Below are positions 1 to 64,000 of a DNA stretch of 64,000 bases, piece by piece (position 1 is the first letter of the stretch; every line of letters starts with the position of its first letter). Below the pieces are notes generated by a model. The model did not search any database and had not been told where the DNA came from. It saw nothing but the letters and a program-made list of their open reading frames with translations. The stretch is taken from positions 1,302,001 through 1,366,000 of the forward strand of contig CDLV01000008.1 in NCBI GenBank assembly GCA_001244265.2. Direction: 5' to 3'. The stretch is from Microbotryum violaceum. Taxonomy: Eukaryota. The position numbers and the translations under genes are program-made.

Positions 1-3000
1 GAAGCGCTCAAGCCGCCGTTGCTGCGACCTTGGCCGCCCACGCACAAAGAACCGCCGCAAGCGGATCGCCTGCAGTGGGCGGCTCCACGTCTTCGTTCGG
101 GACGGGGATCGGTCAATCGCCCCCGAGGCCCGTGGGCAATGGAATGCCGCCGTCGTCGTTGACCTCGGCTTGGAACCCGTCGCTTGCGCATCAGGTGAGT
201 CACGCTCGGTTCGACGAGAGAATTTTGCTCGTCACTCTTAGCTGACGCTCCGACTTGTCATCCAGCAGCAACAGCAACAACAGCAACAACATCAACAGCC
301 GTGCCAAGCCCATGCCCAGTACTTAAACGCGCTTCGCCATGGATCAGCGCACGGCCTTCGCAGCACCTCGGCACCATCGACGTCGCCGCTCTATCCCTCG
401 ATGGGATCCTACCAGCGACCAGCGGCTGCCAACACCCTCATGAACCCGGCTGTCGTCAGGCAACCTGTTCTTGTTCCCGTGAGTATCACCAGTGCTGGTC
501 CATCATTCACACCTCCGCGTCACCCGCTCATCGTCGCTCATCACGTCATATAGAACTTGACCCGCATCACGCCTAGCGGCTCGAACGCCCCCGACCATAG
601 TCTAGGCGCCTGGTGGCTCGGCTCGTCACCCCGATCCAATCCGGCCCATCAGTCGACATCCCTCCCTTCTCGCGCCCACCTTCCGACGCCGTCCTCGACT
701 GGCCCGTGAAGAGACTCTTCATTTGGACAATCTCCCCATACTTTCAGCATCCACGCCTCCTGGTGGCCCATCCGCATCATGCATTCTCTCTTCGCTTGAT
801 CCTTTCGGTACTGTACCACTTCGTTTTGTCTTTTTTGCTTCGACGCACGAGCTGCTCTCGTTCTTCACTTCCGTCTGCATGCATCCCTCGTACTGCTTGT
901 TTCGGCCCTCGGTCTATTCGCTCAGAACCATCCGCCCTGCTTTGTCATTTCTTTCCGACGCGCCTTCTTCAGGTGTTCTACTTTGTCCTTGCAGACTGCC
1001 ATGATACTGCCTACCAATATTACTACAACTCAAAACGAGGGTGTGCTTCGCAGTGAATCGCGGATGACGGCTTTCAGCTTTATTAGCATTGCGATCGAGG
1101 TATGTATCAGGTGAGACATTTCCCTGCTCAGCAATCTGCTGTCCGGCTGCCGCACCCCATGCGTGCTCGACTTCCCCAACTCGCTCAAGTTTGGGGCCAC
1201 CGGTTTTGGAATCTGCCACGCCCCATCTCGCCAGCCGGATACGATCTTCGAACACTCAACTCCAAAAATGGCCTCTCTGGATGGTATCCGCGATCTGTAC
1301 GAGCGGGCCAAGACGGTGACAACGCACCGTCGATCGGACTCGCCGGCGCCGTTCTGGTCGCCCCTCGACAGCGCCGTGCCGGAAGGGTTCCGGATCTCCA
1401 GTTCGACCTTTACGGTGTCCGTCTCGCCCTTTTCGACGCTGTCCTTCACCTTATCCGGGCGACATGCCAAAGGAACGTTGTTGTACATGCATGAGGGTTC
1501 GCTCACGACGGTCGAGACGGTCATGTCGGGGCAGTTGCCGGACTACGACGAGCGCTACGATCAGACTGGTGCCGCTGTGACTTCGAGCGACTCCAAGGAA
1601 GCGAGCCGCGTTAAGGTCGTCGTCAAGGCACCATACAACAGCGACGAACTGTTACAATTGTGCAAGATTGGGACCGTGCAAAAGGACCTCGAAGGCGGCA
1701 TCTATATCGAGGTAAGTTATCTCAGACTGGCTGATATTCGACTTGATCCCCCTCCGGCGGACAAGCAACCCTGATCGTCAGGCCACCCCACACTCGGGGT
1801 TCTCAATCTAGAGCGAGACCTATCTCCGGCCGCCCTGGCCGTGGGGGCCCCGCCTTGCGTGCAGCGCATTCCATGAAGTCTGAGCCACTGGGATTCATTC
1901 CTCTGCTGTATAACTAAACATCGTTTGCTTTCCCTTCATGCTCGCGCTTATCGCAGACCCCTGAAGAGTCTGCCCGGGGCACTCTCGCTGGCGCCTCCAT
2001 CTCGTTCCATATAACCTTCGAGCTTTCTGTCGCAGTGAAGGCGCTCGAAACTCTCTGAGTCACGTCAAACCAGTTCCGCATCCTCTTTGACCCATCTTTA
2101 TCAAATTTGGCTATCGCGAACCTCGAGCTGTCGACTTCCGATGGGCCGATACGTTTCGATCTCGTCCGCGTCGGCCGAGCCAAGATCGTCAACCTCAACC
2201 GGCTCGACCCGAGAAAATCGAGCCTGACGAACCACAGCGATCTCGTCTCGGGTCGCATCGTTGCTTCCGACGATTTGGTACTCGACTGTTCGAAAGGTCC
2301 TATCTCCGGAACCTACACGACGACTTATCCAAACGCACCGCTGGCGATCAAGACGGTCAACTTTGACATTCGAGATGTGGCGGTGCGCTCGGCGGGAGGG
2401 ATCTACGTCTCCAACACGAACGCGTCCATCACGGGTTATTTCTTCGCGAAAGAACTTTTTACGATCGAGACTCAGCATGGCAAGGTCGGTGACGCCAATT
2501 CGACGTTCAGAGGCGAACGCGGCGTGCGAATCACGACCGCGGCGGCTGGCATCAATGGTCGATTTCGCCAAGGAATTAACGATTAAATCCTCGTCGATGC
2601 CGATTGATGCGCACGTGACAATTTTGAGTCGAAGTGCGATCTCGGAGCAAGCTTCGGTCCTCGCGTCGGCGAACATCGTGGACCGAGATCGACCTGGCCT
2701 ACTGGCTGCGAAAGACGCGGGGAGGAGCTCGTTTGAACCCCCTTCGTTCGAAACGGCTGTGCGGAACGGTGCGGGCCAATCGACTTCGAGAGGGCTCGAG
2801 ACGTTGACTGTGTTGTGTGAGACCAAGGATTCGCACGTCATGTTGGATTTCCAAAACAACCCGCGAGAGATTAAACTGACAAGTGAGGTCAAGACGACGG
2901 GCGGAGGTCTGGTCAAGGTCACGCATCCCAAGGAGTTCGTGGGCAGCTTTTCCGTGAGTGGATCGACACACCAGAACATTGTGGACAAAAGCTCATTAAT

Positions 3001-3237
3001 GCTGACTCCTGCCCATTATCTCGACAGGTTGCCACTGGCGCCCTCCAACAAGCCGTCCTCGACGTTAATCCCGACGCGGATTCGGACTCCGTAGTAGCAA
3101 ACAAGAAGGCCGTCTCGTACAAGATCAAGAAGCGCGCCGAAATTATCGGCACCATCACATACGAGGACGACTCGTTCAAGCCTCGCAATTCGACCAAGAT
3201 CGTCACCAGTGGCTCTGCCGAGCTCGTAGTTGGTTGA
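1..3237 (+). CDS. Multi-exon fungal protein of unknown function, 5' end outside window; C-terminal half has repeated beta-strand units (adhesin/DUF4097-like)
   Basis: Same-strand ORFs 1163-1774, 2107-2586, 2261-3094 and a last frame ending TGA at 3237; GT..CTGAC..AG introns (e.g. 2954-3027); repeated motif ITGYFFAKELFTIET / INGRF-FAKELTIKS. Exon structure not fully resolved. Confidence 0.45.
263..298 (+). repeat. CAG/CAA trinucleotide tract (poly-Gln)
   Basis: cagcagcaacagcaacaacagcaacaacatcaacag at an intron 3' end. Confidence 0.7.
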
Positions 3238-3875
3238 CGGCGTTACTTTGTGTAGTAGTCCTTGGGCCACTTGGACGGTTTTGAGAGCTGAGCATGAAAC
3301 TACATGCCCTGTAGAGACGAAGTCGATGCTTTTTGTGCACTTGGATTGGGAAATTTTATCCTTGTATCATTGAGCAGGCTCGAGTGTGTGTTGCAGTACA
3401 TGCAAACACTTGAGTGAAGAGCTTGCCGGCGTTGGTCGGACAGCCAGGCTTGGCTGAACAGCTCGGGCTGAGCCCGGTGCTCCCGACCACGTGACCGGGA
3501 TCGGACTAAAGCTAAGTGGGAAGCAAGCAGAAGAAGAGGAAGACACATTGCAAGGTTCTCTTCCGACCATCGAACAGCCACCAAATACTTCCGCCGCACC
3601 TCCTCAACCTCAAGAGCATTAGATTGGAAACCTTGAACTCGAATCTCTTCGAATAGAGCTGTCTTGACTTCCTCTTCCAGCCGTCTAGCAGTTCGTCGCC
3701 GATTTTCGTTCCTAGGGCATGCTGATCGCCGTCTTGAAGGTGGGTGAGAACAGGCAGCAGCGTAGCCATCTCGGGCGATGGGAACTTTAGGGGGACCGAA
3801 GCAGACGTAAAGCGCCGTTGTCAACTCTTAGCCACTCGACGACTCCCGAGGGTTGAACCACCCCAGAGTTGGAGG

Positions 3876-8590
<4,715 letters not shown>

Positions 8591-8793
8591 ATTTCCCTTG
8601 CAAAACTGCCACTCCTCCTGCCCCCCAGCCTACCTCCAATCAGGGAGTTGCCTACTTCGTTGAAAAATCCTCCGAGTCCCCCAGCTCAGAGACCACCTCT
8701 CCATCCCCAAGCCCTCCTCCGGCCACGCCAAAGTCGATCATAACTCGATCCAAGTCGATTGCCGCCCTCTCCAAGCCAGCCACTCGTGAAGCC

Positions 8794-13226
<4,433 letters not shown>

Positions 13227-16200
13227 AAGCCCCTCCCACTGCGCCTGCCCTCGAAGCCTCCGAGCCGAGCCCCGAGCCGTCTTCGCCCACGCCGTTGCCC
13301 TCAGCCGCGCCCAAAGCCCGACCCGATGACGCCGACACCGACGACGAGGCCGACGAAGAAGCCGAAGACCAAGAAGCACCTCCTAAGGACGTGGAAGACG
13401 CTATGGACCAAGATGATGAGCACAACTAAAATCCAAAACGTGTCTTTTGTTGCTGCCAACGTGCAGTCAATCAATGAAGACCGTAAGCGTGCCTCTCTTT
13501 TCTCCAGTCTCCGCTCCCATAACGCCGACGTCTTTCTCCTGAGCGAAACTGGCCGACCTTCCCCGAAAGGGTGGCCCAGTGGACTCAGGAGTGCCAAGAC
13601 TTAAAGCTCTCCGCCCCTTTTCACTCCTTTCAACAACACTGCCATACTTTGGAAGAGCGACTCCGTGGTCATTGCTTTTGATCCCGAGTCGCCTCCAAAC
13701 ACTCTTCGTGCCTCTTTCTCTTTCCCGGACCGAGTCACCGACGCCACCTTTTGTGTGGGTGATTCAAAAGTCCGGGTTGTATTAATATACGCGCCTTCCT
13801 CCGACAAGCCAGACAAAAACCGCTTCCTCTCACACCTCAGCACCGCCCTCCGACAAGTTGTACGTGACGAACCCTCGCCGCCTGCGCTCCTAGTCGGGGG
13901 GACTGGAATTGTGTTGAGTCCCAGCCCCTCGATTCGGAGAACCAAAACGGAACGAATTATGGGGGTCAGGAGATGCGCGACCTTGCCACGGCCAACAATC
14001 TTTTCGACGCCTATCGGCTCCATCATCCCAAAGGACGAGCCACGACGAATCGCTCAGCGCCCGGCACGTGCCGTCGCCTTGACCGCATCTATGTCTCGCC
14101 TGATTGGGTCGACCTCTTCCATGATCACAAAATTTGGGCTCCTGTCCTCAAATCGACGCACTCAATGGTTGTGGCACGGTTCCAAGTGCCGGGCGCAATC
14201 GACATCGGTCCGGGCAAATTCAAGCTGGGTTTGCACGTGATCGAGGGCGACGCGACCTGCGAGTACCTCACCTCCATTGCGCACCCTTTACAACAAAGCC
14301 TTCCTCCAGACGCCCAACGATCCACCAGCAGCTTGGACGTCCACCAAACACCGCCTGCTGCCCGAGCTGCAGGCTCTGGCCCGGACTTTCGCTCGGCGCG
14401 GCCCTGCGGTCCCGCCTCGACCCATCTCTGGCGGGTCCCTCTTCCATCTTCATCCGCCTGCGCAAAGTGCGAGCATCCGACCTGATCCCTTCGCTCACGG
14501 TCAACGATGTTGTTCATTCCGACCCTGATTCGATGCTTGGAGCGGCCAGCGACTACTTCGAGCGGGTCTATGAGGACCGCCCCATCGATGACGCGGCCCT
14601 GAAGGCGATCATCGACGGCCTCGCTTCAACTCGCCTCTCCCCCGCGGACTCACTCAAGCTCGAGGAAGCGTACCCGTTGGAGGAGATGACAAAGGCTCAA
14701 GCTGCGTTCCTCTGCGCCGTTGGCCTCGGCCCCAAAGCCCGCCAATGGTACGAGCGACCTACACCGACCAATCTGCCTCGATCTTCCTCAACGGTTGGCT
14801 CTCTGCCACTTTCGACATCCTGTCGGGCGTTCGGCAAGGTGATCCTTTGGCTCCGTCTCTCTTCGTCCTGGCGATCGAAGGTTTTGCCTGTCAGATTCGA
14901 TTGAGAGTCAAGGGCATCGATATTGCGGGCCTCCAAATCGTTGGCGAACTCCTTTTTGCCGACGACGCTTGCTGCGCACTCCACAACCTCTCGGACCTCG
15001 ACCACCTCAATCGGGCGATCGAGCTTTACGAACGGGCAAGTGCCAGCAAGCTCAGCAACGTCAAATCTTTCCTCTACCCCTTGGAGCTTTTCGGGATCGG
15101 TCGATCGCCCCAGATCTCGGGACCTGGCGTCTCAGCGATTCGCACTTTCGCTACCTTGGTATTCAGGTCGGGGTGGAGATCGCCGAGGATGCGGGCTGGG
15201 AGGATGTCAAGGCCTTGACCATCGCTCGGATACGCTCGATTCCGATGTACGATCTCCCATATGCAGCCAAGTGTTCGATCATCAACATCTACTGCTACAC
15301 AAAGATCTTGTACTACAGTCGATTCCTTCCCGCCCCAAGAGCGTTGTCACGGAGATCGAGGAGGCCGCCATGCTCGCCATTCATGGTCGAGCTTCGGATG
15401 GTACTCAGCGACGTCCGAAGGTCTCCCGGTCGCGCCTCTGCACCCCTCTTGATCACGGCGGCTTCGGTTTGATTGATCTGCCTCGGCGTCTAGCAATTGA
15501 TCACGCGAAGTGGGTCTTCCAGCTCCGGGCCCCGGACGGCTGCTTCACACGCCACCTCTTCGACATCCGCATCCGCCTCCAGGCACCAAACGAACCAACC
15601 CCTTTCACCTTGTCCAGACCGGCCCCCAACCAGCATCGTTGCCCTTGGATTTGGATCTGGTGGGCTTACTTTTGCCATCCTCCCCCAAAGTGGGACCATG
15701 CGGTGAGAAAAACGACAAAACTTCTTCCTGCTCGTTGGGTCCGATACTTCGAAGCCTGGGCGTTGGTGACCACGCTCAATCCCCCGGAACTCTCCAAGAG
15801 CCAGAACCTCGAGCAATGGGCGACGCACGTACTCTATTTCCCAGCGGGCCACGGAATACAACTCTCGGTAAACCCGACGCTTTTTCGAGGGCCCGATGGC
15901 GAGGTGATGACCCCGTCTTCGTTTGTGAACGCGTCCAAACGCCACCAAGTCTTCATCTTTCCCCCTATCTTCCCCAAGGGACACCAGAAGGTATTCGATC
16001 TGCCTGAGCAACGCTGGAACGCTTGGTGGAAGGCTTTGCGCAAGGTTCGCCGGGTTCACTCGGACGCCGAGGATACCGGCCACCTTCTCTCCCTGGGGTC
16101 CCTCCATCCGGGAAGCCAAGTCGCCTCCCCAACCAGCCCACACCCCAACAATCGATCTACCTCCTGTGTGATGTGCCTCTCGGAAGCACCCGAGTGCCTG

Positions 16201-17094
16201 GTTCACCTCGCGGTCGGCTGCCCATTTGCCCGGCGCCTCTGGTCTGCTCTGTCCCCGACCCCCCACCCAGTCTTTGTGGACTTTGTATGCCCGGTCGTGT
16301 CTCGCTCGGAACGTCGACTTGTCGAACTACGAGTCCTCTTCTTTCACTCGATCTGGAAGCTCTGTCGCCGTCGTCGATTCTCGTCGGATCTTTTGGAACC
16401 GATCATCGAAACGGAGTTCGAGGGGCTTCGAGCCTCTATCCAGGAGTCCAAGGGTCGCCTAGTGTCTCTGTAAGACACCAAAGGGGGTTTTAGTGGGTAT
16501 GGTTGATTCTGGTTCAGGGTCAATGAGTCCTACACTACTGGCTTCTGCCAGTGTGCGTAACAGCATTCCCTCCGACTTTTCCGAAGATTTCTAGGTATTA
16601 ATATAATTATGCTGTTAATGAAGTCTATCAAATAAATAAAAAAGGATACGCCCGCGCGCGCACGTGACATGCGTAAGGATACGCTCGCGCGCAAAGAGCA
16701 CTGGCTGCTGCTGGTGAATAATTGACTCTTTCCGCACACCAGTGGTTGTCAAAGTATCGCCATGCCCATTTTTGCACTAAGTTTAGTTATACATACTATT
16801 GCTGACCGCTATCATAGCCCCTGCTGTACACTACATTAGTGATTGACAAGGCCAAAACTTCACTGGACCACTGGGGCACAACTTTGTGAGTCAAACTTGC
16901 CATCAACATGAATGTTCCCCACTGTGATTTCCTCCAGGAGCACTGCACCGCTGGAAAACATTGTAAGAGGAGAGCATCGTCAGCTCTATTGATCTGCTTT
17001 TTTGGCGTTCTCAACACTCACTATCTCGCATTCATGAAAAAAAGCCGACGCATCTTCCATCTTCCAGACACCTTGTCCTTCTTCAAGAGTCCCT

Positions 17095-17241
17095 AATAAG
17101 AGACTGACGAGCGTGTAATCCAACCGTGGAGAGAAGACAACGGTTGGTGCGCATCGCCAGGCTTCACTAAACAAATGCGCGCTTCTAATCAAATAACCGA
17201 TAGCCGCCTTCCTGCTAATCCTCATTCACAACACGCCAACT
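17095..17241 (-). repeat. 3' LTR of copia B (147 bp, lacks the intron-like segment)
   Basis: Matches 21417-21632 except for a 69-bp segment and two substitutions. Confidence 0.93.
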
Positions 17242-20200
17242 CGCCCCTTCACGCGATGAATCTATAAGCCCCGTCGCATGTACAAACTGATAGTGCTTCT
17301 GTGTCCCGAGCCCCTTGGTGAGGATGTCCGCAGCCATGGTGCCTGTGGGCGCCCAGATTATCTTGATTGTGCCTTCCGCAATGTGGTCCCGGATGAAGTG
17401 AAAGTGGATGCCAATATGTTTGGTACGAGCATGGAAAGCCGGGTGCTTGGCCAGAGTGATGGCGGACTGGTTGTCACCCCGCAAACGAGTTGGAGCGGTC
17501 TGCTCAAAGCCAAGATCCGCAAGCAAACAACGTAACCAAATCCCCTCGTGAGCGGCGTATGACATGGCCACATACTCGGCCTCGGTACTGGAGAGGGTGA
17601 CGAGAGTCTGTCGCTTGGCGATCCAAGAGATAGCCCCACCAGCACACATGAACACGTAGCCCGAGACGCTCTGGCGAGTGACCGGGTTGGCGCCATGATC
17701 AGCATCAACAAATCCCTCCAAGATTGCCGACATAGGCTGGAAGGACTTCTGATAGCGGATGCCAAAATTGCGGGTACCGACAAGGTAGCGCAGGATGTGT
17801 TTGAGCGTCTCCCAATGCTCCGCCGTGAAGTCATTGCAGAAACAAGCAGCCTTTGAAACGGCGAACGCGATGTCGGGTTGGGTGGTGCCAGAGAGGTATA
17901 AGAGCTTGCCTACAATGGCGCGATAGGGGATTGAGGCAGGATCAAAACCAGAGTCAGCGCGATTCCTCAGAGTCGACGGAGCCGCAAGAGGTGTGGGGCG
18001 GGGGAGGCATTGGCCATGTGGTGTTCCTCGAGGATGGCATTGACGAAATGTCCCTGGTTGACGATCGAAGCACCCGTCTTGCCCTCACGACAGATGCTCT
18101 GGCCGAGGAAGAAGGAAGCCTCGTTGGTGCTGCGAGCTTCGAACCGAGCCTTGAGCTGACAGAGCACGCCGTCGAGATCCCCGTCACCCGTGAGCAGAGC
18201 GTTGTCGACATGAATGGAGAGGAAAGACCGTCAATCCCCCTCTTTGCGAACAAAAACAGCATGGTCACTGTCGGTGCGGGTGAAGCCAATGGACAGGATC
18301 CATTCAGTGAAGACCTTGTACCACTTGCGGCCCGCCTGAACGAGGCCGTAGAGAGCGCGCTGCAAGCGCACGATATCACCTCCGGGTAGTCGCATGTAGA
18401 TCTTGGTCCCGCCGAGGTTGCCGTTGAGGTACGCAGACAAGACGTCAAACTGGCGGGTCTCCCACTCGTTCTCGACGGCGAGGGCAAGTAACAGTTGATG
18501 GGAGGCAGCTCGACCTGTGGGCGAGAACGAATCAATATGCACCCCCCAACATCTTTGCATGTCCCCGCGCGCAACAAGTCGAGCTTTGTACTTGACAATT
18601 TGTAGTCAGGCGGACGGCGGGTCCGGGTGGAGCAATCACCATCGGGCGGTGCGTTTGCCGGGCCAGGGTTCGAAAATGCGAGGGCGGGCGGAACGGGTGG
18701 CGGAGCGGCGGCAGCGGGAGCCACGACCGGCGCTTCGGCGACAGGGGCGCAGCGGCGGAACCGATGCCGAGCGGCGCGGGCGGGTAAGACAAACCGACCG
18801 CAACAGGGATGGCAGGCATGGCAGGGCTCACTGCAGCGGGAAAGAAACGGTACTCAAAGAAGCTGGCCTGAGACGACTCAAAGGCCTTGTTGCGAACCGG
18901 ATCGAAGAAGCGCCAGGCCGTGGATCGCAAGGAGTAGCCAACAAAGTAGCAGAGGCGGGATCGCGGGGCCAGCTTGTTGGGACGTTGCTCGGGGGTGAGC
19001 GGCACAGCCCCAGGTCTTGACACGGTCGAGACAGGGGCGGCGGGTGTCCGTGACCGGGTCCGAGGGTTCGTGCAGCCCAGAGTCTGGGGTGCATTGCTGG
19101 AGCGGCGACAAGGGGAGCAGATTTATGACGTAGATCGCGGCGTGCGCCGCTTCATCCCAAAGTGCGGGAGGCAGTCCCGAGCAATGGAGCCAGGCGCGAA
19201 CGGAGTTGAAGATTGTTCGCCAGCTGCGTTCCTGAACGCCCATCTGGCCGTGCTCGTACGCTGTGGAGAGCTCGTGGAAAATGCCCCGCACGGCGAGCCA
19301 ATCCCGGAGCCTGTGGTTCACAAACTTGCCCCCTCTGTCCGTGCTCAGCGTTGTGACGCCCTGGCCCCCGTACTGGGTCTTTGATATCGCAACAAAATCC
19401 TGAAGGATGGCTGACGAGTCACTCTTGAGCCGGATGCTGCGAGCCCAGCGGAAGCGCGAAAACTCGTCCGTGATGCCGCAGAGGTAACGAGCACCCAAAA
19501 GTGCGGGCACAGGGGAAGGACCCCACATGTCGGCAAAGACACGGGAGAAAGGTGCGTCCGCAGGGTGGCTTGCGGGTTCCCGGTTTGGGGAAGAGACAGT
19601 TTTGCCGGCGCAACAAGCATTGCACTGATCAAGGAGGCAAATCTGATCCGGAGTTACAGCTGCTACATCGAGTGGAATTTGACCCGACCTAACAAGCTAT
19701 ACCAAACGACCCCAAGAAGGATGACCCAAGCGCTGATGCCAAAGCACTACGTCTGTAGGCAAGGTGGTGGCAGTTGGTGATCCGCCCGAGGAGGTGGGTG
19801 AGAACTTGCCTGAAGCACGTAGTGGTTGCAATCAAGGGTGAAGGAAAGGCGGGAGGTTGCGCTCAAGATCACGATCCCGGTATGTTTCCCAGCCGCGTCG
19901 CACTCGTTGGATAGCTCATACCCGTCCTTCATCAGGCCGGCGAGTGAGACAAGTTCAGCGGACAGACCGGGACGAGGAGGACGTCGTGGAGCTCAATGGA
20001 CGCTTTGTCGACACCGAACCGGAGAGTGCCCGTACCGGTTGCCATGGCACTGGAGTTGAAGGCGCCGACGACCCGGACGCGCTCCGTGGTGAAGGGCTTG
20101 AAGTCGATGAGGAGGTCCCGGCGAATTGTCATGTGGCGGGTCGCACCCGAATCAAGCAAGTAGCGCGGGATTTCGCTCAGGTACAGCGCCGTGTTGTCGT

Positions 20201-21416
20201 CACCAATGGGTATGCCGACGACAAAGTATCCCTTGTAGGCCTCGTCCTCGAGCTGAGCCTCGGGTGCACGGTCGACGGCGACAAGCGCCATTACGTCGGC
20301 CGCGCCAATGGTGATGTTGTGCTTGGCGAGAGACCTCTGCCGACGGCACCGTGCATTCGTCGCCAAGATGTCCCTGCTTGTAGCACCTTCTGCACTGCAT
20401 CCGACCCAGTTTCAGGCAACCAGCGTGCGAGATCCCGTGAGGCCACCTCTCCTTGAGGCCGGGCACCCTCGAGGCCTGAAGGAAGGGGGGCGCCGAGGGA
20501 CCGGAAGGACGGCCCGAGGGTTTTGAGCGAGGACGACCCGAGGCTGGCTGACTCCGAGACTGCACCCGTGCCGCTAATGCCTCCGCAATGGGCTCGATTT
20601 GTTGGCTCGAGGAAAGTGCGGCCCTACGTATTGCGCCCTCAACTTGCTCGAGCAATGGGAGCGTGCCGATGGAGTTGATGACCGTCACAAGGTTCCTCGG
20701 CATCCTAGCCTTCAAGAGATCCATGCGAACGCACTCGGACAGCGCGGGCAGTGGTACCCACTTGTCGAAATCGCTCTGGGTAAACGATGTGCCGTCGATC
20801 CTGGCGCGTTGATAGGCTTTGTCACGGGAGACGTGGGCGGCGACGAGGTCCTCAAACAACCGGTTGAAGTTTGCAAGCCATGGGTCGAGCGCTTCGCCGT
20901 CGACAAATGGCTCACACAAGAAGAGGGCGTCGAGCTTCGCTGAGCGCATGAAATTGTCCGAAGCGCGACCGAGATCCTTATCGAGCGCGGCCCACAAGTC
21001 GTGCGTGGCGTTGGCTTTGACGCGGGCGAAGGTGGACTCCCCCAAGCATACGATTAGCGTGTTGCGCGCCTGCGCAAGGGCCTGATCGAGAGCGTTGACA
21101 CCCTGACGGTACAATCGAAGTTGGTTGCGATAGGTGGCCACATCGTCTACCCGGTTGTCGCCCTCCAAGCGAGTGAACTCGGACTGCAAAGGCTCGGGGC
21201 CGACGTCTAGAACACCGGTGACGTGCTTGAGGCGGCCCTCGCCTTTCAGGACGTTCTGAAGTCGCTCCCTGGCAACACCCCGGTTGGTGGCGTCGACTTT
21301 GCCGTATAGGTCGCCTATCAGACTGACGTGGTCAGCCGTGGGAGTCGCCATCTTGGATATGCGCTGCGTCTTTTCTGCGTGCGGATCTGTGCCTTGCGGC
21401 AATACAGACGCTACCA

Positions 21417-21632
21417 AATAAGAGACTGACGAGCGTGTAATCCAACCGTCGGTTAATTGCATATGATAGTAGCCGTAGTGCTAGATGTACGTACCTGACG
21501 AGCGTGTAATCCAACCGTGGAGAGAAGACAACGGTTGGTGCGCATCGCCAGGCTTCACTAAACAAACGCGCGCTTCTAATCAAATAACCGATAGCCGCCT
21601 TCCTGCTAATCCTCATTCACAACAGGCCAACT
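21417..21632 (-). repeat. 5' LTR of copia B (216 bp) with 24-bp direct repeat and intron-like segment 21426-21494
   Basis: ctgacgagcgtgtaatccaaccgt at 21426 and 21495; on minus the segment reads GTACGT...TTAAC...CAG. Confidence 0.93.
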
Positions 21633-23016
21633 TCCCTTTGGGTGGTAGACTTGACACTTTAATGCCGATATCGGGAGGATCGCAGGGCTCATGGTATAGA
21701 CTCCACATTTCGTGCCACTGCCGCGTTAGCATTAGGTTGAAGGCTTGCAAGAAGTTCAATGACTCCTCTTCTAGCTCGTAGAAAAGAACGGAAACTAATC
21801 CGCCAGCGTTCCTGTCGCCTATCGGCCTAGCGAGAGAGCTTTTGATTGCGTCGAAATGATAGCATGCAGCCTCTTGCCCGTATCCAACCGTCGCGTTCGT
21901 AACGAAATGTGAATTGTTGATGTTGTACACTCCTGACCGAAGGCGCCAGACCATCTCTGGCATTTGGTCCGAAACACCGAAGCGTAGCTCAGCTGGGGCC
22001 AGTGAATGTTCCGGGTAAATATTGTTGATGTTGATCACAATCACACTGGGGAGCGAGGTGATTGAAACGAATTGCACGTAAGAGCCTCCGGGGCAATTGC
22101 GCTTGTGATGCCGACGGCCTGAGTTCTTTGCCTCTGTGTACAATTTCAACGGTTGCCCAACGATTGAGGCGAGGACGTCCGACAACGTTTCCAGCGAATG
22201 CGAAGGCAGGTGGAGACTTGAGATGAGAAGGGGCCAGTCAACCACAAACTGTCGTCTTGGGGACACCTCAATCTGAACGCAGTTGCAGGCAGTGCAATAC
22301 CCGGCTCTTTGAAGATGTAATTCGACGACAGTTCGGTCGGGATCATTCAACGTGACAGCGCTTGGCAGAACCGGATGATCGACGGTGAACAAGTGAAGTG
22401 TCTCGAGCCAGGTCTGCCGAAAAAAGTGATGATTAGCGTCCAGTTTTAATCGTCTTGGGAGGGCGGGGTTCGCTAAGTGATTGACTGACTACTGGGCCAC
22501 TATAACTCCCCCGCTTAAATGGAGTTGTAAAATGGCTTCCGCGTTCTTTCGACATCCCAACCACAGTGGAAATCATCCGTTCTCGTAATTGTGTGTATGC
22601 TTCAATGGCGTTCGCCGCCGGTTTCATATCAAACTTTCGAGCCAATGCTGTGTATTCGCGAATCGCATCCCATAGCTCGAGTGCCAAATATCGAGGGCGG
22701 AGCCTCAACACCATCTCATCGCCAAGTGGAGAAATCACGTAGGCTGTATGGGTGTTAAGGATATCCAGACACTGCAGCCATGGTTCCAATCCGTTGGCGA
22801 CCGAGAGCAATGCGATAAGCGTTGAGTCAATCCAGCAAGAATTATCGCTCCACGGGCCTTGGATAATGACGACTGGCCCGTCTTCACCTAATCGGAGCCA
22901 GAAGTCTGCGTGGAGCTGCACAATCGTGCTACCGAGCGATGTCGACGTCGATGTCTTGGGCGGAGCGAATTTTACCCTTGGTGCAGATCTAGAGTCCTCT
23001 GGGAGCTTGTCACTGG

Positions 23017-23205
23017 TGTTAGAAGTGGGGTCTGAGAGCCTAACTCATTGCTATTAGTCTTGATTGTTACTTTATTCTGCGCGCGCGCCTATCTTTGTCT
23101 TTGCGTCTTTTTTCCTTCTGGGTTCCTTCTCCATGCTATTCTCATCATCTCACTCGTGTATCTGGGAGCTGAGTCGTGGAGTACCTCTTAGTCCTTGTTG
23201 CAACA
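23017..23205 (+). repeat. 5' LTR of copia C (189 bp, lacks the intron-like segment)
   Basis: Matches the 3' LTR minus 77 bp, with a few substitutions. Confidence 0.93.
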
Positions 23206-26200
23206 GGTTATGAGCTCAACGGGCGAATCCGACTTCCCCAACGGGTCGGGCAATCGCTTGTATCTCAAGGACACACAAGGGTACAAGAGCTGGTCACAAC
23301 GTGCGTTTATCAATCTTCGAGCCAACAAAGTATAGGATGTCGTCAATCAATCCATCGACTCCCTTGTCGCGGACTATCGGTCCACGCTCATTATTGCACA
23401 TGCAACTGCGTCCGTCGCGCCAGTTGAACCAGCCTCCGGCTTTAGCGGGCTTGGGGGGGGCTCTGGTTCTGCGCACTCGGACGCCTCGCCCAGGCTCACC
23501 AGCGTTCAAGTTGCGGACAAGGTCGCGGAATATCGCGAACGGGTCATCCGCCGCAACGATTTGGCATGCAAGTACATCGCCAATTCGATCTCTGAGGAAC
23601 AGATGTCTCACTTGATTCATCTTACCTCGGCATACGAGATGTGGGACACCCTCCGTGGTCTCCACTCTCACGGTCGCCCGAGTCGCACTATGGACCTCCT
23701 CAACACTCTAGCGCAACCTTACTCTGGGGATATTCCTTTTAAGGAATTCGTCAACAAGGTCAAGATCGCCATGACCGATTTTCAGAACCTCGGAGCTCCG
23801 CTTCCGCATTGGCTGTTTGCAGGCATGCTCGTTCGGTCGCTCCCAGCCCAGTATGACTCAATCGTTGGGAACCTTGCCTCCGACATCGACATCCACATGG
23901 ATTGGAACACGTTCTATCCGAAACTCCTGATGAACGTCGAAATGGCTGATTCCCGAAACAAACAAAAGGAATCGTTATCCGCTCGGATCGTTGACAATAC
24001 TAGCCTCGTCGCCCGTATTTCCACCACGGCGCAAAATGACTACTCCAAGTCGTATTGTTCGCGCTGCAAAGCACTGGGACACGAGCGTGGTTGGCGTCTC
24101 TGTCCAAGCAGGAACAAGGATGCGAGCGCTCCCGCTTCCTCGGACTCAAACTCGAACGTAGCTGCCATTGGTGTAGATGAATCTGCATTGATGACCTACA
24201 CTTTCCCCTATTCGCGAACAATGCCACGTTTTCCATGGATCATTGACTCGGCTGCTAAGGTCCATTGCGTTGGAGACAAGTTGGTCCTATTGGACGTTGT
24301 CTCTGAGCCTCTCAAAATTTCTGTCGCCGATCAATCTCAAATCGAATCTCCCGGTCATGGCTCAGTGACGTTTCTTACCTCATATGGCGCTCGTATCACC
24401 ATTAAGAGGGTCTACTACATGCCCGGTGCTCAATGCGGTTTTATCTCCATTGACCGTCTGTTGGAATCAATGACGTACACTGTTGGTCCCCAAAGCAATC
24501 TCATTTTCAGCATCCGCGGCAAGTCGATTCTGCGCTCGCTTCCTGGTCGGGGGTTTGTCATGGATGCAGCTCCCGTTCAGCCTATCATGTCATCCTCACC
24601 GCCTTCAATGGTCGGAGCCAATTGTCTCACTGGAACCTGTACGTTGATGGAAGCACATCGGAAGTTGGGCCATCAATCTCCTGCGGCAATCGTTTTGGCC
24701 GTCAAATCCGGAGCTATCACTGGCATCACTCTGAAGGACGAAAAGGTTACTCCTTGCTTCTCGTGCATCCAGGCCAAGTCAAAGCGATCACCCTTCTCCA
24801 ACAAGAGTACCGAAGCGCCTCATGCACTCTACCGCGTCTTCATCAATCTTGGGTTTGTCGAACATCCCAATCACCATGGCGATACTATCTATCTCGCTAT
24901 TGTGGATCAGTATTCGACGGCTAAATGGACGATCGTGCTAAAGGACAAGAGGGCTGAGACAATTATCGAAGCATGGTCAAAATCTCAAGCCGAGTCCGAG
25001 CGTCAAACGGGTCAGAAAATCAAGAGGGTCAGATCGGACAATGGTCGTGAATTCGACAACTCATTGTTCCGGGCTCTTCTTGAAAAGCAGGACATCATCG
25101 TGGAATTCACGGCCCCCTATACTCCGGAGCAAAATGGTCAAGTAGAGCGACTCAATGGATCTCTCATGGGTCTCGTTCAATCAATGCTCCTCGACTCCGG
25201 TCTTCCCATGTGATTCTGGTCAGATGCTCTGGCCGTCGCGAGATTTGTTCTCAATTGTCGACCACATCCTCGTATTCAAAAAAAAACGGCAAACGAAGTT
25301 CTTCTCGGCAAGAAGCCTAGTCTTGCTCATCTTCAGCCATTCGGATCTACGGTGTTTGTCCACGTTCCCAAGGAGCGTCGCTCCAAGCTTGCACCTTGCT
25401 CCATTCAGGGAGTTTTCATCGGGTACTCCGGTGAATACAACTACCGTGTCTGGGTCCAATCGTCGAAACAGGTCTACGTTTCGCGTCACATCACATTCCT
25501 TGAGACTCCTTCCGTCGTCACTTTGTCTCAAGATTGTGCGGACGCTTTTGATCCCGTTCATCATTCTCAACCTCCTCAACCTCCTCATCCTCCTCATCCT
25601 CCGCCAGATGTGTTGCCATCTACACCAACTTCACCTGTTGTGGATCCAACTTTGCCGGATCCACAGCCTCCTCTGGTGGTTCCAATTGGAGTTGGTCAAC
25701 AGGGGGGGTATCTTGCAGTCGTTCCTCGTAAGGATGACGACAATGACAACAACAATGGACTCGACGATGGACCCGATAACTATCATGACGCAGAAGAACC
25801 ACTCGACTGTGAGGCAGAAGTCGCTCTCGCTCCTCGTGAAGGTTACGCCATTGTTCGCACTGGTCCAAATCCTGGCCAATTCGAGAATGTTGATCCTTCC
25901 AACATCCTTCCTGCTGGTTCTTGTCGTTGACCTCAACCTCCGGAAAATATACTTCCCATCATTTCGGCTATCATGGTCGATGTCTTGGATACTCCACCCA
26001 TGTTCCACGACAAGCTTTCCTACAATACCTACTGTGCTGCCGTGTTTGCCGAAGAAGACATTGAAATACCCAAGACATTTGAGGAAGCCATGAAGTCACC
26101 CTATCGCAACCATTAGAGTGCGGCAATGGGCTCAGAACTTCTACAATTCGATCATCATGGAGTCTTTCAGGAAGTCAAGTGGCACGAAGGAATTCGGGTA

Positions 26201-26664
26201 CTCGGCACAACCTGGGTCTACAGTATCAAGCGCGATGCAAACAGCAAAATCATTCGTTTCAAAGCTCGTCTCGTTGCTCAAGGATTTGCTCAACGCCCAG
26301 GCATCGACTACCATGACACCTACGCTCCTGTTGCTCGTTCTTCGACGATTTTGTTCTTGATTGCTCTGGCTGCTGCTCAGGGCCTGTATCTTAAACAGTT
26401 CGATTTTGACTGCGCCTTTCTCAACGGCAAGATGACCAAGGATGTCTATGTTCGATACCCAAAAGGACGGAATCGTCCTCAATCCCCTGGCAAGTGCCTC
26501 AAGCTCGTGGGTTCCATGTATGGCACCAAACAGGCGCCCCGTGAATGGTATCAAGCCATCAACAATCTCATGGTGTCTCGAGGCTACATGAGGGCAACTG
26601 CCGATGCTTGCCTCTACATCAAACATTCGGGCACTTCGTTTGCTATCATCACTCTCTATGTTGA

Positions 26665-27428
<764 letters not shown>

Positions 27429-28001
27429 TGATTGGGCTGCGGTCAAGCGTATATTTCGCTACCTCAACAGCACCATCGATTTGGGAATTATTTATCGAAA
27501 CAGTTCCACAACTCGATTGATGGTCTACTCCGATGCCTCGTTTGCGGATGACCCGGAATCTCGCAGATCGGTGGGAGCCTATGCATCAATGCTTGCTGGC
27601 GGCGTTATCTCCTGGCAGTCGAAGCAACAATCTATGATCGCTACATCCACTACCGAAGCCGAAATCCTCTCTGCATCCTCAGCCACTCGTGAAGCAATCT
27701 GGCTCCGTCGTTTGGCTGGTGATGTCGGCATTCCACAAGCACAGCCTACTATCATTCAAGAGGACAACGCCGCATGCATCCAGATCGCCAAGGATCCGGT
27801 CGATCACATGCGAACCAAGCACTTCGACATTGCTCATTTGTTCGTTCGAGAACGGGTTGCTTCTGGCGAGGTCGAACTTGAATACTGCCCTACCCACGTC
27901 AATGCCGCGGATATTATGATGAAGCCTTTGGAATTTCAACGCTTTGATCAACTTTGTGCGCTACTTGGAATGGTCTCGTTAGTCTCTTTGACCGGTGGGA
28001 G

Positions 28002-28267
28002 TGTTAGAAGTGGGGTCTGAGAGCCTAACTCATTGCTATTAGTCTTGGTTAATACTTTATTCTGCGCGCGCGCCTATCTTTGTCTTTGCGTCTTTTTTCC
28101 TTCTGGGTTCCTTCTCCACGCTATTCTCATCATCTCACTCGTGTATCTCGGAGCTGAGTCGTGGAGTACCTCTTAGGTTAGTTACTGCAAAGCCACGCTA
28201 TTCTCATCATCTCACTCGTGTATCTCGGAGCTGAGTCGTGGAGTACCTCTTAGTCCTTGTTGCAACA
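28002..28267 (+). repeat. 3' LTR of copia C (266 bp) with 61-bp direct repeat and intron-like segment 28177-28253
   Basis: Repeat copies at 28116-28176 and 28193-28253; segment reads GTTAGT...TTAG. Confidence 0.95.
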
Positions 28268-28490
28268 GAAGCGACCCAGGTTCGACTCCTGGTCCAGCCG
28301 TTCTTATTCTTTTGTTGATCATTTCGGGATCATCGTTGATTCCAACATGGTGGTACAACCCTGTAGCAGATGAGGCAGATACAATCGATGGGCACAAAGT
28401 CGAAGCTATGACTCGGAGCACCGCGCAACGACTGAGGCCGGCCTGTACCTAGTAGGCTCTGTACAAACGTTGATGTGTGCTGTAGCAATC
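28268..28490 (+). repeat. Left arm of a 223-bp inverted repeat; begins with the 3' half of a tRNA-like unit cut by the copia C LTR
   Basis: Reverse complement of 32006-32228 with few mismatches; contains CCAGG-TTCGACT-CCTGG T-arm. Confidence 0.9.
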
Positions 28491-29342
28491 GCAAGGTCCC
28501 TTAGTAGAGCATCTATTACAGCTCAAAAAGAGATATGGTACATGAATCGATACAGGGGCCGAATCACACAACTGCTATGGTTCTACAGGACCCTGTATGC
28601 CCACCCAGTGACTTCCTCTGGTTCAGACTGGATGCTCTGCACCAAGGGCATTGCAAATAAGTACCATCCTGCAACATGGGGAAGTAGTGATGTCTCACAG
28701 CGCCATCCTCATCGCTATCATTATCGGCGTACCGTTCCGCCGCCAGCTTCTTCGCACTGGAGAATGAGGCGGCTATGTTCGATGTGCAAGAAAGAGCTTG
28801 GGGAAGGATCAGCCTGATAGTTTTTTCTGCCTAAACTGGTTTTTGGTCACTTGCCTACGTTCAGATGCTTGATAGTCTTTTTGGTGTCTTTGATAAATGT
28901 CTTCACCAAACTAGCATTTGTGCCCCAAGTCTTCTTGAGTATTGCCTCAGTGGGAACCTGCAACTGATGAAGAGTGACAAGTAGGCAATGCCGGTCAGCC
29001 AAGCCAGCACGCTCTGCCATGCCATTCAGGATACTGACTCACACTCAAGTAAATCCCCTGATTCTTGCCTCCTGCCAATTGCTTCGCATTGCTGAAAGGA
29101 AATGTCAGTTTGTTACCCGGGACCAGCTGGAGATTGTCGCTTTCTTCTGGACATGAGACTTCAGCCAGTGCCCGCGCTCCGAGCCCATCCCGATGAACCC
29201 CATAATCATGGACCTTAACTAGTCTCCAAGCCTCACTGATGTAAGCCCATGCGCATGAACGAGCAAGCGAAATACTGTAGTAAATATCCGTATTAACTCT
29301 GGAACACAGGGAGTTTCACAGGGCGGCATACATTGAGGCTAC

Positions 29343-31908
29343 TTACGTTCCAGAGAGCTTCTTAAATTCGTCTGCGCGCAGATCCTTCGTTGACACCACG
29401 TTCACACATATGATATATGATGCATCTTGTCGTCCTTTGTTGCTCTTTGGAGATCTCGGCATGCAACGTATGTAAGTACAATCCGCATAGTTACAACAGA
29501 TGAAGTCCTGAGTGAAGGCGACCGGCATTCTACACAGCCCTCCCGCGGCACAAGTTGGGCATCTGAGCTTGACCATGACAGGCTTGTGCGCCCGATACTC
29601 GTCCTCGAACAGCGAATGCCCTGGGTGCAAGCCGATAGTCTGTGCACAAAGAGGGGATGTTCAGAGAACCGATGGCCGTGACACCACCATTGTGGCAGCC
29701 AATCCGCCATCACGTCCCCGAACGTACCTTTTCCAGAATCCTTAACTTGTCAATTTGGTACTTGCGGACGGAGCCCGCTTCCCTGAATGCTCTGAACGTC
29801 TGGCGACCCGCCTGTGCTCCCTCCTCCACGAAGCCCAACTCCAGACCCATGACCTCGTAGCGCTGACGCACCATAGCCACGGTCGGTAGTAAGGGTCCCT
29901 CAACGCTCACATCGGGGTTTCGCCTGCGCGCGCCGTACGTTTGCGCAGCAGATGGCTCGAGGTCGGTAATCATCAATTCCAGCGAGGTCCTCCATCGCCT
30001 TGTCAGAGCGGCATTGAGTGATCGCAGCGCAGTCCGGTTTCTTTTGTACACCCACCAGCTATAAGAAGCCGTGGCGCGCAAATCTGGGACGAGCTCGGTG
30101 TGTTGTGGGAAATTAGTGGGGTCTGCGGTCCAGAGGGACTTATGGTCTTAGCAGTGGCGCGGGCGCGTGGGTGTTGTGCGGGGGACCGGTAGAGGCGGCA
30201 GAGGCGGCTGGCTGTTTACATGAGATTGCGTCTTTTTGAGCTAGCTGTTTTTTTCTCTCTCTTCTCCACCACGCACTCGATATCACATCTCGCCTAGTCG
30301 CTCTGTTACAGTCGATTGACCTTTAGCGACCCACTAACTCACAATAGGTCATCCATCGACGCCACGTAACTAGAGACGCTCCTACAACAACACGGTGGCG
30401 AGATGCGCAATTGACCCCATTGGATTGAGTCCATCAAATTGATGTCATTGAAGTGGGCCCCTCCAAAGACACATCTTGCGGGCACCGGTGAATACGTCTT
30501 GAAGCGACAGAAACAAATCGCCGTTATATTCGTATGCGGTTACACCACATGTGTCGGACCGAAATTTGCTTGGCGATGGCCAGATGGTTGGAACCTCACA
30601 GCGATGCACTGTAACAAACGCAGGTTCGTTAGGGCCAAGACGGAAGCATGGGCTACGTGCTCCTCCCTTTGTGATGAAATTGTTGTAACGTACCCAGCAG
30701 AATAGACTTGAAGGGGCGTGGTGAAAGGCGCTCGGTCACGGATGATGTCACATCGTCGAAGTCGAGGTCAATTTTGCCAAGGGGGATTTCTGATGGTAGA
30801 TTCGACGATTGAGTGAGCCGGTACCGCAGTTGCGCATTGAAGAATCGCTCACCTTCCATATTCAGGACACTGTCGTCGTGACCCAAGAGGTCATCATGGG
30901 TGTTCGATTCTTCCGAAGAACAAATCGATGCCGCGACGCTGAACTAAAGAGACGAAGGCGAGTCGCGAACTCGTGCGGTTTGTACGAGTTCCGCGCAGAA
31001 TACTTTGCTGTCCATTCGAGCATGATCCAACGTGTCGTCTCGTTCCTCAGGATCGGCCCCAGCAGAACCTGCAACGGTACCGTAATCGCTCGTCTCGCCG
31101 CGCGGTCGCGACTCGGGAACAGGCGGTTCCAAAGACTTCGGATTGTCCCCTTGGAGCGAAGTCATTGACATCCTCGATTGTAACTAGAGCGCCCAAATGG
31201 TCGATTTGGGTGGAACGGGCCATGAGTGGAACGGGCCATGGGTGGACTGAGCCATCACGTCAGTTCAGAATTGGCCCCTGACCATGGACAATGAACGGGC
31301 AGCCGCGACCATGGGAATGTCCATTTGCTCACCGAGCTGTAGTCTACTCGTTGGCGAATCTGTGGCTCGTAAAGCTTTTTCTCCGTTCCAGGAGACAGGT
31401 TCACTTCATTGATAGACTAGAAGAACTACAGAAATTTGGGGCGGAAGTAACGATTGTGACTGACGCAGTACGCACCCTTCGCAGTCTGACGGGTGATGGG
31501 TCGCGTCAACGTCGTCGGAGAAGCCTCGCTGGGAGGACCCGGCGGGCTCAACATCCTCAAACACGTCTTCGAGGCTCGATTTCCAATGAGGTTCGAGCTC
31601 AATTCATGTATGTGTGTTGGCTCCAAGGGGAAAGGAACTGAGAACGCCGGTGGCGACGCAGCGGCACCGGGTAGGTCGAGGACTTGGAGACGCGTCCGAC
31701 GCGATTGAAGTCTTGCTTTACGCTCAGATATCGGAGGTGGGGCATGAGCCTTTGGCGTCCATTTGTTTCGTCCTCCACGGGCCATCGTTGGTGGCCAGTG
31801 TGGTGGACTCAAAGGAAGCATCTTCCCACGCGGGCCCGCAGATGGCCGCGGTAGCACTGACGCCAAAGTGAGTCCTAATTTGTCGGACAAATTAGTCCTC
31901 TGAGTCAA
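29343..31908 (-). pseudogene. Multi-exon gene of unknown function with a Cys-rich C-terminus, interrupted by a solo LTR
   Basis: Minus ORFs 31426-31908, 30653-30886, 29710-30081, 29343-29630 (CPTC..C..CCNYADC..C); frame continues across the solo LTR (HLAT|ELVPDL); GT..AG intron near 29640-29730; one in-frame TGA near 30445. 5' extent uncertain. Confidence 0.4.
30101..30392 (+). mobile_element. Solo LTR of the copia A family, single-repeat ('spliced') form
   Basis: Highly similar to 8794-9167 but lacks the 97-bp segment; TSD CGGTG at 30096-30100 and 30393-30397. Confidence 0.96.
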
Positions 31909-32005
31909 CTTGAAGTCGCCAGGTTGACTTATCCGTCACGGCTAAGTGCGACTTTGCAGGGTTGACAGTAGTTAATGCTGGAGCGAGGTATCTTCTTACC
32001 CCCTT

Positions 32006-32228
32006 GATTGCTACAGAACACATCAACGTTCGTACAGAGCCTACTAGGTACAGGCCGGCCTCAGTCGTTGCGCGGTGCTCCGAGTCATAGCTTCGACTTT
32101 GTGCCCATCGATTGTATCTGCCTCATCTGCTACAGGGTTGTACCACCATGTTGGAATCAACGATGATCCCGAAATGACCAACAAAAGAATAAGAACGGCT
32201 GGACCAGGAGTCGAACCTGGGTCGCTTC
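32006..32228 (-). repeat. Right arm of the inverted repeat (partner of 28268-28490)
   Basis: Direct sequence comparison. Confidence 0.9.
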
Positions 32229-32268
32229 CATTCATTGGAAAAGCTTTGACCAACTAAGCTATCCGGCC
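32196..32268 (-). ncRNA. tRNA-like Pol III unit with an aberrant anticodon loop (pseudo-tRNA or SINE-like head)
   Basis: GGCCGGA-TA-GCTT-AGTTGGTCA-AAGC-T-TTTCC-AATGAAT-GGAAG-CGAC-CCAGG-TTCGACT-CCTGG-TCCAGCC-G; A box TAGCTTAGTTGG and B box GGTTCGACTCC; T-rich tract follows; loop lacks Y32/U33. Confidence 0.7.
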
Positions 32269-33052
32269 CCTGATATCAGTGCAAGGTCTACTAATACCTT
32301 CAACACACCACACCCTTAGACCTAACTGGTCACTGGTGACTGTCAGAGTGTATACAACGCCCTGTAGCAGCCACAAATGCGATTCAAAGTTTTGGGGCGT
32401 ACATGTGCCAATTCACCTAGGCCCCCGGGCGTACCGACCTCGGACCCAGTACGCCTTATTGGGCGGAGCGTGAGCCATTTAGTGCGTACTCTGCGCCAAC
32501 AAATGTGCGATGCGCCCAGAAAAATATGAAATTGCTACAGCTTCCGCTAATCTGCATGTATCGTCTTCCCTTACCGTACAAATACTTTTTGAGTGTAGTA
32601 GAGCATGATAGAGCCAGCAGAGGCGCCCATAGAGGCCCTACATCACCTGTAGTACCCTGTCCGCACGGGAGCCCACTTTCGACGTGACTGGTCCGATTGT
32701 AAAGAGATTTTTTGATGGGTCGTTATTCCTGGAGTTCCCTTTGCCAGAAGCGCACTATTGAGCTCCAGAGAATGTAAGGACAGCTCGCAAGGATTGGTGT
32801 CTGCACGTCTGCAGTTTCCCTCTCTTCATTTTTCGTGAAAGCATCGGTGAATGCCGCTACATGACATTGTAATGAAATAAAGACGTTTTCTTCAGAAGAA
32901 GAGACTGAAAATACAAGACAAGTATCAAATACTGCAATGTGCGTTACACGACGGCCTCAGCTGCAAGATCAGTTCGACTTGTCTGAAAATACCAAGTTTG
33001 TGTCGACAGAGACACCCAAGCTGGCACGACGAGAGGTGATCCCGCCTTGTGC

Positions 33053-34650
33053 TTAAAGACGGGGAATTAAGGGTTCGTATAATATGTAATCACACTTGTC
33101 ATCTTTGAGTGTGAGGAAGTCATCAAGCCGGTTGCGTATGAGCTCAGAATGAGGTTGTACGGCGGGGTTGGCCCTGCCAGGCTCGGACTTGATGAAGCTC
33201 TCCGCAACACAGTAACGACCGCCGTCCAGATTGATTAACAATGTCTGGAGGGTAGGGGAGGTTAATCTGGAGATTCTTCACGAGATTCGACCAGAGTTCG
33301 ACCAATTCGGCACACGTGTCGTAAATTTGGACCGAGCGGCGAGCAGCTCGGCATTCGCGCAGTCTCAGCTTGGTAGGGGTCAGAGGTGATCGCACAACAG
33401 CGAGGCCGCGTCTTTAATGCTGACTTCGGAGTAGTCCTCATACTCCGACAGACACGCGCGATGCCGAACTGGAACTTTTCCAACGATAGGAAAGGTGAAG
33501 GCGTCAGGTCAGAAATGCGATCGCGGCCGCGCCATGACCCACATGCTTGCTGCAGCTTTCGTCGATCACGCAACGCAGACTGCGGAGATTCGAGGTGAAG
33601 TTGGCATCCAGAAGCCGGATCACGAACGTATCTTGGTGATGTACTCAGCAATAAGGATATTGCCCTTCTTGAGACCGACAGTGTACGCCAGCGTTCTGAA
33701 GGGTACGCTGCGTATGGATGAGGGACGCAAAATCCGCCTGGACGATAGGTTCTTGACAATAAGAGCTCCTTGAGGTGGGGGAGGACGGGCGCTGACGGGT
33801 TGGGTATGCCCGAACCGCCTTGGCTGTGACCGTACATCGTCGCGAATAATTAGTTTGTCCAGACCTTTTGCAAGGAAGAAAGATGCATTGACCTCGTCAG
33901 CGGCAAGATCCCTATCAGATCTCCACGCGGACATACGTCTACAACTGTGATTGAAAACATCTTAATAAACCTAAAAAGTTAGTCTGTTTCGAACCATTGA
34001 AGAAATGATACTTGAATCGACTACCTAAATCTGAAGAAGAACCGTAGTAAGTGAATAATCTAAAAGTCAGAAACGTTATCTTGTAGAGTCCAGTGTATCA
34101 TACACAAAGCCTGCATAGGTAGCGGTTGGAGTTGCCCCATCAGGTTCTCTTCGAACACCAGGTTCTGACGTCGACGTCGAAGTCGAGAGGTCGAGTCAAC
34201 GCAGGCTAGCAATACAACAATACGTCGAATTACGTCCGGTCGCAGGTCACGCCCAGTTGCGGAAGACCTGGGGTCGCTCTGAAATAAAAAATTTTGGACG
34301 CAGAGATGTTTGAAGAGACGACATAGAAAGGGTCCAATCCAGGCCCAGTGGCAGGCGCAAACTGCTCTTTTTAGGGCATCACGGCCTTGACATTGTCTCA
34401 AACACAAACAGCAGATGGACAGGTGCTCCTAACGTTTGCTATCTTCGCTTCCGTAGTACCAAGGACGTAGGTCGTGCTTCTGAGTCGCCAGGTATGTGAT
34501 CTCGTTGAGGACGTCGGTTGGCAGTCGCGGGAATACATCAGGCGCTCGGATGATTCGTGTCGCGCATTCTGTCCAGCATGGCTCTCCGCGGAGTTGCTCA
34601 CGTCGTAGACGATCATAGGCATAGGAAATGTGCTGACAAGAGGTCAAGAT
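33053..34650 (-). CDS. Multi-exon hypothetical protein, possible N-terminal F-box-like motif
   Basis: FPRLPTDVLNEITYLA in ORF 34429-34647; further minus ORFs 33620-33934 and 33053-33241 separated by intron-like gaps. Confidence 0.3.
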
Positions 34651-35174
34651 GGACCAAGAGCTCTGCGTTTGTGAAGACAGCTAGTGAGAAACTTGGAGCT
34701 TGATTGTACAGATTTGGGCGCGGAGAGCCTTTGCGCCTCGAGCGCTCTGAGCCAGGCAGCCTTCCCGCCCTATAGAGCACGACACCTCGAATAGTCAACG
34801 ATCTGAATATTCCTCAAAGTCAGACTTCAAGGCCGCCGCGGAGTGTGCCGCCCGCATCCAACGACCATTAGTGGGCCCCTCTTTCCCCGAACGCTTTCTA
34901 GAGTTACTCTTCCTAAGCTTGACGGGCACCAAGGCGTGTATATCGTGAAGGTGTCAGATTATACATTAAGTAGGTAGCCAAACGAAGTTTAGGTTTCACT
35001 GAGATTATGCTTGGCCGCGTCAAATCCTCCAGCACTTTTTCTTGTGTTGACACGCTAAAAATTGGAGAGTTGTTTGGGTTAGGTGCTCCATCGAGACCGG
35101 GCGTCGCACGCCAGATCATCTAATCTGTTTTGTCCTAGTCATCGACAACGCGTCACTCAAGTCAGGGTCCCATT

Positions 35175-36302
35175 TCACATCTCTTCTCCTTCCAGGTCAT
35201 CATCTGCAAAGGGGTCCACTTCGGGGAAGTTTCCAACGGTGACCTTGTCTGGCCTCACAAAGCTTGCGCGCAGAGGTTTGGTCTCGAAATATTTCACTCC
35301 GTCGACCCTGCAGCACGTCTAGCATCAGCGACCAAAGCGCTCGATCTTATCTTATTAGACCACTCACGATCCATCATTTCTGCCAACGGGTTCGTCCCAT
35401 TCAATGCCAACCCATACGGTCTCGTCCTGGGGACCAAACTGCGTCGGCCCGAGGAAGCGAACGGTGCCTCTTCGACTGAGCACGTCTGACAGAGCGACCT
35501 CACACCGTGCACCTGGTACCAGATTGTCCGGTAACTGCATCCGTTGCGATGCCGCCAGTTCGTGGGAGGAGTCTGCGGTCGGTGCGAATCGACCAAGTTG
35601 GTGCCGTCGTTTGAAGGCGAGAACGGTGTCTGTTCGGTGAAACGCGAGAAAAGTCAGCTGATCAGGGTTTCTTTAGACGGACCACGAGCACGCCCTCGCG
35701 GGAACGACGCACCTGATCTTGCCTCGTATTCTTGATTTGTGAGCTCAAACTTTTCAACCAAAGACGTGTCTGTGAAGAGGGACGACTGGGTCTTGCCGTG
35801 AGCATCCGAGCTGTCGACCTGATCGTGGGAGGTCGTTGCAGAAGCGCGATCAGTCTGGGAGCAAGGGCGAGCTAGCGCCGACGAGGAGTGTGCACACCCT
35901 TATTGTCATCCATTCCTGCACGCCATACTGTGCGAGCGTTTTGTGGTCCTCGTTGAGCTGGGCCACGACGGTCTGACCCTGCGGTACTTGGCCCGAATGG
36001 CCCGTGCTCGTTGCGGTGCGTTGTAGTGAGAGCACCTGCACGGACGATGAAATACCCGAGACCCTTTCTAGTTTGTCCTTTTTGCCACGAAAGTCAAGTA
36101 CGAGTTCCGGGAGATGCATGCAACGCGGTAGAGGCGGGAAGGGGGCCAGTTGAAGGTGTCATTTAGCCGGAAACCCGTCGCGACGCGTGCTGAGCTTCGG
36201 GCTCGAGTTGACTCACCTTCAAATCTGCGATGGTCAGGTCCAGCGCGAACCTTCGTTCCGAGTGCGTGTCGGGCGACGAGACCCACAGCGTGATGAGCGC
36301 AT
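35175..36302 (-). CDS. ALF1: Tubulin-folding cofactor B (Ubl + CAP-Gly)
   Basis: LITLWVSSPDTHSERRFALDLTIADLK; DKLERVSGISS..; RRGTVRFLGPTQF..VWVGIEWDEPVGRNDG; SVDGVKYF..FVRPDKVTVGNFPEVD. One base appears missing just after the ATG. Confidence 0.9.
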
Positions 36303-36771
36303 TGTCGTGACCAAGTGGCTGCATCTTGATCCAGTTCACCAGATGCGCGTCCGTGTGGAGGAAGCGTGTGAGTCACACCGCAGACCACAGTGACCATGCC
36401 GCGGCGCACAACTTGAAGAGGCTTCGATCGGTACTACCGTACTTCAGCCTGGCGTTTTTTTTAACGCAAAGCGGTTGTACCGAAGGTGTTTGACTCGTAC
36501 AAATTTGCGACCCGTGGTCTCACCATCTATCTCCCCCCGAGTTTTCCCATCTACTACTCATCCGACGACGCTACCGAGTCTCCGCACAAGCTCAGGGCCT
36601 CCGCTGCTCCGCAAGCCGGAAATTGCAATTTGAAATTGCGGTGACGATTGCGCGAGATTGCGCGCGTTTTGATCGACCCCGGACGAGATCGCCTTGCGCT
36701 CGCCGTACTCCTCTCGCTTCCAACCAATTCGAGTCAACCGCCGTCGCTCGACCCCACCACACCCATTCGGC

Positions 36772-39174
36772 ATGCCAGGACTTAACACCTCGAGCTATGG
36801 CGTCGGACCGCCGCCTGCTTCGCCTCTAGGCTCGGTCATCCCGGCGCACACACCCCACGCCGTCTCGGTCTCGCTCCCGACGTGGCAGGACAACGTCGCG
36901 TACGAGGAAGGCGAGCAGCGCATCAAGGACGCCATGACATCAGGCTACCCCCGGTTCTATATCCATCACCAGATCCAACAGGTAGGCGCGAGGAATGTCT
37001 CCTTGGTGTTGGCTCGCAGCTCATCAACCACCTCATCCATGCCCATTTTTCTCAGCTCGCGGATCTCGCTATCGCAAAGTTTGGCCAGGCCAACGAAGCG
37101 TGCATCCTCTTGCCCACCGCGAGAACTGCCCAAGGCTGTGTTTCTTTCTTAGCATCGCGTGAACCACCCGTGCAATCGCGCGTTGTCGAATGGCCCGTAG
37201 CCGCAGCGGTAAGCTTTCCTTCCGACGACGACAACGATGTCGACGCTCTCGCAAAGCGACGCACGATTCATCTCCAAGCCTGCTTCTTTGACGAAGCGCG
37301 CTTTTCCATCGCCAAGCAATACTGGCAGCACACCGGCGACGGCATCTCGAGTCGCATCGCCGAGCGGTGCCTCATTCTGCTAGGCGAACTCGAAGCCGAG
37401 GGCGCAGCGCACCACCACAGTCGCAGGCAGTCGCAAACATCACCCCTTATCGCCTCGAATGGAGAGGCATCGACTTCATCTTCTTCGTTGGGAACACATT
37501 CCAAGTCGTCTGCAGGTTGTTATGGAGGCAAGGCCGGCGGCGGGCGTTATGGAGTCGTCAAGCCTTCCTCGACCCCCACAGGCACGGCGACGCCGACTGC
37601 ATTGGCAGCCAAACTCCGATACTCGATCGCATCTCGTCCGCGCAACGGGACATACTCGGATGAGTCGGAGCCAGCCTTGATGACCAGCTCGCTCGACGCG
37701 CTACCTCCCCGCGAGGCACTTGCGGCCGCAGACCAGGACGAGGACATCTTGACCCGCTACGTCGAGGAACGATACGGTCGCAACTTGGACCTTTCCCTGG
37801 CCCCGCTGGCCAAGCTGGCCATGAGGCGCCGCATCGCTGGAGTGTTGAGGGAGACGCCCGGGCAAGCCATTCCGGTGGAGCGCATAGACAAGACCCCGGA
37901 TGGGGAGGAGAGCACGCGTGGTGTGGCGAGTTTGACAGAGCGAGACGTGTGGCTGTACCCGGGTGGCATGTCGGCCATCTTTCACTCGCATCAATTGGCC
38001 ATGGGCGCTCGGGAGAAAGACGGCAAACCCATTGGCAAGAGCATATGTTTCGGGTTAGTGGGACATCGGGGCTTGGAAACGGGCCAACAGCTGAGCGAAT
38101 CCTCTCGCACACAGCTTCCCATACACCGATACGCTCAAGATCCTCGAAAAGTGGGGCCCCGGCTGTGAATTCTTTGGACGAGGCCTGTCAGAGGACCTAC
38201 CGGCTCTGCGCCAAACGTTGGAGAAAGCAAATCCTCCGATCCTCGCCATCTACTGCGAATTTCCCTCGAACCCTCTGCTCCGAACACCGCCGCTCACGGC
38301 TCTGCGGGAGCTCGCCGACGAATTTGGCTGTATGGTCGTCGTTGACGAAACGATCGCTGGCTTTGTCAACGTCGAGGTGTTGCCCCTCGCTGATATCGTC
38401 GTCAGCAGTTTGACAAAAGTGTTCAGTGGAGATAGCAATGTCATGGGAGGAAGGTGAGTCATGGGCATCAGAAGAATACCACACGGCAAACCTGACGAGA
38501 GGATCCCGTACTGTGCTGCCAGTCTCGTCCTCAACCCCAAAAGTGAACAATATGCCTCACTCAAGGCCGTCCAGGAAGCGACCTACGAGGATTTCTACTT
38601 TGACGAAGACGCGATCTACATGGAGCGCAACTCGCGCGACTTTCAACAACGCATCGCGCAGGAAAACTACAACGCCGAGACTTTGTGCGAATACCTTCGA
38701 TCCCGTCGAGCACCCGGCCCGTGCCCGACGGGTGTTATAGATCCTCCTGAGGTATCGCGGACGGGAGGCGTCATCAAGGAGGTGTACTACCCAAAGTATA
38801 TAACCCCGGAGCACTACACCGCTTCCCTACGCACACCGAGCGAGCCTTATGCCTCGGGGTTCGGCGCCTTGTTCTCGCTTACATTCACTTCGCTCCAGGC
38901 TTCGGCGGCCTTTTTCGACGCCTTACCCTGCTACAAGGGCCCGAGTTTGGGCACCAACTTTACACTCGCGTGCCCTTATACGATATTGGCACATTACACT
39001 GAAACGGAATGGGCACTCGAGTGGGGCGTGGAGAAGGGTCTGGTCCGGGTCAGCGTCGGCCTCGAGGATGTGGATCTCCTGAAGCAATGGTTCGAGCAGG
39101 CGTTGGACAAGGCCGAGCAGGCAGAAGCAAATGCGAAGAAGCTCAGCGACAGTGTCTCAACAATAGATGAATAG
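36772..39174 (+). CDS. STR2: Cystathionine gamma-synthase (PLP-dependent)
   Basis: [107 protein letters not shown]. Introns at about 36982, 38055 and 38454. Confidence 0.93.
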
Positions 39175-39308
39175 ACATTGTGTTAGATTCTGAACGCTAC
39201 AATGTGGTGTTACTCTATGCTACTGAAAGGCGTGGGTGATGTAAAACAAGATGCTGATGTGGGGGCTTGCGCGAGTCAGGAAGGCCGTTCGATCCCGCTC
39301 AGGTCGAA

Positions 39309-42300
39309 TTACCACACCTGCAGCACTCCGTTTGACTGCGACAACGACTGCAACGAGGTCCTATGACCATACCATCGTCGATCAATGAACCAAAGCAATT
39401 TTTTGTCTTTGCTCGGCAGTGCATGGCGACTGATTTGTCGCACAAAGTCGATGTCATGCTCCGACTCGACGTAGATGACCCCTTGCCGAAGACGGGACAA
39501 TGGGCGATAGCCGGGGATACTCCACCCAGCCGCCCATAGGACGTGCAGCGGGTGGCGGTAGTAGTTGGAGTTCTTGAGGTGGCAAGGGCCCGGAAGACCC
39601 ATCGTGCAATCGATCTCTGGGGCGGGCAAGACCGACCAGGCGTAGTCGCGGGTCGGGGAGCCGCTCGATTCGGATTCGGCTTCGGAAATGAGGTTCGAGG
39701 CGCGTAGCACGTTCAGAGGAAAGAGCGGTGTCAAAGGTTGAGCGGTAGACGGTGGGATGAGCAGCTTTGTGAAGGTCAATTGGCGATCCGGTGCTTGTCG
39801 TCCCCACGCAGTGCGATCGAGTCGGAAAGGAGGTGATCCGTCTCGCGCCCTCGGCTTGACAGAGTTGTCAGCGCCGAGGGTGTCGTAAGGACGCTTGCGG
39901 CAACCCGAAGCAGGGCCGACGAGGTCAGCCCATGAGATGCCGAACGCTTGACAGACAAGGGCATACGGTCCCGCGATATGCTTGTCTTGCCGTTCTCCGT
40001 CGTCTTCCTCGACCATTCTGTGATTCCATGCGAATGTGGGTCTTTCAATCTTGTCCGCTTCTTCGAGTTTGGCGACCCACTTTTTACACTCGTGGGCTTT
40101 CGCGCGCGCGAGCACCGAGTCGAGTGACGAATGTTGATCCGGATAGTTATCGCACAATTGAACGTGGGGCGTGAACAGCTCACTGACGGCCCACGGCGAG
40201 TCCGTGGCATGATGCGCAATCGCTTGTAGTTGCTCGAGGTCAACCGGGTCTCCGTCGGTGCGGTCGACTTTGGCGATCCGGGGCCATCGCAACGCGTGAT
40301 ACTGGGAATTCAGCCAGAGCGTGAGCTGTCAATCATTATCCTCTCTCGTCGTCTCTTGCAACCAAACTCACCTTGCAGCCTCTCTCTTTCTGGAAGCCAG
40401 CGCCCACGATCTCGAACACTCGAGGTTCTGTAAAGATGATCCAGGGCATGGTCGCACTGCTCTCGAGTTCCTTCGACAGGGAGAATGTGTACGGGCAAGC
40501 ATCCGCCATCCAAACGTCGAGACCTTGTTCCGAGACTTTGACTCGTTTGAAGTCGCCGTAAAACGCCTCGCCGGCCACGTGGCGCGCAGAGCTAAACTCG
40601 AGTTGTTCGGCCGACATGATATTGCTATTCAGCTCGCAAAGCCGTTTCCTGTCGAGCGCGCCTTGGTGCCCGTACGAGCTGGCGGAAAGAATGACGTAGT
40701 GCGGTTTCGCAGGTATATTGGTCTGCAGGTTAAAAACAAAGGAAATCATCTGAGTTATTAGACTGTGGTGAGAAGGTGCACAGGTGGAGCTCACCCAGAG
40801 GTCGAAAGGTGACTCGGAGGCCAGGAAGCCGATGAAGAAGGTGGTGTAAACGGTCGTTGGTACTGTTGGAGCAATATTGGACTAAGCCAAGTCAGCACCG
40901 GTTGCCTTCACTGTTTCGCTGCTGACCTTGCTTACCCAATTGATCCCTCCCTCTTTCCTTCTTCCACGATGCACCGAGAACGTGGACATCGATAGTATCG
41001 CCGCAGCCCGGAATGAAATCCTTCTTTAATTTGATCCACCTTCGGTTGTCGTGGAGCTCGTTGTAGACCCCCGTCAAAGGCTTCAACATTAGCCCCTCTG
41101 CGTGCATTTAGATAAGCGCAGCAGTGTGAGCGATCGACTCTACGTTGTCCATGATCGGCTCTGGCGCAAGGCACACCTTTACGCTCCGTGATGATTTGAG
41201 CGAAGCGACTCCTCAATTCCTATTGAACGACACGGATCAGTCTGACTGCTGGGTGGCGTATTGGACCTGGCTTGCAGAGACTCACTTCGAGCGCAGTCGA
41301 TCGGTCAGCAAAGTCGATGTCGATTGTTTCAGGGAAGGAGCTCTGCGGATGGTCAACGGGGAGGTCAGTGAAGACAGGCCAAAGGACATGTGCTTTAGTC
41401 GCTGCGCGGAAGTTACAAAGCCTTGAATCTCGTTGATGAGCTTTTTGAGAAGGACGCGCCTCAAACTAAAGGGAGCTGCATGGTCCGCAGGCTCGTTAGA
41501 CAAGGTAATATGGAGCGTGAGCCGGTAAAAGCTTACTGTCAAGCAGCGAGATGTCATCCAAAACCAAAAGTTCGAACCAAACGATGTGCAGGTGAAGTGG
41601 AAGGCCATCTGATGGCGTCTCTTCCTGAGTGCTTCCCGTCATGGCCGACTCGGCGTCCTCTTCCGCGGCGGCGGCGCCGTTGTCGCGGCCACTCTTGGCA
41701 TAGACAAGTGTGTAGAACGGTGCGGGGGCGTTGGTGTTCTCATCGAACGGTACCATTTCGCCTTCTAAAACAAGCTTCTTCCATTCTTGTGCCCTTGTCT
41801 GCGCCGAGCGTCGAAGCAGGCGAGGCTCTACGATGGTGTCGTCCGCGTAGGTCATGCCGTGGGTCGAGTCAGCCGTGCGCGGCATGCCGAGCCATGATCG
41901 GACTTGATTAACGCTCGGGATTGTCAGACCAAGCGAAGCCCGGATAATTCTAGTGCCAGTTGAATTGAGGGGTCACATCAGCGAGGAGGTCGTGCGTGCG
42001 CGGGTCGACACAGAGACCTTACGGAATGAGACGATAGCGATCCTTGGTCGAGTCGCGGCAGCTCTTGGAAAAGATCTGCACTTGACGCTCGATTGGTAGC
42101 GAAAGGTCGATGTGAGCTTGCACACTAAATATACATACGGGATTGTAAGCACGGCATCACAAGCGCTGCAAATGGTCCGTGTTTGCAGCACGCTCACCGT
42201 TCCCCGTCGTATTTGGTCTCGACGGCGGTTCGGCCCGAAAGGCAACGACAGGCATCTTCGCAGGCTTGCGGTTTGTTCGTTCGAGGCACCTGCTCATAAC

Positions 42301-43599
42301 CGTGTGTGGTAAGATCGTCTGTAGTTTAAGGTCGCAGGAAGGAAGAGAGTCTCACGACGTACAAGAATGGGTATGCCGAGTCGAGGTTGGAAATTTTGGG
42401 GCTCTTCTCCACACCCTAGCAAAGCAGTGCTCGAACGCTATCAATAGGTGTTTGCTCGTCAACAACGTGACAGGTGGCTCACTTAGAGCTCGTTCGACCT
42501 CTGTAGCTGCCTCATCAATGTCAGCCTTGATGCGATAGAGATCCGGCATGCGTTCGTGCCAGAGCGCCATGGCGTCTTGGGCCGTTAAGCGTTCATGAGC
42601 TCTTGCATTGTATTTGAGCAACGCCGCCGTCGACGAGGTGGTCGGGAGTGGGTAAAAGATAGGCGACATGTCTTGGAGGATGATCTGGACCATAATCGAT
42701 GCCTCACGCTCGGTGAGTGGATCAAAGAGCTCGCGCAGGATTTCATCCCGATTGCGCGTCCGTGATGTCGAAGAGTACAAGCTCCGGACTGTAGGAGGAA
42801 AGAGAGAACCGCATTAGGCATAGGTACATCCGTCCGCGGGATAGTTAGTGTCTGATCCCACGACAAACCTCTGTCAGCCGAAGTCCCGGCCTTGGCGGCG
42901 AGTTCGTCCAGCAGCTCGTCGATCCTATTCACCGAGCAAGAGAGCAAATAAGGGGCTGATTAGGGGTCAGGTAACTCGACCTAGGCCAAGTACTCGACTC
43001 GGAAGCGGGACTCCCGACATACCTTCCAAGAGTCAAGGGTGTCGAACTTCTTGGGTTCATGGGCCAACTCTGACTGATCTTGAGACCCAAGCAGCCCGTC
43101 ACGCCTGCTCGCCGCTCGCGATCCGGGCGCGACCACTCGCCAGGCAGCTCGTCGCGAAGCTCCTTTCTGAGGTCGAGATAATCTGCGAGCCAGGCCGCCA
43201 TTGTGGTATCTCCAATCGAGTACCTGAAAATGAGAGAGTTCCGTTTCAGGACCAGGGCTGTCTCGGGTCGTGTTCACGACCACACGCAGATCCACACTGC
43301 ATCCGGTGCGACCCTAGGCAAGGGTGACCGCTGAGCGGTGCGACGTACCTGCGTCGTACTCCTTCCTCCGGATACATCATTCTGAACCACAGCACGATCG
43401 TACCTGGCGGCATGCGCTCGCTCAACCACGGGGCGGTGCCATCTTTGTGGTCTTGGATCCATCGCCGCACGATGCTTTGGCGCTTGGACTCGTCCTTGGT
43501 CGCCCGTCTGGTGTGGGTCGGGCGGGCGGGCACCTTGGCCAGCTCATCGATCAAGCCACACAGGCCTCTGAAAGGTATCGGGTTGGACGACAACTTCAT
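39309..43599 (-). CDS. ATP-dependent DNA ligase (fungal LIG4-like family, no clear tandem BRCT)
   Basis: Motif I VETKYDGER near 42200; EGLMLKP; WIKLKKDFIPGCGDTID; VFEIVGAGFQKE; RWPRI; N-terminal DNA-binding domain exons; many introns. Confidence 0.88.
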
Positions 43600-44804
43600 C
43601 TCTCAAAGCCGGTCCGCCGCTGTGGGTCGTCGGAGCTTGACTTTTGTCAGCGTCGGAGCGTTGGGGCGTTGGGAATGGTCCGTCCGAACGAGAGCACCAA
43701 CGTGACGCGACAGGATGCGACGTCAAGTCACGCCGCTCGCAGTGGTCGAGCTGATCACGTGATCTAGCCAGATCTGGCCACACGCCAAACTCGGTGACTT
43801 GAACTTCGCGGTTTCACCCTGCTCAGTGCCAAGCCAATACCTCGCTATCGCGGGCCCGCTTGATCTTTCTCAACTGAAAGACGCAGGAGAATTGATGAGT
43901 CCAACCAGGAGCCATACATGAGACCGACGAGCTGCAGATGTACCGAGCTCGGTGTCGGCGCGAAAGCAGACAAGCTAGCCGCTTGAGACGTCTCAGGGGC
44001 CGGTAGGAAAGTCGTTCCAGAAAGCTGTGTGATCGTGGATCGCGATCGAGGCCGGTCGCAACTTACAAGGGGGCCAGATGAGCCCGTATGCCTTCAATAG
44101 CACGCACGTGTACCTCTACCTCTACCAGCGAAGGAAGGTCGGCGTGTCCCTGGTCATTGTGCTACTAGTACGGAAGCTGAGTCAGATGTCCGACGAGAGA
44201 CAGAACACTAGAAGATGGAGAAGAAGTGCTAACATTAGTCAGCTTTTAGCGCATCGCGGTAAGCAAATTGCCCGTCGAGGGCCGCCACCGTCAGATCGAA
44301 CAGCAAGTTCCCTCACGTTCTGACTCTGATCTCGAGCCCCTCGAACACTGGATCGAGGGTGCCTCAATCCAATCAGATGTTCACAACTCTCGCACCCTGA
44401 GATGTTGGTGTACTGCAATTTTGATTCGCCCTGCACAGTCAGTCAGGGCTGAATTTTCGGCATGGAGATACGTTGTCCAAGCCCCAAGTTGCGGAGCTGC
44501 GCTATCTTGCTAAAGTTTTCTTTCCAACCAAAAACGCGAAAGAAGAGGCCGACGGCGCGCGTCATCGCACGCGCTCAGGCTCCACTGTGCTCACCGGTGG
44601 CATCTGCCTTCGCATCATCAGTTTCCTTCTGCCCTACCTCGTGCGTGCGTTTCCCTTATCGACGACGACCACTTCTGCCGAGGTTCGATTCCGACTGTCG
44701 ACGTCTGTGTTTTGGTTGATTCGAGCTTGGAGCTCTCTGGGCCCCCAGGACCTACCGACTCGGCCGCAGATCTTAGACCGATCGAGCTGCCATTTACCGG
44801 GTGG

Positions 44805-47800
44805 ATGCCGTTCCACGCTCGAGCGCCAGGGACACGATCGAGTCAGCACCCGATCTCGTCGCCGTCGAGCAAGTACGTCTCACCCGGTACGGACGGCCGT
44901 GCACCGACCTTGGCCTCGGTTCCTCGGCTGCCGTCGCAATCTCAAATGCCGCTCGATTCGTCATCTCCGAGCGCGGCGATGACCGCTAGCCCGACCTCGA
45001 CCCCGACTCCGACCCCGACGCCAACATCAACGCCGACCGCAGCGCCGCATAGTCACTCGTCCCGACGTCTGACCATCAGCAAGATCCTCAACAAAGGGCG
45101 TAGATCGAGCGACACGGCGCCTGTCTTGAACAACTCGCTCCCTGCGCCTGCACTGACGCCCGTGACCGTCAGCGACCGCGACAGCAGCCCCGCCGCGATC
45201 GCCATCGGGTTCGGGTTCGGCCTCGGCACCGGCCGCACCTCGGTCCGCCGCCCCTCCCAAAGCTCCGCGTCGGCGTCCCCGTCCCAGTCGTTCGTAGTCG
45301 TCGACCGCGTCTCTAGCGAGCATGGATATTGGCAGCAAAGGAATTCCGCCGCCACAGAGAACAGCGACGTGGACGACGCGAGTAGTGGCAGTGGCCACAG
45401 CGAGGACGAGGAAGGTGAGCATCTGGCCCACCTCCACTTTGCGGAGCCCAGTTCGAGTCCATGGGCATTGAGCGCGTTTCGAGATCGATTGCTGACACGG
45501 TACGGCACTCGTCGTAGACATTTCCGACCTCAACCGTGCCTCTTCAGACGATACATCGCTGAGCTCGCCCAGAATGTCTCGTGAGTGTGTCTTCTCTGGG
45601 AACTACTGTGTGGACAGGGGACCACAACGCCGAGCTTACCCCTTTTGGCTGGCTTCGCCCGATCTTGCGTGCAGCGATGACGTTTTTGTCTCGTCCACGA
45701 GTTGGCCTGGATTCGGCTCAGCAGTCTTCGTCAACATCCAACCCGGTATCCAGTCGTACCACCTCGTCGGACGAGTCTCCCGTGCCCACGACTCCACCAC
45801 CCCTCTCCGCTCGACGCTTCACACAGAGTTTGCGACTCTCGGACTTGTCAACGACCAATCAGCCCGCAGACTCTTCCCGCGACGAGTTGGAGGTAGTGCA
45901 GGAGACGAGCACCACGTCGCACCAGCCCGTGGTGACGGATGTGAACCCCACCGCGTCGCCGACAGAAAGACGTCTCCGTGCGCTGCCACGACTGCTGTCG
46001 TCCGACGCCTTCATGTATGTTGCTGTACGAGACAGCGGAGCAACGCAGGGAGAAGAGGCGGCGGAAGAGGAGAGTGGGATCGAGACAGACCAGGAAAGCG
46101 AAGCCGACACTTCGCCTACACCAAGCGCGGCGCCGTCACAGCTCCCCGTCGCCCTGGGAGCTATCACTCCTAGCGCTCCCGCATTTGGTCGACCGACAAT
46201 ACCCCGCGAGACGAGTGCTTCGCGTCCGCAAGGCCTCTTGTCCGCATCGGTGACGAGTGGTGTGTCGACGTCTCGAACGCCGCGCATTTCACCGGCGGAG
46301 CCCGTCCAATCTTCCTGGGTCACCTTTGGGTCGGCGACCCCGACCCCTGGCCCTCTTCGAACAGCGCGCACAGCTACGCGTACCTTCGACTCGCTGGATT
46401 CGTACTTCGATCTTCCGCGAGGAGCCACCGCGACCACCGCGACATCTGGAAGCTTTGCTGCGACCACGTCCCGTCCGCCGATGACCCCTATTCTGCCCAT
46501 GTCAATGTCGAACTCGGCACGCGGACGTCGTCCGGCGCGACAGGACGAGCTGTCTGCTTCGCCCCCGCCGACGCGTGCGATGGAACGGACAGATGCTACC
46601 GCATTAAGGGAAACCATTGGGGATGAATCAAGAGCGGAACCAAAGAGCGTGATTTATCAGCGACCATCCCACAGCGCTATCGACCTGCGCAGCCCGAGCT
46701 TGCTCGATGAGGATGGGTCACCCCTCGGCACCGCCGTCTTGACGGAGTTGGACCCGGTGTGGGGTCACGGTGGAGACATCGCGACGCCGGGGTCATCCTT
46801 TCTTCCCGTTTCATCCTTTGGTATTCCGCGAATCATCGACGCTCACTCCAGTGGCTCGGGGCCTTCCCGGGCCCCCAGTCCATCGCGAAAGCTGAGCACG
46901 AACCAAGTCGTCGGGTCCCGGATACAACGTCGGAGTTCAATGTACGAGCTGGCGACGGAGCCGCCTGCCTACCATGCGCAGTACAAACGTGCGGGACAGG
47001 CGCCGCAGCTCGTTTACCCTCGAGAGGAGGAGGGCCGAGAAGGGCTGCCGACCTACAGCTGCGCGATTCACCTCGAAGGCTACATGCCAATGAAGAAGGA
47101 GTTCTCGGCGCCGAGCGTACAATCGAAGGACCGCGCTTGGAAACGAATATACTTTGTCCTGCACGGAACTTCAATCAAGATCTATCGACACGACTTGCGC
47201 ACTCATCCGATCCCCGGCGAAGAGGACTGGCTCAGCAGTGTGAGCTCCCAAGATCCCGCCGCTGGACCGCACTACCACCAAGGGGAATACGGCAACGAGA
47301 ACCCCATCGCGAGTTCTCACCACAAGTTCTCCATCACCGACGCCAAAGCAAAAGCTAAGAGCCGAATTACACAGGCAGGTACGTCGGAAAACAACGCTTT
47401 GTTACGTCACTATTCGCTCCAGCACGCCGAGTCGGGTCTTGCTGCGGACTACCTCAAACGCAAGCATGTGGTACGCGTTCGCGCCGAGGGTGAACAGTTC
47501 CTGCTTCAGACGAACGGAGATCGTGGGACCATTGATCTCATCGAGGTGCTCCAGGCGGCGACGAACGTTGCACTTGACCTCGATACCCGCGTGCTGCCCA
47601 AGTTCATTACTCTTCCTCGTCGGCGGCGCCGAAGACGGCGAGTTGTTGATCCGAACGCGAATGCGGCCAGAGCGGCGGCTTCGTCAGCCACCTTGACCTC
47701 TGCGGATGGAGAAGCTGAAACAACAGGCGAGTTCACGGCGGACTCTAATCCCATTGATTGCCTGGGTGATATGCTGGAAGAAGAGCAGGTATGTCTTCCT

Positions 47801-47905
47801 TAGACTCGAGCCGGGCCGACAGTGCTGAGGAGTTGGCGGCTGACGTTTGGTGTTCTCTCTGAGCAGCACGCGTACGCATCTGCATCGGGAGGATCGACAG
47901 TCTAG
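44805..47905 (+). CDS. PH-domain protein (yeast YHR131C/YNL144C-like) with long Ser/Thr/Pro-rich N-terminus
   Basis: PREEEGREGLPTYSCAIHLEGYMPMKKEF..RAWKRIYFVLHGTSIKIY..YSLQHAESGLAADYLKRKHVVRVRAEGEQFLLQ; last intron 47789-47866, TAG at 47903-47905. Start codon uncertain. Confidence 0.8.
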
Positions 47906-48492
47906 TCTTCTGCGATGCTGGGCATATTGTCAAGCACAGGGTGTGTTTTGATAACCATCTATATTATTTTCGAGAGGCGGTCGCTCTGAGTAGTGCGCCG
48001 CCATCCTGCAGGTTTTCTTTCCTTTTCTTTTTTTCCTATTTTGATGATTGGCGATACCCAGCTTTTTACATACATGATGCCAATATGTTTGCGCCGTTCA
48101 ACCCAGAGTTGGCAGAAAGTGAGAACACGGACGAAAATGTCCTTTTTATGCGAGGGCACACCGTGGCTCACCTCGATTGGCGCCGGTCGCTGCAGGGAGT
48201 CGCTGCGAGTCTGTGCGAATCGCCCGTCCGAGTCGACCATCTTGGGGATCGCCTGAACCCGATTACTTTCGGACTCCGATCTGTGTCTGGATCGACCCGG
48301 CTCCTAATCGCGCACGCCAGCGCTACGCAGGTGTGGATCCTACCATCCTGCGTGCTTCCATTGCTATTCTGTCGGTCGCAGCTCATCAAGGAGGCGCTAA
48401 AGTCGTCGCGACCTCGGACTTCTGGTGACGCGTAGCACCGCACATACAGAGCCGGCTGCCTGCCGCCTGCGGAGCTCGCTGGACAAGTCAAC

Positions 48493-50336
48493 ATGAAGTT
48501 TGGACGATACTTGAACCCTAACCCTCTAACCCAACCCTAACCCTCATTCTCGTCCTGGTCTTCTTACTCATTCCCTTACCTATACTCTATCCGTCCGCCC
48601 GGTGGTGGATGATTCGCACGTTCTGCCGTGTGCTCACCGCAGGGTTGATTGCTGTGCAATTCTCTGATTTCTTCCTCGGTGATGAACTCAACTCTCTGTA
48701 TTATTCGGTGAGCTCACGCAGCGGCGGGCTACAGCTGTGCTATTTGAATTTAGCTCAAGCACTTTAACTGCACAGATCACAAATGTGTACGCGCTCGTTC
48801 CTTGATAGTACTGTAGAAACACGATCTGACTCCCCCGCGTTTGATCAGAGGCTTTCTATACTGCGCATACAGTCATTCGTGGCCGTCAGATACCTACGCG
48901 GTATGCTCGCTTAACAAGACATGGGCAAGGTCATTTCATCCCGAGGGATTTTTTGGTATCTCGTCACTGATCAATCGCGTTCGCTCGCAGGCGACCCCTG
49001 TCCTCGCCTCCCTTCTAGCCATCTGGCGTCTGGGACAAAGCTTGCGGCGTTACACCGACTCGGATGGGCTGGTGTAAGCGAAACGATGCATAGCATGCTT
49101 TCCAAGTCTGCAGCTAATGATTATGTTATTACTATTCATATGCTTAACGGTGGCAAGTACACCGCCTCAATCCTTCAGTTCTGTTTTTACTACAGCTGGT
49201 GAGTGCACTTTGAAGCAATTTACCGCATTTAGAGGCTAAGCTGACAACGGTGACGGTGCAGGAGGATCGATGGCTCCACCTCCATCGCCCGCAAAGCGAT
49301 CTGGATGCTGTTTGCTGTGACCAACTCGTGCTACACGGCGACCTGGGGTACGCCGCAGTTTCTTGCGGCTCGGCGCCAACAACAGCACTGACGTACTTGT
49401 CCCTCACTTCCACTGCAGACATCGTTATGGACTGGTCTTTGCTGCAAAAGAACTCGAAGAACTTCTTGTTGCGCAATGAGCTCGGTTTCAGGGATCAAAA
49501 ATAGGCATATTACGTCGCGATTGTTGTCAACATCATACTGCGCTTCTCTTGGGTGATCTACATCACCGACAGCGGGCCCTCTCTCGCATTGAAAGGCTTC
49601 ATCGTTGCTCTTCTCGAAGCATGTCGTCGAATCGTGAGTGTTCCCCCGCACTTTTAGCACCCCCAGCACTTAAATTTTCAGGTCTGGGAGATGCTGATCA
49701 CACCGAGAACCTTGCATCACATCGAGCCAGGTTTGGAACACCTTCCGTGTCGAGTCCGAACACTGCGGAAACGTTGATGGATACCGCGTTACACGCAACG
49801 TGCCCCTCCCGTACACGCCCGCAACCAGTGCGTTCCTTCCCATGCGCACACCCCTGTCGAACTGCTTCAGCGCTCCTGACATTTGCACTGCCTTGCATTC
49901 CCCAGTGCGTCCTCGGGACCATCATGACGACCACGACGATCTCGCTTCGCCTCGCACCCGCAAACAAGTCATCTTCGATTTCCTCCACAGTTTGCACCGA
50001 TCCATCGTCGACAACTTTTCCCCGCTGGCCAATATCTCGCTCTTGCGCATGTCGGCACGCTCCAAGTCGGGCAGTAACAACAAGGGCAAGACCGCTTCGA
50101 GATCGCGCAAAGCCAAAGGGAGTGCCGGTACCACTGCCGAAAGCTCGTCCGAAGATGGTGGTGGCGCCCATTCGAACGACGAAGACGAGGTTGACGATGA
50201 AGATGGTCGTGGCGGGTACAGCGGGAGTGAAGATAGTGCCGACGGCTACGACCTTGGAACGGACAGAATGGTGGAGCAGGAAATTCAACAGGCGGATCTT
50301 ATGATGGACCTGCCGCAGGGCGAAAGACGTCTATGA
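48493..50336 (+). pseudogene. SYG1: SPX-EXS (SYG1/XPR1-like) gene with the SPX domain and first TM region replaced by telomeric repeats
   Basis: ATG 48493 MKFGRYL (SPX N-terminal signature), then CCCTAA-type repeats with an in-frame TAA, then EXS region SARWWMIRTFCRV..VQFSDFFLGDELNSLYYS, LNGGKY, DIVMDWSLLQ..LLRNELGF, NIILRFSWVIY, NVDGYRVTRNVPLPY. Confidence 0.85.
48514..48544. repeat. Interstitial telomeric repeat (CCCTAA/TTAGGG), about 5 imperfect units
   Basis: aaccct aaccct ctaaccc aaccct aaccct. Confidence 0.85.
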
Positions 50337-50379
50337 AGGCGCTGATCTAGCCCCGCCCCGGTCGACTTTTGCCCTTATG

Positions 50380-51594
50380 CTTTATTACTTGCTAGCCGAT
50401 GGGGGCACTTCGAGGACTCCGACAATGAGTTTGGTACTTGGGTGCGTACGCAATGATGTCTGTCCGGTAACCGCTGCATCAGGACACTAAAACCAGTGAA
50501 TCGTACTAGAGGAGATCACTCGGAGTCAGTAAGAGCAGCATTAAATTTTGCGGGCCGACTTCAGGGCTCCGGGCTCACCCTTCTCCTGGCCCACTCGATT
50601 ACACGCCGCAAACGCTACACCCCTTCCCAAAAGAGGCGTGATTCTTACTGCAAATTATCGAAACGCATCAGAAACTCTCGGCCCTTCCGATTCGTCAGTC
50701 GCTTGGTCCAACACGCCTTTCGAGTCGAGCGATTCTTGATTCGAGTCGAGCCAGTTCATCGCACATATCACCAGATCGACAGTGCGCTCTCGTGCAAACT
50801 TTGGGAGCTCGAAGGCATAGAAAGGAGCAACGAAAACTTTAGGGTTAAGATCCATACAAATGCTGGGGCAGATGGTGAAGTCTTGGCCCCGGTGTGAGGA
50901 CGAAGGTGGGAACGGCAGCACGTATGTCTGAAAAGCTTTGCCTTCGGTTGCCCAGTTCACGTCGGCCTCGTAGAGGAAATGTTTTCGGTAAGTCGCGAAA
51001 AGCTCGCCCTGGGGAGTAACGATTAACAGGGAGTTTGATGCCTTCGAGTGTGACCGACGCTCGGGAACACCAACGAGGACGTAACATCCGAGTCAGATAG
51101 CTAGATCGAAGACAGACGCAACAAGGGGAGCCAGATCAGGATCTGCATCAGCACTGACTACACAGCACAGGGGATAGCCTTGCAGAGACGGAGACGTAGA
51201 AGCCCATCTGAATGCAGGTCCAGCACCAGGAGCTTCCAGAAAAGGCTCGATGTCGGAACACGAGTCGAAGCAGTAGCCTGATGAAGTGGCCGGCGCCTGC
51301 CTCCGTCAGAGCCCGTCCGAGTGACAGCTATATAAGCTGGATGCTTGACTACTGACCAGTGAACGCCATTTCGGGGAGAGCGAGAAGATCCATTTGATCC
51401 TTTGGAAGTCTGCGGATGTACCACGCGTCCATCAACATTGACGGAAAAAGCCAGCGGACAACCGTATCATGGACCATCCTCGGCGCCCGGGTTAAACTCA
51501 CGTTGTCAGATGCACATCAGCGATCGCGATATTGCATTCGACGTCTTTGAAGACGGGCGAAAATTGAAGCAGCCGACGCGGATATAGCGAGCAT
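50380..51594 (-). CDS. NTA1: Protein N-terminal amidase (nitrilase family); in-frame TAA at 50655 and 1-nt gaps, possibly a pseudogene
   Basis: IRVGC-LQFSPVFKDV; DLLALPEMAFTG; GYCF..DIEPFLE; CYVLVGVPE; YRKHFLYEADVNWATEG; ICMDLNP..FVAPFYAFE; CAMNWLDS; CNRVG. 3' end approximate. Confidence 0.8.
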
Positions 51595-52105
51595 CGTAGG
51601 GGGGGGGGGGATCCCCGCACGTGAACGATAGCAGGTAGAGGCAAGCAAGCCGCCGGCGTGGGTGTGGGACCTCCCCCCACCTCGCCAACTTCGGCAGTAC
51701 CTCGGCGCCCGGATTTTGACGCTGAAAGCCATGAATCGCGAGAATGTGTGCTACCACTGACCAGTCTCCTCGAGGCCGTGTATACGTAGCTAAATCAGAA
51801 GACGCCACCAGGTGTGACGTGAGAACTCAGGGGAGTCGGGAATCGACTCGGGATCTTATAATTAAGATCAGGCGGTATTGAAGGTAGGGGAATCAGAGTC
51901 ACCCACGGATGATCGACGATGCCCTGTGGAATTGGCCGCCGCTAGTCTTCCCGACTTCGGGAATTGCAGGTCCTAGGACTGAGTTGGTCCAAGAGCAATA
52001 ATGATATAACAATAACATGGAAAGAAAGACGAAATAAAGCACATGTAATCGTTGCAACCACTACATCCGAGAATCGATCCGCACAGCCGACCCGACGGTC
52101 ACCGT

Positions 52106-52716
52106 CTACTTGGATCCCGACGAGAATTTTGTGACGGCCTGGAGTATTCGAATGGCGATGGATGTCAGTGAGCGTGGTCGCACGCGAGAGATAATCCAGT
52201 CGCATTACGAAAGGTCTAACCTTCGTGCCTTCCGAGATGGCGTGCTTGGACAGCTCTCCAGGGAGGATCAATCGGACCGAGGTCTGGATCTCGCGCGACG
52301 AGATAGTCGCCTTGTGGTTGTAGGTCGCGAGCTTGCACGCTTCGATGGTGATGCGCTCAAAGATATCGTTGACGAACGAGTTGAGGATCAGCATCGCCTT
52401 GTTCGAGATACCGGTGTCGGGGTGGACTTGCTTCAACACCTTGCTGTGGACGGGCCAAGGCAGGCGCGAGATCCGAGTTCGAGTTCAGGGGTTAGCGACT
52501 GAACCTCAAGCTTGGATGAGCCAATCTCAAAAATACGCACTAGAGGTACGTCGAGAAGGTCTCCTTTCGTTGCTTCTTCTTCTTCTTCTTTTCACCATGG
52601 GCGGCGGGGGCCTTCTTCACAGCCTTCTTGGCGGGCGCCTTGCCAGCGGGCGCCTTGGATGCGGGGGCCTTGCCGGCGGTCGAGGCAGGTTTCTTCTCAG
52701 CAGCTTTGGGGACCAT
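52106..52716 (-). CDS. HTB1: Histone H2B (2 introns)
   Basis: [80 protein letters not shown]; intron 52445-52540. Confidence 0.97.
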
Positions 52717-53185
52717 TGTTGCTGATGGATTTGGGTGGGTGAGGTAAGGGTTGAGTAGTGGAGTGGGTAAGGGGAAGGAGAGAGCGCAAAATGCTCTTGG
52801 GGTCCTTGTCTTCGAAGCGCGCGTGGAAACAATGTGTTTCGTCAAACAAGCTGACACGCTGGCACGCCCCAGCTCTGGGCCCTCGTTGACGATGCATGAT
52901 GGGCGTGGACCTAGGTCGAGTCAACTTGGCGCTCGTTGCCGCCCGGCCCGACTTGTGCGCGCGTAGCTCTCCCTAGCTGGAGTCGACGGCTGACGCAGCT
53001 GCCACGCTGGCGACGATTTGGATCGCCACTCGACCTCACTCGACGCGCGGCAATCACCTCGACTTGCCTTCGTGCCTCGACGGTTTCGCTTTCCTTCCTT
53101 CAACCCACTCAACCCAACTGTTCATCACCCAACTGTTCATCACCCAACTCCCCAATCTCAATCCCAAACCCTTCAAACCTCAACC

Positions 53186-53742
53186 ATGTCTTCAGGCGGC
53201 AAATCAGGTATGTCGGGTTCAGTCAACCCTTTTCAACAGCAAGAATCCCTTTTGGCTGACACAGCCCGGCACCTCGTATGATTACAGGTGGAAAGGCCAA
53301 GGCCGGAGCCGACTCCAAGACTCAGTCGCGATCGTCCAAGGCCGGTCTTCAATTCCCCGTCGGTCGTATCCATCGATTGTTGCGACGAGGCAACTACGCC
53401 CAACGTGTCGGTGCCGGTGCGCCAGTCTACCTCGCCGCCGTGCTCGAGTACCTGGCCGCCGAGATCCTCGAATTGGCCGGCAACGCCGCTCGTGACAACA
53501 AGAAGTCGCGTATCATCCCGCGTCACTTGCAACTCGCGATCCGCAACGACGAGGAGTTGAATCGTCTGCTCGGCGCCGTCGTCATCTCGCAAGGTGGTGT
53601 CCTCCCCAACATCCACTCCGAGCTCTTGCCGACGTGAGTCTTTCCGCTTCTTTAAGTTCTCATGGTCATGAACTTTAATCTGACCCGTTCGCATACCCTT
53701 TGCAGTAAGACCAAGAAGGGTGCTCAATCTCAGGAACTCTGA
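53186..53742 (+). CDS. HTA1: Histone H2A with SQEL C-terminus (2 introns), divergent from H2B
   Basis: [57 protein letters not shown]|..AQSQEL*; introns 53208-53288 and 53634-53705. Confidence 0.97.
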
Positions 53743-54080
53743 TCATCGGTCGGTATATCCCAGTTCTTGGCTTCGTTATTTTCTTTTTGTTGTACCTTTC
53801 CATCCTTGCGATTGCAACTTGCCTCCTTTTCACAATGGCAAACAAAATCCAGAAACTCAGTTTTAAAGATCGCGAAGCACCAGATCTAATTTGGTAACGT
53901 CTGATCAGTTCAACCTTGAACTTGGAAAACATGTGGTCAAGCGTTGTCCTTTTGGTCGTCACTAGGCGCAGATTTTTTTCCCGAGGTCAGCCTTAATTCG
54001 TCGAGGCAAAAAGATACGGTGGTGTTCCCGGCGTGACGAGGCATGTAATATATATAGAGCACCGGCCAGCAAAAATCATC

Positions 54081-54151
54081 TTCCCCGACGGGGAATCGAA
54101 CCCCGTTCGCGGCTGTGAGAGAGCCGAATCATGCCAATAGACCATCGAGGA
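54081..54151 (-). tRNA. tRNA-Glu(CTC)
   Basis: Acceptor TCCTCGA/TCGGGGA; anticodon arm CGGCT-CT CTC AC-AGCCG; T arm CGGGG-TTCGATT-CCCCG; T5 terminator at 54071-54075. Confidence 0.92.
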
Positions 54152-54217
54152 GTGATGATGAGTGGCAAAATGTCAAATCGATACTCTTCAACAAATTACG
54201 TGATCCCCCCCCCCTAT

Positions 54218-54322
54218 ACTTCACTTCACTTCACTTCACTTCACTTCACTTCACTTCACTTCACTTCACTTCACTTCACTCCACGTCACTTCACTTCACT
54301 TCACTTCACTTCACTTCACTTC
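54218..54322 (+). repeat. (ACTTC)21 microsatellite at the LINE 5' end
   Basis: 105-bp array with two substitutions at 54281-54285. Confidence 0.97.
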
Positions 54323-54383
54323 GAAATCGCCCTACCGCAGTCTTCGATACTCGAGTTAAGTTAACAAGTGATACACCGACAAG

Positions 54384-56661
54384 ATGTCTACAGGAGACCC
54401 TGGGTCCCCACCGCCGGCACCGCCACCACCGGTGTCCGCCACCAGCGTCCAGCCACCCCGCGACCAGATCCCGATAAGCTCGAAGAAGACGCAAGCCACG
54501 GGCCCCGCCACCGCCGCACCCAACTATGCCGCCGCTGCGAGTCAGGCGACTCAGTCACCTGAACAACAGCAACAACAACAACAACAGCGTGCCAAGGCTT
54601 TGGGCAGCCTCCTACAAGCCATGGGTGCTGTACCCGGAAACCGCATGGATCGTTGGGTCCAGGCCATCTACTTCACCGAACTCTACCCCGTCGCCACCGC
54701 CACATCGCTGAAATTCTCGGCCTTGAACGCGAACCGGTCTGTCGAGAACATCTTTGATTACGCCCTTGAAGTGACTCTGTCTCACCAGAGCGCCTCGCGA
54801 GCGTCTCATGCCGACAAGACCGATCTCGTGGCCTGCGTCACGAGGCTGTTATCGCCGATCTCTCCTATCTGCTTTGAGCCTGGAGTTCCTCTGCCGGACC
54901 ACCTTGCAGCCTATCGACCACAGATCCTAGGCGTACAACATTCATCAATCCTGCGTAATGGGGCGGCTCACCATCGCGTTACGGTTGGGTTTGTCACCGG
55001 CGAGGCACGTGACGCTGCGCTTACGACGCCCCCTGCTCTCACTTGGCGATCGGCGAAGGCCCGCTTCGCGAAATCTCACAGGTTCCACCATAACATGGTC
55101 GAGCTTCGAATCAACGTCGGTGTTCAAGGAGTGCCTTCCATGGATGCCATCATCAAATCGTTCCAATTACTAGTGCAGGACTTGTCAGGCAAGGGACATT
55201 CGTGCCAACTTGTGCAGGTTCTGCGCATTATCAGCGTGGACAACGCCTCGGCCTTTGCCCACGTTGCCGGAGACTACTCAGCTTTCCTACACTTCGATGA
55301 CGACTCCCTGTTCAAACGCCCTAACACGACCTTGAAAGAGATCCTACCTTCGAGAATCGGCCTTCCCACTCGAGGCATCCCGGTCACCGCCCTTCGCCAT
55401 GACTATGAGAAGGAGGCGGCTTGCGGTAGGTGCCACTTCGTTGGTCACGTGGGAACCTGCGGACTGGATCAGGAGAGCAAGCGAAAGGAGGCTCACAACG
55501 GCAACGGCAACGGCAACACCAACGCCAACAAGAACACCATCACCAACGACACCAACATTGCGGAGGCCGAGGCCCCATTCCTGTGCCGGTTGTTAACAGG
55601 ATCGCATCACAGAATCGCTTCGCCGGGCTCGAGGTTGAGGAGGGACAGGAGGAAGCGGTAACTGGCCAGAGCGGACAGGGGCCAGAGGAATCGGGGGAGG
55701 AGGACGCTGGTGATAAGGCGGATGACGAGGACTCGGAGGACTCGGAGATGGAATCAGAGGCGACCGTGAAAACGGAGGCCATCATACTTAAGAGCGAGGA
55801 CGAGTCGGTTTTAGAGGACTGCGGAGGATCCGATGGAGAGGTGATTGATGAGGATGAGGTGATGGCGGATGGAAGGGGCGAAACAGAAGGCAAGGTGGCG
55901 ACGGAGATGGAGGAAAGGGAGGTGGCGACGGAGATGGATGAAGAGGAGGTGGCGACGGAGGTGGACGATGTGGACGAGGCAGGGGGAGCGACGAAAGCGG
56001 AGAACGCGGAAGCGACGGACTTAGGGGAGACGAACAGGCTGGGCAATGACGACGACAGCGACGCAACAGCAACCGCCGCCACCGCTTCCCGCGAATCGAC
56101 ACCCCACGAACCAACCCCACCTTTGTCACCCGAAACTCTTGCCAAGTCGCTTCGCGAGGGGAGGAGTGGGACAGGATCAGAGCTAACTGGGTTGAGCAGG
56201 CACGACTCGAGCGGGACCAAAGCATCGAGAGGAGGCTCGACGCTGAAACCCCTTTGGTGCGTCACAACTTTGCCACGTGGGATGAGGACGGTGAGATACG
56301 TTCCATCAATATCAGGGGGACCGCTTCGAAGTTCAAAAAGCCGGTAATGAAGAGGTCGCAGACTGCGGCGGACCTCAGTGACCCGAGTGACGAACCGACC
56401 GACGCCAAGCGAGTGATCATCAAAGGGAAGAGCCGCTTCGTTGTCAAGGATGGAACAGAGGGGCGGAGGGTGACGAGGTCGATGTCAGCGGCGGCGGCGA
56501 TGCCGGTTGGCGTGACGAAAGTGGACCGAGGGAAAGCAAAGGGGGTAGCCGAGGAGAAAAGATGGTCCGACCACGAGCCCGAGGACGATGTCCTGCCCGC
56601 CCTCCCCCTCTTTGAGGACGTCACCACCGCCAAGAGCGCTTCGACCTCAACTACCCATTAA
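54384..56661 (+). CDS. LINE ORF1 (gag-like, zinc knuckle, acidic tail), frameshifted as assembled
   Basis: ORFs 54384-55661, 55430-56347, 56254-56661; [13 protein letters not shown]; shares SLxFSALNA and LRHDYE with the ORF1 at 61544. Confidence 0.8.
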
Positions 56662-59600
56662 TGATTAAGCACACCATCATCACCTGGAACGTGAGGAGGG
56701 GCATGGGGTCCCGGAGAAACGACGTGACATTTACAACTACCTATCCCTTTTCAAAGCATCGGCCATTCTCATACAAGAGCACTTCATCAGACCGCACCTC
56801 TGGCAACTCATCAAGGACGAGTACGAGGGCAAGCTCTTCATCAACCAACATTGTCTGACTCTAATTCCGGCTGACTCCCCCCTGATCGACGCCGAGCTCT
56901 TGCGCACCCACTCGGCACTCGACGGCCGGCTCCTCGTCACGTCCTTTCGTCTGCGGGGCGACATCAAAATTCTAGAAATCAACAACGTTTACGCGCCCGT
57001 TGACCCAAAGCAACGAGCGAAATTCTTTGACAAACTCTTATTTCACAAAACACAGAAATCCCACCTCCGACTCCTTGGCGGTGATCTCAACGACTGCCCG
57101 CGCCCAGAAGTCGATCGGCGGAACCAAAGTCGGCGCGGCCACCACTGGCCAATTCTGATCGGCAAGCTCGACTCGGCCTACACGGACTGCATCCGCTACA
57201 AACACCCCATCACCCCATCCTTCACTCGACCTAATCCCAATCGCAAGCGACCCAACTCCTTCTCCCGGCTTGACTACTTTCTCCTGCAACGGACACACCA
57301 AAAAAGACTCGATCAGGCCTCGACGATCTACGACTATCCCAAGGAGCTTTCCGATCACCGACCGGTCTTGATTGTGCTGGCTCTCTCAGACGATCCTGAT
57401 GCGACCCTCCCACAGCTCAGCCTACCTACCACATCAAACCAACTACATCGAATCAACACCACAACCTTTAAGACGGTGGAATTCCAGCGGATGATGGAAG
57501 GATGGTTGGAAGGGGCAAGCGGGGAGGAACCGGTGGGGGAGCTCGAGGTCATTCTGAAGGCGTGCAGGGATAGGGGTGGGGAGATGGCGAGGAGGTTGCA
57601 TCGGGAGCGGACGGAACGGATGGAGTATTTGGTGGGGAGGGTGCAGGATCTGGAGGCGATACCGGAATGGGGGGAGGGGAAACGGCAGAATGGACAAGGA
57701 CGTCCGAGGAACTCAAGCGGGCGGTCGAGGAGCGCGCGCGCCTACTCCGGATCCGAGCCCACGTACCCGAGATCGCCTCCGAGGAACGACTGTCGCGGCC
57801 GGTCCACGCCAAGCTCGCGGCGCGGAACTCGGACTCCAAGATCACAGCACTGCGCTTGAGCAACGGAGAGCTAACGCATGACATTGATGTCGCTCTTGAC
57901 CACACGCAGGCGCATTTCCAGCGCCTCTACCACATCGAGCCTCGTGACCCGGACCGCGTCGACCGACTTCGGGACGAATTCCTCGCGCCGATCAGGGCGG
58001 CGCGGACTTGCGACGACCCGCGCTCGGATCCTCTCTTTCTGCGCCGACTCTCGGAATCGCAGATCGACTTACTCCAGCGACCAATCACCGAGGACGAGGT
58101 CGTGGCCGCGATCGGGACGACGCACCCGGGGCGATCGCCGGGACCGTCGGGCGTGCCCTACGAACTCTACCAGACCGCACCCAAGGCGTGGGCCAAGGTG
58201 CTGACCAAGGCCTACAACGTGATGATAGAGCGAGGCTCACTCTCTCCCAAGCAGGGCCAAGGACTCGTGCGCCTCATCTTCAAGCGACACAAGAAGAATG
58301 CTGATCGCGCCGAACTTTCGGCGTACCGGCCGATCACCCTGCGCGAGTGCGATTACAAGATCTTTACCAAGGTCTATGTCGCCCGTTTGAACCAAATTCT
58401 ACCGGATCTCCTCCCGCCGCAGCAGCACGGATTCGTCAAGGACCGCCGATCGGCTGACGCTGCACTACACCTTCGTCTCCTGATCGAGGAAGTTGGCGCG
58501 CGCAGGACCGAGTTCCCCGCGGCCGCACTCTTATCTCTTGACCAATCGTCCGCCTACGACCTCGTCGAGCATGACTGGATCTTTGCCATCTTTGACGCTC
58601 TGGGCGCTCCTGCCACCTTTCTTCGCGTGCTGAGGATGCTCTACTCGGGTGACTCGACCTCGGCCCGCTACATCATCAATGGGTTCTTGACGGCGCCGGT
58701 ACGACTGACGTGTGGGCTCGGCCAAGGGGACCCGGCGTCGTCGTCGGTCTGGGACATCGTGTTTCAGCCGTTTCTGGATGCTCTACACCGTCGAAACATC
58801 GCGCTGAATCTCTCCATACCTGCACTTCATCCGTACCCACAGAGCCGCGCCATTACATCGCTTGCTTTTGCCGATGACGTTGTCGTCGCCGTCGCGGGCT
58901 TGGGGTCACTCAACTTGCTCGATGACCTGGCGCTCGACTGGAGGCATGCAACGAATGGCCGGCTCAACACGGACAAGACGGTCGTCCTACCGATCGGACG
59001 CCGCTGGGACCCGGGGCAACGCCCGCTCGTCGTCAAGGCCGCAGGCGAGTCGCTCGAGTGGATCGGCCTCCCCTTCGACCCGAGCGGCGACACCGAACTC
59101 GCCTACGCGAATCTCATCGAACGCCTCGAGGCGACGCTGGAAGGGGTTCAGCATCGCTGGCTCACACACCACACCCGTGCCTTTTACGTCAATCGGTACG
59201 CCATCCCCAAGATCCTGCACTTCCTTGCAGCCGACATCCCGCCGCCCGAAGTCGTCAAGAAGCTCGATGACATGCTCGTCGATTTCGTCCGTGGGGGCAA
59301 GGGCAGGACCAGCTACGGCAGAGATATCGTGTTCACAGCCAAGCTCAAGGGGGGACTCGGGGTGATCAGGATGCAGGACGTCGTGGACGCGGTTGCGGCA
59401 CGGATCTGGGACGTTCTTCTCGGCGGTTCGGGCGCGATCTGGCAAGGACTTGCGCGCGTGGCACTCCAGCGAGCTCAGTCCGACCTCGACCTGGCCACCG
59501 ATCTCTGGCCACATCCATCCACTCCCATCCCCAGCGACCTCCATCCCCGATGGCGAGCAGCATTGGGGGTTCCGAAACAGCAAGACGCGCAGGTCAACCC

Positions 59601-60733
59601 GAGGACCTTGACCACCGCGAACCTGCTCGCGCTTCCCACCTTGCTCGGCAGCCTCCACACCCCCATCAGAGGGAGACAGACCATCGACGCGGTTCATATA
59701 CCTGACTACCTTCGTCTCCAGGGCTACCCGAAGGTGGCGGATCTCTACCGGCGCGAGTTGTATGCGGGTGGGGGTTTCACCTTTGGACGCCGCCGGCGGA
59801 TGTGCTCGGCGACAACAGCGAGTACGATCGACGCGGGCTCCCGCAGCGACTGGCAATCGCGGCCTGGTACCGGTTTACTGTCGATCGACACAAGAACACG
59901 CCCTTGGCGGTGGCGGTGGCGGCAGGACGGCTCAACGTGCCTCCCCGGATCGGCACCAGCGCACCGCTCGAGGCGATTCTCCCCAAGCCCGTGGCCCGCT
60001 TCGCAATGGAGCAGCGCCTTCCGGACCCGGTGCTTCCACAGCAGGCGAGCCAGTACAAGCTGCTGAACATGGCTCGACCGTACACCATCCGTCGCATCCG
60101 CCGGGTCCTGAACGCGAAGGCCTTTACCAACACGCTCGGGCTCAAGGGACCACCGCAGCCGGACGACCTCAGGAGCTTTTGGAAGGCGGTCAACTCGAAG
60201 GCACTGACGGCGAGGGAGAGGGAAGTTTGGTTCAAGCTGATTCTCCGCTTCACCCCGACGCGCAAGCTGCAACACCAACAGAATCACGACACTTCTCCGC
60301 GTGCTTCGTCTGCGAAGCGCCGGTGGACGACACCGACCACTACTTTTTCGACTGCGTTGACTCTGGGAACGTTTGGATCGCGGCAAGGAGCGTGCTCTGC
60401 GACGCACTGGGGCTCGACACGATCGACAACACGCATTACACGGCTGTTCAACGCATGTTCGGACTTCCGAAGCTCAAGGCCAGTCTACGCGATCAAGAAG
60501 GAGCGGGGAGGACGATCGAAATATTCACCGGGCTGGTCTTGGAGATGATCAGCAGCGGGAGGTGGGGGATGCAGAAGTGGGGGACGAAGATGGAGGGTGT
60601 TGTGAGGAGGAGGATCATCTTGGAGGAGAGGTTGAAGCTGAGGGCGGGAGGAGCTTGGGGAGGAGAGGGCAGTAGAGGCTGGGTTCGACTTTCCCCCACC
60701 ACCACCACACACACACACACCAAATTCTCGTGA
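56661..60733 (+). CDS. LINE ORF2 (APE endonuclease, reverse transcriptase, zf-RVT), frameshifted as assembled
   Basis: [90 protein letters not shown]. Confidence 0.92.
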
Positions 60734-61335
60734 CATCATTTTCTCCTACTGTACACTAAATAGATCGCTTTCATCTTTCATTTGTTACAGGTTCACCGTT
60801 GCGGATCATGGACCATCTCGCGATTTGGCGTCGACTCGGTGTGGCTCGCGCTCTTCGGCTTCGGGGTTCTGAGTCAAGGGAGGGATCAGCGGACACAGGC
60901 AGAAAGTCGGCTTTGAGGGGCCAGGGACTGCCGATGGGGGAGGTTTTGAGGGACCTTCACCGCGTCTTGTTGTGACTGAGCAGAGACTTGGAGCGTCGAG
61001 GGTCGTGGTGGTTGCGCAGTCGTGCTCTTGTCTTCGTCTCGACCGAGTGGGAAGTGGCTGTGGGGTGGGCCTTCTGTCGTTAGTACATTTCTTTTCTTTC
61101 TTTTTTTCTCTTCATCTCTCTTTCTCTCTCTCATTAGTCTCCTGGGGGGGAGCAACCGCTTGGCTAGGGCATTTGAATCCGAATCTCGGATTGGTGGACT
61201 TGGCTCGTTTCTCGCACTTTTGCGGGCGGTTTGTGTTATCATCGTAGTCTTCCATCTAGTTTTTCCGTAGGCCAAAACAGGGGGAACAGGAACTGGGGGC
61301 AATATGATGAACGTTTTCTACAAAAAAAAAAAAAA

Positions 61336-64000
61336 TATAGTCTCTTTCATCTTTCATCTTTCATCTTTCATCTTTCATCTTTCATCTTTCATCTTTCATC
61401 TTTCATCTTTCATCTTTCATCTTTCATCTTTCATCTTTCATCTTTCATCTTTCATCTTTCATCTTTCATCTTTATCGCACTACCCTACCTCGGCAAACGT
61501 CAATACATCGAATACATCAACCGCTACATCAGCTATCGACCCAATGTCCGACCAGGCACCGCCTGATCCGGGCCGCGGCCCTCCGGAGCCGGCAGCGACG
61601 GGGCAACCACGTGGTGACGCGGGGGCGGAGGCCGATGCCGCCGAGGGACCAGGGAACCCCGGCCTAGCGCTGTACCAGGAAAAGCGTGATGAAGAGAAGA
61701 AGAGGAAGGAGGATGTCGCGAGGATCCTGAAGATGATCAGTGTCGAAGATGGCACACGCCAGGGCACCCGCATCCTTGTGCTCAAAGAAGCACTCGGCTT
61801 CGGCAAGGACCGGGCCACCTCCCTGCGCTTTAGCGCACTCAATGCAACGAAACCAATCGCCGACACGTCTGGTGCCGTTCTTGAAGTCACGTTCGAACAC
61901 ACCGGTGTGGCCACTGAACGCGAGAAGTCCGAGTTGTACTCGAAGGTGCTCCGTACCCTGTCGCCCGACACGTCGTTGTGTTTTAACCTGCCCGCAGGAG
62001 TTGTCCTCCCCCCGAGCTCCAGAAATACGCTCCAGTCATCCATGGAGTCGCACCGGAGTCGATCATCCAAAACGGCAACACCCGGTTCAAGTTCGTGGTG
62101 CGCTGCGCTAGCGCAGCGGCGCTCGACCAAGTCCACGACGCGGCGACCAAGATCGAGTGGAAACGCTCCTTTGCCCAAGTCCGCAAGCGCTTGGCGTTCG
62201 TCAAGAACGTCGTCGAACTGCGTTTCATCATCAGTCCTGAGGCTGAATACACGAATGACGACCTCTGGAGCAAACTGCAAGGCGTCGTCGCCAAGCTTAC
62301 CGGGGACGGCCACAAATGCGACTTGCTCCAACTCCAGCAGCCTCTAACAGTCGTTCAAGGCTCGTATCTCGTTGCTCGAGGAAACTACGCGGCCATCGTC
62401 CAGTTCGAGGACGACGATCTGTTCAAAAACAACGGTGCTCAACTTCGACAGGTTCTACCGACGAGGATCGACCTTCGAGGACGACTCGCAACTCTCACCC
62501 CCCTTCGCCACGACTACGAGGCCGAAGCCTCCTGCCGCCGATGCGGTTTTGTAGGCCACTCCGACAACTGCGTTCAAAAGCCGGTCCAGCGTCAGCAGGC
62601 CGCCCAGAAAAATAACAACAACCAAAGGCCCCAGGCCGAGCCCCAAAGCAGCATCGAGCAAACCTCGACCCCCCAAAAACAACGCAGAGGTGATGTAGCC
62701 TCTCCCTCTCCCCAATGTCCCCTGTCGCGTCCAAGCGTTCAAAGAAGAACGCATCTCCCACAAGGGCCACTAACAACTCACCACGAGTCTACCCTGCTCG
62801 TTCACAAAGCTCTACACCCACAGCATCCGCCCTTTGCGGTTTCATCGTCGCCGCAAACCCATTCGCAAGTCTGGCCGGCGACGTGGCCGAAGAGGCGCAG
62901 GGGGAGCCCGCTCAGGCTCTCGAGGACGACGAGGACGCGATGAGCGTAGTCGAGGCACAGCTGGAACCACAGCAGGAGGTGCCGCCGTTGGAGCCTTCGG
63001 ATCTGTCGGATCTGCAGGACCGCGGAGCGGAGGGGAACCAGGAGGAACACACGGAGACGAGTGACGCGGAAGAAGGGGAATCGCAGTCGGCCGAGACGGG
63101 GTCTATGCCTGAGGTTGTCTCGACGACCCCTGAGCTGACGCGGTTCCGATCGGCCAGTCACCATCAGCTTGATATGGACGGCCTTCCTGACGACTGGATG
63201 AATCGTGTGTCGGATCGCGAGCGCAAACAGGATGCCGGTCTGTACGATGAGATCACCGAGTTGGACCGCACCCCGTCTGTGACCGGTTGGATGCCTTCGC
63301 CGTCTCCAGGTCCAGTGTGTGATCCCGAGCCCGAGCCCAAGCAGGAGGTGGAAGAAGGAACTTCCCAGGGTCTTCGCCGGTCCGAGCGTATCCAGCGTCT
63401 CACCAGCGTTGCGCGCACATCGGACTGGAACGAATCGACTGCTGCGGACCCTCTCCCGTCACCCACATTCGGACCTATGTTGTCCATCAAGGGAGCTGCT
63501 GCTGCAACGAAGGCGCAATCGTAATGATTGACTTCATCATCATGACCTGGAACGTCAACAGGGGCTTCAATACCCCTGAACGACGTCGTCTGCTTCTTTC
63601 GTATCTCACTTCGCTCACACCTCCCCCTTCTGCTATCCTTCTCCAGGAACATAATGTTCCTAAAGCACGACAATCTCACATACGCCACGAGTACGCCCAG
63701 TCCCACCAGGGCGAGGCCTACTTTTCTCAACACTGCCTCACTTTGATTCCAAGCTCTTCTCCTCTTCTCGGTGGTCATCGTCGCACGCGTCAGTCTCTTG
63801 GCGGGCGCTTACTCGTGACCACCTTCGATGTGCGGGGTTCGACGGACGTCGTCGAACTCAACAATATCTACGCTCCGGTTCAACCCGCCGAGCGCCTCCT
63901 CTTCTTCACCTCCCTTCACTTTCGGGCGACCGTCTCCTCTCACATTCGGTTCATCGCGGGCGATCTGAACGACTGCCCTATTCCCGCGGTGGATCGAGCG
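61336..64000 (+). mobile_element. Second, diverged L1/Tx1-like LINE in tandem; runs off the window end
   Basis: Starts right after the A14 tail; 5' microsatellite; ORF1 61544-63524 (MSDQAPPDPG; CRRCGFVGHSDNC); TAATG at 63522-63526; ORF2 MTWNVNRG, LQEH, NIYAP, AGDLND. Confidence 0.92.
61345..61470 (+). repeat. (TTTCATC)18 tandem repeat at the LINE 5' end
   Basis: Perfect 7-bp array of 126 bp. Confidence 0.97.

Follow-up and report, generated by a model that had tools for sequence, protein, structure and literature searches.

Within the dictyostelid amoebae, TRE5 retrotransposons integrate 40-54 bp upstream of tRNA genes in opposite transcriptional orientation, in a process in which the ORF1 protein contacts TFIIIB, and for NLTR-B elements the distance is 39-64 bp (PMC5911963, a 2018 review). 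The table of the same paper lists tRNA-gene targeting by non-LTR retrotransposons for dictyostelid amoebae only, and a literature search found no description of a tRNA-targeting non-LTR element from a fungus. Here, we describe a locus of Microbotryum violaceum where two L1-like elements of sister families, LINE1 and LINE2, follow one another upstream of a tRNA-Glu gene. The whole stretch of DNA analysed, hereafter the window, comprises 64,000 nucleotides of contig CDLV01000008.1. TRE5-like integration of LINE1 and LINE2 upstream of the tRNA-Glu gene, directed by RNA polymerase III (Pol III), is given a probability of roughly 0.42, scarcely more than a chance landing beside the gene. The locus has the following anatomy.

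54071-54075, minus (the tRNA strand): run of five T, 5 nt beyond the tRNA-Glu 3′ end, read from the sequence
54081-54151, minus: intact tRNA-Glu gene, anticodon CTC (ARAGORN call; Rfam tRNA model)
54152-54214, no strand: 63-nt spacer from the tRNA-Glu 5′ end to LINE1, its last part being C10 (54205-54214)
54215-61335, plus: LINE1, a full-length, inactive L1-like non-LTR retrotransposon (shared 5′ UTR, domains, homologue alignment)
54215-54218: TATA at the start of LINE1
54218-54322, plus: 5′-terminal tandem repeat of LINE1, (TTCAC)21 (TRF: period 5, 21 copies, 96% matches)
54384-56640, plus: ORF1 of LINE1, with its ATG at 54384 and two frameshifts, spread over three frame segments
56705-60670, plus: ORF2 of LINE1 (AP endonuclease, reverse transcriptase, C-terminal Cys-rich region), with three frameshifts
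61322-61335, plus: A14 tail of LINE1
61336-64000 and beyond the window, plus: LINE2, another LINE, from a sister family, of which the window contains the 5′ part
61343-61473, plus: 5′-terminal tandem repeat of LINE2, (TCTTTCA)18.7 (TRF: period 7, 100% matches)

The tRNA-Glu gene matches the Rfam tRNA model over its full length (model positions 1-71; 48.8 bits, E=2e-9); it was missed when Rfam was run on the whole window at the gathering threshold, a run that returned one match, a tRNA-Ser. Runs of T act as terminators of Pol III transcription, and the T5 run is likely the terminator of tRNA-Glu. The gene lies on the minus strand and LINE1 on the plus strand with their 5′ ends adjacent, which places them head-to-head in opposite transcriptional orientation. 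The tRNA-Glu 5′ end is separated by 63 nt from the TATA and by 66 nt from the 5′ repeat of LINE1.

LINE1 has the organization of the L1 superfamily: ORF1 precedes ORF2, ORF2 encodes an AP endonuclease and then a reverse transcriptase, and the 3′ end is a poly(A). In Pfam searches, Exo_endo_phos (E=2.5e-7) and RVT_1 (E=6.5e-21) were detected, no family matched ORF1 and no RNase H domain was found in the LINEs of the window. For the intact homologue P0003, human LINE-1 ORF2p is the closest relative in the PDB (E=1.4e-22, residues 92-732), in a match which spans the endonuclease and the reverse transcriptase and ranks above R2 proteins; this match marks the elements as L1-like. Chlorella proteins of 28-30% identity bear the name ‘Transposon TX1’, and the position of the elements with respect to the L1 and Tx1 clades is hinted at by the PDB ranking and the TX1 names. 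ORF2 of LINE1 is 88-89% identical to an intact 1325-aa ORF2 of Microbotryum intermedium, yet it is broken into four frame segments, and relative to intact relatives the element carries at least five frameshifts.

The 5′ UTR of LINE1 is common to the only other copy of the family found, on metagenome contig L001 (77-85% nucleotide identity to LINE1). This copy has a (TTTCAC)-type repeat at the same place, within an insertion into a Copia gag gene, and for this reason the 5′ repeat is considered to belong to the element. Because these repeats move along with the element, a mere insertion of LINE1 into a microsatellite does not account for the one at its 5′ end. A LINE specific for microsatellites was also considered and rejected: LINE1 carries (TTCAC)n at its 5′ terminus but A14-TATAGTC-(TCTTTCA)n at its 3′ terminus, and the gag gene hosting L001 has no copy of the repeat of its own.

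LINE2 begins with TATAGTC (61336-61342) immediately after the A14 of LINE1, with no intervening flank and in the same orientation. Its proteins are 29-32% (ORF1) and 47% (endonuclease) identical to those of LINE1; it contains an Exo_endo_phos domain (Pfam E=2.7e-5), is 88% identical to the M. intermedium protein P0024 and has at least one frameshift in ORF1. In M. intermedium, the proteins that most resemble LINE1 and LINE2 have locus tags five apart on a single contig. Both LINE1 and LINE2 are dead copies. The one candidate for a target-site duplication at the locus, the 4-nt TATA, is too short to be informative, and no target-site duplication in the window sequence fixes the order in which the two elements inserted. 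When LINE1 and one TATA are removed in silico, the repeat of LINE2 comes to lie about 67 nt from tRNA-Glu.

An earlier note, made from this sequence alone, had placed the tRNA-Glu 5′ end at 54151 on the minus strand, a LINE with its 5′ end facing the gene from about 54215 and a second, diverged LINE against the A14 in the same orientation, and had seen no target-site duplication; the analyses above bear out the observation, and the L1-like character of the elements fits the possible fungal L1 lineage of the note. Its ‘tandem array’ is borne out as two elements head-to-tail, but as far as the window extends there are just two, both dead.

At least seven transposon copies, namely LINE1 to LINE4 and three Copia elements or relics, occupy about half of the 64 kb. 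LINE3 is 5′-truncated, ends in an A16 tail and has a 3′ UTR 79% identical to that of LINE1; it adjoins LINE4 rather than a tRNA, and no tRNA was found at either of the two. Two tRNAs of the window are solid, and upstream of the second, tRNA-Ser at 32196-32268, there is no LINE. Other tRNA candidates were rejected: the B-box-like motifs at 28279 and 44682 correspond to no tRNA by Rfam, the intron-mode ARAGORN calls Ser(gga) at 28152-28300 and Leu(taa) at 49612-49726 have no Rfam support, an intron-mode Pro call with a 1013-nt intron is implausible, and the extra calls obtained with relaxed ARAGORN thresholds are noise.

Relatives outside the window came from a metagenome scan (six loci from 100 pattern matches), while scans of genome_contigs (123 pattern matches) and viral_contigs (63) returned none. 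Twenty-two sequencing runs were listed, 19 of them with at least half of the sampled words, from 7 studies and 3 organism codes; these shares bear neither on empty sites nor on copy number. L001 is integrated in the gag reading frame of its Copia host, ends in an A10 tail and has an intact ORF1 (P0121; 806 codons open), in which a Cys-X2-Cys-X4-His-X3-Cys motif and a long acidic tail can be discerned by eye. No intact tRNA was found within 2.9 kb upstream or 3.3 kb downstream of it (ARAGORN default; Rfam E<=0.1). However, the 5′ repeat of L001 is preceded by 97 nt foreign to the Copia host, and this leader holds, on the opposite strand, the motif TGGTCTAGTGG, identical to the A-box of the window tRNA-Glu at 10 of 11 bases. 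The bases that follow TGGTCTAGTGG can pair, by eye, as a 4-bp D-stem, a tRNA with this A-box would start 61 nt from the 5′ repeat in the same orientation as at the window locus, and the motif TGGTCTANTGG occurs twice in the 108.7 kb searched, once in this leader and once in the window tRNA-Glu. Taken together, these features are suggestive of a tRNA-Glu-like A-box/D-arm relic in the leader. On the other side, the candidate relic gives no Rfam tRNA match, even on short stretches allowing truncated matches, and its ungapped identity to tRNA-Glu positions 1-26 (15/26) is tied with three other sites; by gapped score 23 of 24,716 positions are as good, corresponding to a post hoc positional p of about 0.003-0.02.

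The 63-nt spacer of the window and the corresponding 61 nt of L001 share no similarity (local score 10, equalled by 1871 of 2000 shuffles), and because the two spacers are unrelated the relic would stem from a different tRNA locus. The L001 leader is compatible with a source copy that lay upstream of a further tRNA-Glu-like gene and was transcribed from inside the tRNA. A longer target-site duplication of L001 was considered and not adopted: the end of the leader resembles gag near the other junction, but imperfectly and with a 13 nt offset. Two further relatives, L002 and L003, are distant and 5′-truncated, and neither ARAGORN nor Rfam found a tRNA at them. A 14/14 match to the tRNA-Glu anticodon arm in L003 (9898-9911, minus; BLAST E=0.008), some 80-90 nt before the truncated LINE, was rejected because it lies in CT/CA-rich low-complexity sequence, because tRNA positions 1-26 are unmatched there and because ARAGORN and Rfam see no tRNA.

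Under Pol III-directed integration, LINE1 and LINE2 would have entered one spot about 63-67 nt upstream of tRNA-Glu by target-primed reverse transcription. Its target would be the Pol III transcription complex and not any DNA sequence, in the manner of TRE5 from Dictyostelium. LINE2 would have come in first, and LINE1 later at the same distance, displacing LINE2 outwards. Such an insertion site would spare the tRNA-Glu gene, the 60 nt upstream of it and its terminator, thus serving as a safe harbour where the genome is compact. Anatomy, orientation, distance, full-length 5′ ends and L1-like proteins are observed. We infer three parts of this account, namely selection of the position as opposed to a chance hit, which element inserted first and a contact with TFIIIB or TFIIIC; by analogy, contact of a LINE1 protein with TFIIIB and B-box-dependent targeting are putative. 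In favour of targeting are the full-length 5′ end of LINE1, head-to-head with tRNA-Glu and 63-66 nt from its start, and, if LINE2 (about 67 nt) preceded LINE1, the presence of two families at one measured position. The small number of such junctions expected by chance, the A-box-like motif ahead of L001 and the fact that the 5′ repeats belong to the element speak for it as well. Against it, there is one clear locus only: the distance to a tRNA start was obtained at the window and, doubtfully, at the possible L001 relic (n=1 clear, 1 doubtful), and one of the two LINE1-family copies lies beside an intact tRNA. The insertion of L001 into gag, the missing Rfam match for its relic, LINE3, L002 and L003 with no tRNA found at them, the tRNA-Ser that has no LINE and the abundance of transposons in the window count against it too.

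A serious rival, which we also place somewhat short of even odds, is that LINE1 arrived beside the tRNA by chance, the region being rich in transposons and probably low in recombination, and that LINE2 then entered the poly(A) tail of LINE1 in the manner of Zorro3, with no Pol III targeting. Transposons make up 14% of the M. lychnidis-dioicae genome and 41% of its non-recombining region (PMC4469406), against about half of the window, and this abundance raises the odds of accidental tRNA adjacency. The 5′ flank of LINE2 is an A14, and Zorro3 integrates into poly(A) tracts (PMC7175516). Furthermore, L001 indicates that the LINE1 family is able to integrate away from tRNA genes, a LINE stands upstream of one of the two solid tRNAs in the window, and among the six readable 5′ junctions (LINE1, LINE2, LINE3, L001, L002 and L003) that of LINE1 alone is beside an intact tRNA; LINE2 would supply a second tRNA-adjacent junction if LINE1 inserted after it. 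In addition, the locus was picked from a very large scan, in which rare coincidences are expected.

Other observations weigh against accident. The Microbotryum genome measures about 26 Mb, the size used for the chance estimate. Assuming uniform insertion of 392 LINEs among 134 tRNAs in about 26 Mb, 0.02 oriented junctions in a 20-nt window are expected by chance per genome, both copy numbers being genome figures quoted from PMC4469406. For the window itself, the corresponding arithmetic (7 copies, 2 tRNAs, 64 kb) gives about 0.002. A preference for poly(A) would leave LINE1 unexplained, as its 5′ flank is C10, and the A-box-like motif of the L001 leader is at a matching distance and on the matching strand. 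The earlier note had proposed a tRNA-targeted safe-harbour system with TRE5 as precedent. This interpretation is supported in part. For TRE5, the text of PMC5911963 gives a distance of 44-54 bp, the opposite orientation and the TFIIIB contact of ORF1, and the geometry of the locus fits it, whereas the small sample of junctions is mixed, with L001 in a Copia gag gene but with a possible tRNA relic at the matching distance.

An improbable explanation is a single event, aimed or not, in which the reverse transcriptase copied LINE2 RNA to its 5′ end and jumped to the poly(A) of LINE1 RNA, so that a head-to-tail dimer was inserted once. The first bases of LINE2 directly after the A14, the similar frameshift densities of LINE1 and LINE2 and the template switching reported in S. 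cerevisiae for the reverse transcriptase of Zorro3, a fungal L1-type element (PMC7175516), all speak for such a dimer, but it requires RNAs of two families with 29-47% protein identity in one particle, and a next LINE follows one of the three poly(A) tails examined in the clade (LINE1, LINE3 and L001). Slightly less probable still is an association that is inherited rather than targeted, from a long-lived source copy upstream of tRNA-Glu whose transcripts start inside the tRNA and whose progeny carry an antisense tRNA half, for although the leader that L001 took along into Copia gag is tRNA-like and both tRNA-like sequences are of the Glu type, the window tRNA-Glu is complete, with B-box and terminator, and the spacers are dissimilar despite LINE bodies 77-85% identical, which implies at least two loci.

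Generalizing from Pol III-directed integration, we would tentatively suggest, with slightly more doubt than confidence, that a Microbotryum L1-like lineage has its insertion sites some 60-67 nt upstream of tRNA genes, possibly those for tRNA-Glu in particular, head-to-head and stacking on repeated hits, that transcription of its copies can begin within the tRNA, so that new sites receive an antisense tRNA half, and that it arose independently of the dictyostelid TREs, as the first such lineage in fungi. If true, LINEs would have acquired Pol III-directed targeting a second time, independently, it could be asked whether LINEs find the Pol III complex alike in two kingdoms, and a natural safe-harbour integration system would be at hand in genetically tractable fungi. 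If the adjacency is due to chance, what remains is a commonplace accumulation of dead transposons.

Among known systems, the L1-clade element TRE5-A of Dictyostelium discoideum, as described in PMC5911963, resembles LINE1 in its two ORFs, in an ORF2 with AP endonuclease, reverse transcriptase and zinc-binding region, in its oligo(A) tail and in its placement, with the 5′ end toward the tRNA, in opposite orientation and a few tens of nt upstream. It differs in distance (40-54 nt against 63-66 nt), in having an A-module instead of a short tandem repeat at its 5′ end and in its host, a dictyostelid amoeba, whereas that of LINE1 is a basidiomycete fungus. The tRNA association of TRE5 is also family-wide, with a TRE at 61% of D. 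discoideum tRNA genes (PMC5006619), compared with one clear locus for LINE1. NLTR-B of Polysphondylium pallidum is likewise a non-LTR element upstream of tRNA genes, with a 39-64 bp range that reaches the 63-66 nt of LINE1; unlike LINE1, it encodes an RNase H domain and is divided into three separate ORFs (PMC5911963).

Zorro3 of Candida albicans shares the fungal L1 type with LINE1 and LINE2 and has a zinc-finger region in its ORF1, and its integration into poly(A) tracts would explain LINE2 on the A14 of LINE1 (PMC7175516). However, the 5′ UTR of Zorro3 is very short, in contrast to the long short-unit repeats at the 5′ ends of LINE1 and LINE2, and its copies have poly(A) at both flanks, whereas the 5′ flank of LINE1 is C10 and that of LINE2 is A14, the LINE2 3′ end lying beyond the window. 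Finally, yeast Ty1, Ty3 and other Pol III-targeting LTR elements belong to a different class, in which an integrase inserts double-stranded cDNA, and they too exploit sites upstream of tRNA genes as safe harbours in the compact genomes of fungi (PMC5911963).

The window holds two tRNA genes according to ARAGORN, and an L1-like LINE (LINE1) starts upstream of the second one, with another LINE (LINE2) directly behind it in the same orientation. The earlier note's description of tRNA-adjacent tandem LINEs therefore holds, two elements being visible.

32196-32268, minus strand: tRNA-Ser(tga), found by ARAGORN
54081-54151, minus strand: tRNA-Glu(ctc), found by ARAGORN and the Rfam tRNA model
54218-54322: 5′ tandem repeat of LINE1, (TTCAC)21, 105 nt
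61322-61335: A14 tail of LINE1
61343-61473: 5′ tandem repeat of LINE2, (TCTTTCA)18.7

With the search restricted to 53800-54400, tRNA-Glu scores 48.8 bits and covers the whole Rfam tRNA model. At the gathering threshold, the Rfam run on the whole window listed tRNA-Ser alone, so this 48.8-bit gene was missed in 64 kb and recovered in a 601-base search; hence negative whole-window Rfam results do not equate to absence here. A T5 run lies 5 nt past its 3′ end, and on this evidence tRNA-Glu appears to be a functional Pol III gene. No LINE sequence was found upstream of tRNA-Ser (32196-32268).

A unique spacer of 63 nt, ending in C10, separates tRNA-Glu from LINE1, which opens with TATA (54215-54218) and continues through its repeat, a 62-nt leader, ORF1, ORF2, a 3′ UTR of about 590 nt and A14. 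ORF1 matched no Pfam family, while ORF2 contains AP endonuclease and reverse transcriptase (RT) domains in Pfam and a weak zf-RVT match under the curated cut-off. Immediately after A14, TATAGTC followed by (TCTTTCA)18.7 marks the start of LINE2, whose leader has a short motif in common with that of LINE1. The two elements are 29-32% identical in ORF1 and 47% in the endonuclease, and LINE2 ends at the window edge. Two units of the LINE2 repeat also occur in the LINE1 3′ UTR near 60770.

Both elements are dead copies as judged from their reading frames: LINE1 ORF2 lies in four frame segments compared with an intact 1325-residue homologue, LINE1 ORF1 in three compared with the open ORF1 of L001 (a related locus on a metagenome contig), and LINE2 ORF1 has at least one frameshift. 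A protein search returned 123 proteins with E≤0.001, identities being taken from the best 120 of 123. Among the matches listed, the nearest come from Microbotryum species only (99% to 54% identity), less similar proteins from other Microbotryomycetes yeasts, and those beyond that class reach at most 30%; the best relative of solved structure is human LINE-1 ORF2p. The elements are unremarkable representatives of LINE families known from Microbotryum, where their proteins are annotated only as hypothetical. In M. intermedium, the proteins nearest to LINE1 ORF2 (P0003, 89%) and to LINE2 (P0024, 88%) have locus tags that differ by only 5 and lie on one 2.5-Mb contig, a hint that this species has kept the tandem or acquired it repeatedly.

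Further copies were sought with a profile of 15 ORF2 sequences, which found 6 loci in metagenome contigs and none in prokaryote genomes and viral contigs. L001 is a genuine second copy of that family: it is 77% identical to LINE1 over 4.3 kb and 85% over 1.9 kb and, apart from an internal deletion, extends from its 5′ repeat through to its poly(A) tail. At its 5′ end stand a repeat of the (TTTCAC) type and the leader motif also present in LINE1, which shows that the 5′ repeats belong to the element and that LINE1 of the window is full-length at its 5′ end. Among LINEs of this clade, the short repeat unit differs (TTCAC x21, TCTTTCA x18.7, TTTCAC about x5 at L001 2879-2905) and is followed by a conserved leader motif, unit and copy number varying between copies; the repeats may have arisen, for example, by slippage of the RT at the 5′ end of the RNA. 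L001 splits a Copia gag reading frame, with the gag N-terminus just past its A10 tail and the remainder upstream, and the spacing of the gag motif agrees with that in two Copia copies in the window. Neither ARAGORN (default) nor Rfam found a tRNA in its 12.4-kb contig, and L001 is not adjacent to a tRNA gene. Two other loci, L002 and L003, are 5′-truncated copies of distant families (RTs 45% and 49% identical to that of LINE1, respectively), and no tRNA was found upstream in 3 kb and 10 kb, respectively. Near the L003 junction, 14 nt identical to the anticodon arm of tRNA-Glu were discounted, since they lie in low-complexity sequence.

Between gag and the LINE repeat, L001 carries 97 nt foreign to gag (2782-2878). 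On the strand opposite the LINE, this leader contains TGGTCTAGTGG, 10 of whose 11 bases equal the A-box region of the window tRNA-Glu, preceded by seven bases beginning TCC plus a T, and followed by a possible 4-bp D-stem. The implied tRNA start lies 61 nt from the LINE repeat, compared with 66 nt in the window, in equal orientation. With one free position, the TGGTCTAGTGG-type motif occurs only twice in the 108.7 kb searched, counting both strands: in this leader and in the window tRNA-Glu. The leader is possibly a tRNA relic, a reading weakened by three results: the Rfam tRNA model gave no match to it, even with the stretch cut to allow a truncated one; without gaps, 15 of its bases equal positions 1-26 of tRNA-Glu (15/26), a value shared by 3 other L001 sites; and the gapped score is equalled at 23 of 24,716 positions. 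From these ties and counts, a site like this is expected by chance in a 21-nt interval, correct strand only, with a probability of about 0.003 to 0.02, for a likeness noticed post hoc. If the relic is real, L001 would descend from a source element located 61 nt upstream of a tRNA-Glu-like gene other than that of the window, since the two spacers show no relationship (local score 10, matched by 1871 of 2000 shuffles). The LINE-proximal 25 nt or so of the leader resemble Copia gag 13 nt past the other junction (9023-9050); at about 70% with gaps, this match does not make a clean target-site duplication.

Transposons are abundant in the window.

About 3876 to at least 8580, minus strand: LINE3, a 5′-truncated non-LTR element
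8794-13226: Copia LTR retrotransposon, LTRs 8794-9167 and 12851-13226 (about 375 bp, 100% identical)
13230-16500 and 8560-8793, plus strand: LINE4, an unrelated non-LTR element, RT at about 14.6-15.2 kb
About 18.5-19.7 kb and 23.3-27 kb: Copia elements or relics, one in each interval
About 33-53 kb: ordinary genes, including a histone gene (51945-52484)

LINE3 is 95-97% identical to a family with protein clusters of 31-53 members. Compared with LINE1, it is 47% identical in the RT but 79% in the 3′ UTR, this DNA identity covering the last 200 nt or so (3941-4133 against 61095-61303), which could reflect a shared 3′ recognition module or inter-family recombination. LINE4 belongs to a different clade (RT 24% identical to that of LINE1; best matches unnamed ENA proteins, about 30%). 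It faces the truncated LINE3 5′ end head-to-head, is interrupted by the Copia insertion, and has an acidic ORF end visible at 13232-13440. A 5-bp duplication, AAGCC (8789-8793 and 13227-13231), borders the Copia element, which appears to have inserted very recently into older LINE remains; each LTR contains a 97-bp unit x1.8, and the gag-pol ORFs are largely open.

Pol III-directed integration of LINE1 and LINE2 at tRNA-Glu is given a probability of about 0.42. It is supported by a geometry known from TRE5 and NLTR-B, by two families at one measured position, by the possible relic in L001 and by the rarity of accidental adjacency. For the latter, we take the Microbotryum genome to be 26 Mb. 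Under uniform insertion, this assumed size and inputs from excerpts of PMC4469406 lead to an expectation of about 0.02 per genome. Targeting is weakened by there being a single clear locus, by the off-target integration of L001, by the lack of a tRNA at LINE3 and LINE4, and by the transposon-rich setting. Chance adjacency followed by nesting into poly(A) is almost as probable as targeting: the fungal L1-type element Zorro3 of Candida albicans inserts into poly(A) tracts (excerpts of PMC7175516), and insertion of this type would account for the tandem without targeting. That LINE1 and LINE2 arrived as a single chimeric insertion is improbable, and a master-locus transduction effect slightly more so.

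The geometry of LINE1 and its tRNA is like that of TRE5 and NLTR-B in the sections consulted of PMC5911963. In those sections, this 2018 review lists only dictyostelid Pol III-targeting non-LTR retrotransposons: TRE5, TRE3, NLTR-A and NLTR-B. Full-text literature searches, from which passages of PMC5006619, PMC4469406, PMC10886601 and PMC7175516 were consulted, returned no fungal tRNA-targeting non-LTR case. If true, tRNA targeting by a LINE would be new for fungi, though a kind of behaviour already known.
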